NCBI GenBank assembly: GCA_030583785.1
Contig: CP129475.1
Coordinates: forward strand, 614,535-678,534
Reading direction: 5' to 3'
Source of the DNA: Candidatus Dojkabacteria bacterium
GTDB lineage: Bacteria; Patescibacteriota; Dojkabacteria; B142; OLB20
DNA length: 64,000 bases
Shown: one piece after another, positions 1 to 64,000 of the stretch
How positions within the stretch are numbered: the first letter of the stretch is position 1
Layout of the letters: each line of letters begins with the position of its first letter
Made by a program: the position numbers and the translations under genes
Notes under the pieces: generated by a model
Databases searched by the model: none
The model's input: the letters and a program-made list of their open reading frames with translations, nothing else
Told to the model about the DNA's origin: nothing

Positions 1-72
1 TCCCAAGTCGTCTTGCCTCTCAAAACATTGATGCAGTTTACAATAGAATAAAACAAGTAGTTTCTAGCTCTA

Positions 73-876
73 CTAGATAGCAACCTCCCGCGTTGAAATA
101 TGTATCATCTTTGAGAGCTCTGCCCTATCAAATAGCCATTCGATTGGAACCCAAATCTCTGCTCTTCTGAAAGGGAAATTACTATCGATAATACGAAGCT
201 CGTAGTGACCGCTTTGATCCATTCGATACGAGTCAATAAGGACAGCGTGAAGACTTGCATCGGCATCAACTTCGTTTAATTCATACATAAACTCTCCATA
301 CTTTATATTGGCTACTACCACAGAGTTCACAGAAATTAGAGGAAGCAGAATACCAGCAAAATTCAAGACATCTTCTTCTCTTTCGGTTGCATTGAATAAG
401 TTTGCCAAAGCAACCCTCGTCTGTAGCAGACTTGTCCCCCAGTGGTTGTCGTTGATCAACGACATGGTAACTCTTTTGTAGGTTGTGGCATCAATTGTAT
501 TCGGATCTTGATTTTTGTAGAACCTAGCAATGCCGGTGGGATCAAAACTATGAATATACGAACCAAAATCGTCAATAAACTCATTTTGAGTTAGGTAATG
601 ATTGAATAATCTTCGATGAGTATCTTTGATCCTTAGGGCTTCCAACGCATTCATCATTGCGACCGGAAGACACGAGGGACGATCTTCTTGTGGTAAGTAA
701 TCTCTAGGGCCTCTCTGAAATGATGTTAGTTCAGTTTGGGTATCAAAACGAACCTTCTTACCTTCAAGGTACCAAGCTCTGTTCTCATTATTAGAGTCTA
801 CACCAGAAGCAGTTAACCCATCTGGCCTACCTACTTGTTCCCCTGTTTGTGTGTTTAAAGTCTCTAGCATATACAT
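73..876 (-). CDS. hypothetical protein; possible papain-like (C39-like) cysteine peptidase fold
   Basis: 267-aa ORF immediately downstream of fur on the same strand. Contains a Cys in a small-residue helix (PSCLPVAMMNALEAL) and later His-hydrophobic strands (DNHWGT, SGHYELRIID) reminiscent of the Cys/His peptidase arrangement. No strong named motif. Confidence 0.35.
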   Translation of the reverse strand: MYMLETLNTQTGEQVGRPDGLTASGVDSNNENRAWYLEGKKVRFDTQTELTSFQRGPRDYLPQEDRPSCLPVAMMNALEALRIKDTHRRLFNHYLTQNEFIDDFGSYIHSFDPTGIARFYKNQDPNTIDATTYKRVTMSLINDNHWGTSLLQTRVALANLFNATEREEDVLNFAGILLPLISVNSVVVANIKYGEFMYELNEVDADASLHAVLIDSYRMDQSGHYELRIIDSNFPFRRAEIWVPIEWLFDRAELSKMIHISTREVAI

Positions 877-940
877 ATTTATTATATATACAGTATATCA
901 CCAGAGAGGGATAAATCAAAATAACACAATGCAAAACATA

Positions 941-1309
941 CTAGTTATTTGGGGATTTGTCCTTATGCTTACAACGACCAGTAAGCTTGAGTTCAAGACC
1001 TTCTATCTCAAACTCTGGTAATGATAAGGTTTTTAGAATTTTCTGTTTATTAATATTAAAGTGGTAAACCCTACCACAACTTGAGCAAACAGCATGCTGA
1101 TGATCATCTTCAGATAGCTCATAATGAATTTCATCCTTGTCAATCAATACTTCACGAAGTATACCTTCACGCACCAGAACGCTGAGATTTCTATAAACTG
1201 TCGCAAGATCAACCTCGTTGATAAGCTTGTTGTGTAAATCTTTAGCTGTAAAAAGCTCAGCTTGCGGAAGATTATTTAGTATTAGTTTTCTTTGTTTTGT
1301 GTTTCTCAT
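941..1309 (-). CDS. fur: Fur-family metal-responsive transcriptional regulator (Fur/Zur/PerR type)
   Basis: 122 aa. N-terminal winged-helix region (TKQRKLILNNL...ATVYRNLSVLVREGIL) and C-terminal metal site (HQHAVCSSCGRV, HFN) are typical of the Fur family. Confidence 0.85.
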   Translation of the reverse strand: MRNTKQRKLILNNLPQAELFTAKDLHNKLINEVDLATVYRNLSVLVREGILREVLIDKDEIHYELSEDDHQHAVCSSCGRVYHFNINKQKILKTLSLPEFEIEGLELKLTGRCKHKDKSPNN

Positions 1310-1311
1310 AT

Positions 1312-1364
1312 TTGCAAATGGTTTGCATTAGTGTTAACATGCTTATTGCAAATCAGTTGCATTA
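1312..1364. promoter_or_regulatory. two near-identical 19-bp palindromic operator-like sites in the fur/ATPase-operon divergent promoter
   Basis: ttgcaaatggtttgcatta (1312-1330) and ttgcaaatcagttgcatta (1346-1364). Each contains the inverted repeat TGCAAA...TTTGCA / TGCAA...TTGCA. They lie between the start codons of the divergent fur and P-loop ATPase genes. Confidence 0.45.
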
Positions 1365-1393
1365 ATTATACTAGATATTAGCTAAAACATACA

Positions 1394-2350
1394 ATGAAAA
1401 TTGCTTTTGTAGGTAAGGGCGGAAGCGGAAAAAGTACCCTTACTGCACTGTTTATAAAACATCTGCTAAAACATAACAAACAAATACTGGCCATTGATGC
1501 CGACATTAATATGCACCTAGCAGATCTTCTTGGAATTGAACTTGATCACTCTCTTAATCTCTCAGAATCCAAAAATGTTTTAACAATAAAAGCACATCTT
1601 GCCGGCAACAATCCCAGAATAAAGAAGCCTTCCCAAATTGTTAAAACTACACTACCTGCGAAGGGGTCAAATTTAGTATTCATTAAAAAAACCGATAGCC
1701 TACTTAAGCAGTTTAGCCAAAACTTTGGAGCCGATAATTTTTTTATGCATGTAGGAACTTATGAACAGGAAGATATCGGTGAAAGTTGTTACCATTCTAG
1801 CCTAGCTATACTTGAATCGCTACTTTCCCATACTATAACTGACGATAATCACCTGCTTGTAACAGATATGACAGCAGGAACCGACGCTTTTGCTGGATCC
1901 TTGCATGCTCAATTCGATTTAATAGTTATGGTGGTTGAACCGACTCAAGAAAGCACATTGGTTGCCAAACAATACAAAGCACTAGCCGAAGCCGCAAATG
2001 TCAAACAGTTCGTAACTTTCTTAGCAAACAAGATTGAGGATGAAGAAGATGTCTTGTACCTACAATCAGAACTCGGAACAGAAGTGATTGGCGAAGTTCC
2101 ATACAGCAAAGAAATTAAAATTCAACGCAGAAGCGGCAAGTCTGTGTTTGATCTACCTGTTTCAGTGGATCAGGCCTTTGACAGGATTACAACTCTAGCA
2201 CAAAAAAATCGAGCAGAAATAACTACGAGATTAAAGCTTCTAATTGAACTACACAAAAAGCATGTTCAAGCCGACTATATTGTTTCAAGACACGGAAACC
2301 TTCTTGACCAGATTGACGAATCTTTCAATTACGAAGGAATAAGTTACTAA
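1394..2350 (+). CDS. P-loop NTPase of the Mrp/MinD/CooC (deviant Walker A) family, possible metallochaperone-type ATPase
   Basis: N-terminal MKIAFVGKGGSGKSTLTA deviant Walker A (KGGxGKS/T). 318 aa. No CxxC cluster-binding motif was seen. Confidence 0.65.
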   Translation: MKIAFVGKGGSGKSTLTALFIKHLLKHNKQILAIDADINMHLADLLGIELDHSLNLSESKNVLTIKAHLAGNNPRIKKPSQIVKTTLPAKGSNLVFIKKTDSLLKQFSQNFGADNFFMHVGTYEQEDIGESCYHSSLAILESLLSHTITDDNHLLVTDMTAGTDAFAGSLHAQFDLIVMVVEPTQESTLVAKQYKALAEAANVKQFVTFLANKIEDEEDVLYLQSELGTEVIGEVPYSKEIKIQRRSGKSVFDLPVSVDQAFDRITTLAQKNRAEITTRLKLLIELHKKHVQADYIVSRHGNLLDQIDESFNYEGISY

Positions 2351-2355
2351 AAATA

Positions 2356-3783
2356 ATGCAGTCGCTTTTTTTAGAACCCAAATTAACTGGTCAACAAGCA
2401 CAACTGCTTGCCGATAGGGATCTTCTTTGGCAGATTTATCGTTCTGTAGGACAAGCGACAAATATCGTATTCCCGCAAATAGTTGTAGAAAACCTTAGGT
2501 TATTCGACAATGCTTTGTCAGAGCTGGGCGTCAAAAGCGAAATTTACTATGCACATAAACCCAATAAATCTATCTCTATTGCCAGAGAACTAGCCTTATT
2601 GAAGTCGGCAAAAATAGACATTGCATCGTATGGCGAACTAAAGTCTGCTCTCAACGCAGGATTTAACGGAAGCAGAATAGAAGCAACAGGACCAAAAGAC
2701 AGCTTTTTTCTTGCACAGCTTCTTCTACATAAGGCAACTATTAATATTGACAGCTTATCTGAGCTACAAAAGATAATTAACCTTAAGAAAAAAATCGGCT
2801 TCGAGGATCAAACACAAATATTTGTGAGACTTGCCAAACCATCAGGTCTAAATACTGAGAAGGATTCTCGCTTTGGTATACCCGACAACGAAATAGACTC
2901 CCTGTTTTCAGAACTTGATAAATACAGGGCAGAGATACGATTCAAGGGTTTCTCCTATCATCAAAATAGCTATACCCCCAGTTCAAGAATCCTTGCTCTC
3001 GAGAGAACAATTTTATTGACTCTCGAGGCACTCAAAAAAGGTTTGACGCCAGAATCAATCAATATCGGAGGTGGTTTTAAGATCAATTACATAGCGAACC
3101 GAAATCAATGGCAGGATTATGTTTCTGGCGTAATTGCAGGCATTCTGGGAACAGGAAAACACCTGGGGTGGAACAAAACAGGTCTTGGCTACTGGAACGA
3201 AAACGGAAAAATACGCGGAAGCCAAAACTTTATGAATTTCTATCAAAATGAAGACCAGTACGAGCAATTAAGTAGCCTTCTCTCACAGAAGTCAACAAAA
3301 CTTGGAGGAACATTTGCCTCCACCCTCTCTGAAATGATGCTATCGCTTTGCATTGAACCTGGCCGTTCTATGTTGGACCAGGCCGGCATGACAATTGCAG
3401 AAATCATCGACATAAAGAAATCCGCAAACGGCGAAAACATTTTGGTGATGAATATAAACCGTTCTCAACTCGACTCGTTTGAACAGGAATACATGCTAGA
3501 TCCAATATTGGTAAAACCTTTAGAAAGCAAAGAAATTGAAACAAGCGATGCTTTCCTTGCAGGCAACCTCTGCCTTGGTAGTGATTTCATAAGCAAACGC
3601 AGAGTCTTCTTTAAAAGCAGACCAGAAGTTGGTGATCTACTAATATTTACAAATACCGCAAGCTATTTAATGGACTTTGCCGAAAGCAATACGCTTCAAC
3701 AACCAATAGCTCCTAAAATAGCCGTATACAAAAAAGAAGATAAACTCTTCTTCACTAGGGACGAAAATTACTTCTCAATATAA
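2356..3783 (+). CDS. PLP-dependent decarboxylase, fold-type III (Orn/DAP/Arg decarboxylase family)
   Basis: YAHKPNKS resembles the YAxKAN PLP-lysine motif. GGGFKINY and C-terminal CLGSDF (cf. CESGD) fit the DAP/ornithine decarboxylase family. 475 aa. Separated by 5 nt from the preceding ORF. Confidence 0.55.
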   Translation: MQSLFLEPKLTGQQAQLLADRDLLWQIYRSVGQATNIVFPQIVVENLRLFDNALSELGVKSEIYYAHKPNKSISIARELALLKSAKIDIASYGELKSALNAGFNGSRIEATGPKDSFFLAQLLLHKATINIDSLSELQKIINLKKKIGFEDQTQIFVRLAKPSGLNTEKDSRFGIPDNEIDSLFSELDKYRAEIRFKGFSYHQNSYTPSSRILALERTILLTLEALKKGLTPESINIGGGFKINYIANRNQWQDYVSGVIAGILGTGKHLGWNKTGLGYWNENGKIRGSQNFMNFYQNEDQYEQLSSLLSQKSTKLGGTFASTLSEMMLSLCIEPGRSMLDQAGMTIAEIIDIKKSANGENILVMNINRSQLDSFEQEYMLDPILVKPLESKEIETSDAFLAGNLCLGSDFISKRRVFFKSRPEVGDLLIFTNTASYLMDFAESNTLQQPIAPKIAVYKKEDKLFFTRDENYFSI

Positions 3784-3787
3784 AAAA

Positions 3788-5095
3788 ATGCTGTATAAGA
3801 ATATTACTGAACTAATCGGCAATACTCCACTTCTGAAGATTGATAGGACGGTACATGGCATTCCCAACCTGAACCTTTATGCAAAACTAGAGTATATGAA
3901 TCCGTTTGGATCAGTAAAAGATAGAGCTGTCTGGGGTATTTTAAGACCTGACTTGAAAAAGATTCAAAAAGATGGCAGCAAGGTGTTAGAGATGTCGAGT
4001 GGCAATACAGCCAAGGCTATTCAATCTATCTGCAGTCAGTATGGCATACCTTTCAAAACTATTACAAATAGAATCAAGGTACAAGAGGTAAAGGATACAC
4101 TTCTACTTCAAGGTGTTGAAATAGAAGAATTGCCGGGTAGCAGCGACTGCCATGACCCAAACGATCCGAACGATCCGCTTGTCTATATTCACAAAGAACT
4201 AACTGATCGATTGCAAAAAAAATACTTCACATCTCAGTACAATAACGAAAGAAATCTGCAGGAGCATTATGAAACGACCGGAGCCGAAATCCTTGCCGAT
4301 TTAACCAAAGTAGATTATTACTTTGCAGGACTAGGAACAACAGGGTCCTCTAGAGGACCTGCTTCTAGAATACGAGAGAGAGATACGCATTTAAAGATGA
4401 TTGGTGTTGTGGCTAACAAAGATGATTATATTCCGGGGATAAGAACAAAAGACGAGATGTATGAAGTCGGCCTTTTACAACCCGACTTTTATGATGAGAT
4501 TGTTGACATCTCCGCAAAAGATGCCACAGAAGGCATGATTGAACTAATCAGAAAATGCGGGGTTCATAGTGGACCAACAGGAGGTGCTGTTTACCAGAAA
4601 ATTAAGCAATACTTTCGGGATAATCCAATTCAAGAAGAATTAGAGATAAATGCCGTCTTTATTGTTTGCGACAGAATGGAGAATTATATAAGTTATGTAA
4701 AAGAAAGACAGCCCGAAATCTTTGGGGAAGATTCAAGAATAAGCTGGAAAGATAGATCAGATGATACTAAGCAAGCGACCGAACTGGAGCCAACACAAGC
4801 TTCGGAATTGATTCACGATCCGAGTTGGCTTGTTGTCGACACAAGAAGCCCCCTAGCTTTTAAGAGTGCCCACATTGCTAATTCATTAAACATTGCCTAT
4901 GACCACTTAGATAAGATGCTCAATGATGGCAATCCGTTTTGTCTTAGCAACAAACTGCTGTTTGTGTGCGCGCTTGGTGAGAAATCTAGAAAAATTGCTT
5001 CGTACTGCGAACAGGCCGGCAGTAAAGCATATTCTCTTGCAGGTGGAATAACTTCTTGGAGGGATAAAAATCTACCATTAGAAAGAGATTTATGA
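3788..5095 (+). CDS. cysteine synthase/cystathionine-beta-synthase-like PLP enzyme (fold-type II) fused to a C-terminal rhodanese domain
   Basis: N-terminus ELIGNTPLLKI, KLEYMNPFGSVKDRA (PLP Lys) and SSGNTAKAI are hallmarks of the CysK/CysM/CBS family. C-terminal ~110 aa (LVVDTRSP...FVCALGEKSRKIASY...AGGITSW) look like a rhodanese fold with a Cys loop. The stop overlaps the next start (ATGA). Confidence 0.7.
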   Translation: MLYKNITELIGNTPLLKIDRTVHGIPNLNLYAKLEYMNPFGSVKDRAVWGILRPDLKKIQKDGSKVLEMSSGNTAKAIQSICSQYGIPFKTITNRIKVQEVKDTLLLQGVEIEELPGSSDCHDPNDPNDPLVYIHKELTDRLQKKYFTSQYNNERNLQEHYETTGAEILADLTKVDYYFAGLGTTGSSRGPASRIRERDTHLKMIGVVANKDDYIPGIRTKDEMYEVGLLQPDFYDEIVDISAKDATEGMIELIRKCGVHSGPTGGAVYQKIKQYFRDNPIQEELEINAVFIVCDRMENYISYVKERQPEIFGEDSRISWKDRSDDTKQATELEPTQASELIHDPSWLVVDTRSPLAFKSAHIANSLNIAYDHLDKMLNDGNPFCLSNKLLFVCALGEKSRKIASYCEQAGSKAYSLAGGITSWRDKNLPLERDL

Positions 5096-6270
5096 ATAAA
5101 CTAGAGAATCTTAAATCTAAGTTTCCATTTTTTGTCAACAATCCAGGGATAACCTACCTTGATAGTGCTGCTACGACTCACAAACCAAATTCGGTTATCA
5201 AGATAGTAAATGACTATTACTGCAAGAATAACGCTAATGCCGGTAGAGGCATATACTCTCAAAGCTTGAAGTTAGAAAATGATGTAGAAGATGTGCGCGA
5301 AAAGGTTGCAAACTTTATCAACGCAAAAATTGATAACATAATCTTCACCTCAGGTGCGACATCTGGAATAGAACAGATCTCAAATCTATTACTCCCTTTA
5401 TTCAATGACGGAGACGAAATCATCTTTTCACCTTTCGACCATAAATCCTTGATACAACCTTGGCATCGGACTCAACAAGTTGCAAGGAACTTTGGACAAG
5501 TAATCAAACTAGTCCCCTATTCTTACAAAGAATCAGGTGAAGCAAATTTACCAGAAATCAGAAATTTTGTTAGCAATAAAACAAGAATAATTGCCACCAC
5601 TCAGCTTCATAATATTTATGGCGAAATAACCGATGTTGCACAGCTTAAAGGTCACACACAAGATGCATTAGTATGTCTAGATGCAACGCAGAGCGTATCG
5701 CACGGAATTCTAGATGTGGAAGATCTTGGTGCAGATATAACAGTATTTTCTGGTCACAAAATGTTTGCCAGTCAAGGAGTAGGTGTTATTGCTTTGAGCG
5801 ATAGAGCAAAAGCTGTCCTTAGTCGGAGTGCTCGTATCCTAAGTTCAGAAACATTGCGATCAACTCTTGAATCGGGAACACAAAACTGGGCCGGGATCTT
5901 AAGCCTCAAACCTGCAATTGAGTTTATCGAAGAATTAGGCAGTAACAATATTCATAAACACCTTGCGTACCTCACCCAGCTTATTGTGCAAGGATTAAGA
6001 AATTTCAAGAAAGTTGAATTTACAAAGGGTCCGGCAAACTGGAGATGCGCCGACGGATACGGAATAGTGTCATTCAATGTTGCCGGTTTAGAGCCAAGCG
6101 AGCTAGGTTTTATTCTCAATGAGCAGAATATATGTGTGCGTAGCGGTGATCACTGTAACTTTAACAAGAAAGAGCAAAGCGTTAGAGTATCACTGCAAGT
6201 CTACAACGATGAAGAAGACATACAACGGTTCCTGAATGTGCTTACAAAACTATTACATCATCGGAATTAG
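5092..6270 (+). CDS. class-V aminotransferase, cysteine desulfurase (SufS/CsdA-like)
   Basis: YLDSAATT start, FSGHKMFASQGVGV (SGHK PLP-lysine motif) and RSGDHCN (cf. SufS RxGHHCA catalytic Cys loop). 392 aa. Confidence 0.75.
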   Translation: MNKLENLKSKFPFFVNNPGITYLDSAATTHKPNSVIKIVNDYYCKNNANAGRGIYSQSLKLENDVEDVREKVANFINAKIDNIIFTSGATSGIEQISNLLLPLFNDGDEIIFSPFDHKSLIQPWHRTQQVARNFGQVIKLVPYSYKESGEANLPEIRNFVSNKTRIIATTQLHNIYGEITDVAQLKGHTQDALVCLDATQSVSHGILDVEDLGADITVFSGHKMFASQGVGVIALSDRAKAVLSRSARILSSETLRSTLESGTQNWAGILSLKPAIEFIEELGSNNIHKHLAYLTQLIVQGLRNFKKVEFTKGPANWRCADGYGIVSFNVAGLEPSELGFILNEQNICVRSGDHCNFNKKEQSVRVSLQVYNDEEDIQRFLNVLTKLLHHRN

Positions 6271-6380
6271 TACCCAAGTTGTCTTACACCAAGATTCTTG
6301 TATTTTGTGGCAGTTGATGGGCTTCGGTTGTGATGCTATCGAGTCCAGCTTCTCTTGCTTGCCTTTGAGGTTCAATATAG

Positions 6381-6980
6381 TTAACTGTTCCGCTTATTTT
6401 CTTCTGTTAACTCAAATGGTAATTCAGCAAAAGACAATAACGCACATTGATTGTTGATCCAGTCCTCTGTTATTTTGAAAATTTTTGCATAAACGAAATC
6501 TGCACTACCAAACATTGCTTCTTTCCAGTTAAAACCTAATAACGAAGCATATTCTTTGACTTTTTCTTCTGTATCGGCCTCTATTTCAATCCATGGCTCA
6601 AGACCAGGCCAAGTATCGATATCAAATTCAATATCCAAATCTTTAATAACATATCGAATCCTTTTAGTCTCTTGATAAGCTTTCTCAACCAATCCAACAG
6701 AACGAAGATATTCTCTTGCCTTATCAAAATTATCGACTTCAACTTCGACTTCTTCTACTCCATCTAGTGATTGAGATACAACTCGCTTATAAGTCATTGT
6801 TATTTTATCTACCTCATCTCGTACTCTCGCCCATGCTCCTGATTTTGCAATTGGCAGATCATAAGTACATCTACGCAATAGTCTTTCATCAAAAACTTTA
6901 ACTGCACCAATGTTTTCGAGTTTCTTGATGATGTCCTCTTTATTGATGTTGATGAATTTTGCTTCGATCTCTTTACCCAT
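6381..6980 (-). CDS. CYTH-domain protein (triphosphate tunnel metalloenzyme / class IV adenylate cyclase-like)
   Basis: Starts MGKEIEAKF (the EIE.KF signature of CYTH). Acidic beta-strand repeats follow. 199 aa. Confidence 0.6.
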   Translation of the reverse strand: MGKEIEAKFININKEDIIKKLENIGAVKVFDERLLRRCTYDLPIAKSGAWARVRDEVDKITMTYKRVVSQSLDGVEEVEVEVDNFDKAREYLRSVGLVEKAYQETKRIRYVIKDLDIEFDIDTWPGLEPWIEIEADTEEKVKEYASLLGFNWKEAMFGSADFVYAKIFKITEDWINNQCALLSFAELPFELTEENKRNS

Positions 6981-7185
6981 AGAGATTAAATTGTTTATTG
7001 GATTCTAGCACATAGGTAATTAGGAGTCAGGCTAGGAATTCAAGTCTATAAAATTAGACCTACCACAAATCTGATCCTCTCAATCAAAATAAAACTGGCT
7101 TAGATATCTAATCCTGCTTTGTCAGTGTGAATCCGATACTATGAAAGTCATTAAGGTGATTTGCGAGCATAAGAATACCCAACTG

Positions 7186-7203
7186 GTGGAGATGGCGGGA
7201 ATA
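7186..7203 (-). repeat. direct duplicate of the tmRNA 3'-terminal 17 nt (with encoded CCA), att-like scar
   Basis: ATTCCCGCCATCTCCAC occurs at 7335-7351 (gene end) and again at 7187-7203, where it is followed by CA, giving ...CTCCACCA. The second copy lacks a T-arm. Confidence 0.55.
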
Positions 7204-7333
7204 GCCACAGGCCACAACTCGGGGTAGAACTCGAACTTCGCTATGCTCGTTCTCGCTAACTCCCGGTTTGTCGAACCCATGGGTTCTCTCTCATACAATC
7301 TCCACGCTGCCCACCACTTCGTGATGGTCACCG

Positions 7334-7785
7334 TGGAGATGGCGGGAATCGAACCCGCGTCCAGAAAATCGTGCATCTATGTTCTACAAGCTTAGCAGAT
7401 TTATTTCAGACGATTGGTAATAGAAACCTGCAAAAACCACCAATCGACTGCATGCATCTTCTTCGCTGTGCAAAGCATACAAGTCTGCACAGTCTGCATC
7501 CTGACTGTGTTTCTCCTTTAGTATCCCATCAGGAAAAGATAACTAAAGAAGGCTTCTAACCGCGAGCTAGGCTCGAGCGGTCTTAGGCAGCTAAGTTGAG
7601 CTGGAAGCCGAAGAAAGAGTTAACTTTCTCAGCAACTGCATCAAAAAAGCTTTGTGCTTTGTTTTCGACGATTATTTTTGTCTTCCCAGTGAGTTCTGGG
7701 AGTGTCGGTTTAGTTACAAAGATACCGAACAAAACTTTGGCTTGCCATAAACACACTATATTCTCTGTCAAAACCGGTCATCCCC
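7334..7785 (-). ncRNA. ssrA: tmRNA (ssrA)
   Basis: Minus-strand 5' end GGGGATGACCGGTTTTGACAGAG, with a G3.U wobble in the acceptor stem. 3' tRNA-like end GGACGCGGGTTCGATTCCCGCCATCTCCA (T-arm plus acceptor, CCA not encoded). Internal tag reading frame ...AEKVNSFFGFQLNLAA-TAA ends in the canonical LAA-stop. Confidence 0.8.
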
Positions 7786-7987
7786 TCACAAGTTTCGTGG
7801 ACTTTACACAAAAAAAGTGACTGAATGACCGCTAACAGTTGTCAAAGATCTAGTTTATTATAGCACGGAATTCACATTGTAAGCTTACTGATAGGCCAAG
7901 CAGAAATATCGATCCAAGATAAAAAATTAAAAACAACTAGGGATCTGCCATATATCTGTTATATAATAGATATGCATTTCATGAATT

Positions 7988-8977
7988 ATGGGAATAGATA
8001 CTTTATTACAACTTGGTTACCCAAGAAACCTTCTAGGCCGAAGAGTAGATCAAGAGTTTGTCGATCAAATTACGAGATGCGCCAACCCACTCGCAGATAA
8101 GCTACACGAAAAAAATCACTCCACAGACTATCCAGAATGGTTTGGTGGTCTTTGCGATGCAGCACTTTCTTGTTATCTCGCAAAAGATGGTAGTACTCTT
8201 AAACCGACCATAAGCTACGAAACCTCCCAGATACCTGCTGCCTATGTTTTACTAGGTTCATTAGGTAGATTCGGAGATTGGCCAAAACCAAGATTGAAAG
8301 GATATCCAGAATCTGAAACCAGCACAATCGCAGTCGCCACAAAAAAACAGGATATAATTGATGCCTTGATAGGAGCTACCAGACATAGCATTTTTAGCCA
8401 AAGAATTCTTAGAAATCTGCTTCTATACAAAGGTGATTATGACAGAGAAGAAGATATTCAGTCTGCAATTAGTAGGTTTAGAGAAGCTAGGTCAACAAAT
8501 ATCTCAGAAACAGACCAGCATTTGATTACCCCTGCATACATTGCAGGTTGGATAGATGCAGGTAAGATAGGAATTAATATCTGCCCAGAAAGAAACCCTA
8601 GCAACACAGAACAGTTAACTTTTCGCCCGATGATAACATTTGGCTACCGTAATGGGCTTGGAGCTCAGATATCAAGACTTTATGGGGGCAGTCTACGACC
8701 CGATGGAACAGCAATTATCTCTAAAGCAGAATTTGTACTTTATTTTTGCGATGATGTTGCACCACACCTAGTTACACGGCCCGAAGTCGCAGTATTACAT
8801 GCACTCTCTACAGAAAAATTGACTAGAATCGCAAGAGATGAAGGTCAAGTTCACTTGGCTGCAGACGAAACAGTAGGATACGATTGTTACACAGCTTTTT
8901 GTGAACTTACAGGAGCAAAAGCCGCTTCACTCGAAGAGCTAAAACAAAATCTGATTATAAGCGCAGAAGTTTCATAG
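7988..8977 (+). CDS. hypothetical protein
   Basis: 329-aa ORF with coding-like composition and no recognisable motif. Its 3' end overlaps trpS convergently by 23 nt. Confidence 0.45.
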   Translation: MGIDTLLQLGYPRNLLGRRVDQEFVDQITRCANPLADKLHEKNHSTDYPEWFGGLCDAALSCYLAKDGSTLKPTISYETSQIPAAYVLLGSLGRFGDWPKPRLKGYPESETSTIAVATKKQDIIDALIGATRHSIFSQRILRNLLLYKGDYDREEDIQSAISRFREARSTNISETDQHLITPAYIAGWIDAGKIGINICPERNPSNTEQLTFRPMITFGYRNGLGAQISRLYGGSLRPDGTAIISKAEFVLYFCDDVAPHLVTRPEVAVLHALSTEKLTRIARDEGQVHLAADETVGYDCYTAFCELTGAKAASLEELKQNLIISAEVS

Positions 8978-9944
8978 CATCTTTTACCCTATCAATTACA
9001 CCCTCTGCTGTCGCATAAGCCTTCTTTGTTCCTTCGTGCAATATTTCTGTCAGAACTGTCTGATCACCATACTTTTGGCGGCGAGAACTAATTGGCTCCA
9101 TTAACTCTTCTAGGCTTGCCAGTAGCTTTTGCTTGACCTCAACATCTCCAACCCGCCCTTTTATATATCGTTCTTTCAAATCTTCTACCTCAGCTTTATT
9201 TTTATTGAAAATATCGTGGTAAACAAAAACAGGATTCCCTTCAACTTTACCGGGATCAGTTGCCCGCACTCTATTTGGGTCTGTATACATGGACATGACC
9301 TTTTGTTTTAGAGATTCAGAAGATTCGTTGAGATAAATTGCATTGTTAAGGGACTTGCTCATCTTGGCATTGTTGTCTAATCCGACAAGCCTCGACACAG
9401 ATCCCACTTTCGCTTCTGGCTCGACTAGTGTCTGCCCGTATATTCCATTAAACTTACGCACCAGCTGTCTTGCCACTTCAATGTGTGGAAGCTGATCTTC
9501 ACCAACGGGTACCAAATTTGCATCATAAATTGCAATATCTGCGGCCTGACTAACCGGATACATAAAAAATCCAAGAGGTACGCTGTCTTCGAATCCCTTC
9601 TGCTTCATCTCTGTTTTAACTGTAGGATTGTGGCCGAGCTTATTTACGGATATTAAGTTGGCAAGAAAAACAGTGAGCTCTGCAGTTTGAGGAATAGCCG
9701 ACTGCAGAATAAATGTTACTTTTTCTGGATCAAGACCAACGGCAATATTATCTTGCAATACCTGCAAGACATTGTCTCTTACTTTTTCGGGTTTTTCGAA
9801 ATTATCAGTAAGTGCTTGAACATCGGCAATCAAAATGTATGTATCATAATCGTTTTGCAGTTCTACTCTGTTTTGCAACGACCCGACAAAATGCCCTAAA
9901 TGCAAAGGGCCTGTAGGTCTGTCTCCTGTTAGTATTCTTTTCAT
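8955..9944 (-). CDS. trpS: tryptophanyl-tRNA synthetase
   Basis: TGPLHLGH (HIGH motif), KMSKS present, 329 aa. Typical class-I TrpRS. Confidence 0.9.
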   Translation of the reverse strand: MKRILTGDRPTGPLHLGHFVGSLQNRVELQNDYDTYILIADVQALTDNFEKPEKVRDNVLQVLQDNIAVGLDPEKVTFILQSAIPQTAELTVFLANLISVNKLGHNPTVKTEMKQKGFEDSVPLGFFMYPVSQAADIAIYDANLVPVGEDQLPHIEVARQLVRKFNGIYGQTLVEPEAKVGSVSRLVGLDNNAKMSKSLNNAIYLNESSESLKQKVMSMYTDPNRVRATDPGKVEGNPVFVYHDIFNKNKAEVEDLKERYIKGRVGDVEVKQKLLASLEELMEPISSRRQKYGDQTVLTEILHEGTKKAYATAEGVIDRVKDAMKLLRL

Positions 9945-10050
9945 ATTTCTAGTATAAGATAGTGCATTATAGCTTATCTTGAAAAGTCTGCTTACAATTC
10001 TGGTTTATCTGCTAAATACAAGTTAACATAAACATATAAACACATAGTCT

Positions 10051-12018
10051 ATGTATCAGTGGGAATATCTTCTTAACAAGAATCCAAAAAAGGATATCAA
10101 TGAATTTTCTGCAAAAAGCGGAACGGCTGTACTTTCTAGGTATCAAAACAAAAAAGCAAATACTGTTCAATTTCGTGTGTATGTAAACAGAAAGTATGCT
10201 CGAGTAAAACTGATTGGTCCTTTTAACGATTGGGGCAGAAAACAAGATCAAGGAGAATGGCTACTCAAGCCAGATAGCAAATCCGAATTCTATACAGTTT
10301 CTATTGTCGGCGGAAAAATTAAACATAAAACCCCGTATCTCTATTTTGTAAACGGTAAGATATTAAGAGATCCGGCCTCTGCCTTTTTTGACAAAGACGG
10401 AAACAGTGTTTTTTGGGACTTCGATGATCCATCTGCCTACAACTACAAGTTTGAGAAACCAGACCTTAGAGGCAAATCCGTAAAAATACTGCAGACCGAT
10501 CTTCCGGGATTGGTAACGCATGTTGAAAATGCAAAAGGCAACAGCGGTTGGCAAATAGAGCCAGACGGCACATTCGATTTTATTCGTAGCAGTGGGGTTA
10601 TAAAAAAAATTAAAGATCTTGGATTTAATGCTATCCAGTTTTTACCCGTTGCCAGATCAATAGATGGAGGCAAATGGAGTCTGCGATACCTTGTCCCCTA
10701 TCTATATTCAATAAACAACTACTGGGGAACCCCCGATGATTTTGCAGCCATGGTTGATAAATTCCACGAGCATGGAATTGCGATCATAGTTGACCTTGTT
10801 GTCTCGCATGCTCCTTATAAAGACTATCGACTCTTTGGCAAACCTGCTGACGATGTCGGAATCCATCTCTGGCAAGACGACAAGGCAAATCAAACATATT
10901 TGGACCAAGAAACCAACTGGGGCACAAAAAGATATCGGATTGCAGATGCTAACATCCGTAGCTTTGTCAACGAATCGGCTTTATTTTGGCTGAAGCACTA
11001 CCGAGTCTCTGGCTTTCGCATCGACAATGTCGACGGAATTCTGAGATATGGCGATAACGGAGATGGACGCGAAAGACCAAATGGTAGAGAGTTTTTACGC
11101 GAGTTAACTTCTGAGGCATACAAATACGATCCTTCCGTATTCTTTCATTTTGAAGCTCATTATTTCTACAAGAATAACGCTAAATGGCTGGTGCAAAAAC
11201 TAGAAGAAGATAAAAAGGCTTTGGGTGCAACCGCATATACATCCTCAAGACTAACCTACCATTTTCATGCGGAGTATATGCCTTTTAGCGCAGATAAGTT
11301 GTCTGTCTGGAAGTATAAGCATATCAACGACGAGCAGGAATGGGGAGAATCTGCATCTACGATAGCCGATTTTCATAACCACGATGCAGCAGCAGGTCTT
11401 ATGTCTATGAGGGCGACTGGTTCGTATGCATACGATGCCCTTACAGTCAAAAACCCTGATCTTCATTACCATGCAGTAGGTAAAATTAAGGTAATGGAAG
11501 CACTAATCAGCTTTCTTGCCGAGGGTCGAACTCTGGATCTGCTTCAGTCTTTACTTCTACAAACAGGAAGCTTTGAACATGATTCAACAATCCATTGGCA
11601 ACTGGTCAATTCCGAACTTGTGCGTGCCATGCTCAACTATAAAAAAGACATAAACAAACTTCTTGATCAAGAAGAATTCTGGCCAATTAATGTGTCTCAA
11701 AGGAAAATCATTAATCTAGATGATATTAACAAATGCCTGACATTTATCAGGTCGACAAAAAAAGACGCTGGCAAACACGGATACTTGGTTCATATAAATA
11801 TTTCCGGAGCAATGCTTAAACAAATTGTCATTCCTGCTCCGATAGTTGGAGATTACAAAGTTATAATGAATTCAGATTTATTTACTTATGCCGGAAGCGG
11901 AAGGGTTCAATTTGCCGAAGTGCTAAAAAGTGCCCCAACAAATCAGTTTGAATTATTCCCACACGGTTTGCATTTAACACAAATTGCTCCGTACGGAATA
12001 GTAATCTTTAAGTACTAG
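10051..12018 (+). CDS. GH13 alpha-amylase-family enzyme with N-terminal CBM48-like domain (1,4-alpha-glucan branching enzyme-like)
   Basis: N-terminal VNRKYARVKLIGPFNDWG (CBM48/E-set). GH13 region I IVDLVVSHA and region II GFRIDNVDGI (catalytic Asp). 655 aa. Confidence 0.65.
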   Translation: MYQWEYLLNKNPKKDINEFSAKSGTAVLSRYQNKKANTVQFRVYVNRKYARVKLIGPFNDWGRKQDQGEWLLKPDSKSEFYTVSIVGGKIKHKTPYLYFVNGKILRDPASAFFDKDGNSVFWDFDDPSAYNYKFEKPDLRGKSVKILQTDLPGLVTHVENAKGNSGWQIEPDGTFDFIRSSGVIKKIKDLGFNAIQFLPVARSIDGGKWSLRYLVPYLYSINNYWGTPDDFAAMVDKFHEHGIAIIVDLVVSHAPYKDYRLFGKPADDVGIHLWQDDKANQTYLDQETNWGTKRYRIADANIRSFVNESALFWLKHYRVSGFRIDNVDGILRYGDNGDGRERPNGREFLRELTSEAYKYDPSVFFHFEAHYFYKNNAKWLVQKLEEDKKALGATAYTSSRLTYHFHAEYMPFSADKLSVWKYKHINDEQEWGESASTIADFHNHDAAAGLMSMRATGSYAYDALTVKNPDLHYHAVGKIKVMEALISFLAEGRTLDLLQSLLLQTGSFEHDSTIHWQLVNSELVRAMLNYKKDINKLLDQEEFWPINVSQRKIINLDDINKCLTFIRSTKKDAGKHGYLVHINISGAMLKQIVIPAPIVGDYKVIMNSDLFTYAGSGRVQFAEVLKSAPTNQFELFPHGLHLTQIAPYGIVIFKY

Positions 12019-12322
12019 AACTAGACGGAACACCTGCAGCAGAACTTGGCTCACCAGGTTTCAAAATTTTTTGCGGAGGCATCTGATCACTCTTTGAGCT
12101 AACAAGAATATCTCGGATAGAGACAGCAGCCCAAACTAAATTGAGAACCAGAAAATGCCAGGTCTGTGTCATTAATGCAGAAACAATTAGCAGAGAACTG
12201 CCGATTGCATTGGCTGCGTCATATCGAATGTGCTTATCGCTCCACTCCCCTCTTTGATTCATAACAAAGGCCAGAAGAACTATTGCAGCCCCAGAGAATC
12301 CAATTATTGTTGCTAAGTCCAT
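12008..12322 (-). CDS. small membrane protein (two predicted TM helices), hypothetical
   Basis: 104-aa ORF with two hydrophobic segments (IIGFSGAAIVLLAFV; SSLLIVSALMTQTWHFLVLNLVWAAV). Confidence 0.4.
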   Translation of the reverse strand: MDLATIIGFSGAAIVLLAFVMNQRGEWSDKHIRYDAANAIGSSLLIVSALMTQTWHFLVLNLVWAAVSIRDILVSSKSDQMPPQKILKPGEPSSAAGVPSSSST

Positions 12323-12339
12323 AATAAGTTTTTAAGAAG

Positions 12340-12750
12340 TTAATTACTTTGCATCTCAATAAAATCCTCGAGCATTTGACCGTGATCAAATGCCAATTTT
12401 GTAGGATCAATTTTATCAACTTCGAGGAACTCTGCTTTATGTGCGTCGTCTGCTGCTTTTGGAATACCATCAGCAAAAGCAATGAATAGAATAGAAACAC
12501 GCTGCTTAGGATCCCTTTTTGGATCGTCGTATACTGCAAACATTTCAACTTTATCAAGGATTATTCCTGTTTCTTCTTTAACCTCGCGAACAACAGCCTG
12601 TTCAGCAGTTTCGTCAAAGTTCATATATCCCCCGGGTAAAGCCAAATAGTTTTTATACGGTTCTGCTGCCCTAGTCACGAAAAGCACTTTTCCTTCGCTG
12701 TTTACAACTAAGCAATCAACTGTAAGTACTCTGTCTAGATACTTTTTCAT
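12340..12750 (-). CDS. NUDIX hydrolase
   Basis: Nudix box LPGGYMNFDETAEQAVVREVKEETGI (GX5EX7REUXEEXGU). Confidence 0.8.
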   Translation of the reverse strand: MKKYLDRVLTVDCLVVNSEGKVLFVTRAAEPYKNYLALPGGYMNFDETAEQAVVREVKEETGIILDKVEMFAVYDDPKRDPKQRVSILFIAFADGIPKAADDAHKAEFLEVDKIDPTKLAFDHGQMLEDFIEMQSN

Positions 12751-13118
12751 TTTTTTATGCTGTTTAGATATATCCCTAGATTCTGCACCATGTCTTCGCG
12801 GTTTTGATAGTCGATAAAGTTATCTGTAACTGCATGTAGCGAGGACGAATATTTAGTGCCCTTTTTGTAGATACATAGAATCGGAATGCCAATGCTGTTT
12901 GCCCAACCTAGCTCTATACCTAGGCCGATAGAAGGGTAACTAACCTCTGCCACAACCAGATCAAAACTTCTCATCTCACCTTGAGAATCGTAAAGACCAG
13001 CATTATGTTCGTGAGGAAAAACTAGTTCAAAATCTTTGCTCCAAGAGGCGGAGTGGATTGGATTGTAGTATTCTTCTTGATAATCGAAAGCTGTGGAATG
13101 AGCGAAATATATCTTCAT
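12747..13118 (-). CDS. nucleoside 2-deoxyribosyltransferase-like (NDT/Rcl-fold) protein
   Basis: MKIYFAHS N-terminus and GLGIELGWANSIGIPILCIY (conserved Glu in E[IL]G context) typical of the N-deoxyribosyltransferase fold. Overlaps the Nudix gene start by 4 nt. Confidence 0.5.
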   Translation of the reverse strand: MKIYFAHSTAFDYQEEYYNPIHSASWSKDFELVFPHEHNAGLYDSQGEMRSFDLVVAEVSYPSIGLGIELGWANSIGIPILCIYKKGTKYSSSLHAVTDNFIDYQNREDMVQNLGIYLNSIKK

Positions 13119-14449
13119 TTTTCTAAAAACTTTCTTGTTTCATTTTTATAGTCTTCAACGCTGGGCTGGTTAAACGCATCTATGTTCATGAAATGCCCCA
13201 TGTACATTATTTCTAACATTCGCATTTGCATATAAGCTCCCAAGGTTTTAGCACTGATTTCTGCAATCTCTATACGATTGCAAGGGATATTGTTGTTTGC
13301 GTAAGCTAGGTCAAGTCCGGCGATGATCGCCTCTGTAATATTTGAAAATGATTTCCCCTTTAGAGAGTCTACCAAATCTAGCTCTAGCTTTTCTGGAACC
13401 TTAACATCTAAAGAGTTATCTTGCGCATATATTATTGAAGTGAATTTGTCGTTAGGACCCCCAAAATAAAGCTGTGCCATGGAGTGTAGATCGACAGAAC
13501 CAATGGACACAACCGGTGTAATACCGGTGCGTACTTCTGCATAATGAATATTGTCTTTTTTACCTAAGCTTTCGGCCATTAATTGTCTGTACCATTTACC
13601 AAGTGATTCAAGTTCTGGGTTAAAGAAAAAGTTAACATAAGTTTCGCGGTCTTCGAGATAGTTAGTGTAGATCTCGAGAGCGGACTGCATAGCTAGGTTC
13701 TGTTTTAGGTTATATGAGCCCAACGATTTGAGCATTTCGACCGCACCTGCACGAAAGTCTTCGATATAAACGCCGGCAAGCATTAACGGGAACAACCCTA
13801 CTGCAGAAAAGACACTGAACCTGCCACCGACCTCTTTGGGAACCGGAAGAAGTAATAATCCTTTTGCCTTTGCTGCAATCCATAACTTAGATTCTATGTC
13901 GGTGGTAATAACAAACTGTTTTTTTGCATCTTTTCCGAAGCGGTTCTGCAGATATTGAAAGATTACTTCAAAATTAGCCGCAGTTTCTGTTGTTGTGCCT
14001 GATTTGCTTATTACATTAACTACAACTTGCTCTATAGACACGATGTCTCTGTCTAACAGTTCGAACAAAGCTTTAACCCGCAACGGAGAGTTTGTATCTA
14101 GAAAGAAGAGTTTTGGCGTCACCGAGTCTTTAAGGTTAGCTTCTACTCCGTTAAGAGCTTCGTAAACAGCCTGTGTTCCTAAATTGGAACCACCAATGCC
14201 GACAACAACTACCCAGCGCAAATCTGGTGAAACGACTGCGTCTACTGCAGCCCCAACTGCACTGAGAAGCTCTTCGTCGTGTGGCAGACAGAGAGATGAA
14301 GCAGGATCGTTATATTTTCGTTCGGAATAAACCTTGCCTAAATGCATTTCGTATTTTTGCAAGTACCGATTTGAGGCGAAGTATTCTTCAACCCTGTTTT
14401 TTGGCGCTGGTGTAATCTTGATTGACTGTTGCATTTTGTTTGTATCCAT
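13115..14449 (-). CDS. pgi: glucose-6-phosphate isomerase
   Basis: VVVGIGGSNLGTQAV (PGI signature GIGGSxLG) and the sugar isomerase SIS architecture. 444 aa. Confidence 0.9.
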   Translation of the reverse strand: MDTNKMQQSIKITPAPKNRVEEYFASNRYLQKYEMHLGKVYSERKYNDPASSLCLPHDEELLSAVGAAVDAVVSPDLRWVVVVGIGGSNLGTQAVYEALNGVEANLKDSVTPKLFFLDTNSPLRVKALFELLDRDIVSIEQVVVNVISKSGTTTETAANFEVIFQYLQNRFGKDAKKQFVITTDIESKLWIAAKAKGLLLLPVPKEVGGRFSVFSAVGLFPLMLAGVYIEDFRAGAVEMLKSLGSYNLKQNLAMQSALEIYTNYLEDRETYVNFFFNPELESLGKWYRQLMAESLGKKDNIHYAEVRTGITPVVSIGSVDLHSMAQLYFGGPNDKFTSIIYAQDNSLDVKVPEKLELDLVDSLKGKSFSNITEAIIAGLDLAYANNNIPCNRIEIAEISAKTLGAYMQMRMLEIMYMGHFMNIDAFNQPSVEDYKNETRKFLEK

Positions 14450-14468
14450 ATGAGTAACTTTACATTAT

Positions 14469-15089
14469 TTAGCTAAGATTTTCTAATGTGTATGCCCAGA
14501 CTAGCCCTATTACAGATTTGGCGCCCGCTGTCTTAAGAACCTGTGCACACTCTGCAAGAGTTGAGCCGGTTGTACAAACATCGTCGACCAAGACAATTCG
14601 TTTGTCTTTAATCGTGTCCGAGCTTGTTAGAGAGAAGGCATTACTTAGATTCCTTTTTCTATCTGCTTTTGATAGTTCGGCCTGATTTCTTGTGTCTTTA
14701 GTTTTAATTAGCACATTGTTTAACTTTTTATTATTTATATGCTTACAAAGCAATTCGGTATGCTGAAAACCCCTCCATTTGGTGCGCTTATTAGAAGCAG
14801 GTACCGGTATAAGATAGTCGTAATCAATAGCTTGTAACCGTGTATTCATCATAAAGGCAATGTCTGCTGCGTAATCAAAATAAAAATTAAACTTATAATC
14901 GTGCATGATTTTTTGTGCAAGCTTGTCGTAAGGAACGCAGGCTAAAACAATATCGAAACCATCGATGATTGGAACAACAGGTTGCTGCCAGATACTTCTA
15001 CATTCAGGACAAATCCAATAATTATTCTTGCCGCATACACGGCAAGTTCGAGGAAATAGTGTGCTAAAAAGTATATCGGAAACAAACAT
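14469..15089 (-). CDS. comFC: ComF-family competence protein / phosphoribosyltransferase
   Basis: N-terminal zinc ribbon (CRVCG...CPEC) and C-terminal PRTase motif IVLVDDVCTTGSTL. Confidence 0.75.
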   Translation of the reverse strand: MFVSDILFSTLFPRTCRVCGKNNYWICPECRSIWQQPVVPIIDGFDIVLACVPYDKLAQKIMHDYKFNFYFDYAADIAFMMNTRLQAIDYDYLIPVPASNKRTKWRGFQHTELLCKHINNKKLNNVLIKTKDTRNQAELSKADRKRNLSNAFSLTSSDTIKDKRIVLVDDVCTTGSTLAECAQVLKTAGAKSVIGLVWAYTLENLS

Positions 15090-15574
15090 AGATGATTATT
15101 ATTGTCTACATAATTAATACACTTTTAGTCTTAACAATTTCTTAACTTGTCCACAATTAGGGATGATTGATTGAATATCTTGTTACAAAACAAAAGAAAA
15201 CAAGACAGAAACAGCTTTTTTCACCACTACCTTTCCTCTACCAATCGATCTCGTTGCCAGACAATAATTTTCGGTTGATTCTTGCACTTGAGCCGACCGA
15301 ACAGATACCGATACCTGCAAGTTCGTACATTAATTCTCTATAAGCATGAAATAGAATTGTCGAGTGGACCCTGTATTAAAAACCCAAAGAAAATACTAAT
15401 CGTAACCACAATTACCTACCCTCCCTCAGCTTACAACAAACTTCTTAACTTCTCATGAATAATTGATTTTTACATTAAATAATTAGAAAGCTAAGTTTGT
15501 TCAACTATTATATTCAATAATTGCTTATCGATCATTTCTTTGTTAGAATTAATCTCAAATCAAATAACAATGCG

Positions 15575-15770
15575 TTGAACCGACCTAGTCATCGGGGAGC
15601 AAAGGAAAGAACATCAGTTTTTCTGACTAGTAGACTCCTTCGGGTAGGCCCGAAATAGCCGCAAGAGATGCCCGAAAAGGCATGGATCAGGGTGGAACCT
15701 CCTTATATATCGAAGGACCCTATCCGACAATCGCAGCTGTAATGCGGTTGGCGGATAGGGTTTTTTGTAT
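15575..15770 (+). promoter_or_regulatory. T-box-like leader riboswitch upstream of valS
   Basis: Conserved T-box-like sequence ATCAGGGTGGAACCTCC (cf. AGGGUGGNACCGCG) at ~15692-15708, directly 5' of an intrinsic terminator. Possible Stem-I elements: GTTGA k-turn-like motif, a GTCA loop (Val codon GUC plus purine), and AGAGA. Confidence 0.5.
15721..15766 (+). terminator. rho-independent terminator / T-box terminator hairpin
   Basis: ccctatccg...cggataggg perfect 9-bp stem followed by tttttt. Confidence 0.65.
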
Positions 15771-15785
15771 CTTATAAACATATAT

Positions 15786-18665
15786 ATGCTAACCAAGGGA
15801 CCATACGAAGCAACAATAACAGAGGAATCAATATTAAATTATTGGCTCGAAAATAAATTTTTTAAACCGGAATATCATCCAGAAAAGGGGCTACAGACCG
15901 AGGCAGAAATGCGTGCCGACCAGAGAGATCCTTTCACTATCGTTAATCCCCCACCGAACGCATATATGCGACCACATATCGGGAATGTTTCCGGATATGC
16001 ATACCAAGATGTTTTACTTCGTTACAACAGATTACTTGGTAAGAAAGTACTGGGACAACCCGGAAAAGACCACGCAGGCATACAAGGCGAGGTGGTAGTA
16101 GAAAAGATATTTCTAGAAAATAAAAAAAAGAGCAAACAAGATCTAGGACGCGAAAAATTCTACAAAGCATCGTATGCGCATTTTCAAAAACTTATGCCCA
16201 TGGTTATGGCCGACGAAAAAAGGATTGGTTTGTCAAGCGACTACGAGCGCAACCTATTTACACTTGACCCAAGAGTCGTAAATACGATTTTGAACACCTT
16301 TGTTTCTCTATATTCAGACGGAATGGTATATAAGGGCGTTCGCATCGTAAATTGGGATCCTGTTGCCAAGACCACCCTTGCAGATATCGATACCGAAAGA
16401 GTCGAAAGGGAAACGGAACTTGTTTATATTAAATACCCGCTAAAGCAAGAAATTGATGGAATAAATCATATTACAGTTGCCACAACTCGAGCAGAGACAA
16501 TGCTGGGAGATACCGCCGTTATTGTTAACCCTAAAGACGAGAGGTACAAAAAACTTATTGGAGCGATAGTGGTGCTTCCACTTGCTAATAGAGAAATCCC
16601 AATCATTACCTCTGAAAGGGTTGAGAGTGAATTTGGAACTGGAGCAGTCAAACTTACTCCGGCACATTCATACGACGATTATGTCATGATGAACGAATGG
16701 AACTCTGTTGCCAAGGAAAACGAAAAGATCGGATATATCAATGTAATTAATAAGCAGGCCAAGATGTACGGCCCAATCCCCGAAAGATACATTGGACTTA
16801 GCACCGAAGAAGCTAGAAGCAAAGTACTTGTTGACCTCGAAGAACAGGGACTCATCGAAAAGAAAGAGGCTCACACACAAAGTGTAATGGTCGGAGAAAG
16901 ATCGAAAGCTGTCATCGAACAGATAATGTCTTCACAGTGGTTCATTGATGTGGAAAGGCTTAAACAGCCGGCAATCGAGGCTGTAAAATCAGGAGAAATC
17001 CAGATCCATCCAAAATACATGACAAAAAAATACTTAACCTGGATGGAAAACCTTCATGACTGGCCAGTCTCAAGGTCTCTATGGTGGGGATACCGAATTC
17101 CTGTTTGGTACAAAGGTGAGCTTAGTGAAGATATTGACGAAAAAGGTCAGGTGATAGAGACAGTTGGAGGAGAGAAAGTCGAAAATATTAACGATGCAGT
17201 CAATAAAGGACTTGCCAAGATTCAACTTGATCCACCGGGAACAACATTTGCAGTTATTCGACATGGAGCGACAGAGCATAATCAGGAGCACAGATTAACA
17301 GGCAGAATCGACACCCCCTTAAGTGAATCAGGAATTAAAGAATGTGAGATTTATGCAAATAATCTGCAAGAATCCTTTGATTTGATAATCTCTTCGCCAC
17401 AAAAAAGGGCTTTTCAAACCGCAGAAATCATTGCTGCTAAACAAAACAGCAAACCAAACATAATTACCGACGAAAGACTTAGAGAAAGAGACTTTGGTAT
17501 CGCCGAGGGCAAAAACTGGGAAGAACTAATTACAGAAAATCCTGAACTGGCAAAAAGCAACTCTCCTCTCTTTCAACCCGAACTTCCTGAGGCAGAAACA
17601 ATTACAGAAGTTGAAAGCCGTGTTGAAGATTGGATCAAAGAAACCGCCGAAAAATATACAGGAAAGAAAATTCTTGTCGTAACACATGCGGGCGTGTACC
17701 GAGTAATTAGAAGACAACTTGGAGGAATGAATGCAGACGAATCCAGAACCGATATTGCCAACCTGCAAATGGAGAGGTATCACATTAAAGAGGAGGGCTG
17801 GATTCAAGATGAAGATGTGTTTGATACCTGGTTTAGTTCTGGACAATGGCCGTATGCCACGCTAAGAGCAAACAACATCAATGACTGCTTCTTTCCATCT
17901 GATGTTATGGAGACAGGACACGATATCCTTGAACTATGGGTAAGTCGAATGATCATGCTCTCGTTATACACAGAAAACAAGATTCCTTTCAAACATGTTT
18001 ATTTACATGGTCTGGTTAAAGCTCCCGACGGGCAAAAGATGAGTAAATCTAAAGGGAATGTCATTGCTCCGGAAGAAATCATTACCAAATACGGAGCTGA
18101 TTCACTAAGACTACTTTATGTAGTTGGGAATCGAGCCGGTTCAAGTTATCCTGTGAGCTACGAAAAACTTGAAGGATACAAAAGATTTCTTAACAAAATC
18201 TGGAATGCAGCGAAATTCGTTCTTTCAAATCTTGAAGATTTAAACATTGATCATCTTGCAAATACCGATATAAAGAATCTTAACCTTGCCGAGACCGATA
18301 GAACTATGCTCGATCATATGAACCTTTTAATCGCAGACACCACGCGTAGATTGGATAACTTTAATCTAGGCATTGCTGCGCAAGAGTTATACGATTCATT
18401 CTGGCATACTTTTGCGGATATCTATTTAGAAGAAGTAAAAATGCGCTTGTATACAAAAGATAAGGACGGCAACCCTATAAATACTTCTGAGCAAGAAAAA
18501 CAAAGCAGATTTGCAGCACAGTGGACTCTGTACAACTGCTTTAGAGAGTATCTAATTCTATTGCACCCATTTATTCCGTTTATAAGCGAACGGATTTGGC
18601 AAGATCTACCGAAAACAGACAAAGAAAGTAAAACAATTATGTATTCTCGCTGGCCCCAGCGTTAG
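15786..18665 (+). CDS. valS: valyl-tRNA synthetase with an inserted histidine-phosphatase-superfamily domain
   Basis: ValRS blocks: PPPNAYMRPHIGN (HIGH-region variant), GKDHAGIQ, VNWDPVAKTTLADIDTE, WPVSRSLWWGYRIPVWY, DTWFSSGQWP, KMSKSKGN. An insert at ~17110-17810 carries the RHG phosphatase signature (IRHGATEHN ... LVVTHAGVYR). The ATG at 15786 was chosen because the longer ORF start overlaps the leader terminator. Confidence 0.9.
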   Translation: MLTKGPYEATITEESILNYWLENKFFKPEYHPEKGLQTEAEMRADQRDPFTIVNPPPNAYMRPHIGNVSGYAYQDVLLRYNRLLGKKVLGQPGKDHAGIQGEVVVEKIFLENKKKSKQDLGREKFYKASYAHFQKLMPMVMADEKRIGLSSDYERNLFTLDPRVVNTILNTFVSLYSDGMVYKGVRIVNWDPVAKTTLADIDTERVERETELVYIKYPLKQEIDGINHITVATTRAETMLGDTAVIVNPKDERYKKLIGAIVVLPLANREIPIITSERVESEFGTGAVKLTPAHSYDDYVMMNEWNSVAKENEKIGYINVINKQAKMYGPIPERYIGLSTEEARSKVLVDLEEQGLIEKKEAHTQSVMVGERSKAVIEQIMSSQWFIDVERLKQPAIEAVKSGEIQIHPKYMTKKYLTWMENLHDWPVSRSLWWGYRIPVWYKGELSEDIDEKGQVIETVGGEKVENINDAVNKGLAKIQLDPPGTTFAVIRHGATEHNQEHRLTGRIDTPLSESGIKECEIYANNLQESFDLIISSPQKRAFQTAEIIAAKQNSKPNIITDERLRERDFGIAEGKNWEELITENPELAKSNSPLFQPELPEAETITEVESRVEDWIKETAEKYTGKKILVVTHAGVYRVIRRQLGGMNADESRTDIANLQMERYHIKEEGWIQDEDVFDTWFSSGQWPYATLRANNINDCFFPSDVMETGHDILELWVSRMIMLSLYTENKIPFKHVYLHGLVKAPDGQKMSKSKGNVIAPEEIITKYGADSLRLLYVVGNRAGSSYPVSYEKLEGYKRFLNKIWNAAKFVLSNLEDLNIDHLANTDIKNLNLAETDRTMLDHMNLLIADTTRRLDNFNLGIAAQELYDSFWHTFADIYLEEVKMRLYTKDKDGNPINTSEQEKQSRFAAQWTLYNCFREYLILLHPFIPFISERIWQDLPKTDKESKTIMYSRWPQR

Positions 18666-19830
18666 GAATGACTATTTCAAAGGTTGTATCGTATTTGCTA
18701 GCTTGAAAATCTGGCTCAACCTCCAAATCCTCGACAACAACCTGCCCATCTTCACCTAATGTAACTTTAACGGTGTACTTTCCGTCGCCATCTGTAGAAG
18801 AAACACGCACACTACCACCTGCTGTGGATGCATTATGAAGTAGAAGATTTAAGCCCAGGCCAGTACTGCCTCTGCCCGAATTGCCCTCCTCGAAGCGACT
18901 TTGAACTTTGTCTCTTTCCATACCCTTGGCTGTATCTGAAACCGAGTAAACAATATCATCACCAACATTATTTACAGCAACTTTAATACTCTTATCTAGA
19001 ATAATGCCATCTCCTTCTCTTTTCTTAAACATTTTCTGAGCATTGTTCACCAATTCTAGAATATCTAGGATGCGAAGAAAACTTTCTTCTCTTGGCATTT
19101 CACCTGTTTCTATATAATTGATGGTTCCATCTGACTGCTTCATTTTTCCATAACCATCAATTATCCTTTTTAGTTGCTCAAAAGGTACTTGCGGATCGTG
19201 GTCTCTTTTATCTCCGCCCCAAGCCAAAGACAGAAATTCTGTTATCCGAAGAAATGCTGCGAAATTTTTTGAAAATTTTGAAAGTGTATCATCAGTATCG
19301 TATTCTGTTGGAACCTCTAGCATTGTTAGGGGAACAGCCAGAACAGAATATAAGTTACCTAAGGTATGCTGAACTTCTTTAGACTCTTCACTATCAGAGG
19401 AAATTAACGAAGAATCTCTGGTAACAGGTAATTCACTAAACAAGATGTCATACGGCTTAGGACTAATTTTAAACCTTCTACCATTAATTTCCGTTTCGTT
19501 ATCCAGCCCAAGTGATTCAATATATGCCTCGACAGTTTCTTTTCCTTTTTCATCTCTAAAGTAAGAGACAAAAGTGCCTAAACCCTTAATTAACCTAGTA
19601 GTGACTATTGGATCGCCTTCGTATTCAACAACTTTTATTGTACCGTTATATTCGAATCTAATAATACTGGTATTCGGGTCATAACTTATGCCTAATATTT
19701 TACCCTCCTCTAGCATTATCCCGGAAAAATTCTCTATCTGCTCGTTCATTCTTTCGTTTGCAATCTCAAAAGGGGTTCTATTATCTGTCTCAGAAGTATT
19801 CTGACTTATGATGTCTTGCGAAGTAGTCAT
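18637..19830 (-). CDS. protein with C-terminal histidine-kinase-like ATPase (GHKL/HATPase_c) domain, no TM helices and no recognisable HisKA
   Basis: C-terminus DTAKGMERDKV...GNSGRGSTGLGLNL (N/G1/G2 boxes of the Bergerat fold). N-terminal ~280 aa unrecognised. 397 aa. Confidence 0.5.
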   Translation of the reverse strand: MTTSQDIISQNTSETDNRTPFEIANERMNEQIENFSGIMLEEGKILGISYDPNTSIIRFEYNGTIKVVEYEGDPIVTTRLIKGLGTFVSYFRDEKGKETVEAYIESLGLDNETEINGRRFKISPKPYDILFSELPVTRDSSLISSDSEESKEVQHTLGNLYSVLAVPLTMLEVPTEYDTDDTLSKFSKNFAAFLRITEFLSLAWGGDKRDHDPQVPFEQLKRIIDGYGKMKQSDGTINYIETGEMPREESFLRILDILELVNNAQKMFKKREGDGIILDKSIKVAVNNVGDDIVYSVSDTAKGMERDKVQSRFEEGNSGRGSTGLGLNLLLHNASTAGGSVRVSSTDGDGKYTVKVTLGEDGQVVVEDLEVEPDFQASKYDTTFEIVIPNAGASENT

Positions 19831-19839
19831 AATAATTAA

Positions 19840-20661
19840 TTATTTAATTAAAAACAGAATTTCGTTCCAGATCAATTGAATATTAGCAGGCTGATTCTTC
19901 TTTTGTACAGAACCTCGCGGCAGAAGAAAAGGAGAGTCAGTTTCTAGAACAATTCCTTGCGAGTACAAATCTTTAGGAGTCTTGATATCTGAGTCTTTAA
20001 GATATTTAGTTAAGCCTTTGCGCAAATCCTTTGCAGAAGAATAGGTTATTATTCCGTTGATCCCCACAAGGTGTCCGCGCTCTCTAATTTCTAGTAGTTG
20101 TCCATAATCCCCAGTAAAGCTATGCATAACCACTTTTGCTTTGGGGTGTTTATCTAAGAGTTGTAGACATTCGTGTAACGAATCTCTGCTATGTACAGTG
20201 AGAGGCAAATCATGCTTGATCGCAAGCATGATTTGCCCTTCAAACAACTCCCTTTGAATTCCGACACATTCATCGTATTCCTGCTTAGAAAAATTCTGTT
20301 TACGAGGCCAGTAGAAATCAAGTCCACATTCACCGATCATTATCGGATCGTAGTCGGTTACTATCTTATCAAGCTCTGTTAATAATTCAGAAAGTTTGGT
20401 TTTAATGTCAGTAACATAATTACTCCCCCCTTTTATTGCCAATTCCGGGTGATAACCACAAGTATAAAAAACGCCTTCTATTCCTGCGTCTTTGTCTGCA
20501 ATTGCATCGTTACCTCTGACTGCCACGCTTATTGCCGCATGCACACCTGCCGCTTTTGCATCAAGCATTATTTGGCCTATATCTGCATCTTGAGAATAGT
20601 TCAGATGACAGTGAGAATCGAAGAGATAGTCACCGTTTAGAAGTGATGTAAATGAGGTCAT
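19840..20661 (-). CDS. tatD: TatD-family metal-dependent hydrolase/DNase
   Basis: FDSHCHL N-terminal His pair and IGECGLDFYW (GEIGLD motif). Confidence 0.85.
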   Translation of the reverse strand: MTSFTSLLNGDYLFDSHCHLNYSQDADIGQIMLDAKAAGVHAAISVAVRGNDAIADKDAGIEGVFYTCGYHPELAIKGGSNYVTDIKTKLSELLTELDKIVTDYDPIMIGECGLDFYWPRKQNFSKQEYDECVGIQRELFEGQIMLAIKHDLPLTVHSRDSLHECLQLLDKHPKAKVVMHSFTGDYGQLLEIRERGHLVGINGIITYSSAKDLRKGLTKYLKDSDIKTPKDLYSQGIVLETDSPFLLPRGSVQKKNQPANIQLIWNEILFLIK

Positions 20662-22391
20662 ACCTTTTCTGAAACAACCTGATCTCGATCAAGCTTGGTG
20701 AATAATATTTCTGGAGCAGAACTCAACGCAAAAGAATTTCTTACCTGTGGCTGCCAGAGATCTAGATCGACACTAACCCCTGGGAGATTGATCCCAAGCA
20801 TAGCCATTAATTTACTAGAAGAATTAGGCAGAATCGGTGCAATCAAAACAGACAGATTTGCCAGCAGATTTAGTAGATTAAGCATAATTTCTTCAGCCTC
20901 TTCGGGCTTTTCTTTTATCACTTTCCAGATTGCCTGAGTTTCAAAGTACTGATTCCCAAACTTTGCCAAAGCCATTATTTCGTTAACTGCGGGCGATATT
21001 TCTGCCATATCAAGCAGAGACGAGGTCTTGGCAAAGCATGTTGAAACCTTTGCCTGCACTTTTGTATCAATTTTGTAATCATCAATTGTTAAATGCGAAT
21101 CATATCTTGCGGCAAAGAATGTTAGAGAGCGATTTACTAAATTGCCAAAATTAGCGACTAATTCGTTGTTTATTGCATCCGTAAATCCTTCCCAGGTGAA
21201 GTTTGCTTCTTTGTGTTCGGGAAGATTTGCCGATATATAATAACGAACTGCATCTGTTCCAAATTTGTCGGCCATTTGTGCAGAATCTATCGTCCAACCG
21301 CGGCTTTTACTGAATTTTTTGCCTTCGTAGTTCATAAATTTGTTTACCACAACATGAGTTGGGAGCTTGTAGCCTCTTTTGCTGCCAATAAGTTGAGCAG
21401 GCCACATCAGCGTGTGAAAAACAAGATTATCTTGTCCCATAAAATAGTAATGTTCAGAATCTTGATTTAGCCACCAATTTTGCCAGTCAGTATCCTGACT
21501 TTCACCCTTAGTGAAAATAATGTCCTCGTTCTCGGATTCAAGCACCGCCCATTCTTGAGGTGCAGACAGGTAACCAATTACAGCTTCAAACCAAACATAT
21601 ATCTTCTTTCCGTCATAATTTTCAAGCTGTTTGGATTTATCAAGTTTTAAGATTTCTTCGACCGGAAGATCTATTGCCCAGTCCATGTCTCGGGTTATTG
21701 CCCTTTTCTTCATACCCTCTTTGAGCCATCCGTTCGTTTCTTTCCAAACCCAGTTTCTCCAGATGTCTTTTTTATCTTCGACATACTGCTTTAGTTCGTT
21801 ATCGAGTTTAGAAAAATCAAGGAAGTAATGTTCTGTGTCTTTAAGTTCAACAGGTGAACCACTTAATTTGCTTACAGGATCGATAAGTTCTCCATCTTCT
21901 ATCCAGCGTCCGCAGGATTCACACTGATCGCTTCTTTGTTGACCTGCCTTACAGTATGGACAGGTACCTTCTACATATCTATCTGGCAGGAATTGATTAT
22001 CTTGAGTTGCGAAATATTGCTTCATTGTTCCTTTGACAATGTAATCATTCTTTAATAGATCAAGGAACAATTCTTGGACCACCCGTTTATGGTTTTCTGT
22101 TTGCGTTGAAGTGTAGAGATTGTAGCTCAATCGATACTTCTTGAAAAGCTGAATATCGTTCTGATGGTATTGTTTAACAATTTCTGCAGGCTGAACTCCT
22201 TTTTTGTCGGCTTCGACTGTAATCGGTGTACCGTGAGTATCTGAACCCGAGACCATAAGCACATCGTTACCTCGGAGTCGTTGATATCTGGCAACAATGT
22301 CTGCCGGAATAAGGTAACCGGCAAGATGACCGAGGTGAATGTCTCCGTTAACATAGGGCCAAGCAACGCCTACAAGAATTTTTTTATGCAT
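20658..22391 (-). CDS. metG: methionyl-tRNA synthetase (short form)
   Basis: PYVNGDIHLGHLAGY (HIGH), zinc knuckles CPYC...CESCG, KFSKSRG (KMSKS). 577 aa, with no C-terminal tRNA-binding extension. Confidence 0.9.
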   Translation of the reverse strand: MHKKILVGVAWPYVNGDIHLGHLAGYLIPADIVARYQRLRGNDVLMVSGSDTHGTPITVEADKKGVQPAEIVKQYHQNDIQLFKKYRLSYNLYTSTQTENHKRVVQELFLDLLKNDYIVKGTMKQYFATQDNQFLPDRYVEGTCPYCKAGQQRSDQCESCGRWIEDGELIDPVSKLSGSPVELKDTEHYFLDFSKLDNELKQYVEDKKDIWRNWVWKETNGWLKEGMKKRAITRDMDWAIDLPVEEILKLDKSKQLENYDGKKIYVWFEAVIGYLSAPQEWAVLESENEDIIFTKGESQDTDWQNWWLNQDSEHYYFMGQDNLVFHTLMWPAQLIGSKRGYKLPTHVVVNKFMNYEGKKFSKSRGWTIDSAQMADKFGTDAVRYYISANLPEHKEANFTWEGFTDAINNELVANFGNLVNRSLTFFAARYDSHLTIDDYKIDTKVQAKVSTCFAKTSSLLDMAEISPAVNEIMALAKFGNQYFETQAIWKVIKEKPEEAEEIMLNLLNLLANLSVLIAPILPNSSSKLMAMLGINLPGVSVDLDLWQPQVRNSFALSSAPEILFTKLDRDQVVSEKV

Positions 22392-22890
22392 CCTGTGTTT
22401 GTTTTGAATCTTTTAAATCTGAAACTGATCTTGCCGAGAAAGCATATTCTATCAAAACAGCAAGCAATACCACAGCAAAAATATTATACCAAATTAGACC
22501 ACCAATACTTTTGAGAAAAACTAAAGTACAAATTATTATAAAGATCAACGCTCCCCGCCTTAAAGCAGCAAAATGATTCGGCTGTTCATAGAATTTTTTA
22601 AAGAAAATTTTGTCTATAAGCATATGAATCCCGGCAAATGTTAGCACCTGACCACCTCCAAAAATTAGCAACATGATTATGACATTTCTAATGTCAAGGA
22701 GCTTCCAAATGGTACCCAGTTGTATCGAGTTTTCAACAAATTCAATAAATTCCGAACCGCTTTCCATTCCATACCTTGAAATTGCAAGATCCACTTCAGA
22801 GAAGTTCCAAGGAGATAGATAATTGAAGGCATAGGAAAACAAAAGAAAAAAAAGGATCCCTGCAACTATTGCTATTACAGATTGTCTCAT
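22384..22890 (-). CDS. integral membrane protein, hypothetical
   Basis: 168 aa with four predicted hydrophobic helices. Overlaps the metG start. Confidence 0.4.
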   Translation of the reverse strand: MRQSVIAIVAGILFFLLFSYAFNYLSPWNFSEVDLAISRYGMESGSEFIEFVENSIQLGTIWKLLDIRNVIIMLLIFGGGQVLTFAGIHMLIDKIFFKKFYEQPNHFAALRRGALIFIIICTLVFLKSIGGLIWYNIFAVVLLAVLIEYAFSARSVSDLKDSKQTQDA

Positions 22891-23177
22891 TAGAACAATA
22901 CTTCTTGTTCTAGTATTTCGGGGTCGACGATTTCTGACTGGAAGTTATCGTCAAGTTCACCATCGCGAACAAAGAACCCCTGATCAAGAACTCGAACAGA
23001 ATCTAAAACATCGGTACCTAGGCTTGAGGATATCTGCAAGTTCACAACTCTTTTCTGGAATTCGATATTTGTTCCACTTATAGACTGGTAAAACTCAAAA
23101 CCACCGACAACTAACATGGTGATAACCGCTATTACTATCAATAGAATCCAGGACTTACTCATTACAGTGAATTCCAA
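22890..23177 (-). CDS. small N-terminally membrane-anchored protein (possible pilus-assembly accessory, PilP-position)
   Basis: 95 aa with an N-terminal TM (WILLIVIAVITMLVVGG). Sits directly after the PilO-like gene, overlapping it by 16 nt. Confidence 0.3.
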   Translation of the reverse strand: MEFTVMSKSWILLIVIAVITMLVVGGFEFYQSISGTNIEFQKRVVNLQISSSLGTDVLDSVRVLDQGFFVRDGELDDNFQSEIVDPEILEQEVLF

Positions 23178-23767
23178 AAATAATAGGTAATGTTCATATT
23201 TAAATCATAGTCCTTGCCTCCTAATGACTCTTGCACCTTACTTTCGGAGTAACCGATAGATCTAACCTCGATAGGTATAGGGAAACTTTCGATGGATCCC
23301 AATAATTGTTGCATTGAAGCAAGACTACATTTTGTAACAATAGATCCTTCGACGCTAAGCAGGTTGGTTATATGAATAATATCTGGCTTAGTGGGCAGCT
23401 TTGACGGCCCTAGAGAAACTGTTTCGACACTGCAACCAGATGCTTCTGCCATTCTGCTAATGTTAGCAATCACAAGTTCGTCGTTTCTTCCATCGGGTAA
23501 GAATTGTTCGAGTAGTGCAATCTCTTCTGAATAACGAGCCTCTTGAGCAGCAAGTTGCTTAAGTGCATTTTCTTTATCTGTAAGCTGCTTAAGATAAGTG
23601 CGTTTTTCGTCGTTTAATTTGTTTTGATCTGTTATTGATAGAAAAGCAGGTCTGATGGCCAAGAAAAACATAAGAACGGCAACAAACAATGTTATCAATA
23701 GAACCGCATAGGTCTTTCCCTGCGGTGTTGCTAAGACTTTTGTTGTTTTTCTTGGCCCTGCCGGCAT
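23162..23767 (-). CDS. type IV pilus assembly protein PilO-like
   Basis: N-terminal TM, coiled-coil (ENALKQLAAQEARYSEEIALLEQ), then a C-terminal alpha/beta domain. Positioned after the PilN-like gene. Confidence 0.5.
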   Translation of the reverse strand: MPAGPRKTTKVLATPQGKTYAVLLITLFVAVLMFFLAIRPAFLSITDQNKLNDEKRTYLKQLTDKENALKQLAAQEARYSEEIALLEQFLPDGRNDELVIANISRMAEASGCSVETVSLGPSKLPTKPDIIHITNLLSVEGSIVTKCSLASMQQLLGSIESFPIPIEVRSIGYSESKVQESLGGKDYDLNMNITYYFWNSL

Positions 23768-23777
23768 ATTAATACAA

Positions 23778-24365
23778 TTAATTTAACTTACTTACAATTT
23801 GTTCAATTTGTTGAAACTCTCTATTCTCTTGAATAGCAATATCTGCTGATAACGAAAAGGCGGCGTCTATAACCGCGCCCTCACCTTCTATAGAATCAAG
23901 AGTTGCCCTAGAGAATGTATTTGAGTTTTTAAAGTTTTCCTCCATAACTCCGATCTCTGCAACAGGTGCCGTACCGCTAACAAAGACTCCCGAACTCGGG
24001 TTAATTAGAACTGTTAATTCTTTGCCACCCGGGGGGAGATAGCTGCTCACTTCGGCAAAGATTCCAGAAAATACAGGAGTAGATTCCCAGTTGTCTCTGT
24101 AGGCACTAGTTCGCTGCTGAATATTCAGATATCTGAGTTCAGACGACTGAAAAACAAGAACGATAGATTCTTTGGTCTTAATTTCTTCGTTTAAGTTATT
24201 GCTTTGAACATCGATAACTATTCGGATTGCAAAAGCCAAAACTACAACCAATTCGACGAGAATGACGACTATTCTGGCAGAACCAACAGCCCAGTCGTAG
24301 ACTTTTGTCCAGACTGTAGGCGGTTCTATTTGAGGTCTTAATAAATTGAATCCTTTTTTTGACAT
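23778..24365 (-). CDS. type IV pilus assembly protein PilN-like
   Basis: N-terminal GFNLLRPQ (the INLLP-like PilM-binding motif) followed by a TM helix and a periplasmic domain. 195 aa. Confidence 0.55.
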   Translation of the reverse strand: MSKKGFNLLRPQIEPPTVWTKVYDWAVGSARIVVILVELVVVLAFAIRIVIDVQSNNLNEEIKTKESIVLVFQSSELRYLNIQQRTSAYRDNWESTPVFSGIFAEVSSYLPPGGKELTVLINPSSGVFVSGTAPVAEIGVMEENFKNSNTFSRATLDSIEGEGAVIDAAFSLSADIAIQENREFQQIEQIVSKLN

Positions 24366-24406
24366 TGGACAGTATACTGCTGAAAATACTTTAGCATACT
24401 ATCTAA

Positions 24407-24730
24407 TCAATCTGAAGATTCTGGATTCTCTAAAGTATTGTCAGGAAAATCGTCGAAGCAATACATAAGTGTACATGCAACTTCTCCGTTCATACATGAA
24501 CAGGTGTTGCACCCGTCGCTGTCAAGAAAGGATTCTCCGTTTTTATATGTAGCACCATTATAATTGCAATTCTGCTGAGGAATTATGCTTGGAAGTTCTA
24601 ATCCAAGCCGATTTGAAGCAAAAACTAGTACTGCACCAAGCAGAAAAGCGATTACTACACTAAGTATCCAGAAAAAGATTAACAAAAAGTTTTTATCTGT
24701 TTTACTTAAATTCATGTTTCCATTATACAA
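24407..24730 (-). CDS. small membrane-anchored cysteine-rich protein (VWC-like 8-Cys pattern)
   Basis: N-terminal TM helix, then CNYNGATYKNGESFLDSDGCNTCSCMNGEVACTLMYC, which matches CxxxGxxYxxGExFxxxxxCxxCxCxxGxxxCxxxxC. Confidence 0.5.
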   Translation of the reverse strand: MYNGNMNLSKTDKNFLLIFFWILSVVIAFLLGAVLVFASNRLGLELPSIIPQQNCNYNGATYKNGESFLDSDGCNTCSCMNGEVACTLMYCFDDFPDNTLENPESSD

Positions 24731-24810
24731 AATACCGCTCGTGAGTACTACATTTGACCTATTATAAAATGCGATTTGATATGCAATAATTTAGTAATTA
24801 ATATACGAAC

Positions 24811-25440
24811 ATGAAATACTATCTCAATTTAATCTTTCGACCGAGTCTCTACTCAACTCAAGGCAATAGGTTTAATGCCAAGGCTGTTCTTTTAGTATAT
24901 ATAGCTATTAGTTTAGTAGGTGGCGTAATAAGTATTCCACTTGCCCTTCAAGATCCTGCTTTAATTGGTTTTGACAGAACCTTCATAATCACAATACTTG
25001 CCGGAGCAATTTTATTCTCTTACTTTGTTGCTGCCGCAATATATCTTGTACAGATTGCTGGATCGACAGTTTTGATAGATTCCAGTTCACCAAAACCTTC
25101 GTTAAAAGAAGTTACCAGAATCTATATTCTCTCCCTCGTTCCCTATATGGTATACAGCCTACTACTAACATTTATCTACCTGCTGTTTATACCGCTTGTT
25201 TATCTTGATGGAAGCTTCTATGTTGCCTACAACATATTTTCAACATTGGTTATCTGCACCACACCTATCTTCATGATTTGGAGTTATTACATTATCGTAG
25301 CGGCAATAAAATCTTACTATAAAACGACTACAGGAAACGCAGTCTTATCCGGGTGCTTACCTGTTCTCGTGCTGTATTTTTTGATCTTTCTATGTGGAGT
25401 AATGTTCTCGGTCTTATTTACTCTGCTCCTTTTGGCCTAA
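24811..25440 (+). CDS. Yip1-domain-like integral membrane protein
   Basis: 209 aa with five hydrophobic helices. The N-terminal soluble stretch followed by a helix bundle resembles the Yip1/DUF1282 family. Confidence 0.4.
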   Translation: MKYYLNLIFRPSLYSTQGNRFNAKAVLLVYIAISLVGGVISIPLALQDPALIGFDRTFIITILAGAILFSYFVAAAIYLVQIAGSTVLIDSSSPKPSLKEVTRIYILSLVPYMVYSLLLTFIYLLFIPLVYLDGSFYVAYNIFSTLVICTTPIFMIWSYYIIVAAIKSYYKTTTGNAVLSGCLPVLVLYFLIFLCGVMFSVLFTLLLLA

Positions 25441-26303
25441 CCGTAAACTTGGTCATAAAACCTAGTAATATTTTCGGGACTACCCGCAACTATTCTAAGC
25501 ATCTGCCTTGGGTCATTAAGCTTAGCAAGATTAATCTCGTTACCTTCCCAATCCATAATTTTGTGCCCTCCTGATGCAATAATTGTCTGAGCTGCCGCAA
25601 TATCCCAGGGATAACATCCTCCGTTGACCACTAGATTGTATTTACCGGTAACAAGACCTGTAATATCTGCTGCTAAAGACCCCGGTTGTGGAGCATCACC
25701 AAAACTGCGGGGATCGACAACTGGAGATCCTTTTAGTATTGAATATATCCTTCTTAGGGTTTCTATACTTTGGTGATTATAATGAGCGGCAACTCGCCAT
25801 TGATCAGTATGCAAAGTTGTTGGTCCTATTTCAACTATTCGTCCATTCCTCCAAGTATAAATATTGTTGCCATCTTCTCCCTGGTAACCAATTAGCATGG
25901 ATCCCTTTGCGGGCTGAATTATGCCTAGAGCCGAATGATCCGATCTTATGCCTACAGAAATCGCCCAGTTTCCCGTACCTTTAACATAAGAACTTGTGCC
26001 GTCTAACGGATCGAGATACACCGTGACTTCTGCTCTCTCTACAAATGGATAGGCCGCAGCATTTTCGGTATCTTTCTCTTCCATGACAAATGACAACCCC
26101 TGCCCTTCGTATACCCCTGCAAGCACACTAGCAAGATAGTCCTGGACTCTACTATCTGTATCCGTTACGAGTGAACCGTCTTCTTTACGGTATATACCTA
26201 CCTGACCAGAAGACAATCCTGCATTATTTTTTGCAAAAATTATTGCATTAGCAATTGGTTCAAGGGCTGGGAACTTAGCCACTTTGATTTCAAGTGTTTC
26301 CAT
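25437..26303 (-). CDS. inositol monophosphatase / CysQ-family phosphatase
   Basis: Motifs VTDTD, YLDPLDGT and WDIAAAQ (IMPase/FBPase/CysQ metal-binding signatures). Confidence 0.75.
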   Translation of the reverse strand: METLEIKVAKFPALEPIANAIIFAKNNAGLSSGQVGIYRKEDGSLVTDTDSRVQDYLASVLAGVYEGQGLSFVMEEKDTENAAAYPFVERAEVTVYLDPLDGTSSYVKGTGNWAISVGIRSDHSALGIIQPAKGSMLIGYQGEDGNNIYTWRNGRIVEIGPTTLHTDQWRVAAHYNHQSIETLRRIYSILKGSPVVDPRSFGDAPQPGSLAADITGLVTGKYNLVVNGGCYPWDIAAAQTIIASGGHKIMDWEGNEINLAKLNDPRQMLRIVAGSPENITRFYDQVYG

Positions 26304-26361
26304 GTTTTAATTGTAAAGTGGCTGGATTTTAGCATATATTTACAATATATTGATACGACAC

Positions 26362-26595
26362 TTATCTTTTCGAGATAAATTGAAATCTCGGAACGGCCTT
26401 GCCTTCAACCTGAACACTCTCGTTAAACATTGTTAGAGGCCTTACCCACAAAGCATTCTCGCCGAAATCTTCGCTCTTATACAATGCCCTGTATACCACA
26501 AGTTCCTCGAGTGTTTCGCTATGATGGGCAACACCTAAGACCTCGTACTCTTTTCCTTTGTAATGCCTGTATATCCCAAGTTGTATTTCTTCCAT
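26362..26595 (-). CDS. DUF1653-like small protein
   Basis: YRHYKGKEYEVLGVAHHSETLEELVVYRALY...WVRP pattern typical of DUF1653. Confidence 0.5.
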   Translation of the reverse strand: MEEIQLGIYRHYKGKEYEVLGVAHHSETLEELVVYRALYKSEDFGENALWVRPLTMFNESVQVEGKAVPRFQFISKR

Positions 26596-26597
26596 TG

Positions 26598-27548
26598 CTA
26601 TGATCCTGACTTGGAATAAACCCTAAGTAGAAACTTTTTTATCCAGCCTTCAAGAAAATCATGTTCTATAGCATGTAAATTTTCAAGGCGATGCTCATCA
26701 GTTTTCTCAGAAATGATCTCATCAAAATATTGCGCCATCGAACGGAAATAATACATGAGAGTATAGAAATCGGTACTAACCTTGTTTGGCGTAAAAGTAG
26801 GAACAACTTTGTTGTAACCAACAAAAAACTTACTGGACGGAATCCATGTGTCTCTTTCTGCCGGAGCCAAAAGGATTGAATCCCAGTCAATTATGTACAA
26901 GTCATTAGGTGATTTCACTAGGGTATTGCCACCCGCATCGCCATGCGTAATAACTTTTGGCAGATCAAGGCCGATCATTTGCTTGGTGAGCGACTGGAAC
27001 AAATCGTATTCAAAACGAATCCGCTTTTCGTACTTAAGTAGTATTTGTTTTAGCTTCTTTGTAACTTCGTCTGTTACTAGTTGCGAAGACAAGATGCCTT
27101 CTAAGCGTGACTCAAACGAATCTTTATAAGCATAGCTATAATCTTCGGTGGGAATTGGAACTTCAATCATTGCAGTAATACCATGGATTTTTGCAAGCAA
27201 GCTTCCAAAGGCCTCTTCGCTGTAATCATACGACTGCAAAGCATCAAAGGCATTAAATAGCACAAGGATTGCCTTATCAATCTCGACATAATAATTGTTT
27301 GCATTTGTGAGAATTGGCCAATTGATGCGATCAATTCCAGCCTTATGCATTGCATCAAGCACAGGCAAACTGGCTACTACTTCGGGTATGAATAGTTGTT
27401 TATCAATATATTTTACAAAGAACCTTTGCTTATTTTCTGATTCAGCAAACCATGTCTCGGCAACAAATTGTCTTGGTGCTGGCTTTAAGCCTAGAACTCT
27501 AAAGCCATAGTTATCTTCAATGATTCTTGTTATCTTGGCCTCAGTCAT
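26598..27548 (-). CDS. aminoglycoside/choline-kinase-like phosphotransferase (APH family)
   Basis: ITHGDAGGNTLV (Brenner HGDxxxxN catalytic loop) and IIDWDS (DxD metal loop). Confidence 0.65.
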   Translation of the reverse strand: MTEAKITRIIEDNYGFRVLGLKPAPRQFVAETWFAESENKQRFFVKYIDKQLFIPEVVASLPVLDAMHKAGIDRINWPILTNANNYYVEIDKAILVLFNAFDALQSYDYSEEAFGSLLAKIHGITAMIEVPIPTEDYSYAYKDSFESRLEGILSSQLVTDEVTKKLKQILLKYEKRIRFEYDLFQSLTKQMIGLDLPKVITHGDAGGNTLVKSPNDLYIIDWDSILLAPAERDTWIPSSKFFVGYNKVVPTFTPNKVSTDFYTLMYYFRSMAQYFDEIISEKTDEHRLENLHAIEHDFLEGWIKKFLLRVYSKSGS

Positions 27549-27563
27549 TTTTCGTTATTTTCT

Positions 27564-27986
27564 TTAACTCGATATTCCATTATCATATCCTGGCATTAAC
27601 AATGCTTTTTTTATTACCTTTGTTAATTCTTCTAGATTTATGTCTTCCATTTTTTTAAAACGAATACAACTTTTACCTACATTCACCTTTCCAAGTTTGT
27701 CTTTATATTTTTCTGCAAGGTACTCTTTTTCCTCTAGGGCGCAAACATATAAACTCATATAATTCTTCTGGTTAGCAAGAGCTATCAAAGGCCACTTCAC
27801 AACTTCTTTTTTGTAGTTTTTATAGAGGAAAGAACCGTATCCAAGCATGTTATAAGCAAAGAAGCTTTTAAGATCGGGAGAGAGTCCTTGAAGGAACTTG
27901 TGCAGGTAAATTATTGCTTCTTTTCTTTCCTCTGGAAGAGAATCAATATACTCGTTTATAGTAGTTGCCTTTGTTGGCTTGAACAT
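27564..27986 (-). CDS. DUF1801 (YdhG-like) domain protein
   Basis: 140 aa. N-terminal INEYIDSLPEERKEAI pattern and C-terminal LEELTKVIKKAL are typical of the family. Confidence 0.4.
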   Translation of the reverse strand: MFKPTKATTINEYIDSLPEERKEAIIYLHKFLQGLSPDLKSFFAYNMLGYGSFLYKNYKKEVVKWPLIALANQKNYMSLYVCALEEKEYLAEKYKDKLGKVNVGKSCIRFKKMEDINLEELTKVIKKALLMPGYDNGISS

Positions 27987-28029
27987 TTTACCTTGTAAAG
28001 AAAACTAGGTGCGAGATTCTGCAGTTAAC

Positions 28030-28121
<92 letters not shown>

Positions 28122-28241
28122 ACTATTACGGCCTTTTTACACGACGTTTTGGCATGGCAATTATAACAGTATCCGCCCAGATAATAAACCATTGAGTAAA
28201 TTCTTCTCTAGGTTTAGAATGAAGAATATTAGTATTCGTAA

Positions 28242-29057
28242 ATGAAAAAGCCCCTTCTCCTTAGATTGTTTGTTTTTCTGTCTGTGATCGGAACCATAAC
28301 TGTAAATGTTCTGGCAAACGCCTTGCCTATAGCAGGTAGAACGACAGCAGAAGTTTCCGATTATTTTCGGGTATTTTTTGTCCCAGCAGGATATGTATTT
28401 GCAATCTGGGGACTAATTTACCTGGCATTGATCTCCTATTCAGTCTTTCAACTGAGAAAATCCACATACAAAAACGAGCTGTATAACAAGATAGCTCCTT
28501 TTGTAATTGTGGGATCAATTGCCAATGCTGTCTGGGTACTACTTTGGCACAACCTTCAGATCGAACTAACGCTAATTGCAATGCTTACCTTACTAATGAG
28601 CCTGATTGCTATTTACTTGTTAATTGATAAACACTCAAAGAAAGATAATAGTCTCGCATACAACCTATTTGTAAAAGGTACTTTTTCCCTTTACTTAGGA
28701 TGGATCAGTGTCGCCACCATTGCTAATGTGACAAATATTCTATTCCTTCAGCTTTATATGTTGCCGGGTACGATGGCCGAAATTATTCCATCGCTAAGCT
28801 CAGAAAGGTTGTTATTTGGGTTAGCTAATGAATTATGGGCAGCTATTATGATTGTTATCGCTGGACTACTGGCAAGCTTATTTATCTTAAGGCATAAAGA
28901 TTATGTTTTTGCTTCAGTTATCACTTGGGCTTTATTCGGTATCTACATGAAGTTTCAAGAAACAAATCAAATAGCATTTTCTGTCGTGCTGGCGTTTATT
29001 ATCATGTTGCTGGCAATTCTTCTACCAAGAAAAGCTTTATTAAAGAAAACTAAATGA
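28242..29057 (+). CDS. multi-pass membrane protein, possibly TspO/MBR (CrtK)-like
   Basis: 271 aa, Trp/Tyr-rich helices (FFVPAGYVFAIWGLIYLAL; LYLGWISVATIANV). First gene of the crt-type operon. Confidence 0.3.
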   Translation: MKKPLLLRLFVFLSVIGTITVNVLANALPIAGRTTAEVSDYFRVFFVPAGYVFAIWGLIYLALISYSVFQLRKSTYKNELYNKIAPFVIVGSIANAVWVLLWHNLQIELTLIAMLTLLMSLIAIYLLIDKHSKKDNSLAYNLFVKGTFSLYLGWISVATIANVTNILFLQLYMLPGTMAEIIPSLSSERLLFGLANELWAAIMIVIAGLLASLFILRHKDYVFASVITWALFGIYMKFQETNQIAFSVVLAFIIMLLAILLPRKALLKKTK

Positions 29058-30802
29058 ACAGCGAATTAATTCTTCTTGGACAAGGACTATTTTCATCTGC
29101 TGTCATTGTCTGCTTGTTTATGACCTTTGTTTATCTAATCGGACTAATCAAAAAAGATAACGGAATAGTTGATATTGCTTGGGGAATAGGATTCTCTCTC
29201 ATTGCTGTTTACACATATCTAAATTTTGCAGGAAGTGCCTCTAAGCAACTCTTAATAACCTTACTAGTACTTATCTGGGGTAGCAGGCTCGCTCTGTATA
29301 TTGCGCTTCGCAACAAGAACAAAGGCGAAGACAAACGCTATGCAGATTTTCGCAAAAGATGGAAGAAATACTGGCCACTTCAAAGCTACCTTAAGATTTA
29401 CATGCTACAAGGGTTGCTTATGCTCTTAATATCCTTACCGATAATCATCGTTAACACACTGGGCTCGCCCCAGCTATTCCTTATCAACATCATTGGTATT
29501 CTCGTCTGGGAATTCGGATTCATATTCGAAACTATCGCAGATATGCAGATGTTAAACTTTAAAAGTAACAAAGCCAATAAGGGTAAGATCCTCAAAACCG
29601 GCCTATGGAGATACAGCAGACATCCAAACTATTTTGGAGAAGCTGTGGCATGGTGGGGGATTTTTCTTATCACGATTGGCTCTCCGATATGGTGGATTGC
29701 TTTAATCAGCCCGGTTCTAATCACTTATCTTTTGCTTAAGGTTTCCGGGGTAACACTTCTAGAAAAGAACTTGTCGAAAAGAAAAGGCTATCAGGAATAC
29801 ATCAACGAAACCTCTGCCTTTCTTCCGCTTCCACCAAAAACAGCTGACAACCGCTACACGGATATAGTTCTTCCACTTTCAATTGTTTTTGCGGTTATGT
29901 TTTGCATTGTTCCATTCCTTACTCCACTCCCATACATAAACACTCTAAGTAACGACGAACTTGATACTCCAGGTGCCACCTTTATTCAAATCGAAGGAAT
30001 TAAAACTCTATACCTGACAGCTGGTCCCGTTGACGGAGAGACGGTTATATTAATTCATGGATTTGGAGGGAACGCGTATGACTGGCGCAAAACAATCCCT
30101 TATCTTGCCGATCTTGGCTACAGAGTTTATGCACTTGATTTAAAAGGTTTTGGATTAGCAGACAAAAAACTGGAGGAGAACTACTCACATTCTGCACAAG
30201 CATCTTTCGTTGTTGCCTTTATGGACAAGCTAGGAATTGAGAAAGCTTCTATAGTTGGACATAGCATGGGTGGCAATGTTTCTGCACATGCTGTACAGAG
30301 GTATCCGGAGCGCTTCACCAAACTCATACTTGTAAGTGCGGCAGTGGTTGAAAACTCTTTCCCAATTGGAATTAATACTCTACTTCAGAATGAACCCTTT
30401 GTTCGCTGGGGCAGAATACTTCTACGAACATTCGTAAATGAAGATACGGCTTCCAATCTACTTGAAGATGCGTTGTATATTGACACAGCTATAGAAAAGG
30501 CGGATTTGAACCTACATACACAAATGCTTAGAACGGCAAATTGGGAACTTGCTCTAATAGGAATTATTCGCGACTCAGGCAACAATGCCTTGCCAAAAGG
30601 TTTGGACACAATTACAATCGACACAGGCATTATCTGGGGAGAAAAAGATTCGTGGGTACCCCCAAGTTCAGGGGAATCACTTAACGAGCGTATACCAAAT
30701 TCAACATATTCAGTTATTCCTGATGCCGGTCATTTACCGATGTTAGAGAAAAGCGACGAATTCAATAAATTGTTAAGCGAAAAACTAGAGAATGAAAACT
30801 AA
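29054..30802 (+). CDS. fusion protein: N-terminal DUF1295/ICMT/steroid-5-alpha-reductase-like membrane domain plus C-terminal alpha/beta-hydrolase
   Basis: GLWRYSRHPNYFGEAVAWWGIF (RHPNYFGE signature of the DUF1295/ICMT/PEMT superfamily). C-terminal ILIHGFGGNAYDWRK and GHSMGG nucleophile elbow. Start overlaps the upstream stop. Confidence 0.65.
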   Translation: MNSELILLGQGLFSSAVIVCLFMTFVYLIGLIKKDNGIVDIAWGIGFSLIAVYTYLNFAGSASKQLLITLLVLIWGSRLALYIALRNKNKGEDKRYADFRKRWKKYWPLQSYLKIYMLQGLLMLLISLPIIIVNTLGSPQLFLINIIGILVWEFGFIFETIADMQMLNFKSNKANKGKILKTGLWRYSRHPNYFGEAVAWWGIFLITIGSPIWWIALISPVLITYLLLKVSGVTLLEKNLSKRKGYQEYINETSAFLPLPPKTADNRYTDIVLPLSIVFAVMFCIVPFLTPLPYINTLSNDELDTPGATFIQIEGIKTLYLTAGPVDGETVILIHGFGGNAYDWRKTIPYLADLGYRVYALDLKGFGLADKKLEENYSHSAQASFVVAFMDKLGIEKASIVGHSMGGNVSAHAVQRYPERFTKLILVSAAVVENSFPIGINTLLQNEPFVRWGRILLRTFVNEDTASNLLEDALYIDTAIEKADLNLHTQMLRTANWELALIGIIRDSGNNALPKGLDTITIDTGIIWGEKDSWVPPSSGESLNERIPNSTYSVIPDAGHLPMLEKSDEFNKLLSEKLENEN

Positions 30803-32273
30803 ACATATAGTAGTAATTGGTGCGGGTTATGGTGGTCTTTCTGCCGCTGCTTTATTGGCACACAAAGGCTACAAGGTCACTGTTCTCGAAAAGCACAATC
30901 AACCGGGTGGCAGGGCCAGACTCCTAGAAGATAAGGGTTTCAAATTTGATATCGGCCCCTCCTGGTATATGATGCCAGAAATGTTTGATCGGCTATTTAG
31001 CCTAACCAACAAGAACAGAGAAGATTACTACAAAATTAAAAGGTTAGATCCGTCGTATCGTATATTCTTTAACCAGAACGACTCTATAGATATTCCCAGC
31101 AATGCAGATCAGGTGGGAGATCTGTTTGAAACCCTAGAAAAGGGTTCTAAACAAGAATTAGAAAGATATCTGGCCGATGCTAAGTACAAATACGACATGG
31201 CAACAAAAGAATTTCTTTACAAAAGATTCTCCTCGATTTTCTCGTTGTTAGATAGAAATCTGGTTCTGGATCCGGCCGGCTACGATATTCTTAAGAATTT
31301 TCACAAACATACAAAAAAATACTTCAAAAACGATCGAATTATTAAAATTATTGAGTGGATGATTACCTTTCTTGGAAGCTCTCCATACAATGCACCCGCG
31401 ATCTATTCGCTCATAGCACATGCCGAATTTAATCTAGGAATTTGGTACCCAGAAGGGGGCTTAATTAGCGTTTCTAATGGACTTGCCAAACTGGCAGAAG
31501 ACTGTGGTGCTGTAATTAAACTCAACTCAGAAGTACTCAAAATTAACTGCAAAGATAGCAAAGCTGTTTCGGTTACTACAAATAAAGAAACAATTCCTGC
31601 CGATGCAATAATTGCCAACTCAGAATACTCCTTTACAGAAATGTACCTTCTCGATGAACAACACCGAACATACGACAAAAATTACTGGGAAAAGAAGACT
31701 TACTCGCCGTCTTCCCTTCTCTTTTATGTTGGTCTAAATAAAAAACTAAAAACAGTGATTCATCACAATTTATATCTAGACGAAGAATCTGACTGGGAAG
31801 GACATTTTGACTCGCTTTATAAAAACAAACGCTGGCCAGAGAACCCTATGTTCTATCTAAGTGTCACATCTTGTAGCGATAAAACCGTTGCGCCAAAAGA
31901 GAATGAGAACCTTGTCTTTCTAATCCCCATTGCACCAGGAATCGAAGATACTCCAGAGGTTCGCGAGCACTACTTCAACAACCTGATTGATCGTTTTGAA
32001 AAAATTAATGGAGAGAGTATTCGCGACCACATCGTAGTTAAACACAGCTACGCCATTAACGACTTCGTTCGAGACTATGGGGCTTTTAAGGGCAACGCTT
32101 TTGGTATGGCACATACATTGTTCCAAACCGCTAACTTTAGACCAGATATTCGCAGTAAAAAGGTAAAAAATCTTTTTTATACAGGTTGCATGACACAACC
32201 GGGAATCGGTACACCACTTTCTATTGTATCTGCAGAAGTAGCTGTTAAAGAATTGAATAAAAATATTTCGTAA
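30792..32273 (+). CDS. crtI: phytoene desaturase-family FAD oxidoreductase
   Basis: IVVIGAGYGGLSAAALLAHKGYKVTVLEKHNQPGGRA dinucleotide-binding fold. 493 aa, CrtI-family length and composition. Confidence 0.8.
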   Translation: MKTKHIVVIGAGYGGLSAAALLAHKGYKVTVLEKHNQPGGRARLLEDKGFKFDIGPSWYMMPEMFDRLFSLTNKNREDYYKIKRLDPSYRIFFNQNDSIDIPSNADQVGDLFETLEKGSKQELERYLADAKYKYDMATKEFLYKRFSSIFSLLDRNLVLDPAGYDILKNFHKHTKKYFKNDRIIKIIEWMITFLGSSPYNAPAIYSLIAHAEFNLGIWYPEGGLISVSNGLAKLAEDCGAVIKLNSEVLKINCKDSKAVSVTTNKETIPADAIIANSEYSFTEMYLLDEQHRTYDKNYWEKKTYSPSSLLFYVGLNKKLKTVIHHNLYLDEESDWEGHFDSLYKNKRWPENPMFYLSVTSCSDKTVAPKENENLVFLIPIAPGIEDTPEVREHYFNNLIDRFEKINGESIRDHIVVKHSYAINDFVRDYGAFKGNAFGMAHTLFQTANFRPDIRSKKVKNLFYTGCMTQPGIGTPLSIVSAEVAVKELNKNIS

Positions 32274-32303
32274 AAGTGTACACCACTATCAACTAGTTTA
32301 TTT

Positions 32304-33122
32304 ATGGGCTCACAAGAAATCTTTAAACAAGGAAGCAGGACTTTCTACTATAGTAGCAAGTTCTTTCCTGCCGACAAATTAGAAGATGTAACAAAACTCT
32401 ATGCTTTTGTTAGGGTAGCTGACGATTATGTAGATAGCTTTCCACAACAAATCGATGAATTCAATAAATTCTACCAAGAATACAAATCTGCGTTAGCATC
32501 TAAAGAAATCTCCAATAATCAAATTATTGCCGACTTCATTCAATTAGCGAATAAGTATAACTTTGAAGATAGCTGGACAGAGAGCTATTTTGAATCAATG
32601 GCCGCCGACCTGAAAACCATTCGTTGTAATAATCTTGAAGAAACAAAAAAATATATCTTCGGATCAGCTGTTGTTGTGGGCTATATGATGTCGAGGATTT
32701 TAGAAATTGACGACAGACATCAACCACAGGCAGCCTTTTTAGCAGAGGCGTTTCAGTATATAAACTTCATTCGCGACATAGACGAAGACAACAAACGAAA
32801 CAGAAATTACTTCCCTCAAGATGAACTTAAAAAACATGGTTTAAAAGATCTTACATTTGATACTATCAGTAACAACAAAGATGGTTTTGTGAGCTTTATA
32901 AACGAACAGCTCGATAGATATTTCTCTTGGCAGAATCAGGCAATAGCAGCCTTTAAGTACATTCCAAGAAGGTACAGAATTCCTTTGCAGACAGCGGTAG
33001 AAATGTATTCCTGGACAGGAAGAACAATCAGAAAAAATCCTATGGTTATCTATGAACGCAAGGTGAAGCCAACAAAAACTCGAATCATACTTACAGGTTT
33101 AAAAAGAATCATTAGTCTATGA
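32304..33122 (+). CDS. crtB: phytoene/squalene synthase-family enzyme
   Basis: YAFVRVADDYVD (first Asp-rich motif of phytoene synthase) and a second region FIRDIDED. Confidence 0.8.
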   Translation: MGSQEIFKQGSRTFYYSSKFFPADKLEDVTKLYAFVRVADDYVDSFPQQIDEFNKFYQEYKSALASKEISNNQIIADFIQLANKYNFEDSWTESYFESMAADLKTIRCNNLEETKKYIFGSAVVVGYMMSRILEIDDRHQPQAAFLAEAFQYINFIRDIDEDNKRNRNYFPQDELKKHGLKDLTFDTISNNKDGFVSFINEQLDRYFSWQNQAIAAFKYIPRRYRIPLQTAVEMYSWTGRTIRKNPMVIYERKVKPTKTRIILTGLKRIISL

Positions 33123-33799
33123 ACTACTCTTATCTTCTCTTAAACCTAATCATTCTAATCGGACCTCTGCTTTTATCTTTTGAGAAGCGCGTTAGATACA
33201 TATCGAAAATAAAGCATGTTTTGATTTCAATTTTTCTAGTCAGTATTCCTTTCATTCTGTGGGATCAATACGCTACCCTCAACGGACATTGGAGCTTCAG
33301 CAAAGAACATACTACAGGAATCAATATTGGCATGCTTCCTATCGAAGAAGTCATGTTTTTCTTGACTGTGCCATTTAGCTGCCTTTTCGTCTACGAGGTA
33401 ATTAATTATTTCTTTAAAGACAAAAAAACAAAGGTGTCCGCATATGTATTTGCTTTTGTAGGGGCCTTACTAAGCCTAATTGCATTTACTAATCCGGATA
33501 AGGGTTATACATTAATAGTAAGCACACTTGGTTCGTCTTTGTTCTTTGCCTTGGCATTTATTAGGCCCGTTTTGGTTATGAAAAGAAACTATCTAATATT
33601 TCTGGCAGTGACACTTGTTCTATTTCTGGTTTTCAATTCAATCCTAACAGGGATTCCCATAGTCAGCTATGGAGCCGATGAAATCCTTGGAATACGAATT
33701 GGAACAATTCCCATTGAGGATTTTGTATATAATTCAGTTATGCTGACTTTATATCTGCTGGTTTACAATTGGTCAAAAATGTTTTTCAAAAAAGATTGA
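33119..33799 (+). CDS. lycopene cyclase-domain protein (two tandem CrtYc/d-type repeats)
   Basis: MLPIEEVMFFLTVPF and GTIPIEDFVY, two copies of the PxE(E/D) lycopene-cyclase-domain motif in a 226-aa, 6-7 TM protein. Confidence 0.55.
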   Translation: MNYSYLLLNLIILIGPLLLSFEKRVRYISKIKHVLISIFLVSIPFILWDQYATLNGHWSFSKEHTTGINIGMLPIEEVMFFLTVPFSCLFVYEVINYFFKDKKTKVSAYVFAFVGALLSLIAFTNPDKGYTLIVSTLGSSLFFALAFIRPVLVMKRNYLIFLAVTLVLFLVFNSILTGIPIVSYGADEILGIRIGTIPIEDFVYNSVMLTLYLLVYNWSKMFFKKD

Positions 33800-34521
33800 T
33801 ACTGTTAGCGATAATTGCTCTGACATTAGCTTTTGGCAGCATCTTTGTTCAATTGCCTGATTTTTTTTCTTTCGTTCCGGATTTAACATTGTTGCTGTTT
33901 GCTTCTCCGCTAATTTATTTGCTAATTAAGGAACGAAATATTTCCCACATCTTGGCTGCTACTTTCTTGTTTGTTGCCGGGTTCTTACTTGAACATTTAA
34001 GTTCACTTTACGGATTTCCTTACGGAAAGTTTAGTTATGCTAATGAATTCCTTCTCAATCTAGCAGGGACCCCGATAGTAATTGGTATAGCTTGGATGGT
34101 AATAATTATGGGGGTTCGCTTTTTAGTTCCAAAGAAACTTGGTCTTATTGTAACTTTGTTAGTCTCTGCTTTTCTCGCAGTTGCAGTCGATTTAGTGATT
34201 GATCCACCAGCAGTTCAGCTTGGCTATTGGACCTGGGTAGAAACAGGACCCTACTATAACATCCCGATATCAAATTTTTTTGGCTGGTTCTTGGCAGGTT
34301 TATTGCTGACTTCAGGAATATTTAAACTAACGGAGAACTCCACAACTGAATTTAAAGCTTCGGCTTTTAAGTCACTTTTCTTAATAGTCAGTTATTGGAC
34401 CTTTACAAGCATTATGCTGGGGATGATTGTTCCTTTTATCGTAGGGATCAGTCTGATGATTTTAATAAGTCGTGCGGGCGGTTTTGAAGGTCATGAAAAA
34501 CCGCCCGCACACCTGTCTTAG
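33769..34521 (+). CDS. integral membrane protein, possible carotenoid-modifying (CruF-like) enzyme
   Basis: 250-aa polytopic membrane protein translationally coupled to the cyclase gene. Assignment rests on context and topology only. Confidence 0.3.
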   Translation: MVKNVFQKRLILLAIIALTLAFGSIFVQLPDFFSFVPDLTLLLFASPLIYLLIKERNISHILAATFLFVAGFLLEHLSSLYGFPYGKFSYANEFLLNLAGTPIVIGIAWMVIIMGVRFLVPKKLGLIVTLLVSAFLAVAVDLVIDPPAVQLGYWTWVETGPYYNIPISNFFGWFLAGLLLTSGIFKLTENSTTEFKASAFKSLFLIVSYWTFTSIMLGMIVPFIVGISLMILISRAGGFEGHEKPPAHLS

Positions 34522-35807
34522 GCCTTTACTTCGCCTTTAACACGCATCTGCACTACTATTGCCAGAAACGCAACAACACCGAAAAGAACCATCAGCATCG
34601 AGTATTCTGGAACAGTTACAGCTACCGGAAAGAACCCCAAGAAGAGCAAAATCAAAGGTAATAAAGATCGCAGAGAATATTTTGCTCCCATTGTTCTTGC
34701 ACTTAAATACATCATCATGCCACCTATTAGAAGCAGAGCAATAAGAAAAGCTCCGTATAGAGGCATTGAAAACTCTACACCCGAAGACAACGGAACAAAG
34801 AAATCAATTGTCGGATCTAAAGTAAAACTGGATAAGTAATGGATGAGCGGAAAAAACACGACAAACAAAACTGTATAGATACTCATATCAACATAGCTCA
34901 TCGCCTTCTTGGCCTTGTTTGCCAGGAATAAAAGCGCCGCAATGAAAACTACATAGATTGGAGTCATAGTCAGATAAACCCTCGAAACTTGAGCTGCAGG
35001 ATCCATCTTTCCACCGACATTGACAGACACAACAGGGGCCGAGAACAGCTTTTCTTTATCCCATGTAAGTTTTACTCCGTTGTCTGAAAACTCTCTTACA
35101 TCAACACTTAACCCATAATTTACATTGTAAGACCTAGTGCCTTCTATTGTTACCTCGAGCGCAAAATCTTGTGCATCAACTGAGTCCATCCATCCACTAT
35201 ACTCAAACATTGACAATCCAACCGTGTTATAGCTTATGCGAATCTCTCTTTCTGTACCAGCATCCATTTCTCCTTTCCATTCGATTTTATTATTAACATA
35301 GCCATAATAAGCATCAATGGTTTCAGATTTCTTGATTGGATAATCGACTCCATCTACAAGCAGAATAACATTAGATACTTCGTCTGCAGAAGGGTTAACT
35401 GGCAAAGGAAAACTAAATGTCGTTTCGACCTTACGATCAGAGGTATTCATAACCACATAGTCTGCAAGGAAAGTTGTTTTATAGGTTGGCTGATAACTCA
35501 ATCCAACTTTTACAAAATCCGCGACAATTTTAACCTCAGCATCGGTGGAAACAATCCTCACTACATTATCTGTACTGAGTTTTCTTTCTTCACCCTGTGT
35601 TATTAAATATGTTTTTTCTAGCGCAGGAGCCTGCTGAGTCAACGGGCCATTATATACCTCACCGATGTTCATGTAATTGTCATAAAATACACCACTTCGA
35701 TAAGACGAAACAGTTGACATGACAACGCTAAAGAGCGCAATCAGCATCGTAAAAACTATGCCGAGCAGAATATATCCAGTGAGTTTACCTGGAATCTTTA
35801 ATGACAT
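34518..35807 (-). CDS. CreD-like inner membrane protein
   Basis: N-terminal TM, ~250-aa extracytoplasmic domain, then a C-terminal cluster of ~5 TM helices. 429 aa. Confidence 0.4.
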   Translation of the reverse strand: MSLKIPGKLTGYILLGIVFTMLIALFSVVMSTVSSYRSGVFYDNYMNIGEVYNGPLTQQAPALEKTYLITQGEERKLSTDNVVRIVSTDAEVKIVADFVKVGLSYQPTYKTTFLADYVVMNTSDRKVETTFSFPLPVNPSADEVSNVILLVDGVDYPIKKSETIDAYYGYVNNKIEWKGEMDAGTEREIRISYNTVGLSMFEYSGWMDSVDAQDFALEVTIEGTRSYNVNYGLSVDVREFSDNGVKLTWDKEKLFSAPVVSVNVGGKMDPAAQVSRVYLTMTPIYVVFIAALLFLANKAKKAMSYVDMSIYTVLFVVFFPLIHYLSSFTLDPTIDFFVPLSSGVEFSMPLYGAFLIALLLIGGMMMYLSARTMGAKYSLRSLLPLILLFLGFFPVAVTVPEYSMLMVLFGVVAFLAIVVQMRVKGEVKA

Positions 35808-35894
35808 ATGCTGGGATATAAAAAATAAATTAGATTTGCTTGAATTGAAGCTAATGCTTACAATTCATGTACAATATCGAAAATAAGTCAGCGC

Positions 35895-36554
35895 ATGTTA
35901 CAAGTTCACATCCTCACAATCTTTCCCGAAATGTTCGCTTCGCCCTTTGCCGAAAGTATAATTAGACGGGCAATAGATAAGGGGACTCTTTCAATTAGTA
36001 TACATGATTTAAGAAAGTGGACTAAAGACAAGCATCGAAGCGTCGATGACAAGCCTTTCGGAGGAGGACCGGGCATGGTCATGATGGTAGAGCCGATCTA
36101 CCTAGCAATAGAAGAGATAAAAGCACAATTGAATGAGGATCCTTTCATTATCGTTACAGGTGCAAAGGGTAAACAGTTCAATCAACAGGCAGCCGAAGAG
36201 CTCAGTAAGAAATCCTCAATCATAATTATATGTGGCAGGTATGAAGGTATAGATCAAAGAGTTGTAGACCATATAGCCGATACAGAATACTCGATAGGTC
36301 CATATGTACTCACCGGAGGCGAACTTCCTGCAATGGTTATGACAGATTCAATAAGTAGACTTTTACCAGATGTTTTAGGAAACAGCGAATCTCTTGATTA
36401 CGAATCTCATTCAGCAGAAGGCGTTCTTGAAGCACCACAGTATACTAGACCTGCAGAGTTCACTACAGCAGATGGTCAGATTTGGGCTGTCCCTGAAATC
36501 CTGTTAAGTGGAAATCATCAAGCAATCGACGAATGGCGAAAAAATCAAGGATAA
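35895..36554 (+). CDS. trmD: tRNA (guanine37-N1)-methyltransferase
   Basis: ILTIFPEMF, DKPFGGGPGMVM and IIICGRYEGIDQR (SPOUT TrmD motifs). Confidence 0.9.
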   Translation: MLQVHILTIFPEMFASPFAESIIRRAIDKGTLSISIHDLRKWTKDKHRSVDDKPFGGGPGMVMMVEPIYLAIEEIKAQLNEDPFIIVTGAKGKQFNQQAAEELSKKSSIIIICGRYEGIDQRVVDHIADTEYSIGPYVLTGGELPAMVMTDSISRLLPDVLGNSESLDYESHSAEGVLEAPQYTRPAEFTTADGQIWAVPEILLSGNHQAIDEWRKNQG

Positions 36555-37087
36555 ATAAAACTGCAGTTATTGTTTCTTTTCTCCTGAATCCTTTGATAAT
36601 GGTATTCTTACAATTATTGCTTATTCATAGAGTTTATAATGTTTCTCTAGAGTCAATCTTGCTTACTACATCTGCATTCATCGTCCCTGTGATCGGTTAT
36701 ATACTATTTGCTGTTGTTATAACCAAGAGAGCGGATTACGAGTTTACAAACAAGGAGAGTCGTTTTCCGGTGCTTGTTATTGCGTTGCTTGGCTTAATGA
36801 TTTCAATTGCGATATCTCTTCAAATTAATTCCGTTTTAACAGAATATTTGCTTAAGTTTCTGGTGATTATGTTAATCCTTTCGATTTTGACCTACTACTG
36901 GAAGGTTAGTTTTCATGCAACCTTTTTTGGGTTAACAGTTTTGTATTTTGCAAGCCTTGTATCAAGCGTTTTGCTTCTACTCTATTTATTGCTACCTTTA
37001 TTGTTCTGGGCCAGAATGGAACTAAAGAAGCATACGCTGCTCCAACTAATTATCGGAAGCTTAATTCCGCTTATTGCTGTTCTTTAA
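36533..37087 (+). CDS. integral membrane protein, hypothetical
   Basis: 184 aa, 5-6 hydrophobic helices. Overlaps the trmD stop. Confidence 0.4.
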   Translation: MAKKSRINKTAVIVSFLLNPLIMVFLQLLLIHRVYNVSLESILLTTSAFIVPVIGYILFAVVITKRADYEFTNKESRFPVLVIALLGLMISIAISLQINSVLTEYLLKFLVIMLILSILTYYWKVSFHATFFGLTVLYFASLVSSVLLLLYLLLPLLFWARMELKKHTLLQLIIGSLIPLIAVL

Positions 37088-37724
37088 AAACTTTGATTAT
37101 TTCATGAAGTTCAGAAGCAACTTCGTCAATACTTTTTGATCCATCAATCTCGTGAAGTATGCCGATTTCTCGGTAATGATCGACAACGGGACCGGTTTTG
37201 GTTCGATCTTCTGACAACCTCATCTTAACGGCATCGGGTTTATCGTCGGCTCTTTGAAGTAATGTTGCACCATCTTTGTCGCAAACACCTGCGACCTTAG
37301 GTGGGTCGAAAAGAGTGTGGTAGACGGTATTACATACCGGGCAAGTCCATCTGTTGGCAAGCCTTTTAACTGCTTCTTCGTCGCTTAAGTTAAAGTAGAT
37401 TACTTTGTCGATCTTCTTTTCGATAGAGGCCAGCATTTCTTCTGTAGGTTTAATTTGCTCTAAAGTGCGAACCACACCATTTAAGACAATATCGTCGGCC
37501 TCTGCCTTGGATATGTGTTTTTTTAAGATCTCTAATACAAGCTCGTCTGGTACAAGTTTACCCGCATCGTAATATTGCTTTGATTTCATTCCAAGTTCAG
37601 TATTATCTTGCATTTCTTGTCGAAACAAAGAGCCGGTAGAAATGTTTGCAAAGCCTGAACTTTCTAATAGTTGAGTCTGAGTATCTTTTCCGCTGCCTTT
37701 AGGACCTACAAATAAAAGTATCAT
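37071..37724 (-). CDS. adk: adenylate kinase
   Basis: P-loop GPKGSGKDTQ, and a zinc lid with CPVCNTVYH...CDKDG. Confidence 0.85.
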   Translation of the reverse strand: MILLFVGPKGSGKDTQTQLLESSGFANISTGSLFRQEMQDNTELGMKSKQYYDAGKLVPDELVLEILKKHISKAEADDIVLNGVVRTLEQIKPTEEMLASIEKKIDKVIYFNLSDEEAVKRLANRWTCPVCNTVYHTLFDPPKVAGVCDKDGATLLQRADDKPDAVKMRLSEDRTKTGPVVDHYREIGILHEIDGSKSIDEVASELHEIIKVFKEQQ

Positions 37725-37733
37725 TAGAAAAAT

Positions 37734-38495
37734 TCAATTAAAGAAAAAAATATGTAGAACAATACTAAATATCACAAGCACAACACTGAAAGCAACAAGA
37801 AAAGACTCGATTATTTTACTAATTTTACCCTGATAGAAATTATTTTTCGTTGAGAACAGTAGCCCAAGCACTATTCCAGATAATAATCCGCCAATATGTG
37901 CTGCATTGTTTATTGAAAAACCTGACCCGACAACATTGAACCCGAATCCGAACATTAAGTTAATAATTACAAAAAACCATAATCCACTAATATTGACAGG
38001 TATTCTAGGATTGTAGTCGTCGTTTTTATAGCTGTTGCCGAGTAATAGACCAATTAATCCAAAAACAGCACCCGAAGCACCAACCGATATTGGGTAAACT
38101 GTAGTTGCTCCCCCTGTAGAAAAAGCACCTACCAAAGAAACAACAACGCTGGCAATAGATCCAAAGAAGGCAGACAATACATAAACTGCCAAAAGTTTTC
38201 GGCGACCGTAAAATAGTTCTATAGCTTCTCCGAGTCCGAACAGCACATACATATTTAGTGCTAAGTGTATTAAACTGCCATGCAGAAATGCGGGAAGCAC
38301 GAGTCTCCAAACTTGCCCCGAAAGAATGCTGGGTAGATGTTCAGCTCCAAATATATAAAGGGTGCGGGTATCGCTGGAAAACATATTGGTATTTCCCCAG
38401 AAAAAAAAGCTGAAGGCTACAGTTAAGATATAAACAATAATATTAATTGCGACAAGAACATGCGTAATTTTAATATTTGAAACGAAACTCGACAT
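37734..38495 (-). CDS. rhomboid-family intramembrane serine protease
   Basis: GASGAVFGLIG (GxSG catalytic Ser) and AHIGGLLSG (catalytic His) within a 6-TM core. Confidence 0.8.
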   Translation of the reverse strand: MSSFVSNIKITHVLVAINIIVYILTVAFSFFFWGNTNMFSSDTRTLYIFGAEHLPSILSGQVWRLVLPAFLHGSLIHLALNMYVLFGLGEAIELFYGRRKLLAVYVLSAFFGSIASVVVSLVGAFSTGGATTVYPISVGASGAVFGLIGLLLGNSYKNDDYNPRIPVNISGLWFFVIINLMFGFGFNVVGSGFSINNAAHIGGLLSGIVLGLLFSTKNNFYQGKISKIIESFLVAFSVVLVIFSIVLHIFFFN

Positions 38496-38525
38496 GTTAG
38501 AATAAGAATAATTTAGGATTAGCAG

Positions 38526-38795
38526 ATGACAACGGACAGCACAAAAAAATCAATACTAATGTATTCTACCTCATGGTGCTCAGATTGCATTAGAGCAAAA
38601 ATGTTTTTTGATGAGCATAAAATAGATTATACCGAAATCGACATAGATTATGACAGCGACGCAGAAGCTAAAGTTCTTAAACTTAATAAGGGTTTAAGGT
38701 CTGTGCCGACAATCATTATTAGCCAAGAAGGCAAAGAAGATCTGATTCTTGTCGAACCTGATCGAAGAAGACTTGAAGAAACATTTCTTAAATAG
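38526..38795 (+). CDS. glutaredoxin-like (NrdH/YruB-type) thiol-disulfide protein
   Basis: YSTSWCSDCIRAK (CxxC) and SVPTIII cis-Pro motif. 89 aa. Confidence 0.7.
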   Translation: MTTDSTKKSILMYSTSWCSDCIRAKMFFDEHKIDYTEIDIDYDSDAEAKVLKLNKGLRSVPTIIISQEGKEDLILVEPDRRRLEETFLK

Positions 38796-38817
38796 AGTCT
38801 TATAAAGAAAGCTATAA

Positions 38818-40392
38818 CTAAATCTTTTCTATCTTGTAGCATACAATCTCGTCGCCGGCAGCAAGGTCGGCATATGAAGGCTCAAACAGTATTCCGCAAT
38901 CCTGTCCCTTTTTAACTTCTTTCACTTCGTTTTTATTCTGTCTTAGCTGAGTAATTTTCGCATCTGCCATCTCGGTACCTGCTCTGTCTATGAATATTCT
39001 GTAACCTTTGACAACCGTACCCTTAACAACTTCGCAACCTGCAACGATAGATTTGTTTGACAGCACGAATACTTGCTTAACTCTTGCTCTAGCAACCTCA
39101 ACCTTTTCGAGGATCGGATCTGCCATGCTGTTCATAGCATCGGCGATCTCGTCGACCATCTCGTAAATAATATCGTACGACCTAACTAAGACTCTGTCTT
39201 TTTGAGCAAGATCAGATACTTTTTTGGGAACATCGACCTGAAATCCAAGCACAACAGCTCTTGCAGCCTTGGCTGTTTGAACATCTCTTTCTGTAATTGG
39301 ACCTACACCTGAATCAATGACTTTGATCTGAACTTCTTCGTCGTTAAGGTTTACTAGTTCATGGGTTGCCGCTTCGAGAGTACCCTGAGAGTCAGTTTTA
39401 AGCACAACATTAAGGAACTTTATTTCGTCTTCGGTTTTAGCATCGGCAAGCAGGTCGGCAAGAAAAGCAAGATCGTTCTCCTCGCCAGGTTCTTCGTTTT
39501 CTTTTTCTGCTTCAAGTAAATCTCTTTCACCAAGTTGAATTTCTTTACTTAGCTGTTTTGCAGTTTTTTCGTCGGCAACAATATTTATATACGATCCGGT
39601 TGGCAAAACATTATCAATGCCAATAATATTTATCGGGTCACCCTGTTCTGCAGTCGCTAATTGTTCGCCGTTTTCATTCATTAGAGTGCGAATTTTTGAA
39701 TATCCCTGTTCATGAATAACATAACTCCCCTGTTTAATTTCGCCGGACTTTACAAGTACCAAAGAAACGGGTCCAAGAGCTTTATCAAGAACTGACTCAA
39801 GTATAAACGCTGTCCCCTGCATACCCTGCGGAGCATCAACCTTTTGGATTTCTTGAAGTTCTGCAGTAGCAAGAATTGATTCAAGTAGCTCGTTAATACC
39901 TGTTTTCTTTATCGCTGATACCTCGTTAACAATGACACTTCCTCCGTATTCTTCAATTTCTAGTCCAGCAGATGATAGCTCTTGCTTGAGCTTATTCAGA
40001 TTTTTTCCGGGAATATCGATTTTATTAATTGCTACTACAATTGGAACATTGCTTTCTTTGGCGAATGCTATTGACTCTTTGGTTTGTGGTTGCACTCCGT
40101 CGTCTGCTGCAACAACAAGTAAAACAATATCTGTCACTTTTGCACCTCTTGATCTCATAGAGCTAAATGCTTCGTGTCCAGGTGTGTCGATAAATGATAT
40201 TTTTTGCCCCTCAAAATCAATTTGATGAGCTCTGGTATTTTGTGTAATTCCGCCAATTTCTCCTGAAGTGACATCAGTTCCGCGGATTGCATCTAACAAT
40301 GATGTCTTACCGTGGTCTACATGCCCCATAACGGCAACTATAGGGGTTCTTTTGATATCGTACTTATTTTGTTTATTCTTCTTTTCAGCCAC
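38818..40392 (-). CDS. infB: translation initiation factor IF-2 (short form)
   Basis: PIVAVMGHVDHGKTSLLD G1, DTPGHEAF G3, NKID G4. 524 aa, lacking the long N-terminal region typical of most bacterial IF-2. Confidence 0.9.
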   Translation of the reverse strand: MAEKKNKQNKYDIKRTPIVAVMGHVDHGKTSLLDAIRGTDVTSGEIGGITQNTRAHQIDFEGQKISFIDTPGHEAFSSMRSRGAKVTDIVLLVVAADDGVQPQTKESIAFAKESNVPIVVAINKIDIPGKNLNKLKQELSSAGLEIEEYGGSVIVNEVSAIKKTGINELLESILATAELQEIQKVDAPQGMQGTAFILESVLDKALGPVSLVLVKSGEIKQGSYVIHEQGYSKIRTLMNENGEQLATAEQGDPINIIGIDNVLPTGSYINIVADEKTAKQLSKEIQLGERDLLEAEKENEEPGEENDLAFLADLLADAKTEDEIKFLNVVLKTDSQGTLEAATHELVNLNDEEVQIKVIDSGVGPITERDVQTAKAARAVVLGFQVDVPKKVSDLAQKDRVLVRSYDIIYEMVDEIADAMNSMADPILEKVEVARARVKQVFVLSNKSIVAGCEVVKGTVVKGYRIFIDRAGTEMADAKITQLRQNKNEVKEVKKGQDCGILFEPSYADLAAGDEIVCYKIEKI

Positions 40393-40498
40393 AGTTTGTT
40401 TTAATTACTAAGGGATTCTAACACATTGGGCACTTATAATTAAGTTAAATTTCGATAATTGATCTGCTATAATAACGACTAGCAATTAATTAGTTCGA

Positions 40499-41437
40499 GT
40501 GCCAATGGCCAAAAGAGATTATTACGACATTTTAGGGATAGAAAAGTCTGCAACAACAAAGCAGATCAAATCCGCATATCGTAAGCTTGCCAAGGAATAC
40601 CATCCCGACAGAAATAAAAGCGCAGATGCTGAAGAAAAGTTCAAAGAAGTTCAAGAAGCTTACGAAATACTTTCAGACGATCAAAAACGAAAAGCATATG
40701 ACCAATATGGACACGCAGGAACACAGGGTTTTGGCGGAGCCGGTGCAGGTTTTGACTTTAGTGGCGGCATGGGCGGTATAAATTTTGACTTTGGAGATTT
40801 TGGATCAATTGAGGATATTTTCGAACAATTTTTTGGTGGCGGCATGGGTGGCATGAGAAACAGACCAAGACGAGGCCAAGACATAGGTGTTCGCTTAACA
40901 ATAAAATTTAAAGAGGCAGTGTTTGGAGTAGAAAAAGAAATTAACTACAGAGTTCGCGAAGCTTCTGGATCAGATAAAACCGAGACCATGAAAATTAAGA
41001 TTCCGGCAGGAATTCCTGATAATGCAGTGCTTCGTTTTCAAAACAAAGGACATGCAGGAATCAACGGCGGCCCTTCAGGTGACCTACTTGTAAATATCGA
41101 GGTTGAAATTGACGACACCTTTGAAAGAAGAGGTTCTGACATCTATACAAACATAGAGATCGATGTGTTCAAGGCAGTTCTTGGAGCAGAAGTTGACATC
41201 GACACAGTTCACGGAAAAACAAAACTAAAAATCCCTGCCGGCATACAGCCAGAAACCGTGCTTCGTCTGTCAGGAAAAGGCGGACCAAAACTTAGAGGCA
41301 ATGGTACAGGCGACCAGTATACACGCGTTATGATTAAGATTCCGAAAAAACTTTCAACCGAGCAAAAAAAGCTTTGGGAGGAACTTTCAACAAAAGAATC
41401 AAAGCCCGGATTTGTTGATCGAATTTTTGGAAAGTAA
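40499..41437 (+). CDS. DnaJ-family co-chaperone without zinc-finger (class II, CbpA-like)
   Basis: J-domain with YHPDRN (HPD), then a G/F-rich region. No CxxCxGxG repeats. C-terminal substrate-binding domains. Confidence 0.75.
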   Translation: MPMAKRDYYDILGIEKSATTKQIKSAYRKLAKEYHPDRNKSADAEEKFKEVQEAYEILSDDQKRKAYDQYGHAGTQGFGGAGAGFDFSGGMGGINFDFGDFGSIEDIFEQFFGGGMGGMRNRPRRGQDIGVRLTIKFKEAVFGVEKEINYRVREASGSDKTETMKIKIPAGIPDNAVLRFQNKGHAGINGGPSGDLLVNIEVEIDDTFERRGSDIYTNIEIDVFKAVLGAEVDIDTVHGKTKLKIPAGIQPETVLRLSGKGGPKLRGNGTGDQYTRVMIKIPKKLSTEQKKLWEELSTKESKPGFVDRIFGK

Positions 41438-41526
41438 ACCAGAAATAAAAAATTGTGGATAAATAAAATTTTTCCGTTCTAACCACAACCTCCACAACAC
41501 ATTTCATTTGAAGTGTATATTTGAAT

Positions 41527-41575
41527 TTGACAAAATAAATTTTTAATGCGTATACTGATGTCATACGCATCGAGA
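41527..41575 (+). promoter_or_regulatory. sigma70-like promoter with overlapping perfect palindrome (operator candidate)
   Basis: TTGACA (41527-41532), 18-nt spacer, TATACT (41551-41556). The inverted repeat ATGCGTATAC/GTCATACGCAT (41545-41572 approx.) spans the -10 box. Confidence 0.45.
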
Positions 41576-41597
41576 ATTAATTTGTACCTTAATACAT

Positions 41598-42368
41598 ATG
41601 GTCAATTTGCAAGATACATGCTGTCTAGACATATCCTTCGATCCCGATAGCAATTCCCTCCTTTTTAACGACCAAGTAACCCCAACCGAGTCAAGAAAAA
41701 TAATGCTTAAAAATCTTACTCCGGCACTATTAAACAAAAACCTTACTTACCCAAGACAAGTGTACGAGGAGTATATACAGGTATCACATATTGAAGATAT
41801 CGAAATTATGCAGAAAGGCTTCTATTACGATTTAATCTGCCTTCCATCGGGTCTACTGGGAGTAGAATTCATAAAATCGCATGTTTACTATTCGCCTTTA
41901 TCCGACGATAGAATTAGTACATTGGTCGAAGTTCACCTCGGTACCTTAACTGTAATCATGCAAAAAAACAAACCTAGAGGTGAGTATGATTTTCACACCG
42001 AGGTAGACGAAGGATTACTTGTCACATTAAGAAGAGGCGAAAAACTTGCAATACCTCAAGGTTACTTCTACACATTTATTAACACAGAAGAATCCCCGGC
42101 TGTATTTGTAAGAATGCATAGGGGTCATGATGTTATTGATTATTCGCTAATTCAAAAAGAAAGAGGTCTTGCTTATTATGCGATCAGAAAGAACGCCCGA
42201 CTCGAGGTTGTTCTCAACCCAGTGTACAGAGGCATCCCAAAAATAAAAAAAATTAAACCAGAAAACACACTGACACCCTTTTCGATCGACTCAACAAGAT
42301 CGCTCTATACGCAACTCAGAGAAGACATTGGAAGATTTACCGAAATCATTATCGAGGCACATATATAG
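41598..42368 (+). CDS. hypothetical protein, possible cupin-like beta-barrel
   Basis: 256-aa ORF downstream of a strong promoter. Weak cupin-like strand pattern (GEKLAIPQGYFYTFINTEE). Confidence 0.3.
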   Translation: MVNLQDTCCLDISFDPDSNSLLFNDQVTPTESRKIMLKNLTPALLNKNLTYPRQVYEEYIQVSHIEDIEIMQKGFYYDLICLPSGLLGVEFIKSHVYYSPLSDDRISTLVEVHLGTLTVIMQKNKPRGEYDFHTEVDEGLLVTLRRGEKLAIPQGYFYTFINTEESPAVFVRMHRGHDVIDYSLIQKERGLAYYAIRKNARLEVVLNPVYRGIPKIKKIKPENTLTPFSIDSTRSLYTQLREDIGRFTEIIIEAHI

Positions 42369-42399
42369 ATATGCAATAATTGACTAAGCAGCTTTAGTC

Positions 42400-42640
42400 T
42401 TGCTATTATTCGCTTAAGTTCTTCTCGACAGAAAAGGCTTAAATAAGTCCCAGAAAAATGTACGCGAACCATTTTGATGAGAAAGCCTGTGAAGAGCATT
42501 TGTCGAAGCTAGCTTCGAGCAGTTCCAACAATTAAATAGTCAATAAAGTATAATATAAGAGGTGGCACCACTCCTCGTTTTTGGAGTCCTTATGTTTGGC
42601 TATTAGCGTAGTCAGGCATAAGGATTTTTTTATTTTTTAT
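42400..42640 (+). promoter_or_regulatory. T-box-like leader riboswitch upstream of serS with terminator
   Basis: TAAGAGGTGGCACCACTCC (42556-42574) resembles the T-box consensus AGGGUGGNACC. The UGGC would pair with an NCCA end having discriminator G, as in the tRNA-Ser in this window. Followed by terminator tccttatg...cataagga plus T-run (42587-42640). Confidence 0.45.
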
Positions 42641-42649
42641 ATCAAAACT

Positions 42650-44014
42650 ATGGTTGATGTACAGTTTGTAAGAGAAAACCCAGAGCGAATGAGGGCTATC
42701 ATCAATAGCGGAAGAGGCAACCCCGAAAAGGCAAATATCGATCTTTGGCTTAAGCTAGATAAAGAGAGAACACTACTAGTTCAACAACGAGATGCTTTAA
42801 ATACCAAAAAGAATGAGCTAGCAAATTTAGGCAAATCTGGAGCAACAAGCGATGATATCAGAAAAAAAGGACAAGAGCTCAAACAAGAGTCTCAAAAAAT
42901 CGAAGAAAGCCTAACCAGGATCGAGAAAGAATGGCAAGAGATACTTGCGTGGATGCCAAATATTCCACATCAAGATATGCCCGAAGGCAAAGGAGAAGAT
43001 GACAATCTAATAATCAGAGCTTGGGATCCTGCAAATGGTTATGTAGAAAACTTCAACGAAGTGCGTGTAAAAGATTCAGTTAATCCTTTTCCTGCAAGAT
43101 CAATGCATTGGGACAAAGAAGACCTTAAAGCTAAACATCATCTGGAGATTGGAGAAGCACTTGAGCTTATAGATAACAATCAGGGAGCAAAAGTATCCGG
43201 ATCAAGATTTACATACATCGTTGGAGACCTAGCTTTAATGCAGTATGCAATCCAACAATTACTCTTTTCGAAATTGCTGTCTATGGGATTTAAACAAATA
43301 ATCCCTCCCCTGCTGGTTAGAGAAGTTGCATTATTTGGAACAAGTCATTTTCCCGAACAGGTGGATCAGGTCTATAAAATTGACAACACCTATCTTGAAG
43401 ACAGCAGCAAGCCTCTCTACCTTGTTGGCTCTTCAGAGCCATCTAACTTCTCGTACTTCATTGATAAAACTCTAAGCGCAGAAACCCTTCCTATAAAGCT
43501 TTTCGCTTACACTTCTTGTTTTAGGTCAGAGGCGGGATCGTGGGGACGAGATACCAAAGGCATAAAAAGGCTTCATCAGTTCGATAAAATTGAAATGAAT
43601 GTTGTCTGTAACCCCGAAGAATCAGACAAAATATTTGACGAACTTCTGTCAGTTAATGAATGGTTGCTACAAGAGCTTCGACTCCCTTATCATCTGGTTC
43701 TTAAATGCACAGGAGACGCAGGTTACATGGCCAGTTCTAAGCAAATTGATCCAGAAGTCTGGCTTCCTGGTCAAAAGGAGTTTATGGAGGTAATGACAGA
43801 CACCAATACAACCGATTACCAGGCAAGGAGACTAAACATTAAATTCAAGGATGAAACTGGAGCAAAAAAATATGTGCACACAGTTAACGATACTGGAGTT
43901 GCCATGGGAAGAATGTTAATTGCAATCATCGACAATTATCAGCAAGCTGATGGAACGATCAAGGTCCCAGAAGCACTAAGGAAGTTTATGGGCAAAGACT
44001 ATATCGGAAAGTAA
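42650..44014 (+). CDS. serS: seryl-tRNA synthetase
   Basis: N-terminal coiled-coil arm. Class II motifs (motif 2 FRSEAGSWGRDTKGIKRLHQFDKIE, motif 3 GVAMGRMLIAI). Start set to MVDVQFVREN because the longer ORF reads through the leader terminator. Confidence 0.9.
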   Translation: MVDVQFVRENPERMRAIINSGRGNPEKANIDLWLKLDKERTLLVQQRDALNTKKNELANLGKSGATSDDIRKKGQELKQESQKIEESLTRIEKEWQEILAWMPNIPHQDMPEGKGEDDNLIIRAWDPANGYVENFNEVRVKDSVNPFPARSMHWDKEDLKAKHHLEIGEALELIDNNQGAKVSGSRFTYIVGDLALMQYAIQQLLFSKLLSMGFKQIIPPLLVREVALFGTSHFPEQVDQVYKIDNTYLEDSSKPLYLVGSSEPSNFSYFIDKTLSAETLPIKLFAYTSCFRSEAGSWGRDTKGIKRLHQFDKIEMNVVCNPEESDKIFDELLSVNEWLLQELRLPYHLVLKCTGDAGYMASSKQIDPEVWLPGQKEFMEVMTDTNTTDYQARRLNIKFKDETGAKKYVHTVNDTGVAMGRMLIAIIDNYQQADGTIKVPEALRKFMGKDYIGK

Positions 44015-44841
44015 TGCCCGAGTTACCAGAAGTCGAAACAATAGTCCGCCAAATAAGGCCCGGTGTCTTGGGTCAGAGAATTGTTGGATTCTCTCTAAGA
44101 GCGGGAGGCGAAAGCTTGGTAAAGCCTTACTCAGAAGAAGACTTGAAAAGATTATTGTTCGATAAAACAATAATCAGTCTAAGCAGAATAGGTAAATTTA
44201 TTCGCTTTCAGTTGAGCGACAATTCAGCCATCATCTCGCACCTAAGGATGACAGGGCGGCTGTATTTAGCCGAAAGAATTGACGATCACAAGCACAATCG
44301 CTTGGGTTTATTTCTTGAAGATGCGGTTCTCAACTTTCTGGACACCAGAAGATTTGCTACCTTTCACTACCTGCCTTCTAAATCGCTGTACAAAGGACTA
44401 TTAAATCTCGGACCCGATGCACTAAGTGACGAATTCAATTCCGATTATCTAGTAAAAGCATTGGCAAATAGAACCAAGTCCATTTATGCCAGTTTAATGG
44501 ATCAATCGATAGTCGCTGGACTTGGCAATATATATGCAAACGAGACGCTCTATGCCGCTAGAATTCATCCATTACAACCATCTCGGGGAATCGATGAGAC
44601 AAAGGCGAAAAAAATAGTCTCGCACGCAAAGAGGATTCTTAATGAAGCACTTGAATTTAGAGGCACAACCCTTATTGATAGAACATATCTGGATGCAGAA
44701 GGAGAAGGTGGAAATTACTTTAACAGACTAAATGTTTACGGAAAAAGCAAAACACTAGACGGAAACAACCCTGTCGAGAAAACTAAAATCGGTGGCAGGA
44801 CAGTATATTTTTCACCCAAGAAGCAGATGCTTGGAGATTAG
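44014..44841 (+). CDS. mutM: formamidopyrimidine-DNA glycosylase (Fpg/Nei family), zinc-less C-terminus
   Basis: MPELPEVETI N-terminus (catalytic Pro2/Glu3) and a helix-two-turn-helix region. The C-terminus lacks the CxxC zinc finger. Confidence 0.85.
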   Translation: MPELPEVETIVRQIRPGVLGQRIVGFSLRAGGESLVKPYSEEDLKRLLFDKTIISLSRIGKFIRFQLSDNSAIISHLRMTGRLYLAERIDDHKHNRLGLFLEDAVLNFLDTRRFATFHYLPSKSLYKGLLNLGPDALSDEFNSDYLVKALANRTKSIYASLMDQSIVAGLGNIYANETLYAARIHPLQPSRGIDETKAKKIVSHAKRILNEALEFRGTTLIDRTYLDAEGEGGNYFNRLNVYGKSKTLDGNNPVEKTKIGGRTVYFSPKKQMLGD

Positions 44842-45947
44842 ATGAACTGAGTAAGCGTAAGCCTAGGAGAACGATCGATTTTATCGGTTTCTGTAAAATC
44901 TGCTTCGAGATATTTATAATACCCTACAAGTGCTATCATAGCAGCGTTATCAACAAACATTTTCTTAGTATAAGCATACTTAAGTTCGAGCTTTTTTTGT
45001 TTGCAGAAATCGCGGACTCTTTTTCGGACATAAGCATTTGAGACTACCCCACCACCAAGAAGTATTGTATTAGGTTTATATTTGGCGGTTAGCATAGTTA
45101 TTCTATCAAGCAAGTGTGTTACAGCAGAAACTTGAAATCCGGCGGCAATATCTGCAATTTGTTGCCGAGTAAGAGGCTTTGCTTCTTTCATCTTTTTTAC
45201 TAAATAATAGAGGGCTGTCTTTAGTCCTGAGTAACTAAAGGCTTCTCTCTTATCCCCTTTAAGTGGAACGGGAATGCTGAATTTTGTAGGATCACCCTGT
45301 TTTGCCATTTCGGTTAATGCCTTGGCTCCAGGAAAACCAAGTCCCAACATTCGCGCAACTTTGTCGTAGGCCTCGCCCATTGCATCATCCATAGTTTCGG
45401 CTACGATCTGATAGTTTCTCCAGTTATTAATTAGAACAAGTTCTGTGTGTCCTCCAGAAATCAAAACGCCCAAAGCAGGATACTTCAGATTTCGATAATC
45501 CATTCCTTTTGCACCCTTATTGTTTGCAGCCAGTGCTGATAACAAATGCCCCTCCATGTGATTAACACTGATTAGTGGAATAGAATACTTATCAGCGAAG
45601 TTAATTGCTCCTTCAATGCCGACACCCAGAGCGATAGCCAAACCCGGACCAACAGTAACTGCAACAGCATTAATAGCTTCTGGTTTAACACTTTTATCAA
45701 TTTTTGCTGCCCTGGAAAAAGCCTCTTCTATTACCTTTGGCAGCCTTTCGCGATGTGCATTTCTGGCAATGTCTGGCACGACCCCACCAAAAGACATATG
45801 AAGATCATCTTGTGAACTTACAACATTGGCAAGAACTTGATTATTGCGAGTTATTGCAACAGAGGTGTCATCACAACTTGTATCTATCCCTAGGATATAA
45901 CAGTTTTCGGTTTTATTTCGTCTCTTATCGGCGTTATTCTTATTCAT
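44838..45947 (-). CDS. tsaD: tRNA N6-adenosine threonylcarbamoyltransferase (Kae1/TsaD family)
   Basis: ILGIDTSCDDTSVAI, NHMEGHLLSA (HxxH metal site) and the ASKH actin-like fold. 369 aa. Confidence 0.9.
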   Translation of the reverse strand: MNKNNADKRRNKTENCYILGIDTSCDDTSVAITRNNQVLANVVSSQDDLHMSFGGVVPDIARNAHRERLPKVIEEAFSRAAKIDKSVKPEAINAVAVTVGPGLAIALGVGIEGAINFADKYSIPLISVNHMEGHLLSALAANNKGAKGMDYRNLKYPALGVLISGGHTELVLINNWRNYQIVAETMDDAMGEAYDKVARMLGLGFPGAKALTEMAKQGDPTKFSIPVPLKGDKREAFSYSGLKTALYYLVKKMKEAKPLTRQQIADIAAGFQVSAVTHLLDRITMLTAKYKPNTILLGGGVVSNAYVRKRVRDFCKQKKLELKYAYTKKMFVDNAAMIALVGYYKYLEADFTETDKIDRSPRLTLTQFI

Positions 45948-47055
45948 GCGATTTCACAATCTTAATTCTTCTAGTGTCTTTGTTTGTGTAAAGAATCTCT
46001 ACATTGAAGCGAATAACCTTTACCCCATTCTTAATTGCCTGTTGTGTTTTTTCTCTAATCATTTCTTCAGCTGCTCCTGCCCATTCTATGGCGATAATGT
46101 TTCTGTGCGCAAAGTAGCTTTCTTGAAGGACTTCTTCTAGCTCTGCGACCGATGCCATCCTCCAGGTATCAATATGGATTAGTTTTAGGCCATCATGCGT
46201 ATCGTATTCATTAAGTAATGAGTATGTTGGAGATTTTATGGTTTCGTTAATTCCAAGGGCCAAAGCCACTCCTTTCATAAACTGCGTCTTCCCTGCCCCG
46301 AGTTCTGCGTTGAACGAGATTATAATTAAGGATTCTGCTTTCCCTTTAATGTTTTCCTTTGTAAAAGATGTTCCTAAATCGATCATTTCTTCATAACTTG
46401 TGATTTCTTTCTCGATGATTGGAGTATCGAAAGAGATTGCGCCGCTTCGAATAACTTGCATATCTAGTGTAGTTGTATCAATTACTGTTGAAGTTGGCCT
46501 TTTTGGAAGTTCACCATAATCTAATATCAGATCCAGCATTTCTGTTTTTCGGGCAGGGTTATTCGCTAGAATATCCTCGATACTGTAGGGTGTTTTCTTT
46601 CCAGCCCTATTGGCAGAAGTAGCACTTATCCCCTCTTTAAGCTCTTTAAGTAGTTTAAGAGTAAAATCGAAATCCGGAATTCTTATTCCAAGAGTAGCCT
46701 TTTCGGATTCCAGCCTTGTATCGGCATAATGTTTACTATTACATACAACTGTTAAGGGGCCTGGAAGAAATTGCTTAAAAAGTTGATCTGCTTCATTGTT
46801 TATCTCTACATATCTTTCTGCTGTTTCTCGGTCTGCTACTGCAACCGAAATCGCTTTTCCAACAGGCCTTTCCTTGTATTGCAAAAGCTTTGTTACAGCC
46901 TCGGAATTTGTTGCGAGAGCGCCAACTCCATAAGCTGTTTCTGTAGGAAAAACTATCAAGCCACCATTTCTTAGAACCTTTACGGCCTCTGTAATTGCCT
47001 GCGTTTTGTTTTGTTCATCAATGAGTAATCTTTTCATGAGGTGATTATAAGTCAA
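45940..47055 (-). CDS. fusion of threonylcarbamoyl-AMP synthase (TsaC/YrdC domain) and TsaE (YjeE P-loop ATPase)
   Basis: N-terminus LRNGGLIVFPTETAYGVGA (YrdC/Sua5 signature). C-terminus FNAELGAGKTQFMKGVALALG...TYSLLNEY (TsaE Walker A and signature). Confidence 0.7.
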   Translation of the reverse strand: MTYNHLMKRLLIDEQNKTQAITEAVKVLRNGGLIVFPTETAYGVGALATNSEAVTKLLQYKERPVGKAISVAVADRETAERYVEINNEADQLFKQFLPGPLTVVCNSKHYADTRLESEKATLGIRIPDFDFTLKLLKELKEGISATSANRAGKKTPYSIEDILANNPARKTEMLDLILDYGELPKRPTSTVIDTTTLDMQVIRSGAISFDTPIIEKEITSYEEMIDLGTSFTKENIKGKAESLIIISFNAELGAGKTQFMKGVALALGINETIKSPTYSLLNEYDTHDGLKLIHIDTWRMASVAELEEVLQESYFAHRNIIAIEWAGAAEEMIREKTQQAIKNGVKVIRFNVEILYTNKDTRRIKIVKSHE

Positions 47056-47073
47056 ACTTGAATTTTTCAGAAA

Positions 47074-48309
47074 TCAGTCTTCTTCAATGATTTTCTTTAG
47101 TTCGATCTGCTGAAGCCTAATTGTCCTTCCGTACTTGAAGAATAAGTATAAGGCTGCTATAACCATAATTATTCCAGTGTATGCAAATCCATCTTTAATA
47201 CTAAAATATTCAGCCATCAATCCTCCGAGAAAAGGACCGATTATATAGCCGAGATCAATTGCTACACCTCTTAGCCCGATTAGATGAGTTCCCTGTTCGT
47301 TTAATCTATCAATTAAGTGGGCAAACAGCCCTTCAGTAAGGGTGTACGAAAGCGAGCTGAAGAATCCACTAATAAATCCTAGGGCAAGCAAGATGTGCAA
47401 ATCCTCGCTTAAAAGAAATAGGATTAAAAAGATTCCGGATAAACCCAAAGAGAAAAGCATAGCCTTAACTTCTCCGAATTTATCTGCCCATTTTGGAGCA
47501 TAATAAGTGACTGCTAATCCCGGGATGATATATACAGGAACAAATAGTGCCGCCAGTTCGGGAGATTGCTTAGCATAATATACTGTTAAAAGCGGTCCCA
47601 AAGTCCAATAAATTGCATCCAAAATCATAAGAATCACCATAACCAGTAAGACTGGATATGTATTTCTAGACAACAATTTCCAAATCTTTAACTCGTTGAC
47701 AAAAGAAAGCATTTTACTTGGAGCATGCTGTACATCTTTGCTTCTTTGCGGAGCAAACAGAATAAAGAAAAGCAGACCAATTACAGCAAAGGAAATATAC
47801 AGAAAGAACGATAGATCAAAACTTCTCTGCTCAAGACTTGGAGCTATTATCATGGGAAGCAAGATTGAAGAGATCGTAACTACTAACATGATCATCCCAC
47901 TAGTCTTTACATGTTCTCGATGTGGAACGTGGTTGCCAAGAAACTCTTCATGTCCAAAGCTAAACATTTCGTAGTACAAGCCAGCCAGGATTGTCAGAAC
48001 TAAAAGAGGCCAGACGCCGGGGATAAATAAAAATATGGGGACAAGCAAAGCTATCATAAATCCTGCTAAATAAAAGAATCTGTAATGTCTACCCGCAAAT
48101 CTCCAACTGGTGATCATATTAAAGATAACAGCCATGAAAGAGCCTGCACTAACTATGATTCCAAGAAGCAACAGATTACTTACTGTATCTTCGATAAGCA
48201 CAGGCAGAAGATAAGTTAGTACGATATCGGCTGATGACCAGAAGAAGAATAAGGTAAGGAAAAAAGGAATCTTACGGGCAGAATTTTGTGCAAAAAATTT
48301 TCTGTACAT
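47074..48309 (-). CDS. MFS-type transporter
   Basis: 411 aa, 12 predicted TM helices in two six-helix halves. Confidence 0.65.
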   Translation of the reverse strand: MYRKFFAQNSARKIPFFLTLFFFWSSADIVLTYLLPVLIEDTVSNLLLLGIIVSAGSFMAVIFNMITSWRFAGRHYRFFYLAGFMIALLVPIFLFIPGVWPLLVLTILAGLYYEMFSFGHEEFLGNHVPHREHVKTSGMIMLVVTISSILLPMIIAPSLEQRSFDLSFFLYISFAVIGLLFFILFAPQRSKDVQHAPSKMLSFVNELKIWKLLSRNTYPVLLVMVILMILDAIYWTLGPLLTVYYAKQSPELAALFVPVYIIPGLAVTYYAPKWADKFGEVKAMLFSLGLSGIFLILFLLSEDLHILLALGFISGFFSSLSYTLTEGLFAHLIDRLNEQGTHLIGLRGVAIDLGYIIGPFLGGLMAEYFSIKDGFAYTGIIMVIAALYLFFKYGRTIRLQQIELKKIIEED

Positions 48310-48379
48310 GTAGCAATTATGACAAAAATGAAAACCCTGTACCAGAAGTACAGGGCTCCATAATTTCAGTTAATGATGG

Positions 48380-48661
48380 TTATTTAACCATATCTTTAAA
48401 TTCCTTACCTGGTCTGAAAACAGGAACTGTTCTTGCAGGAATCTTGATGGTCTCACCAGATTGAGGATTTCGGCCTGTGCGTGCTGCTCTTTTTGATGCA
48501 CGGAATGTACCGAAACCTGTCAATGTGACTGAGTCGCCTTTGGCAACATTACTCATAACTGCTGACATGAATGCTTCTAGAGCATCTGCAGCAGCCTTTT
48601 TTGTAAGGCCTGTTTTACCGGCGATAAAATCTACCAATGTGCTTTTATTCATTGTGGGCAC
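48380..48661 (-). CDS. hup: HU-family DNA-binding protein
   Basis: MNKSTLVDFIAGKTGLTKK...GFGTF...R.GRNP.SGE (HU/IHF signature beta-arm). Confidence 0.9.
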   Translation of the reverse strand: MPTMNKSTLVDFIAGKTGLTKKAAADALEAFMSAVMSNVAKGDSVTLTGFGTFRASKRAARTGRNPQSGETIKIPARTVPVFRPGKEFKDMVK

Positions 48662-48982
48662 CCCCTTTCGTGATTGGATTTCTTTTCATGTAAGTTGTTT
48701 TGAAAAGATAAGAGAATATGGGCACAGTATGTACTATCGTGACAAGGAATGTCAAGTATTCGCTTGTTATATAGGGATTCCCACTACTCTACCCAAAGTA
48801 GAGCGTAACAATATTTTAAAAACGCCCCGAGGTAGTAGGAATAATAACATTGCCAGCCAAGAAGCATTGCACGAGTTGAGTTTCCAAAAACCTAACCTTT
48901 TAACAACCTGCAACTGGGCATCAAGCCAAAGAACCAGATTTCACTTAAAGGAGAATTGTATACGATTTTTTTTCGTGAAAAA

Positions 48983-49783
48983 TTATGCCGATATCGTGCG
49001 ATCGAGCCTATTAATTGAAACTGCCTTACCCTTTATTATTTCAATTACAACAGAATTAAATACCCTTCTACCTTGTGTTTGCATTTGTTTCGCTTTTTTA
49101 AACGGATACTTAAAATTATGAATTACTTCATCAAATCCGGCCCATAACGATGCATCAAGCGGTCCAACCATTCCCAGGTCGCTCACAAATGCTGCCCTAC
49201 CGATAATTCTTGCATCTGCAGTTGGAACATGAGTGTGAGTCCCTACGACTGCACTTACCCGCTCGGCAAGGTAATAGGCAAAAGAAATCTTCTCGGCAGT
49301 TGCCTCTGCATGGAAATCAATAACAATAGCGTCTGTTTCTTTTACTCCGTCTTCCTTCAGTTTCTCTAGCAGAGTATCAATCGACCAGAAGGGATTCCTG
49401 ACAAATTCATGCATAAACACCTGACCCAACATATTTATAATAACTAGCTTTTCCGAACCCATATCAATTACCTCGTAACCCTTTCCTGGAATCTGCTCTT
49501 CTTGTTCATAATTGTAAGGCCGCACAAGAGGCAGCCTTAGATCCTGCAGATCATTAAGAAAATCTGAAATCTTCCAAACATGATCACCGCTGGTGAAAAA
49601 ATCAATTCCATAACCAGATAGCTCGTCTAAAATCTGTCTTGTTATTCCGTATCCGCCGGCTGCGTTTTCACAGTTGGCAATCACGAAATCTATTCCCTCG
49701 TTGGCCTTAATTTGTGGTAATAATTTTGCTACTGTTTCTCTTCCTGGTCTTCCAGAAATATCCCCTATGCACATTATCTTCAT
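48983..49783 (-). CDS. YmdB-like metallophosphoesterase (2',3'-cyclic-nucleotide phosphodiesterase family)
   Basis: MKIMCIGDISGRPGR...FVIANCENAAGGYG N-terminal motifs of the YmdB/TIGR00282 family. Confidence 0.75.
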   Translation of the reverse strand: MKIMCIGDISGRPGRETVAKLLPQIKANEGIDFVIANCENAAGGYGITRQILDELSGYGIDFFTSGDHVWKISDFLNDLQDLRLPLVRPYNYEQEEQIPGKGYEVIDMGSEKLVIINMLGQVFMHEFVRNPFWSIDTLLEKLKEDGVKETDAIVIDFHAEATAEKISFAYYLAERVSAVVGTHTHVPTADARIIGRAAFVSDLGMVGPLDASLWAGFDEVIHNFKYPFKKAKQMQTQGRRVFNSVVIEIIKGKAVSINRLDRTISA

Positions 49784-49805
49784 TTCAATTCAAGCTAAAG
49801 TTAGA

Positions 49806-50394
49806 TATGTTAAAATACCTTATGGTAAAAGATATCCTACAAATTGGTCATCCGATTTTAACTCAAAAGACCCGTACTGTCACGGATTTTGAAGACTCTG
49901 TAGTTCGCGAGACAATCGTTAACCTTTTAGACACCTGTATTGCCAACAAGTCGATTTCAGCTGGACTGGCTGCTCCGCAAATTGGCTCAGATCTAAGCAT
50001 CTGCGTTGTCAGGAGAACAGATCTAGAAGATAGTCGCTCAAAAAAGATTGCAGACGATCAGCTTTGGAAAGTACTAATTAACCCGACCATTTCAGGACAA
50101 AGCGATTCATTTAGTGAAATCTGGGAAGCCTGTCTTAGCATTGGAACAGGAAGAGATAGACTATACGGTCCTGTATCCAGACCAGCCGAAGTAGAAATCA
50201 GTTTTGCCGATGAACAGGGTAATAGGAGAACAATCGCCGGTGAAGGATTCTTTTCTCACCTTCTACAACATGAGATTGATCATTTAAATGGAAAGCTGTT
50301 TATTTCGTATATCAGCAACCCCTCTAACCTCTGGAGGTCTGCCGATCTAGACAACTATCTTGCAGAAAACGATCAATACCCCATAATTAAGTAG
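49806..50394 (+). CDS. def: peptide deformylase
   Basis: GLAAPQIG, EACLS (EGCLS motif), HEIDHLNG (HExxH). Start chosen at MLKYLMVKDIL. Confidence 0.85.
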
Positions 50395-51835
50395 CCTTAT
50401 CCCCTACCCTGTATAAAAAAGCTTCATCGATATGCTCTGTTTTAACGGCTTCGCATAATTCAAGATCAGCAATAGAACGCGCTACAGACAACACTTTGTG
50501 GTAGGAACGAACAGACATGTTAAGACCATCTGCTAGATAGATGATTCTTGTGTTGGCCTTATTTGTTATTGGACTAGACTTTCGTTGCCTTGCAAATTCA
50601 ACCGCTTGTTGAACTTTATACCTAATATTCTCTGACTTTTCTATTTTATTGGAATTACTTGCCTTTGATAGATTGACCCTATTTACAACAAAGTTCATGT
50701 CGATTCTATCAATGATTGGTCCGCTGATTTTTTTATTATAACGCAATACTCCTGCAGGAGAACAAATGCATTCGTTGTTTGGATCTCCTAAATATCCACA
50801 TTTACATGGATTCATTGCTGCCAAAAGTTGAAAATCTGCCGGAAAAACCACAGAGTGCAGAGATCTATTAATGGTAACGCATTTTTCTTGAAGAGGTTGC
50901 CTGAGGGATTCTATTGCTTGAGTTGAAAACTCGTTGAATTCATCGAGAAACAGTATTCCGTTGTGGGCTAATGTAATCTCTCCGGGCTTAAGAGTCGAAC
51001 CACCACCACACAGCGAGGTTCGAGTAATTGTGTGATGTGGGGAACGAAATGGCCTGTTTATAATAAGCAACTCTTGCTTGGACACAATACCCGCAACACT
51101 GTGTATTTTTGTTGTCTCTAGTTTTTGATCGAGCGTCATTGGCGGCAAAATTGACGATAAAGACCTTGCAAGCATACTTTTTCCGGATCCAGGCGAACCA
51201 GACAACAGAATGTGATGTCTGCCTGTGGCAGCAATTTGCAGTGCCCTCTTTGCTTGATCTTGACCGATAATTTCTGAAAAATCGTAATTATTCTCGCATA
51301 TTTCCGCAGATTGAAAATCTGCCGTCGAAACACTCATTCGCCTTGGATTACTGCATTCCGAAAGGTTTTTGATTCCATAGGCATTAATTCCCGCAATAAT
51401 ACCCGATTCTTTTGCGTTAATTGTTGAGGTAATTAGCTTAGAATAACCCTTTTTCTTAATTGAATCTGCCACCACAAGAACTCCGGGTAGTCTTTTAAGT
51501 GTTCCATACAATGACAATTCTCCCCAGTAGATTGCATTTGATTTCTGTTTTAGCTGACCTGAAGCAACTAAAACTGCAACAGCAATTGGCAAATCAAAAC
51601 CAGCGCCACTTTTAACAAGCTCTGCAGGAGCAAGATTAATAGTAATTCTACTTAAAGGGAAAGAATAACCCGAAGACTTAATAGCTACACGAACCCTTTC
51701 TCTAGCTTCGAGCACTGCCCTACCCGGGAGTCCGACAATATCAAACCTAGGCAGGCCGGGATCTATGCTAGCTTCTACATCAATAATATCTGCATTTAGC
51801 CCAAAAATTGCTGCTGTTTTTACTTGTGCATACAT
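50387..51835 (-). CDS. comM: Mg-chelatase-like AAA+ ATPase YifB/ComM
   Basis: HILLSGSPGSGKSMLARSL Walker A, N-terminal Lon-like domain, C-terminal ChlI-like region. Confidence 0.85.
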   Translation of the reverse strand: MYAQVKTAAIFGLNADIIDVEASIDPGLPRFDIVGLPGRAVLEARERVRVAIKSSGYSFPLSRITINLAPAELVKSGAGFDLPIAVAVLVASGQLKQKSNAIYWGELSLYGTLKRLPGVLVVADSIKKKGYSKLITSTINAKESGIIAGINAYGIKNLSECSNPRRMSVSTADFQSAEICENNYDFSEIIGQDQAKRALQIAATGRHHILLSGSPGSGKSMLARSLSSILPPMTLDQKLETTKIHSVAGIVSKQELLIINRPFRSPHHTITRTSLCGGGSTLKPGEITLAHNGILFLDEFNEFSTQAIESLRQPLQEKCVTINRSLHSVVFPADFQLLAAMNPCKCGYLGDPNNECICSPAGVLRYNKKISGPIIDRIDMNFVVNRVNLSKASNSNKIEKSENIRYKVQQAVEFARQRKSSPITNKANTRIIYLADGLNMSVRSYHKVLSVARSIADLELCEAVKTEHIDEAFLYRVGDKAT

Positions 51836-51881
51836 CTCGTAAAGATCTATACAACAAGCGTATCACAGGTTTCTTAACTAA

Positions 51882-53714
51882 TTATATTCTTTCATGTGAA
51901 AAAATATTTTGTACATTTTTTTGCCAGTTGTTTATCACAGAGAAGCCATGCATCCAAAAATCCCTATCCTGCAACGAGATATCAAGCTCTTGAAGCATTT
52001 CTATTGGATATGCGGTTCGTCCAAAAGTGAGTATCTTTTTTAACTTGTTTACTGCAACCTCTCCAGAATCTTTATACATCGCGAATAAGGATAAGGCTAA
52101 TAGTTCACCAAATGCATAGGCATATACATAAAATGGAGAATTTACGAAATGTGGAATATAGGCCCATTCGTAAGAAAAAATTTGATCAACATCGACCGAA
52201 TCTCCAAAATGAGCTAACAGATTCTGATAGTACCGACTTGACACATCCTCTGGGTTAGTTCCCTTGGCAAACAATGCAAATGCCTCCTTTTCGAACATCG
52301 AGAAATTTATCTGACGCATAATTGTTGCGTACGAATCAGCAAGCCTTTCCATAAGCAGTTTCTGCTGTGTTTCTGTATCCACGAGTTGCATCATTCTGTC
52401 AAACAATAGCAGTTCGGCAAAAGTCGAAGCCGTTTCTGCCAAGGGTAATGTAGGATTCTGTCCAGAGTAGGGGTTTACAGAAGAGTAGAGAGAATGGACT
52501 GCATGACCAAGTTCGTGGGCAAGAGTAAACACATCTCTCGTTTTACCCGTAAAGTTAAGAAACACATAGGGTGTAATCTTGGGGTGAATTGTTGCACAGA
52601 ATGCTCCCGGTGCTTTTTTCGGGCTCGGATGTGAATCGATATGACCTTCTGCAACAACTCTTTTTGCTTTATCCGCAAAATCTTTGTCAAATCCTTCGAA
52701 TGTATCAATAACTAGATCTAAAGCCTCGGCAAATGAATACTTAGTTTTATCGGAATCCTTTAGAGGTGCGTATAGATCAAATCTTCGTAGCTTAGGTATT
52801 TTAAGTAGATTTGCTTTTAATTCAAAGAAATTGTGAAAAATGCCCAGATTTTCTGAACAAACAGAGTAGAGTAGGTCGATTAGCTCGTCAGGGAGATCAT
52901 TTGCCCGGTTGCGCATTGAGATCGGTTCGTTATATCCACGCAAGTTCGCCACAGAAGACCAGTCTTTTGCAATCGCCTGGTAGATAATAAAATACTTATC
53001 TAAATTTTTCTCGTATTCCTTAAACAAAACTCGATAGGCACTCTCTCGATTCTTTGGGTTGGCATCGGTTGTTAACTTGCTAAGCTCCGCCTGAGTTCGA
53101 ATGACTTTTGTTTTCTTTTCCCCATCTAATTTTATCTTGTATTGTTGCTCAGATTCAATAATCCTTCTTAGATCAAGCAGTGGCTCAGATAGTTGCAGAT
53201 CCTTTTGAAGAATTATCCTTTCCTCAACATCCGAAAGCGTATGCAAAGCAAGTTCCCTAGATCGCCAAAGTAAATGCTTATGTTCTGGAACGATAGAGAA
53301 GAGGACCTCCGCTTGTTCATCGTTTAATTTCTCAGGACCAACCACATCTTTACCCTGAAGCCAGTGATCAATAAAACGAACAGACTCTTCTGCTGCAATA
53401 ACAATATCTAATGCCGTTGCTTTCATTTCCCTAGCTTTGATATCTGTTCTGTCAGTAAGTTCTTTAAGAGCAGGGTAATCATATATGCAAGCAATTACGG
53501 ATTTAAGATACTCAATTTCATTTAACATTTTTACAAACTGCTTCTTCTCCATTTGTGGAGAAAGATGCTTTCGCCAGGTGACGATCTTATCTATTCTCTT
53601 CTTTGTATCCGCAATTAATTGAGGAAAGGTTTCATTAGTAGCAATGTCGCTTAAATCCCATAATAGACTATCTTTCATATTGGAAAAACTAAGTAATAGT
53701 CTCGATTGTAACAA
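51882..53714 (-). CDS. pepF: oligoendopeptidase F (M3 family)
   Basis: HELGHAVHS (HExxH) with a downstream E. 610 aa. Confidence 0.8.
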   Translation of the reverse strand: MLQSRLLLSFSNMKDSLLWDLSDIATNETFPQLIADTKKRIDKIVTWRKHLSPQMEKKQFVKMLNEIEYLKSVIACIYDYPALKELTDRTDIKAREMKATALDIVIAAEESVRFIDHWLQGKDVVGPEKLNDEQAEVLFSIVPEHKHLLWRSRELALHTLSDVEERIILQKDLQLSEPLLDLRRIIESEQQYKIKLDGEKKTKVIRTQAELSKLTTDANPKNRESAYRVLFKEYEKNLDKYFIIYQAIAKDWSSVANLRGYNEPISMRNRANDLPDELIDLLYSVCSENLGIFHNFFELKANLLKIPKLRRFDLYAPLKDSDKTKYSFAEALDLVIDTFEGFDKDFADKAKRVVAEGHIDSHPSPKKAPGAFCATIHPKITPYVFLNFTGKTRDVFTLAHELGHAVHSLYSSVNPYSGQNPTLPLAETASTFAELLLFDRMMQLVDTETQQKLLMERLADSYATIMRQINFSMFEKEAFALFAKGTNPEDVSSRYYQNLLAHFGDSVDVDQIFSYEWAYIPHFVNSPFYVYAYAFGELLALSLFAMYKDSGEVAVNKLKKILTFGRTAYPIEMLQELDISLQDRDFWMHGFSVINNWQKNVQNIFSHERI

Positions 53715-53721
53715 AATATTT

Positions 53722-54216
53722 CTACTTAGATAGCTTCTTTACAACAAAGACTATAAGGGGCAGAGCAATGACAATCAGAATCAATAACGGTATCTGGACT
53801 AATTCAAGCGTGTCTATCCAGATAGTTATTCCTATACTTTGAGCATCAGCCGAATCGACTGTATCAACTGCTGACCTGGCGGCATCAAAGTATGTTGCGC
53901 TATCAGACTCTTGAAGTAGACCAATTTCGTTAGAACTCGCGATTGAGTTCTGTTGAGCAGAGTCAAATTCATTAATAATTTGTGCTGAAAATAGAATCAT
54001 AGCAACAAATAAGATAGCCGAAAAAACTGAAGCAAGTAGGGGACGATATAAAAATAGTTTTATTAAGACCACCCATGAAGGTCCCTTTTTATTCAGCGAT
54101 AGCGTGTTGATTTCTGCTTTAGTCAAAATCCTCTCCAGCAATCTATCCTCGTTTCTCTTCGAGAGAGAATTGTTCTTGGACCAATTTTTTAATTCTTCTT
54201 CAATTTTCATTATCAT
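53722..54216 (-). CDS. membrane protein, putative anti-sigma factor
   Basis: 164 aa with a single TM segment. Overlaps the stop of the ECF sigma gene. Confidence 0.4.
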   Translation of the reverse strand: MIMKIEEELKNWSKNNSLSKRNEDRLLERILTKAEINTLSLNKKGPSWVVLIKLFLYRPLLASVFSAILFVAMILFSAQIINEFDSAQQNSIASSNEIGLLQESDSATYFDAARSAVDTVDSADAQSIGITIWIDTLELVQIPLLILIVIALPLIVFVVKKLSK

Positions 54217-54724
54217 TTCGATATTCTAAAGCAATTTTCTGAGCACTCTTTAAAGCACGATGATGAAGTACCTTTGCGGTATTTGTTTTTATTCCCATGC
54301 TTTCGGCCGCTTCCTGTAGAGAGAACCGAGATAAATAAATTAGTTCTAAAATTGTTCTATAGCGATTATTGAGTTTGGTCATAATGCTTTGTAATCTATA
54401 GTCAGATTTAATGGTTCCTGATTCCTCTACACGATAATCCTCATGTCCCTCAGGCAAGTGCACATATCTGGATTCGTTTTTATAATACTTTGCTAACTCA
54501 TTACGCGTTATTGCAAACAACCATGTTTTAAAGGAACTCTCAGCCCTAAATTTTGCTATATTCGTGAAGGCTTTAACAAAAACCTCTGAACAAATATCTT
54601 CGGCAGCGCTATTACTGTCAACCCGAAACCTAATATAGGAATATAACCACACAATGTTGGCACGATAAAGCTCGGCTAGCGCTTGCTTGTCGCCTGATTT
54701 TGCAGAGGAGATAAGATCGATCAT
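54200..54724 (-). CDS. ECF-type sigma-70 family RNA polymerase sigma factor
   Basis: Region 2 (WLYSYIRFRV...) and region 4 HTH (LSRFSLQEAAESMGIKTNTAKVLHHRALK). 174 aa. Confidence 0.8.
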   Translation of the reverse strand: MIDLISSAKSGDKQALAELYRANIVWLYSYIRFRVDSNSAAEDICSEVFVKAFTNIAKFRAESSFKTWLFAITRNELAKYYKNESRYVHLPEGHEDYRVEESGTIKSDYRLQSIMTKLNNRYRTILELIYLSRFSLQEAAESMGIKTNTAKVLHHRALKSAQKIALEYRNDNEN

Positions 54725-54750
54725 GTCTACTTATTATTAGATCGAGATGG

Positions 54751-55539
54751 TTACACAGTCAACGAGGAAACAGCGGTTTTAAATAGCCTTGCAAGTTCTG
54801 CGCTTTTAATTACATTAACCGCAAAATTACTCTTCGATATTGTTCCGAAGAGAAGATTGTCTTCATAAACGATTGTATCGGTTTTTATTGCAAGTTTTGA
54901 TTTGTTGATTATGCTTGTCTTTCTAAGCTCTCTTTCATCTCGCTTGTTAAATTCTTGTATTGATTCACCTTTATTGGCAACCAAGATGGTTTTAACCTGC
55001 CTTCTCAATAAGGCATTTCGCAGTTTAGGCTCTGGAGCCTCGAAGTCGTCAAGATCAGGAACAAGAATATAAACTTCGCTTGCAGGAGAATCAAAAAAGA
55101 TATAGTTCATAATCTCTTTGTAGCCTGTTTCTCCATGATAAAACATTGTTTGAGGCTTGTTGGCATTACGATTGAACATTGTTTCCATGCGAGGCATCGC
55201 CTCTGTGAGCACGGTTTCAAGCTCTCGAAGTTCTCGTCTGCGCTGGTCTAGCAGATCCTTAAGTAAACGAGGATCATCTGCACGAAAGAATATTCTGTTT
55301 TTTTGCTCAAACTGAGAAATCAGGCCGCGTTTAATTAGACTATTTGCATATTCATAAACATTTGTGCGACCAATATTTGTTCTTTTAGCTATCTCGCTTG
55401 CTGAGGCTTCTCCGAATTGTAACAACGAAGAATAGACTTCGGCCTCGCCCTTATTTAAACCGAGATCAACCAGCTCCTTAATAAACATCTTATGATTAGT
55501 GTTTATAGTAATTGTATACACAATAAAAAGCCCCGACAA
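54751..55539 (-). CDS. TrmB-family transcriptional regulator
   Basis: N-terminal HTH LGLNKGEAEVYSSLLQFGEASASEIAKRTNIGRTNVYEYANSLIKRGLI. Confidence 0.65.
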   Translation of the reverse strand: MSGLFIVYTITINTNHKMFIKELVDLGLNKGEAEVYSSLLQFGEASASEIAKRTNIGRTNVYEYANSLIKRGLISQFEQKNRIFFRADDPRLLKDLLDQRRRELRELETVLTEAMPRMETMFNRNANKPQTMFYHGETGYKEIMNYIFFDSPASEVYILVPDLDDFEAPEPKLRNALLRRQVKTILVANKGESIQEFNKRDERELRKTSIINKSKLAIKTDTIVYEDNLLFGTISKSNFAVNVIKSAELARLFKTAVSSLTV

Positions 55540-55637
55540 TGACTTTTTGCAAAAATACCTTATAAATCTAGAGAAAATAGAAACTTGAAGCTATGTGATA
55601 GAGCAGGAGATGTGTTTATTGGTTGAAGACAGGCGAG

Positions 55638-56801
55638 TTAGTTCCAGCTGAAGCGGTTTTCAAGGTTATAAATATCGTCTAATATCCGGCTTCTAACGCT
55701 CTTAATAGTGCGATCGTCATGGAAACTATTCCCACCAATAGTAATCTGTATACGGGGAAGCATTTCATCCATCTGTTCGCCCAGCTCTCTACCTATTAAA
55801 CCATATTCGTTTGTTAGCCAATATACAGGTGAATACAGATTGGAATCATAATCTACATCGTATCTTTTCATCATTAAATCGTTGGCATATAGCGAGCCCG
55901 ATTTAGAGTATGTTAATCTAACAAAGACTCCTTCTGGAGAATACCCAGATATTGTTTGAGATACTCTCTTGACCGAAAATACATCCTTTAATCTATCTTC
56001 TTGAAATGTCGCAGTATCCTGAGCGTAGGATAACATTGTTCCTAGTAGGTGCATCGTTTCAAGTGGATGCTTTTTTAGTGCTGAGTGCCTTACTCCTTCC
56101 GCTATGCAGGCTTTTATCATGCTTCTAATTTCATGGTGCACATCATCTGATCTGTTACGCAACCTTGTAACCAAAGAAGGAGCATCTTGTTTATGTCCAC
56201 TAATTCTACTTACCAGCGATAACAGGGTACTTCTCAAACCTCTGGCCGGAGCTAACAAACCTTCAATCTCCTCCATAGTACGAATAACTATCTCTTCAGG
56301 AATAGACCCTCTTATTTGCTCAAACAGTCCCAATAAATTTTGCGTTAGGCCTCTTTCAGAATAGATTGGCTGAAGATTTTTATTCCGAATTTGATTTGCA
56401 AATGTATCAATAATAGCTTCAGAAGCCTTAACTACAATATCAGCAGATAGTAAGGTATCAACGGACTCTTCAATACCGAGTTCTCTTTCAACGCTATCGA
56501 GAGTGTTGGTAAGAACATTCGACTCATAAAGTCTGTCCTTAGAATCTGAAGACGGTTGAAGTTGGAAATGATATGACGGATGAGGATTAATGCTGGTTTC
56601 CAGATCTCTTGTCAGTTCAGGATTAATACCTGTTGGTACAAAGATACCTTCTGGATATGGTATGTAATGTGTTTGAAAATCTTTTAATCTTTGCTCGAAT
56701 TCTCTTCTATCGTTTTGATTAAGAAAGGAAACTGTATGTAAAGACTTCGTTTCTTTTACAAAGGGTATAGAATTGTTATCTCGACCTAATTCTCTTTCCA
56801 T
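55638..56801 (-). CDS. hypothetical protein
   Basis: 387-aa ORF. No recognisable motif. Confidence 0.45.
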   Translation of the reverse strand: MERELGRDNNSIPFVKETKSLHTVSFLNQNDRREFEQRLKDFQTHYIPYPEGIFVPTGINPELTRDLETSINPHPSYHFQLQPSSDSKDRLYESNVLTNTLDSVERELGIEESVDTLLSADIVVKASEAIIDTFANQIRNKNLQPIYSERGLTQNLLGLFEQIRGSIPEEIVIRTMEEIEGLLAPARGLRSTLLSLVSRISGHKQDAPSLVTRLRNRSDDVHHEIRSMIKACIAEGVRHSALKKHPLETMHLLGTMLSYAQDTATFQEDRLKDVFSVKRVSQTISGYSPEGVFVRLTYSKSGSLYANDLMMKRYDVDYDSNLYSPVYWLTNEYGLIGRELGEQMDEMLPRIQITIGGNSFHDDRTIKSVRSRILDDIYNLENRFSWN

Positions 56802-56882
56802 TTTCCTATTATATCACAGTTATATATTAATTTCATAACAATATATTGTCTTTATACGCAGTTTTGTTATATTGGTTACATA

Positions 56883-57449
56883 ATGGAAATATCTCGCAGC
56901 GAAGCAATTAAAATCCTAGACGACCTGGTAAAGAATAGAAACCTTACTAAACACATGTATTGCGTCGAGGCTACTATGCGCTTTTACGCAAAACTCTTTA
57001 ATACAGACGAAGAAAAATGGGCGATTGCAGGACTTCTTCACGATGCAGATTGGGAAGCTTATCCAGAAGAGCATCCCGCAAAGATTGTTGAAATCTTAAT
57101 TTCGATGAACGCCGAAGAAGACATAATACAGGCAATTGCCTCTCATGGTAATAATTCAGAAAAGTATGGCAACAGATTTCAAGAAAGAAAGACCTTGCTA
57201 GATAAAACCCTTTTTGCGTGCGATGAATTATCGGGATTCGTAGTTGCAGTAGCACTAGTACGCCCAGGCAGGCTAACCGACCTAAATCCAAAATCATTCA
57301 TAAAGAAACTTAAAGACAAATCGTTTGCAGCTCAAGTCAGTAGAGAAGACATATATCAAGGAGCGGAAGAAATTGGGATCGAACTTAAAGAGCATATCGC
57401 AAATGTAATTTCCGCAATCAAGACCATCGAGGCAGAAATCTTCGATTGA
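56883..57449 (+). CDS. HD-domain phosphohydrolase
   Basis: H...GLLHDADWEAY...H pattern (HD motif). 188 aa. Confidence 0.75.
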   Translation: MEISRSEAIKILDDLVKNRNLTKHMYCVEATMRFYAKLFNTDEEKWAIAGLLHDADWEAYPEEHPAKIVEILISMNAEEDIIQAIASHGNNSEKYGNRFQERKTLLDKTLFACDELSGFVVAVALVRPGRLTDLNPKSFIKKLKDKSFAAQVSREDIYQGAEEIGIELKEHIANVISAIKTIEAEIFD

Positions 57450-57484
57450 TTACGAATAATGAAAGTTATTCTGTATAATTCGCC

Positions 57485-58252
57485 ATGGGTCCAGAATTTC
57501 AATCACCAAAAATATTAACACTTGCCAACGCTGAAGATATCGACCCTCGTCGGGTAATTTTTGAGATGCAAAAGGACATTGCCCCTGGTTCAGAAATAAT
57601 TGTTCACGGTTTTGGTTGTAGTGTAGGCCTAAAAAACCCTTTTCTACAAGGTTATGTTCACAAAAGGCGAATAGATATTTCAACAAGTAGACACAGTATA
57701 AATCCCAGAGTAATTGTTCATACATATGCCACATTAGGTTCTCAGGCTTTTACAAACACTATTCTTGCAGGGATATTCTCAAGCGAATGGCAAACCAGCA
57801 GAGGAAACCAAGCTATTCGAATTGGGAGAATTCCCAACGACAATGGTATCAGCTATTGCCAACTGGGAGAGCCTATACCTGCATCAATAGTTGAAGAACC
57901 TAGTCCTTTTAGAATTAATTACAGAATAGGTATGATGCGCGATGGTTACGAACTGACAATAATTCCTTACGGAGGAAATATTCTAGCCGGTTTACAAATC
58001 ACTGACCAAGAACAACTATTTCATCCTTCACAGATTGCAGATATGCTGAACCAATTAAACCTATCTAGGGTTGATCTAGACGAGAATGTGAATCTAGCAA
58101 TTGCTCCTTCGGCAAACTTTGAAGAAGGAGGAAACATTCTAACCAGACATACAAATCACTTCTCAGGGCAGACATTCTATAACCTATTCGAACTTAGAGA
58201 AGGAAAATGGTTTGAAAGAAAGCCCACATCAACGGATTCCAGAACCGCCTGA
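57485..58252 (+). CDS. hypothetical protein
   Basis: 255-aa ORF 35 nt downstream of the HD gene. No recognisable motif. Confidence 0.45.
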   Translation: MGPEFQSPKILTLANAEDIDPRRVIFEMQKDIAPGSEIIVHGFGCSVGLKNPFLQGYVHKRRIDISTSRHSINPRVIVHTYATLGSQAFTNTILAGIFSSEWQTSRGNQAIRIGRIPNDNGISYCQLGEPIPASIVEEPSPFRINYRIGMMRDGYELTIIPYGGNILAGLQITDQEQLFHPSQIADMLNQLNLSRVDLDENVNLAIAPSANFEEGGNILTRHTNHFSGQTFYNLFELREGKWFERKPTSTDSRTA

Positions 58253-58254
58253 AA

Positions 58255-58914
58255 CTAAATAACACTAATTAATTTTGACTTAATGATCAACCTTTGTGTA
58301 TTCCCGTTTTCGCAAGTCTGAAGAGTCAAGGCAGGGTAGGCCGAATCTGCTGTGTATACAAAAGTATCTTCTGGATTAACAACAAACATCTCTTCGACAC
58401 TATAAACATATAGCTCGTTGTTAAAGGTAATTAGTATCTCATCTCCTTTTTGCAGTTCTCCAAGTCTATTAAAGAATCCGCTGCTGCCTTCGCGATGGGC
58501 AAATAAATAAACATTCCCGTCGTTTTTCGCTTGAAAGGGAAGTAGTGTGTACTTACCATGAGCAATGTCTTTTTCAATCACCGCAAGGTATTCTGCAGTA
58601 TTAATTGGATCAACATTGGCGACAATCCGTTTGTTGAGCGATATCTTTGGTATTTGGATAGAAAAATCTTCAATAACAACCTCGCTTCGGATAATCGGTG
58701 CCACAGTTATTGCTTCGACAGTACCGGAATCAGGTCTTTCAATAGGATCAAAGATAGTGTTTGCCCCGACTACAAAAGTGTTTTCAGGCGAGAAGAGTGC
58801 TATAAGCGAAATGCTTAACCCAATAGTGAAGAACGAAATTAACGAGGCAATTGTTAATACTTTCATTAGGCAATGTTTATATACATATATTATATCAAAA
58901 CATTGCTTTTGCAC
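58255..58914 (-). CDS. sortase-family transpeptidase
   Basis: N-terminal TM anchor, LFAHREG (His), TLQTCENGN (TLxTC catalytic Cys). Confidence 0.75.
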   Translation of the reverse strand: MQKQCFDIIYVYKHCLMKVLTIASLISFFTIGLSISLIALFSPENTFVVGANTIFDPIERPDSGTVEAITVAPIIRSEVVIEDFSIQIPKISLNKRIVANVDPINTAEYLAVIEKDIAHGKYTLLPFQAKNDGNVYLFAHREGSSGFFNRLGELQKGDEILITFNNELYVYSVEEMFVVNPEDTFVYTADSAYPALTLQTCENGNTQRLIIKSKLISVI

Positions 58915-58917
58915 CTA

Positions 58918-60615
58918 CTAGCCGCCAATCTGTGCCAACTTGTTAAAATCTATATGCAGAAGAAAATACTTGTCACCCTGCTTTAACTGAATAACTCTTG
59001 TTCCCTTAATAACAAGAGCTTCATCAACATTTTCGCGCACCAGCCTCGGCAGGTTACTACTGACATTTTGAATAAACAGGCTCGCTATTCCTGCCGTTTT
59101 ATTTGATGTGTAAAGGATTTCGTTGTCATTTAGGAACTGCAAACTGCCATGAACAGAGGGCAAAAAGGTCATCTTCGTTTTTATTTTCGTCTCCAAGTCA
59201 ATTAACCAAATATTCGTACCTGATCCGGCATCATTTAACATCAAGGCAAGATTCGATCCCGGGGATATATCTGTAATCCTAAAGGCGCCCTCACTTATCT
59301 TGACTGCATCGGAACCATCTGTTGCAACCTTGTAGACACCGTCGGAAGTTGAAAACACAACAGTATCGCTTCTTAATATGGCAGATAGGACTGGCGAGTC
59401 TCCGGAGTAGAGGACGGTGGAATCTTCGAGCTTTGGCTCCTTGTCTCTTGAAAAATAGTGCAGTTTATCTGTTTGAGAGTTATCAATAAACAAAACGCCA
59501 GAACTGTTTAAGTCGTAGCTAACACCATCTAGAGAGACAGGTCTTATTGTCTGTATGGTAGCATCGGATAGATTAACAAGACTTATCGTAGAAGATCCGC
59601 AAAGAACCACAGCTCTAGCTTTACTTTGACTTTGGATACTGCAGTCTAAGAGGGACTCTGCTAAATTAACAGCTCTTTTTCCATCAAGGTTAGAAATAAT
59701 AATGTTTCTACTTATGCCGTCGTCTTTTAGAGTAACAATTTTGCCTGTTTCTACAAGAGAGATTTCACCTAAAGAATTTTGGCCTTGGACAAGTTTAATT
59801 TCTTTGGTGAACTCTTCAAATCCATCTTTCCTGATCTTGATCTTAAATCCTTCACCAATGTCTAAGTCAACCAACTTGAGCTGTCCCTGCTCAAACAGTT
59901 TTGAATCTATAGCTTCAAATACTCCATTGTTGTTAATTTCAACTACTTTAGGAACAATCGACTCTCCGGTTAACCAGTTAGTGATTTCTCCAACAACATC
60001 TGCTGTGGGAGCCAACACTAGATCAAGCTCGAATCTACCTGGAACAACATCAATTTCTCGCGTTTCGTTTTTATAATACGGCGAGGTCATTACCAGTTTA
60101 TATTTACCAGTAAGTAAGCGACCTGTTTCGATCACAAAATCACTGTTATAAGAAAAATCGACATCATTTAGCTTGAAACTAAACTCGGAAGAATAAAAAG
60201 GCTGATCAGCTGGAGGACCTAGCTTTATTGCCAACTCTCCGAACTCTTGTCTATTGAGAATAACATCAAATCTGTTTGCGAATCTTTGTAAGCGAATCTC
60301 TTCTTTTATTCCGGCAAAACCGTTTGCTGAGATATCAATCTCGTATAATCCATACACTAAACCATCAATAAAGAATTTTCCTTCTGAATCTGTGCTTGTC
60401 GACTTACCCTGAAGTTTAACAGTCGCTGCTTGAATTGGATTATTGGAACTATCAAGAACCCGACCTTCTATATATACAGGAACTATACCTCTGTCAAAAC
60501 CAAGCACAATAAAGACAATCGGGAAGAGCACAAACAGTATGACTGCTACAGGTAAAATTACTATCAGCTTTTTATTATTAAAGACCTTTTTTATAAGATT
60601 TAGCAATGTAGCCAT
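58918..60615 (-). CDS. N-terminally anchored surface protein with carboxypeptidase-regulatory-like beta-sandwich repeats and a C-terminal beta-rich domain
   Basis: N-terminal TM. GRVLDSSNNPIQAATVKLQG...DSEGKFFIDGLVYGLYEIDISANGF (CarbopepD_reg-like). 565 aa. Immediately upstream of the sortase on the same strand. Confidence 0.5.
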   Translation of the reverse strand: MATLLNLIKKVFNNKKLIVILPVAVILFVLFPIVFIVLGFDRGIVPVYIEGRVLDSSNNPIQAATVKLQGKSTSTDSEGKFFIDGLVYGLYEIDISANGFAGIKEEIRLQRFANRFDVILNRQEFGELAIKLGPPADQPFYSSEFSFKLNDVDFSYNSDFVIETGRLLTGKYKLVMTSPYYKNETREIDVVPGRFELDLVLAPTADVVGEITNWLTGESIVPKVVEINNNGVFEAIDSKLFEQGQLKLVDLDIGEGFKIKIRKDGFEEFTKEIKLVQGQNSLGEISLVETGKIVTLKDDGISRNIIISNLDGKRAVNLAESLLDCSIQSQSKARAVVLCGSSTISLVNLSDATIQTIRPVSLDGVSYDLNSSGVLFIDNSQTDKLHYFSRDKEPKLEDSTVLYSGDSPVLSAILRSDTVVFSTSDGVYKVATDGSDAVKISEGAFRITDISPGSNLALMLNDAGSGTNIWLIDLETKIKTKMTFLPSVHGSLQFLNDNEILYTSNKTAGIASLFIQNVSSNLPRLVRENVDEALVIKGTRVIQLKQGDKYFLLHIDFNKLAQIGG

Positions 60616-60693
60616 AGTTACAATTAGTCATTGATCTGTTACAATTACTATAGGTGCCCCTAGTTGGGCATTTTTATTTTTTAGCCAGCCGAA

Positions 60694-61518
60694 TTGAAAA
60701 ACGCTAAAAAGATTCTTATTCTGATAGGGAATCAAATAAATCCAGACATATATCTAAGTTTACATTTGCTCGCCGATGCTGGCAAATCAATTTTCGGAAA
60801 GGATATCGAATATGCAGGAGCAAGAAATGTTTCCGAAACATATAAAGAGGTGCTTCCAATGCCCGAGATCAACTATCTAAGTAGCATCCCTCCCAAAAGT
60901 TTTGTCCTTGAATTCAAAAATCAAAAAAACAAGGTAGAGAATGTTCAATGGAGCCAAGAAGAAGACAAGCTTACCCTGTTTTTGACAATGCAAGCAGGCG
61001 ATATGAATCCTGCAAACTTTAACCTAAAAATCCATGGAGCAAACCATGATCTTGTCCTTGTCGTTGGGGCAAGTAGACCAGAAGAACTGGGAGAGTTCTA
61101 CGCTCAAGCAGAACAACTTTTTTCTGAGGCAGAAATTGTTGTCTTCTCAACAAACCCTGATTGTAAATTTTCAAGAGCCAAAACATATCAAACAGGCAGC
61201 ACCAGTTCAGTTTCGGAACAAGTCCTGATTTATCTCGAAAACCAAGGTGTGCGGATAAATGAAGTAAGAGCTACTAGACTACTCTCTGGGATTTTTTCAG
61301 CAACAGGTAGATTTAAGCACAACCTATCATCGGCATTAACCTATGAACTTGCTGCAAGGTTAACAAAATACGGCGCCAAAAACGATCTTGCTACAAAACT
61401 AATGGAACAACTTGAGGGTGCCAATTCTGCAACAACTCAACAAGTTCCAACTATAGAAAAAAAGGGGGAAGATGCGTTCGTCTCTATTCCAAAGCAAACA
61501 GCAAATGAGCGCAAATAG
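60694..61518 (+). CDS. NrnA/DHH-family-like protein with degenerate catalytic motifs (paralog 1)
   Basis: Alignable to NrnA blocks: NPDIYLS (cf. DPDAYGS), STSSVSEQVLIYL (cf. TSASSVSEMIYEL), SGIFSATGRF (cf. AGIVGDTGRF). The DHH triad position reads FSTN. Confidence 0.55.
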   Translation: MKNAKKILILIGNQINPDIYLSLHLLADAGKSIFGKDIEYAGARNVSETYKEVLPMPEINYLSSIPPKSFVLEFKNQKNKVENVQWSQEEDKLTLFLTMQAGDMNPANFNLKIHGANHDLVLVVGASRPEELGEFYAQAEQLFSEAEIVVFSTNPDCKFSRAKTYQTGSTSSVSEQVLIYLENQGVRINEVRATRLLSGIFSATGRFKHNLSSALTYELAARLTKYGAKNDLATKLMEQLEGANSATTQQVPTIEKKGEDAFVSIPKQTANERK

Positions 61519-62695
61519 CCTAGAGAAAATCAAAACAGCCAACACAATATTACTTGCATTATCCGAAGAAGCCGATCTTGACGCTTTAGCTGCAGCTTTT
61601 GCTCTTAGTGAACTTCTTAGATCGGTAGGAAAAAAACCTAGCATCCTTCTTGATAAAAAACACTATGATGAAAAATTGAAGGCACTTTTCCCTCCGGGAA
61701 GCAACAAGTTTATTCAGGAAAATGAACCGGGAAGCCTTGTGTTGACAATCGAAAGGATCAATTCATCTATAAAAGAGATTCGCTGGAAAGAAGAGAACAG
61801 TAAGCTAAATATTTATATTACTGCAGAAAATAGTAACCTAAACGAAAAAGATTTGATTATTAAACGCACAGGATCATCTGCAGATATTACTATTCTTATC
61901 GACCTAATAGACCCAAAGAAGCTTGGCAACTATTACGAGTTAAACAAAGACTCACTTTCTGATGATAGAGTTGTTTCTTTGGTATATGAAGGTGAAATTT
62001 TACCAATTATCTCTCAGAAAGCTTTAACCTTAATTCAGGGGTTAGAAATTGAGCTTTCTCAGCAGGCTGCGACATATCTGTTGGCGGGAATATACTGGAA
62101 GACTTTGAACCTCACTAACAATGCTAATTCTTTACTATTAATTACAGCAGGCAACTTAGCCAAGAAAACAAACGATATAAGCGAGGCAATAAATATCGCC
62201 AATATCAAACTTGAGCAGTCCGAGATTAAGATTCTTCAAAAGCTAAACAGCGAGATGCAAGATAGAGGAGACGGAGTATTTACTTGTTTTGTTGATGAAT
62301 CATCCCTGATGCCAAGCCCAAGAATATTTAACAAGTTCTTTACATCGTTGCCGATGAAAAAGGGGAGAGCAATAATTGCTGTGTTTGGAAGTAAGAACAC
62401 TAAAGAATCGTTGGTCTTGGTCAAACCCATAGAAAAAAGTGTTCGTAGGATTATTGAACAAAAATTTGAAAGCAGAAGCATTCCCGAAGGTCTGGTTATC
62501 ATGATAAAATCCGAGCCTCAGGTCGCCATGACAACGATTCTCGGTGTACTGAGCCCCAAACCAGAAATTCCCAAGGAGCCCAAACAGGAGATTACTCCTA
62601 AAGAGATTGACCCACTTGCTGCCGCAACAGACATTCCAGAACCTTTAGATCTGGAAAAACTAAGTTCTACTGAGCCTTTGAAAGATAATTACTAA
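61505..62695 (+). CDS. NrnA/DHH-DHHA1-like protein with degenerate catalytic motifs (paralog 2)
   Basis: LSEEADLDALAAAFAL (motif I-like), ILIDLID (motif II-like), no DHH triad, AGIYWKT in place of the GD motif. C-terminal DHHA1-like region without GGGH. Start set at the internal ATG to avoid overlap. Confidence 0.5.
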   Translation: MSANSLEKIKTANTILLALSEEADLDALAAAFALSELLRSVGKKPSILLDKKHYDEKLKALFPPGSNKFIQENEPGSLVLTIERINSSIKEIRWKEENSKLNIYITAENSNLNEKDLIIKRTGSSADITILIDLIDPKKLGNYYELNKDSLSDDRVVSLVYEGEILPIISQKALTLIQGLEIELSQQAATYLLAGIYWKTLNLTNNANSLLLITAGNLAKKTNDISEAINIANIKLEQSEIKILQKLNSEMQDRGDGVFTCFVDESSLMPSPRIFNKFFTSLPMKKGRAIIAVFGSKNTKESLVLVKPIEKSVRRIIEQKFESRSIPEGLVIMIKSEPQVAMTTILGVLSPKPEIPKEPKQEITPKEIDPLAAATDIPEPLDLEKLSSTEPLKDNY

Positions 62696-64000
62696 GCTTC
62701 TGTTTTCTTAGAAGCATTTGCCAAGAAAGCTTCGGCATCGCTAATCAACACATCTCTGGGTTTTGATCCGTTTGGAGGCCCTACAACCCCGTGCTCTTCA
62801 AGTTCATCAAGGAGTCTGGCAGCTCTGTTGTAGCCGACACTTAACTTGCGCTGAAGGAGTGAAGCAGACCCTTTTTGAGCATTAACAATAACCCTTACTG
62901 CATTTGCAAATTGGTTGTCATCTGATAGGTTTAAGTCTGCTCCCTCTGGAGCGTTTGGATCTCCCTGTTTTTCAATAACCTCTCTGGTGTATCTAACTTC
63001 GGGAACCTGGTCTTTTATGTAAGCAACTACCCTTTGGATTTCGTCTGGGGCAACCCACATTCCTTGAATTCTTTTTGCTTTTGAGTGCGATGGGTCTTTA
63101 AAGAGCATGTCTCCTCTGCCTAACAAAGATTCGGCTCCTATGTGATCTAATATGACTCGCGAGTCAATTTGTGTAGTAACACTCATACCAACTCTTCCGG
63201 GAATATTTGCCTTAATAAGTCCCGTTATGACATCGACCGAAGGTCTTTGTGTTGCTAAGACAAGGTGAATTCCGGTTGCACGAGCCTTTTGAGCCAAGCG
63301 AACAATCGCACCTTCTGTTTCGACTTTATTAGTCGACATCATCATGTCTGCCATCTCGTCTATAACAATGACAATGTAGGGGAAGGCTGCAAACCCCATC
63401 ATTTGGTTGTAACCTTCGATGTTTCTGACTTTTGTTTCTCTAAAAATCGTGTAGCGTCGTTCCATTTCTGCAATTGCCCACTTAAGTGCATTCAAAACCT
63501 TTTCCATTTCTGTAATCACCGGTGTTAGCAGGTGGGGGATTCCGTTGTAGTCACTTAGTTCGACCTGTTTCGGGTCTACCATTATAAACTTAACCTCGTC
63601 TGGAGTTTTTGTCATAAGCAAGCTAACAATGAATCCGTTTGTAAGAATGGATTTTCCTGAACCCGTTGCTCCTGCAATCAGTAGATGCGGCATTTTTTGT
63701 AGATCAAAAAGCATATGCTCGCCGGCGATATCCTTTCCAAGGGCTAATGGAAGGTGTAGCCCGCCATCTTTCATTCTGCTGTCAGATAAGATTTCTTTGA
63801 TAAAAACAGATTCTCTTTCTGTGTTTGGAACTTCTATGCCGACATAAGAAGTACCGGGAATTGGGGCTTCAATACGCACTGCGTTAGAAGATGTAGCCAA
63901 AGCAAGCGCCAAGTCATTTGCCAGATTTGCTATCTTTGAGACCTTTGTTCCAAGTGCGATATCAAGAGCGTATTGTGTAACAGTCGGACCGACTAGAACA
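62692..64000 (-). CDS. ftsK: DNA translocase FtsK/SpoIIIE, C-terminal motor and gamma domains (5'-partial, continues beyond the window edge)
   Basis: LLIAGATGSGKS Walker A, VIVIDEMADMM Walker B, C-terminal winged-helix gamma domain (LLQRKLSVGYNRAARLLDELE). The reading frame stays open to position 64000. Confidence 0.85.
   Translation of the reverse strand, partial: VLVGPTVTQYALDIALGTKVSKIANLANDLALALATSSNAVRIEAPIPGTSYVGIEVPNTERESVFIKEILSDSRMKDGGLHLPLALGKDIAGEHMLFDLQKMPHLLIAGATGSGKSILTNGFIVSLLMTKTPDEVKFIMVDPKQVELSDYNGIPHLLTPVITEMEKVLNALKWAIAEMERRYTIFRETKVRNIEGYNQMMGFAAFPYIVIVIDEMADMMMSTNKVETEGAIVRLAQKARATGIHLVLATQRPSVDVITGLIKANIPGRVGMSVTTQIDSRVILDHIGAESLLGRGDMLFKDPSHSKAKRIQGMWVAPDEIQRVVAYIKDQVPEVRYTREVIEKQGDPNAPEGADLNLSDDNQFANAVRVIVNAQKGSASLLQRKLSVGYNRAARLLDELEEHGVVGPPNGSKPRDVLISDAEAFLANASKKTEA

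Follow-up and report, generated by a model that had tools for sequence, protein, structure and literature searches.

A probable carotenoid photoprotection operon with a putative light-stress module in a Candidatus Dojkabacteria genome

A 64,000-nucleotide stretch of DNA (here, the window) from a Candidatus Dojkabacteria genome carries six tightly packed genes that we interpret as probably a chromosomal, vertically inherited photoprotection operon, in which a carotenoid core (g3–g6) is combined with a light-stress module (g1 and g2). The carotenoid pathway predicted for the core is an ordinary one, yet it occurs in an unusual host, a CPR bacterium with a tiny genome.

Operon layout, host and inheritance

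All six ORFs are intact and lie on the plus strand between 28242 and 34521, serially overlapping or closely spaced as the initial annotation had described. g1 (28242-29057) and g2 (29054-30802) overlap by 4 nt and g2 and g3 (30792-32273) by 11 nt; the sole gap, of 30 nt, separates g3 from g4 (32304-33122), which in turn overlaps g5 (33119-33799) by 4 nt. The overlap between g5 and g6 is 31 nt if g6 starts at the TTG at 33769 (33769-34521, 250 aa) or 4 nt if it starts at the TTG at 33796, the start that matches the 241 aa of public gene calls. The stops of g6 and of a convergent gene (34518-35807) overlap by 4 nt. The only sizeable non-coding stretch ahead of the cluster (28122-28241, plus strand) lies between g1 and a minus-strand tRNA-Ser gene (28030-28121) and is likely to hold the operon promoter; it contains two weak sigma-70-like matches (28136-28164 and 28192-28220), which showed no enrichment relative to shuffled sequences. 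g1 and g2 would then be co-transcribed with g3–g6.

The operon belongs to a MAG of Candidatus Dojkabacteria (WS6, CPR), in keeping with the streamlined appearance of the genome noted initially, and g1 is 100% identical to the Candidatus Dojkabacteria hypothetical protein QY330_03040, whose gene lies on a contig of 1.17 Mb. The genes that flank the cluster encode aaRSs, TrmD, Adk and IF2. All six cluster genes occupy the same syntenic site in L010, the contig that encodes the CrtI protein of WS6 OLB20, which is itself classified under Candidatus Dojkabacteria. Identity between the window and L010 is 41–68% for the cluster genes and 32–71% for the flanking genes; the cluster is therefore as diverged as its housekeeping neighbours, suggesting that it is ancestral in the two lineages. 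Whole-gene GC of the cluster is like that of the flanks, with third-position GC slightly higher on average. On the OLB20-like contig cruF is frameshifted and a glycosyltransferase gene has been inserted; some lineages may thus be losing the pathway.

The carotenoid core and its closest known relatives

g3 (493 aa) was assigned to the CrtI-family carotenoid desaturases (CrtID type), scoring 653.9 bits against NCBIfam CrtID (cutoff 640) and 410 bits against crtI_fam (TIGR02734, a broad subfamily model; cutoff 238) and carrying the FAD-binding motif GAGYGG at residue 10, which bears out its initial reading as an FAD-fold crtI. The initial annotation had named grouping of g3 with non-carotenoid enzymes as evidence against a pigment pathway; its score for HpnE, a model with a cutoff of 283, reached no more than 57.7 bits. 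The WS6 OLB20 protein shares 68% identity with g3, whose nearest relatives outside the Dojkabacteria set are about 50% identical, the named ones being mostly Bacteroidota CrtI-family proteins. Because the CrtID cutoff was cleared by a margin of only 14 bits and the relative L011 carries a second CrtI paralogue, a bifunctional g3 is a guess.

The next gene, g4 (272 aa), encodes a head-to-head prenyl-diphosphate synthase that we read as the phytoene synthase CrtB; it matched Pfam SQS_PSY (158 bits, E 5.2e-46) and carries two Asp-rich motifs, one in YAFVRVADDYVD (DDYVD at residue 40) and the other, DIDED, at residue 158. g5 (226 aa) is a fused two-domain lycopene cyclase of the CrtYcd type, with two stretches matching Pfam Lycopene_cyc (E 1.1e-30), 112 bits against NCBIfam TIGR03462 (cutoff 39.4) and the motifs PIEE at residue 74 and PIED at residue 198, the tandem PxEE/PxED arrangement first proposed for it. 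The polytopic membrane protein g6, originally singled out for its CruF-like position, indeed belongs to the CruF family (Pfam Caroten_synth, PF04240: 112 bits, cutoff 25, E 5.8e-32) and is a putative carotenoid C-1,2 hydratase. Its scores against the NCBIfam CruF models (94, 64 and 30 bits, with archaeal CruF on top) each fell under the respective cutoff, and g4 was far under the cutoff for all NCBIfam equivalogs; the exact reactions of g4 and g6 consequently rest on context. With the curated cutoffs cleared by g3, the controls for g4 given below, the cyclase domains of g5 and the PF04240 match of g6, the reading of the cluster as a pigment (carotenoid) pathway stands.

Judged from family membership, CrtB (g4) would convert two GGPP to phytoene, from which a single CrtI/CrtID-type desaturase (g3) would form lycopene; a 3',4'-desaturation at a later step may be a second activity of g3. 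Depending on whether g5, the fused CrtYcd cyclase, closes a single end or both, γ- or β-carotene would result, and the CruF-family g6 would add water to the C-1',2' bond of a still-open end. We predict 1'-hydroxy-γ-carotene or 1'-hydroxytorulene as products, either alone or alongside β-carotene. These would represent the core of a pathway of the flexixanthin/myxol/deinoxanthin type that lacks ring ketolase and hydroxylase.

A monocyclic-carotenoid cluster of the Algoriphagus type in Bacteroidota is reportedly the subject of work by Tao et al. in 2006. The closest known system is this Bacteroidota crtI-crtB-crtYcd-cruF (flexixanthin-type) cluster, which in Algoriphagus consists of crtZ-crtI-crtB-crtYcd followed by crtW and cruF, makes flexixanthin (PMC10784355) and has in common with the window cluster the CrtI, CrtB, fused CrtYcd and CruF families and the crtI-crtB-crtYcd order of g3–g5. 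In contrast to Algoriphagus, the window cluster lacks crtW, crtZ, crtG and a separate crtD, so that ring oxygenation would be absent; crtE was not found, the cluster also includes g1 and g2, and it resides in a CPR genome. At four Bacteroidota loci, neither g5 nor g6 had a homologue within 10 kb of crtI, and these loci thus gave no sign of block transfer from the sampled Bacteroidota lineages.

Bacterioruberin genes of haloarchaea (lyeJ-crtD-cruF, with a bifunctional CrtI/CrtD in Haloarcula japonica; PMC11946383) and the scattered lyeJ/crtD/cruF genes reported from Lake Baikal Patescibacteria (PMC9948471) likewise combine a CrtID-named desaturase with a CruF-family hydratase, and the Baikal genes are a precedent for carotenoid genes in Patescibacteria. 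Unlike these systems, the window yielded no LyeJ/UbiA prenyltransferase when its larger ORFs were scanned with Pfam, and we therefore do not predict a C50 product; the window cluster includes crtB and a cyclase, and all its genes lie in one operon whereas the Baikal genes are scattered.

Relatives and possible roles of g1 and g2

g1 encodes a polytopic membrane protein of 271 aa that we describe as long-form and distantly TspO/MBR-like. The protein itself matched nothing in Pfam or among PDB sequences, and the Pfam TspO_MBR model failed on it, so its likeness to TspO is only indirect. When g1 was aligned with 30 homologues (40–55% identical to it), 21 of the 31 sequences matched TspO_MBR (best E 2.3e-8), and a profile of this 31-sequence family reached no TSPO sequence in the PDB. 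The AF2 model of g1 (pLDDT 88) aligned in Foldseek over about 170 columns to the TSPO structures 4rym, 4ryi and 4uc1, with TM by target of 0.69–0.71 and probabilities of 0.60–0.93 but E values of about 2–6; three further helices are predicted beyond the TSPO-like core. The TspO/CrtK-like label given to g1 at first can thus be kept for a distant relationship, as indicated by the Pfam matches of homologues and by the fold, and not for a direct match. The Rhodobacter crt cluster contains tspO (crtK), a positional analogy (a TspO-type membrane protein inside a carotenoid cluster); g1, with its 271 aa and three extra helices, resembles TSPO in fold only.

g2 (582 aa) consists of a DUF1295 domain (residues ~1–260; Pfam 249 bits, E 4.4e-74), one TM helix (~267–296) and an α/β-hydrolase (~300–582; Abhydrolase_1 132 bits, E 3.2e-38), confirming the fusion noted initially; full-length fusions of this kind formed only 3 clusters among 1.84 billion representatives. 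The AF2 model of the DUF1295 domain (pLDDT 94), which has the cofactor-site motif RHPNY at residue 189, has a predicted steroid-5α-reductase-like fold: its best matches were SRD5A2 (7bw1), PbSRD5A (7c83) and Δ14-sterol reductase (4quv), all with probability 1.0 and TM of 0.54–0.60 by query and 0.39–0.64 by target, compared with only 0.36 for ICMT. The hydrolase half is nearest in the PDB to meta-cleavage-product and epoxide hydrolases and carries HGFG (335), a Ser-type nucleophile elbow GHSMG (402) and GHLP (559). Judging by the extra TM helix and by how charges are distributed around it, the hydrolase probably lies outside the cytoplasm, and thus away from carotenoid synthesis.

Relatives of g1 and of DUF1295 are paired in other phyla both with and without nearby crt genes. 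Four neighbourhoods of g1 homologues were sampled, a small number, and one had no light-related neighbours. An Anaerolineae locus contains, in order, a g1 homologue, an SDR, CrtI, CrtB and a lycopene-cyclase-domain protein, and continues with a homologue of the g2 hydrolase half, a photolyase and a CrtD-like gene. In a second locus a g1 homologue, DegV and DUF1295 are consecutive, and some 4 kb further downstream the other strand carries a MerR-B12-binding (CarH-like) gene; a third combines a g1 homologue with a photolyase, an amine oxidase and DUF1295. One protein (P0265) is a DUF1295–TspO_MBR fusion, and the best DUF1295 match adjoins DUF2177 and a pyrimidine-dimer glycosylase. Fusions of DUF1295 to cyclopropane-fatty-acid-synthase domains occur as well, indicating fatty-acyl substrates. 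DUF1295 genes are enriched in heliorhodopsin neighbourhoods (bioRxiv 10.1101/2021.02.16.431466), and a DUF1295 gene appears in a table of a Chlamydomonas singlet-oxygen acclimation study (PMC4067076). Since relatives of g1 and g2 accompany a photolyase, DegV or a CarH-like regulator whether or not crt genes are nearby, we read g1 and g2 as probably a separate, recurrent light-/oxidative-stress membrane-lipid module and not as enzymes that tailor carotenoids. In published heliorhodopsin and carotenoid–photolyase light-stress neighbourhoods (bioRxiv 10.1101/2021.02.16.431466; 10.1101/2021.02.01.429150) DUF1295 genes likewise lie beside light-related genes; the window differs from them in lacking rhodopsin, DegV, DUF2177 and photolyase and in its fusion of DUF1295 to an α/β-hydrolase, found in three representative clusters only.

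The initial annotation had proposed that two uncharacterised membrane enzymes specify an unusual end product; the g6 family, however, includes characterised hydratases, and the neighbourhoods of g1/g2 relatives in other phyla speak for a parallel light-stress module and against carotenoid tailoring by g1 and g2. A single six-gene pathway to such a product, in which DUF1295 would saturate a carotenoid C=C bond, the hydrolase would acylate or de-acylate a hydroxy-carotenoid and the TspO-like g1 would bind or handle pigment, strikes us as unlikely. It would account for the tight packing of the six genes and their retention in the OLB20-like relative, and it draws on the predicted NADPH-dependent membrane ene-reductase fold of the g2 DUF1295 domain, on the proven ene-reductase activity of the DUF1295-like fungal UsgR (PMC8597850), on DUF1295 fusions to CrtI-like amine oxidases (P0261, P0266 and P0277) and on the g1 and hydrolase homologues of the Anaerolineae crt locus. 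It is at odds with the pairing of g1 and DUF1295 relatives away from crt genes and near DegV, the CarH-like gene, DUF2177 and the pyrimidine-dimer glycosylase, with the fatty-acyl substrates indicated by the cyclopropane-fatty-acid-synthase fusions and with the inferred position of the hydrolase outside the cytoplasm.

Substrate supply and alternative products

Neither Pfam searches of the larger ORFs nor a DDxxD scan of all ORFs of at least 100 aa found a polyprenyl synthase in the 64 kb, extending to the whole window the earlier remark that the cluster has no crtE; Pfam scans of the larger ORFs also found no MEP or mevalonate genes, UbiA or rhodopsin. GGPP supply is therefore unproven, and GGPP would come from a gene outside the 64-kb window or from outside the cell.

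β-Carotene is in principle reachable via g5, rhodopsins and heliorhodopsins occur in Patescibacteria (bioRxiv 10.1101/2021.02.01.429150 and work cited in PMC9948471), and DUF1295 genes are enriched near heliorhodopsins; the operon might accordingly serve mainly to make β-carotene and from it the retinal of a rhodopsin or heliorhodopsin whose gene lies elsewhere in the genome, with photoprotection secondary. We regard this as decidedly unlikely, as neither an opsin gene (rhodopsin or heliorhodopsin) nor one for carotene cleavage turned up in Pfam scans of the larger ORFs of the 64 kb, and a CruF hydratase plays no part in retinal synthesis.

Photoprotection by C40 carotenoids, our preferred reading, also has to be weighed against a C30 (4,4'-diapo) pathway from FPP, in which g4 would be CrtM-like and g3 CrtN-like and crtE would be unneeded. 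The lack of a GGPP synthase in the window, the breadth of crtI_fam and the top PDB sequence matches of g4, which are C30 CrtM dehydrosqualene synthases (E 1.7e-10 to 2e-9), are consistent with such a pathway. Lycopene cyclases and CruF hydratases act on C40 ψ-end groups, and diapocarotenoids lack these. The operon encodes both enzymes, g3 is above the CrtID cutoff with mostly Bacteroidota CrtI-family proteins as its named nearest relatives, and Ser18 of g4 occupies the alignment position of Phe26, the size-limiting residue in S. aureus CrtM, a position held by Phe in both aligned CrtM and by Ser, Val or Ile in the extracted CrtB sequences, making a C30 product highly improbable. The substitutions F26A/S/L at this size-limiting residue cause CrtM to make C40 phytoene (PMC13304436).

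HpnD gave the best NCBIfam match for g4, with a score (117 bits) far below the cutoff (278.6). This match is uninformative, because three Bacteroidota synthases adjoining crtI, used as controls, gave the same pattern (98–110 bits), and the cluster has one SQS_PSY gene as opposed to an HpnC/HpnD pair; the initial choice of crtB over HpnD/HpnC therefore holds. Although HpnD ranks first for g4, a non-pigment squalene/hopanoid-type pathway (HpnC/HpnD/HpnE) is effectively ruled out by this far sub-cutoff score and its recurrence in the controls, the unpaired SQS_PSY gene, the 57.7 bits of g3 for HpnE against 410 for crtI_fam, and the presence of lycopene cyclase and CruF genes, which play no part in squalene synthesis.

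Architecture of the gene cluster and its predicted core carotenoid enzymes

The six consecutive plus-strand ORFs that the initial annotation placed at 28242–34521 (g1–g6) were confirmed in the sequence: g1 (28242–29057, 271 aa), encoding a TspO-like protein; g2 (29054–30802, 582 aa), a DUF1295–α/β-hydrolase fusion; g3 (30792–32273, 493 aa), a CrtI-family desaturase; g4 (32304–33122, 272 aa), a putative CrtB; g5 (33119–33799, 226 aa), a CrtYcd-type cyclase; and g6 (33769–34521, 250 aa from a TTG at 33769), a CruF family member. Adjacent genes overlap at the g1/g2 (4 nt), g2/g3 (11 nt), g4/g5 (4 nt) and g5/g6 (31 nt) junctions, and the sole gap among the six is the 30 nt between g3 and g4, an operon-like arrangement suggestive of co-transcription. 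The start of g6 is uncertain, with in-frame TTG codons at 33769 and 33796; public gene calls take the latter, yielding a 241-aa protein and a 4-nt TTGA overlap with g5. Upstream, a 120-nt gap separates g1 from a minus-strand tRNA-Ser(GCT) gene (28030–28121). Matches in consensus promoter and terminator scans did not exceed shuffled expectation. At the other end, a minus-strand gene (34518–35807) encoding a 429-aa predicted membrane protein converges on g6, the two stops overlapping by 4 nt. This protein had no match in Pfam and is 47% identical to its counterpart at the same position in an OLB20-like contig (L010). Within the assembly collection, 29 blocks list the identical protein.

The desaturase g3 scored 410.2 bits against crtI_fam (NCBIfam TIGR02734; cutoff 238.1) and 57.7 bits against HpnE (cutoff 283), and carries the GxGxxG Rossmann motif for FAD binding as GAGYGG at residue 10 (NAD_binding_8, 5.1e-17). 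It also narrowly passed CrtID, the equivalog model for bifunctional phytoene desaturase/3,4-desaturases (NF058655; 653.9 bits versus 640), for which the orthologues in L010 and in a JGI metagenome relative (L011) scored 653 bits and a Chitinophagales CrtI scored 731 bits. Bifunctional CrtI/CrtD enzymes have a precedent in Haloarcula japonica (PMC11946383); if g3 is truly bifunctional in the same way, 3',4'-desaturation to 1'-hydroxytorulene would be possible. In the metagenome relative, crtI and crtB are separated by a further CrtI-family paralogue (3917–5380 of L011), which is 36% identical to g3 and, at 506 bits, below the CrtID cutoff; because this paralogue has been kept, the desaturase activities may be split between two proteins there.

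Assignment of g4 required weighing a squalene route against a carotenoid one. The protein matched SQS_PSY (PF00494) with 157.9 bits against a cutoff of 26 and has two Asp-rich substrate-binding motifs (DDYVD at 40 and DIDED at 158), but it fell below the cutoff of every NCBIfam CrtB equivalog (90.5, 76.4 and 60.7 bits versus 500, 480 and 550), and its best NCBIfam model was HpnD (117 bits versus 278.6), with HpnC at 81.5 versus 250. The same models were run, as a control, on three Bacteroidota synthases whose genes immediately follow crtI. They too matched HpnD best (98–110 bits) and fell below cutoff on the CrtB models (48–86 bits), indicating that the HpnD ranking is uninformative for this clade and that g4 fails the CrtB equivalogs because those models do not cover its clade. 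We therefore dropped an HpnD identity for g4, and the carotenoid reading stands against the concern, raised in the initial annotation, that grouping with HpnD or HpnC would point to a different terpenoid pathway. A complete HpnC/HpnD/HpnE squalene route is contradicted by a single SQS_PSY gene rather than two and by subthreshold scores for all three Hpn models.

The cyclase g5 contains two lycopene-cyclase domains (PF18916, two matched stretches; TIGR03462, 112.3 bits versus 39.4), each with a PxE(E/D) motif (PIEE at 74, PIED at 198). It is a fused CrtYcd/CarR-domain type lycopene cyclase by sequence, which may close one ring or two. The polytopic membrane protein that the initial annotation noted at the position of CruF-type hydratases, g6, proved to be a clear CruF-family match (Pfam Caroten_synth PF04240, 111.7 bits versus a cutoff of 25, covering profile positions 8–208 of 209). 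Its scores against the NCBIfam CruF models (TIGR03460, NF041333 and NF045693) all lie below cutoff, the highest being 94.3 versus 154.7 and the others 63.7 versus 300 and 30.3 versus 400, consistent with a divergent family member that probably has 1,2-hydratase activity.

Predicted pathway and precursor supply

Judged by family membership, g4 would convert GGPP to phytoene, g3 would convert phytoene to lycopene in four desaturation steps, g5 would cyclize lycopene to γ- or β-carotene, and g6 would act last to give 1'-hydroxy-γ-carotene. The enzyme families of g3–g6 are those of the Bacteroidota monocyclic-carotenoid pathway. Compared with the Algoriphagus flexixanthin cluster, which comprises crtZ, crtI, crtB, crtYcd, crtW and cruF (PMC10784355), the Dojkabacteria window lacks a ring ketolase, a ring hydroxylase and a separate CrtD. 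The core carotenoid chemistry is ordinary and of a known kind.

Two other chain lengths were considered. A C30 route is unlikely given Ser18 of g4, the CrtID-type desaturase, and a cyclase and hydratase that need C40 ψ-ends. Ser18 aligns (HMMER alignment, single-residue evidence) with Phe26 of Staphylococcus aureus CrtM, a position occupied by Phe in both CrtM sequences aligned and by Ser, Val or Ile in the extracted CrtB sequences. Replacement of F26 by A, S or L in the C30 enzyme CrtM leads to acceptance of GGPP (PMC13304436), and the small residue in g4 would similarly leave room for C20 substrates. The lack of a UbiA/LyeJ gene in the window makes a C50 bacterioruberin route unlikely.

The cluster poses a concrete question, namely the source of its GGPP. 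The initial annotation remarked on the absence of crtE from the cluster, and this absence extends to the whole window: when the larger ORFs of the 64-kb window were scanned with Pfam, none matched a polyprenyl synthase, an enzyme of the MEP or mevalonate pathways, UbiA or an opsin, and a motif scan of window ORFs of at least 100 aa found none with both DDxxD motifs of trans-prenyl synthases. The ordinary explanation is a GGPP-capable synthase encoded elsewhere in the genome; the alternative is an unconventional supply of precursors. Members of the CPR/Patescibacteria are considered metabolically minimal and reliant on hosts for lipids and for many of their building blocks. A more far-reaching proposal is that a CPR bacterium with a genome of ~1.2 Mb makes a carotenoid without a recognizable GGPP synthase, by means of an unrecognized prenyl synthase or host-derived isoprenoid precursors, and that the TspO-like protein and the lineage-specific DUF1295-reductase/serine-hydrolase fusion together form a light- or singlet-oxygen-responsive system for membrane-lipid repair or remodelling common to Chloroflexota and other phyla; taken jointly, we regard these two propositions as improbable.

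The TspO-like protein and the DUF1295–hydrolase fusion

The TspO/CrtK-like label first given to g1 survives as a description of likeness and not as a family assignment. Direct membership of the TspO family was rejected, as g1 itself had no Pfam match (none to TspO_MBR PF03073 even at E up to 10) and no NCBIfam match, a phmmer search of the PDB returned no match, and a 31-sequence g1 family profile likewise reached no TSPO sequence in the PDB. By contrast, among the 31 aligned sequences (g1 and 30 homologues), 21 matched TspO_MBR, with a best E of 2.3e-8. The family is large, consisting of 250–260-aa proteins that, where a source is named, come mostly from Anaerolineae, and some members carry the annotation tryptophan-rich sensory protein or translocator protein. 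An AF2 model of g1 (pLDDT 88) superposed on the bacterial TSPO structures 4rym, 4ryi and 4uc1 with TM-scores by target of 0.69–0.71, in Foldseek alignments whose probabilities were 0.60–0.93 and whose E-values (~2–6) were non-significant. The support for a link between g1 and TspO comes only from Pfam matches of homologues and from predicted similarity to the five-helix TSPO fold, and we describe g1 as TspO-like.

The fusion protein g2 consists of a DUF1295 domain, one extra hydrophobic helix (~267–296) and a serine α/β-hydrolase. The first domain matched DUF1295 (PF06966) with 249 bits and Steroid_dh with 30.7 bits (cutoff 22.6), and contains the RHPxYxGE cofactor motif as RHPNYFGE from residue 189. 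Since a sequence search of the PDB with this domain gave no match, Foldseek was used to compare folds. The AF2 model (pLDDT 94) has a reductase-type 7-TM fold, and its best matches, all at probability 1.0, were SRD5A2 (7bw1), PbSRD5A (7c83) and Δ14-sterol reductase (4quv), with TM-scores of 0.54–0.60 by query and 0.39–0.64 by target, versus only 0.36 for the ICMT methyltransferase. The predicted fold of the DUF1295 domain therefore resembles those of NADPH-dependent membrane reductases, with putative use of NADPH. The hydrolase half (Abhydrolase_1, 132 bits) has a nucleophile elbow (GHSMG at 402, containing Ser404), an oxyanion motif (HGFG at 335) and a C-terminal His (GHLP at 559), and in PDB sequence comparisons resembled meta-cleavage-product hydrolases and epoxide hydrolases. 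Epoxide hydrolases use an Asp nucleophile; the Ser at this position in g2 argues against their mechanism. Basic residues precede the extra transmembrane helix and acidic residues follow it, a pattern suggestive of an outward-facing hydrolase domain.

HMMER, run exhaustively against 1.84 billion representatives, recovered only three full-length DUF1295–hydrolase fusions (the query, the protein of WS6 OLB20 and one other), plus one truncated form; every other match spanned one half of g2 only. With just three full-length representatives, the fusion is lineage-specific. The g2 homologue in the metagenome relative L011 is split into two ORFs.

The genomic company of both proteins suggested a role outside pigment tailoring. 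We sampled four g1-family neighbourhoods and one DUF1295 neighbourhood. In an Anaerolineae MAG locus, a g1 homologue heads a run of genes for an SDR, CrtI, CrtB and a lycopene-cyclase-domain protein, and then for a homologue of the g2 hydrolase half, a photolyase and a CrtD-like protein. On a 500-kb contig (L017, 8001–14280), genes for DegV and DUF1295 come immediately after a g1 homologue, and a MerR plus B12-binding gene encoding a CarH/LitR-like light regulator lies ~4 kb downstream on the opposite strand. The third context groups a g1 homologue with photolyase, amine oxidase and DUF1295 genes, and the fourth had no such partners or light-related neighbours. The best DUF1295 match to g2 adjoins DUF2177 and pyrimidine-dimer glycosylase genes. 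In published work, DUF1295 occurs with DegV and DUF2177 around heliorhodopsins (bioRxiv 10.1101/2021.02.16.431466), and a table in a singlet-oxygen acclimation study of Chlamydomonas includes a DUF1295 gene (PMC4067076). A fungal DUF1295-like enzyme is an ene-reductase (PMC8597850). In metagenomes, DUF1295 is also found in other fusion proteins (P0261, P0263, P0265, P0266, P0277 and P0290), joined to TspO_MBR in P0265 and elsewhere to CrtI-like amine oxidases or cyclopropane-fatty-acid-synthase domains; such architectures provide a Rosetta-stone clue that hints at action on unsaturated lipids.

We propose with moderate confidence that g1 and g2 constitute a membrane-lipid module for light or oxidative stress, one that accompanies genes for carotenoids and DNA repair, and, with the same confidence, that they are not dedicated carotenoid tailoring enzymes. 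The earlier suggestion that two membrane enzymes of the cluster might specify an unusual end product thus lost its footing, with g6 belonging to the CruF family and g1 and g2 read from their neighbourhoods as a stress module. DUF1295 is widespread but has been assigned no function; since TspO-like, DUF1295 and hydrolase genes recur next to those for photolyase, DegV and CarH-like proteins, light-stress lipid chemistry offers a way into what the family does.

Inheritance of the cluster in Dojkabacteria

The g1 protein is 100% identical to one from a Candidatus Dojkabacteria MAG, encoded on a 1.17-Mb contig. A homologue of g3 is encoded by WS6 OLB20, which is filed under Candidatus Dojkabacteria; this protein is 68% identical to g3 and is already annotated as a phytoene desaturase. 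Beyond the Dojkabacteria-type set, the closest g3 relatives are ~50% identical and, where a source is named, mostly from Bacteroidota (Mucilaginibacter, Pedobacter, Catalinimonas and Ekhidna); the best match in a one-genome-per-species collection was 44% identical. Block transfer from Bacteroidota was rejected: in four Bacteroidota loci with crtI–crtB, homologues of g5 and g6 were absent from the surrounding 10 kb. On the contig encoding the OLB20 CrtI (L010, 154 kb), the six genes are all present and in the syntenic position, ahead of the 429-aa gene, trmD, adk, rhomboid, grx and IF2, with identities to the window of 41–68% for cluster genes and 32–71% for flanking genes. Whole-gene GC of the cluster equals that of its neighbours, and third-position GC is slightly higher on average. 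This combination of shared synteny, equal divergence and matching whole-gene GC argues against a recent horizontal island and for an operon ancestral in this Dojkabacteria clade. From an intact operon kept by vertical descent it follows that light or oxidative stress is part of life for at least one Dojkabacteria clade, which spends resources on a membrane pigment of its own.

Carotenoid genes on record in Patescibacteria include the lyeJ, crtD and cruF of lineages from Lake Baikal (PMC9948471), and a full-text search of an incomplete literature collection found no paper discussing a Dojkabacteria carotenoid operon. Three aspects are new here: the host clade, the presence in a CPR genome of a complete crtB-to-cruF operon without a visible crtE, and the association with g1 and g2.

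Several features of the related contigs are recorded here as observations. In L010, two minus-strand genes interrupt the cluster, one separating g1 from g2 and the other, for a glycosyltransferase (GT2; 12922–14343 of L010), separating crtYcd from cruF. The cruF of this contig matches g6 in two reading frames, reflecting either a frameshift (a possible pseudogene) or an assembly error. DRR859381 and SRR31845183 are among the samples in which this strain occurs. No variant without the cluster was seen among the Logan contigs examined. The four retrieved by g3 and g1 look-ups (L001–L003 and L012) all start at the same base within the tRNA-Ser gene (~28033), and three of them end near the 3' end of g6 (~34483–34506); contigs from the opposite side (L022–L025) end just past the 429-aa gene, and L020 and L021 run through the junction between g6 and that gene. 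Shared k-mers or microdiversity are the likely cause of these contig breaks.

The remainder of the window is typical housekeeping, with genes for several aminoacyl-tRNA synthetases, TrmD, Adk, IF2, DnaJ, TsaD and FtsK, and a minus-strand tmRNA gene (7331–7785; Rfam, 121 bits) whose predicted tag peptide is VENKAQSFFDAVAEKVNSFFGFQLNLAA (28 residues per ARAGORN). One plus-strand gene (15765–18665) encodes a 966-aa class-I aminoacyl-tRNA synthetase in which residues 497–679 form a complete His_Phos_1 (histidine phosphatase/PGAM) domain (E 1.8e-43), inserted between the tRNA-synt_1 match (25–480) and a further synthetase match (743–788) that precedes Anticodon_1 (845–965).

Follow-up and report, generated by a model that had tools for sequence, protein, structure and literature searches.

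A putative T-box-type attenuator with an unusual front half precedes serS in Candidatus Dojkabacteria

The window (the whole stretch of Candidatus Dojkabacteria DNA analysed, 64 kb in length) contains a seryl-tRNA synthetase gene, serS, whose ATG lies at 42650, and upstream of it a leader whose last U-run ends 8 nt before the gene on the sense strand. The features of the locus are collected in Table 1. The order DnaJ / cupin / leader / serS is kept among related loci, and 13 other Dojkabacteria/WS6 contigs, with SerRS proteins 56-69% identical, also carry the whole leader in front of serS. Compensatory base changes are seen across these copies in both the terminator and the 5' domain. Judged by sequence, the leader is conserved within a small clade of Dojkabacteria, a lineage of the candidate phyla radiation (CPR). 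A covariance model, R1, was run over loci totalling 690 kb, 80 SerRS loci among them, and returned nothing beyond the 14 known leaders. Two SerRS relatives of ~60% identity (L098 and L099) are without the leader, one further locus (L100) is incomplete and a duplicate of L090, and a loosened pattern gave only chance matches in viral contigs.

Table 1 Predicted features of the serS leader and associated genes in the window.
Feature	Sequence or identity	Positions	Strand	Remarks
Promoter	-35 TTGACT; TG; -10 TATTAT	42380-42409	+	-35 at 42380-85, TG at 42401-02, -10 at 42404-09
P1a, 5' strand	UUCUUCUC	42419-42426	+	pairs with 42489-42496
5' bulge (8 nt)	GACAGAAA	42427-42434	+	ACAGAAA invariant in 14/14
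P1b, 5' strand	AGGCUU	42435-42440	+	6-bp helix with 42483-42488
P1 apical loop, expanded		42441-42482	+	28-42 nt across the 14-leader family
P1b 3' strand, then P1a 3' strand	AAGCCU, then GUGAAGAG	42483-88, 42489-96	+	uninterrupted strand
P2 hairpin	CGAAGC UA GCUUCG	42504-42517	+	variable; optional insert between P1 and specifier
Putative specifier	UCC + conserved 3' purine A	42524-26, 42527	+	fixed position before A(C/A)AAYUnAAUA
A-rich linker	ACAAUUAAAUA (42528-38) + AAAG (42545-48)	42528-42548	+	conserved
Putative antiterminator (T-box discriminator)		42559-42591	+	paired cells 95.5%; geometry exact
A1	GAGG with CCUU	42559-62, 42588-91	+	
Antiterminator bulge	UGGCACC	42563-69	+	variable base C at 42566
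A2	ACUCC with GGAGU	42570-74, 42583-87	+	loop UCGUUUUU
Intrinsic terminator		42583-42642	+	hairpin 42583-42628, 20 pairs (terminator scan); U-runs 42625-42642
serS	Pfam Seryl_tRNA_N + tRNA-synt_2b; NCBIfam TIGR00414 (372.6 bits)	42650-44014	+	regulated gene
tRNA-Ser(GCU)		28030-28121	-	G73, encoded CCA; fits UGGC, not the UCC specifier

A promoter/terminator scan identified a promoter-like site reading TTGACT-18-TGnTATTAT at the head of the leader. TTGAC(T) stands 17-18 nt from TGnTAATAT in 13 of the 14 leaders, while in L084 the TG directly abuts TAATAT. The position of the site is kept in all 14, and the end of the -10 element lies 7-10 nt from P1 (16-17 nt in L042 and L081). This predicted sigma-70-like promoter is conserved, and would set the 5' end of the RNA 0-3 nt upstream of P1, with a start at ~42416-42419.

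The original prediction had placed a T-box-like element upstream of serS by way of the string TAAGAGGTGGCACCACTCC (42556-42574), and this is supported. Within it, AGGUGGCACCACUCC at 42558-42574 builds a predicted antiterminator of helix A1, the 7-nt bulge UGGCACC and helix A2, which alternates with the terminator. The A1/A2 pairing holds in 95.5% of cells over the 14 leaders, compared with 27-55% for slid-partner controls. GGUGG is invariant (14/14) and the full block GGUGGCACCAC is present in 12, with GGUGGCAUCGC in L086 and GGUGGUACCGC in L091. Also maintained across the 14 leaders are the bulge ACC and, in the terminal pair of A2, the 3' U; the latter matches the published steric-sensor U (PMC7583486) and counts in favour of a T-box discriminator. 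The terminator hairpin likewise claimed just 5' of serS was confirmed at its coordinates, with arms tccttatg (42587-42594) and cataagga (42617-42624) followed by T-runs (42625-42642). It ends 20 nt upstream of serS, and its 5' strand is formed by the 3' strands of A2 and A1. RNAalifold recovered 19 terminator pairs on the full alignment of 14 leaders, the majority with compensatory changes. A 28-bit match to rli48 proved to be a terminator look-alike. Several hallmarks of the T-box family are thus found here: A1 and A2 around a 7-nt UGGNACC bulge, a mutually exclusive terminator that uses their 3' strands, and an aminoacyl-tRNA synthetase (aaRS) gene downstream.

Both strands of the window were scanned for 4-bp helices A1 and A2 around a 7-nt TGGNAYC bulge, followed within 90 nt by a T-run. 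The full geometry was detected at only two sites, 42563 and 15693, each directly 5' of an aaRS gene. Dinucleotide shuffles yielded a mean of 0.28 such sites, and at least two in 4 of 200 shuffles. Short GGTGGNACC-like motifs, with one mismatch allowed, are present in the window at chance frequency.

The standard T-box model fared poorly. A match to RF00230 had been offered as a check on the original prediction, and its outcome was negative: a focused search of the serS leader gave 12.2 bits (E = 2.8) against a cut-off of 93, aligning only the 3' half. There was no match at the serS leader at the gathering threshold, and none among 10 related serS leaders at E <= 10. The model therefore misses the serS leader, which is not a canonical T-box. 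No K-turn (GA motif), a common but not universal element, was found at the base of Stem I, and the predicted promoter leaves no RNA for one 5' of P1a; a K-turn proposed by cmscan (UGAAGAG...CUUCGAG) was rejected, as it relies on the non-conserved P2 and competes with P1a. Neither a Stem II nor a IIA/B pseudoknot with an F-box was found, the optional and non-conserved P2 being the only helix at hand and no IIA helix being present. In every known T-box variety the specifier sits either in a Stem I side bulge or, where Stem I is short, in its apical loop (PMC7583486); no closed specifier loop of either kind was found in the serS leader. Comparison of the aligned leaders suggests that the front half is most likely built unlike that of every described T-box.

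The predicted 5' hairpin domain, P1, is backed by covariation. P1a changes from UC/GU to UA/UA, AU/AU and AA/UU among the relatives, and P1b reads GGUUU/AAACC in L082, GGACU/AGUCC in L088 and AAAGGCUA/UGGCUUU in L086. In a hand-registered alignment of P1, 90% of cells were paired and double changes were seen in 13 of 14 pairs; in the covariance-model alignment, 79% of cells were paired, and in neither case was any of 500 shuffles as good. RNAalifold predicted six P1a pairs on the full alignment and, because of register shifts, no pairs on the P1-only alignments. P1a appears in the single-sequence minimum-energy fold of 12 of the 14 leaders, and P1a together with P1b in that of the isolated domain in 11. 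The R1 match spans 42419-42496 (82 bits), and L092, which was held out of training, scored 35 bits. On P1 alone, neither RF00230 nor any other Rfam family gave a match.

The P1 apical loop, three times the canonical size, carries the invariant GUACGCGAACC (42460-70) and an invariant UGAGA (42478-82); P1 with GUACGCGAACC has been seen only upstream of serS. UGAGA fits the consensus of the apical T-loop, UGxRA (PMC7583486), and directly adjoins the 3' strand of P1b. AGAAA (42430-34) would be the 'AG bulge' T-loop, for which a consensus, AGAGA, and a bulge size have been published (PMC7583486, PMC11404447). The 8-nt bulge, which agrees with the published size and has AGAAA at its end, the 6-bp helix and the apical UGAGA are invariant and follow one another in double T-loop order, although the loop runs to 28-42 nt. 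From this match, which is at the level of motifs only, we infer that the three elements correspond to the elbow-binding top of Stem I.

Downstream of P1, the P2 hairpin varies among the relatives in sequence and length and is absent from L084, L085, L087, L088, L089 and L092. A candidate specifier follows; 13 of the 14 leaders have it at a constant position, reading UCC-A in 10, UCA-G in L082, UCG-A in L087 and UCG-G in L089, with L085 ambiguous (its register allows either UUC or UCA). Variable columns flank the U and C, which are themselves near-invariant; the third base is C in ten cases, G in two and A in one, and a purine comes next. By comparative assignment, this would be the serine codon plus purine expected of a T-box specifier, on the evidence of 14 leaders from one clade in which the third codon base varies in only 3-4. 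A dominance of C at that base is shared with known T-boxes, for which it has been published as the 'C-rule'. The original prediction had looked to a serine codon in a specifier loop. A UCN-purine candidate is indeed there, but the loop is not: UCC stands on an open strand 3' of P1, with no conserved closing helix around the codon. Thermodynamic folding did not show UCC to be consistently unpaired in the leaders, and partition-function accessibility of UCC and UGGN was noisy and uninformative on these A/U-rich sequences.

Other candidates in this region were rejected. UCG in the P2 loop (42503-05) was set aside as a specifier because P2 is variable and missing in six relatives. A closing helix around UUCCA (AUU.../...AAUU) amounted, by eye, to A/U-rich chance pairings in shifting registers with no consistent covariation. 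UUCCAUACA is loosely similar to CCGUUACA, the F-box region of valS leaders, a likeness by which UCC could be structural rather than a codon; an F-box/IIA-B identity of UUCCAUACA was rejected, there being no partner helix for IIA. Between the putative specifier and the T-box sequence, (A)AAAG ... AUAAA is kept, with a Stem III-like hairpin in only 3 of 14 leaders (L084, L086 and L091). AAAG probably corresponds to the purine string beside Stem III in canonical T-boxes, which are known to carry an RRRxG-stem III-AA motif (PMC7583486).

Thirteen of the 14 leaders have C as the N of UGGN and the remaining one has U, and both bases can pair with G73. Complementarity between this base and the discriminator was confirmed using the window tRNA-Ser(GCU), which ends in G73-CCA, and the match of C (42566) to its G73 stands as originally predicted. 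G73 is common to bacterial tRNA-Ser, however, and the discriminator match therefore does not single out the local tRNA gene. A UCC codon instead predicts tRNA-Ser(GGA) as the partner, not the local tRNA-Ser(GCU) favoured originally, which reads AGY. No tRNA-Ser(GGA) gene was found in the 64-kb window, where tRNA-Ser(GCU) is the only tRNA-Ser, and no tRNA genes were found in the related loci searched.

Taken together, comparison of the leaders shows a set of conserved parts comprising the putative promoter, P1, the UCN-purine triplet, the UGGC antiterminator and the mutually exclusive terminator. We propose, with a probability of roughly 70%, that the 240 bases 5' of serS are a T-box-type transcription attenuator sensing uncharged tRNA-Ser. 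Under a rather improbable alternative, the T-box discriminator would operate without codon reading: P1 would recognise the shape of tRNA-Ser (its elbow and/or long variable arm), UGGC would sense charging and UUCCA would be structural or linker sequence, for example an F-box vestige. The resemblance of UUCCAUACA to CCGUUACA, the restriction of P1 with its invariant 11-mer to serS and the position of UCC in no loop would all suit this explanation. Yet a four-fold degenerate codon would be expected to give just this pattern, in which U and C hardly vary, the third base is free and a purine follows, UUCC is without a IIA helix partner in leaders lacking P2, and every known T-box variety reads an anticodon (PMC7583486). 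It is considerably less likely that the specifier is instead a loop-mounted codon within P1, in the 5' variable part of the apical loop (AGU/UCC, 42446-42450). Although some serine codon occurs there in 12 of the 14 leaders (AGUCC, AUCU, UCA, AGU), neither its position nor its codon family is fixed and it is absent in L087 and L088; by our own estimate, 10-15 overlapping triplets would supply a serine codon by chance in ~60-75% of cases. Strand polarity would also be expected to aim the tRNA body at the base of P1, away from UGAGA and AGAAA.

We attach similarly little credence to the leader being something other than a tRNA switch, such as a protein-mediated attenuator (SerRS autoregulation on a tRNA-like P1, for instance) or one responding to another ligand, in which UGGCACC would be incidental. 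That P1 matches no Rfam family and that the leader is serS-specific would accord with this. Conversely, A1 and A2 flank a 7-nt bulge overlapped by a terminator, and ACC and the 3' U have persisted in 14 lineages; this is the specific T-box device, and the same genome has a bona fide T-box before valS. Finally, the short GGTGGNACC-type motifs found at chance frequency with one mismatch might suggest a fortuitous resemblance beside an ordinary terminator, but the full geometry occurs only twice in the window, both times before aaRS genes, and conservation with covariation in 13 other contigs refutes such an explanation, to which we assign next to no weight.

The second site of the scan, 15693, belongs to the valS leader of the window, in which GUC-A occupies the apical loop of an ultrashort Stem I and a Stem IIA/B-like element is also present; valS leaders also carry CGGGUAAGCCCGUUACAGC, unlike the serS leader. 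From these features, valS in the same genome is predicted to be T-box controlled, independently of the serS leader. Of the earlier view that two aaRS genes of the window share one leader architecture, the part concerning two T-box leaders holds, but the architecture is not common to both, since serS has neither the ultrashort Stem I nor the IIA/B-like element. The predicted folds of the two leaders are of different T-box types. Further CPR T-boxes were encountered upstream of valS (L094-L096), of another serS (L048) and of a GlyRS-like gene (L001). RF00230 scores of the CPR T-boxes were 60, 45, 40 and 40 bits, all below the gathering score, with 12 bits or none for the serS class.

Comparison with the transcriptional class I, long-Stem I type (Bacillus tyrS/glyQS, RF00230) reveals a shared 7-nt UGGNACC bulge between A1 and A2, an overlapping intrinsic terminator, an N that matches the discriminator base, a cognate codon plus purine, an aaRS gene downstream, A-rich purines before the discriminator and an apparent AG-bulge / 6-bp helix / apical UGxRA arrangement. 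Unlike that type, however, the serS RNA is predicted to begin partway up Stem I, with the middle helix, and so has no K-turn, basal helix or 5' half of the specifier loop (AGUA / S-turn). Its codon is on an open strand and in some leaders follows an inserted hairpin, its 28-42-nt apical loop holds the extra invariant 11-mer, and ACU stands in place of the GCG in the T-box sequence. With glyQS-type T-boxes, the serS leader shares a Stem I joined to the discriminator via a single-stranded purine-rich linker with no Stem II domain, whereas glyQS retains Stem III and a specifier loop that is closed, in most cases together with a K-turn. Loss of Stem II in glyQS has been explained by strong GGC:GCC pairing; UCC:GGA, with two G-C pairs, may offer a parallel. 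The class II T-boxes with ultrashort Stem I (Actinobacteria ileS) and the CPR T-boxes have the same discriminator and are likewise reduced relative to the Bacillus archetype; the CPR ultrashort forms, none of which reaches the gathering score of Rfam, share a genome or a phylum with the serS leader. The class II and CPR T-boxes, by contrast, mount the codon on a short hairpin that bears a GA motif, where the apical loop ends on its 3' side, and they retain both Stem II and the IIA/B pseudoknot; the serS leader has instead a long hairpin at its 5' end, bearing platform-like motifs, and is without Stem II/IIA-B.

How the proposed tRNA-Ser attenuator could work is suggested by this arrangement. 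RNA polymerase would start just upstream of P1, which would fold first. The AGAAA bulge, 6-bp helix and UGAGA would make up a double-T-loop platform stacked against the tRNA elbow in the manner of the top of a canonical long Stem I, and the anticodon of tRNA-Ser(GGA) would pair with UCC, offered at the base of P1 by the open strand and not in a closed loop. Were the tRNA uncharged, its G73-C-C-A end would pair with UGGC (42563-66) and lock the antiterminator, allowing read-through into serS; were it charged, the antiterminator would be left unstabilised, the 42583-42628 hairpin would form and transcription would stop at the U-run. At about even odds, the leader represents an undescribed Dojkabacteria (CPR) subclass of T-box with a 5'-terminal, 'bottomless' Stem I and an elbow platform that includes the extra invariant GUACGCGAACC, lacking K-turn, closed specifier loop and Stem II and presenting its codon on an open strand at the hairpin foot.

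T-boxes are classic RNA sensors of tRNA charging. If true, the arrangement proposed here would add, in a transcriptional switch, a third mode of specifier presentation to the side bulge and the apical loop. If the architecture holds, it would constitute a natural experiment on minimal tRNA decoding by a transcriptional T-box, by platform and codon without K-turn, specifier-loop S-turn or Stem II, as well as a compact scaffold for engineering. A search of the accessible literature found no paper linking T-boxes to CPR or Patescibacteria, and T-box catalogues rest almost wholly on RF00230-based searches (TBDB). As none of the CPR T-boxes encountered reaches the Rfam gathering score, these reduced genomes probably harbour more T-box regulation than is annotated, and a covariance model of the serS leader class would allow many more members to be found.

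In the serS leader, the sequence quoted by the original prediction (TAAGAGGTGGCACCACTCC) was present at 42556-42574, and the terminator claimed just before serS was found with both its arms, tccttatg (42587-42594) and cataagga (42617-42624), followed by T-runs. The 454-aa ORF starting at ATG 42650 is serS, containing Pfam Seryl_tRNA_N and the class II core and scoring 372.6 bits with NCBIfam TIGR00414. By sequence, the arrangement of helices A1 and A2 around a UGGN bulge is that of a T-box antiterminator, and the 5' strand of the terminator is made up of the 3' strands of the antiterminator. The terminator also lies within an Rfam match to the Listeria sRNA rli48 (42537-42655; 28 bits against a cut-off of 100), which was judged a meaningless look-alike.

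Features of the window discussed in the text, in window coordinates
Feature	Position	Strand	Description
tmRNA	7331-7785	-	
valS leader	15556-15770	+	T-box, ultrashort Stem I, IIA/B-like element (15639-15659), Stem III, intrinsic terminator
valS	15786-18665	+	
tRNA-Ser(GCU)	28030-28121	-	ends ...CCUCUCC-G-CCA
Promoter-like site	42380-42409	+	TTGACT-18-(TG)TATTAT; consensus scan
P1 (5'-terminal hairpin of the serS leader)	42419-42496	+	8-bp P1a, 8-nt 5' bulge, 6-bp P1b, apical loop; comparison of 14 leaders
Putative serS antiterminator RNA	42559-42591	+	GAGG-UGGCACC-ACUCC-UCGUUUUU-GGAGU-CCUU; A1, 7-nt bulge, A2 and loop
Terminator-like hairpin	42583-42628	+	20 pairs, T-tail; consensus scan

With one mismatch allowed, the loose motif GGTGGNACC turns up in the window about as often as expected by chance. 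The full geometry (A1 and A2 of 4 bp each around a TGGNAYC bulge, with a T-run no more than 90 nt away) was found at 42563 and 15693 only, both directly upstream of an aminoacyl-tRNA synthetase (aaRS) gene on the sense strand; dinucleotide shuffles of the window gave a mean of 0.28 sites, with at least two in 4 of 200. Conservation among relatives is stronger evidence against chance than this shuffle test. Across the serS leaders compared, the antiterminator helices are near-invariant (95.5% paired, against 27-55% when slid) and most of 19 terminator pairs show compensatory changes.

The source organism is assigned to Dojkabacteria/WS6. Its ValRS shares 99% identity with the one in 'candidate division WS6 bacterium OLB21', and the SerRS loci nearest to its own also belong to WS6/Dojkabacteria. 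Related leaders were drawn from a genome collection (L042, WS6 OLB20), from contigs encoding the closest SerRS proteins (L081-L084, in which the order DnaJ, cupin, leader, serS is kept) and from a metagenome scan using a pattern of two invariant blocks (L085-L092); one further pattern match, L093, was left out as a chance match. This gave 14 leaders in all, each directly upstream of a serS, the encoded SerRS being 56-69% identical to that of the window. R1, a covariance model of the 5' domain, matched these 14 leaders only in 690 kb including 80 SerRS loci from many phyla, and gave 35 bits with L092, which was outside its training set. Two more SerRS relatives of approximately 60% identity were without any such leader, and the class appears restricted in distribution. 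Among loci L001-L080, the window SerRS is 53-57% identical to SerRS from Gemmatimonadota, Latescibacterota, Terriglobia and Chloroflexota and just 35-41% identical to most others from the candidate phyla radiation (CPR), a split that points either to a pair of SerRS types within the CPR or to gene transfer.

The 5'-strand bulge of P1 is NACAGAAA, with ACAGAAA invariant, whilst the 3' strand runs unbroken from P1b to P1a. The apical loop (28-42 nt) contains an invariant UGAGA, which directly precedes the 3' strand of P1b, and the 11-mer GUACGCGAACC (42460-42470), invariant in 14/14 leaders and without a pairing partner within the leader. Perhaps by coincidence, CGAACC within this 11-mer is complementary to GGUUCG in the T-arm of tRNAs. 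Covariation in the predicted helices is clear: the two loop-proximal P1a pairs change from UC/GU to UA/UA, AU/AU, AA/UU and UC/GA, and P1b from GGCUU/AAGCC to GGUUU/AAACC and GGACU/AGUCC. A pseudo-alignment, biased toward the structure because its register was chosen per sequence, had 90.3% of cells paired (slid controls 42-61%) with double changes in 13 of 14 pairs, values reached by none of 500 shuffles. The model-made alignment, in which several register errors are left, had 78.6% of cells paired (slid controls at most 69%; 0/500 shuffles). Independently of the alignments, the minimum-energy fold of isolated P1 contained P1a and P1b with the bulge in 11/14 sequences.

In a long Stem I the tRNA elbow is bound by a platform of two interlocked T-loops, with consensus AGAGA (the 'AG bulge', 5' strand) and UGxRA (apical loop) (PMC7583486). 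In Bacillus glyQS leaders the AG bulge measures 8 nt, and the numbering of a Listeria example implies that approximately 6 bp separate this bulge from an apical loop of 12 nt (PMC11404447). P1 shows the same order, all of it invariant: an 8-nt 5' bulge that ends with AGAAA, a helix of 6 bp and an apical loop that ends with UGAGA. We give even odds that P1 is the top of a Stem I carrying this platform. On that reading, which comes from motifs and has no support from RF00230 (the Rfam T-box model), P1 would represent the top two-thirds of a Stem I of the long type. The promoter elements TTGAC(T), a 17-18-nt spacer and TGnTAATAT are kept in 13/14 leaders, the exception being L084, where TG abuts TAATAT directly, and 7-10 nt separate the end of the -10 element from the first helix (16-17 nt in two leaders). 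Given this position, and assuming a start at the normal 6-8 nt past the -10, the RNA 5' end would lie 0-3 nt before P1. Because transcription would start at P1a, the lower third of Stem I (5' half of the specifier loop, K-turn and basal helix) would have been lost.

Several positions were weighed for the specifier. UCG in the loop of P2, the variable hairpin 3' of P1, was ruled out because P2 is dispensable: neither its sequence nor its length is constant, and six leaders lack it. In the variable part of the P1 loop, serine codons occur at shifting positions, two leaders having none, and these were likewise rejected. Two further stretches are conserved, U-UCC-A-(U)-A(C/A)AAYUnAAUA and (A)AAAG...AUAAA, the latter with a small hairpin in just three leaders. 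The triplet at 42524-42526, fixed in position relative to the conserved blocks, is UCC-A in 10 leaders, UCA-G in L082, UCG-A in L087 and UCG-G in L089; L085 reads UUC-A or UCA-U, according to a 1-nt register. Its first two bases are (near-)invariant, whilst the third (in three or four independent variants only) and the columns on either side vary, as expected of a four-fold degenerate serine codon. A trailing purine and a third-position preference for C are T-box hallmarks (literature including PMC7583486). The UCC block is loosely similar to the F-box region of valS leaders, and thermodynamic folding gave inconsistent accessibility for the triplet. We lean toward UCC at 42524-42526 as the specifier. 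The serine codon sought in a specifier loop has a candidate kept in comparison; it sits 3' of P1. UGAGA precedes it by 19-22 nt in leaders without P2; the counterpart in B. subtilis glyQS is 24 nt. Strand polarity fits this position too: a tRNA bound there would have its body extending up alongside P1.

From a UCC specifier, the predicted partner is tRNA-Ser(GGA). The proposed match of UGGC to the local tRNA-Ser(GCU) holds in part: its discriminator is G, its CCA is encoded, and such a G73-CCA end would fit, but this tRNA reads AGY and is therefore not the predicted ligand. No tRNA genes were found in the related loci.

At gathering thresholds, Rfam returned the tmRNA and the tRNA and nothing else in the window; the tmRNA, at 121 bits, carries large insertions that the Rfam model lacks and encodes an unusually long tag of 28 aa, VENKAQSFFDAVAEKVNSFFGFQLNLAA. 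The suggested RF00230 check went against the serS leader, which scored 12.2 bits (E = 2.8) in a focused permissive search against a cut-off of 93, aligning essentially through the T-box sequence alone. The K-turn placed by this alignment is doubtful, sitting on a hairpin that relatives do not conserve. P1 searched alone with Rfam gave no T-box match, nor did RF00230 in the 10 related serS leaders scanned (E <= 10). Known T-boxes of every variety carry the specifier in one of two places, a side bulge where Stem I is long or intermediate and the apical loop where it is short; transcriptional T-boxes generally require a long Stem I with platform (PMC7583486). The serS leader resembles T-boxes in its predicted working and discriminator, and departs from them in how the specifier is housed, in the K-turn and in the Rfam score, three features of membership. 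For these reasons we would classify it as a variant T-box, neither a plain member nor a new class. No literature linking T-boxes with the CPR or Patescibacteria was found in a search of incomplete coverage, and an earlier description may exist. That the leader is a T-box-type, tRNA-Ser-responsive attenuator we put at a probability of roughly 0.85; the full statement, of a T-box-type attenuator that senses uncharged tRNA-Ser and has a front half unlike that of described T-boxes, is a good deal likelier than otherwise.

The valS antiterminator is perfect (AGGG-UGGAACC-UCCUU...AAGGA-CCCU; bulge at 15693-15699), and a terminator is present as well. Its front half consists of a short hairpin, CCGA-(CCUA GUC A)-UCGG, with GCGUUGAA on its 5' side and GGAGC on its 3' side; the valine codon GUC (15588-15590) plus A occupies the 3' end of the apical loop. 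Three relatives have valS leaders of this arrangement, with loops ACUCGUCAC, CUCGUCA and AUUAACGUCA, and in all these leaders CGGGUA(A/G)GCCCG(U/A)(U/A)A(C/U)AGC, IIA/B-like, follows the short hairpin. RF00230 gave approximately 40 bits in two of the three relatives and no match in the window's own valS leader. The bulge has UGGA in the window (15696) and in the related locus L096 (about 665), and UGGU in L094 and L095. A73 is expected of bacterial tRNA-Val, which the A of UGGA would face. The ultrashort Stem I has been tied to translational control and not to terminators (PMC7583486); the valS leader carries a terminator. Within ValRS itself, a histidine-phosphatase domain (His_Phos_1) is inserted at residues ~497-680, and in Dojkabacteria homologues various other domains (HAD, PF06821 serine hydrolase, GNAT) are inserted or fused.

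T-boxes of the same ultrashort kind, under the Rfam gathering score, precede serS in a distant CPR lineage (L048, 542-731; 60 bits; short Stem I loop CUUUCC, Stem II, F-box CCCGUUA) and a GlyRS-like ORF (L001, 1276-1406; 45 bits; UGGA; loop CUUUGGCAA with GGC-A). A T-box regulon had been proposed from two aaRS leaders of shared architecture. The decoding architectures of the two differ; the source genome is nonetheless predicted to have T-box control at two aaRS genes or more.
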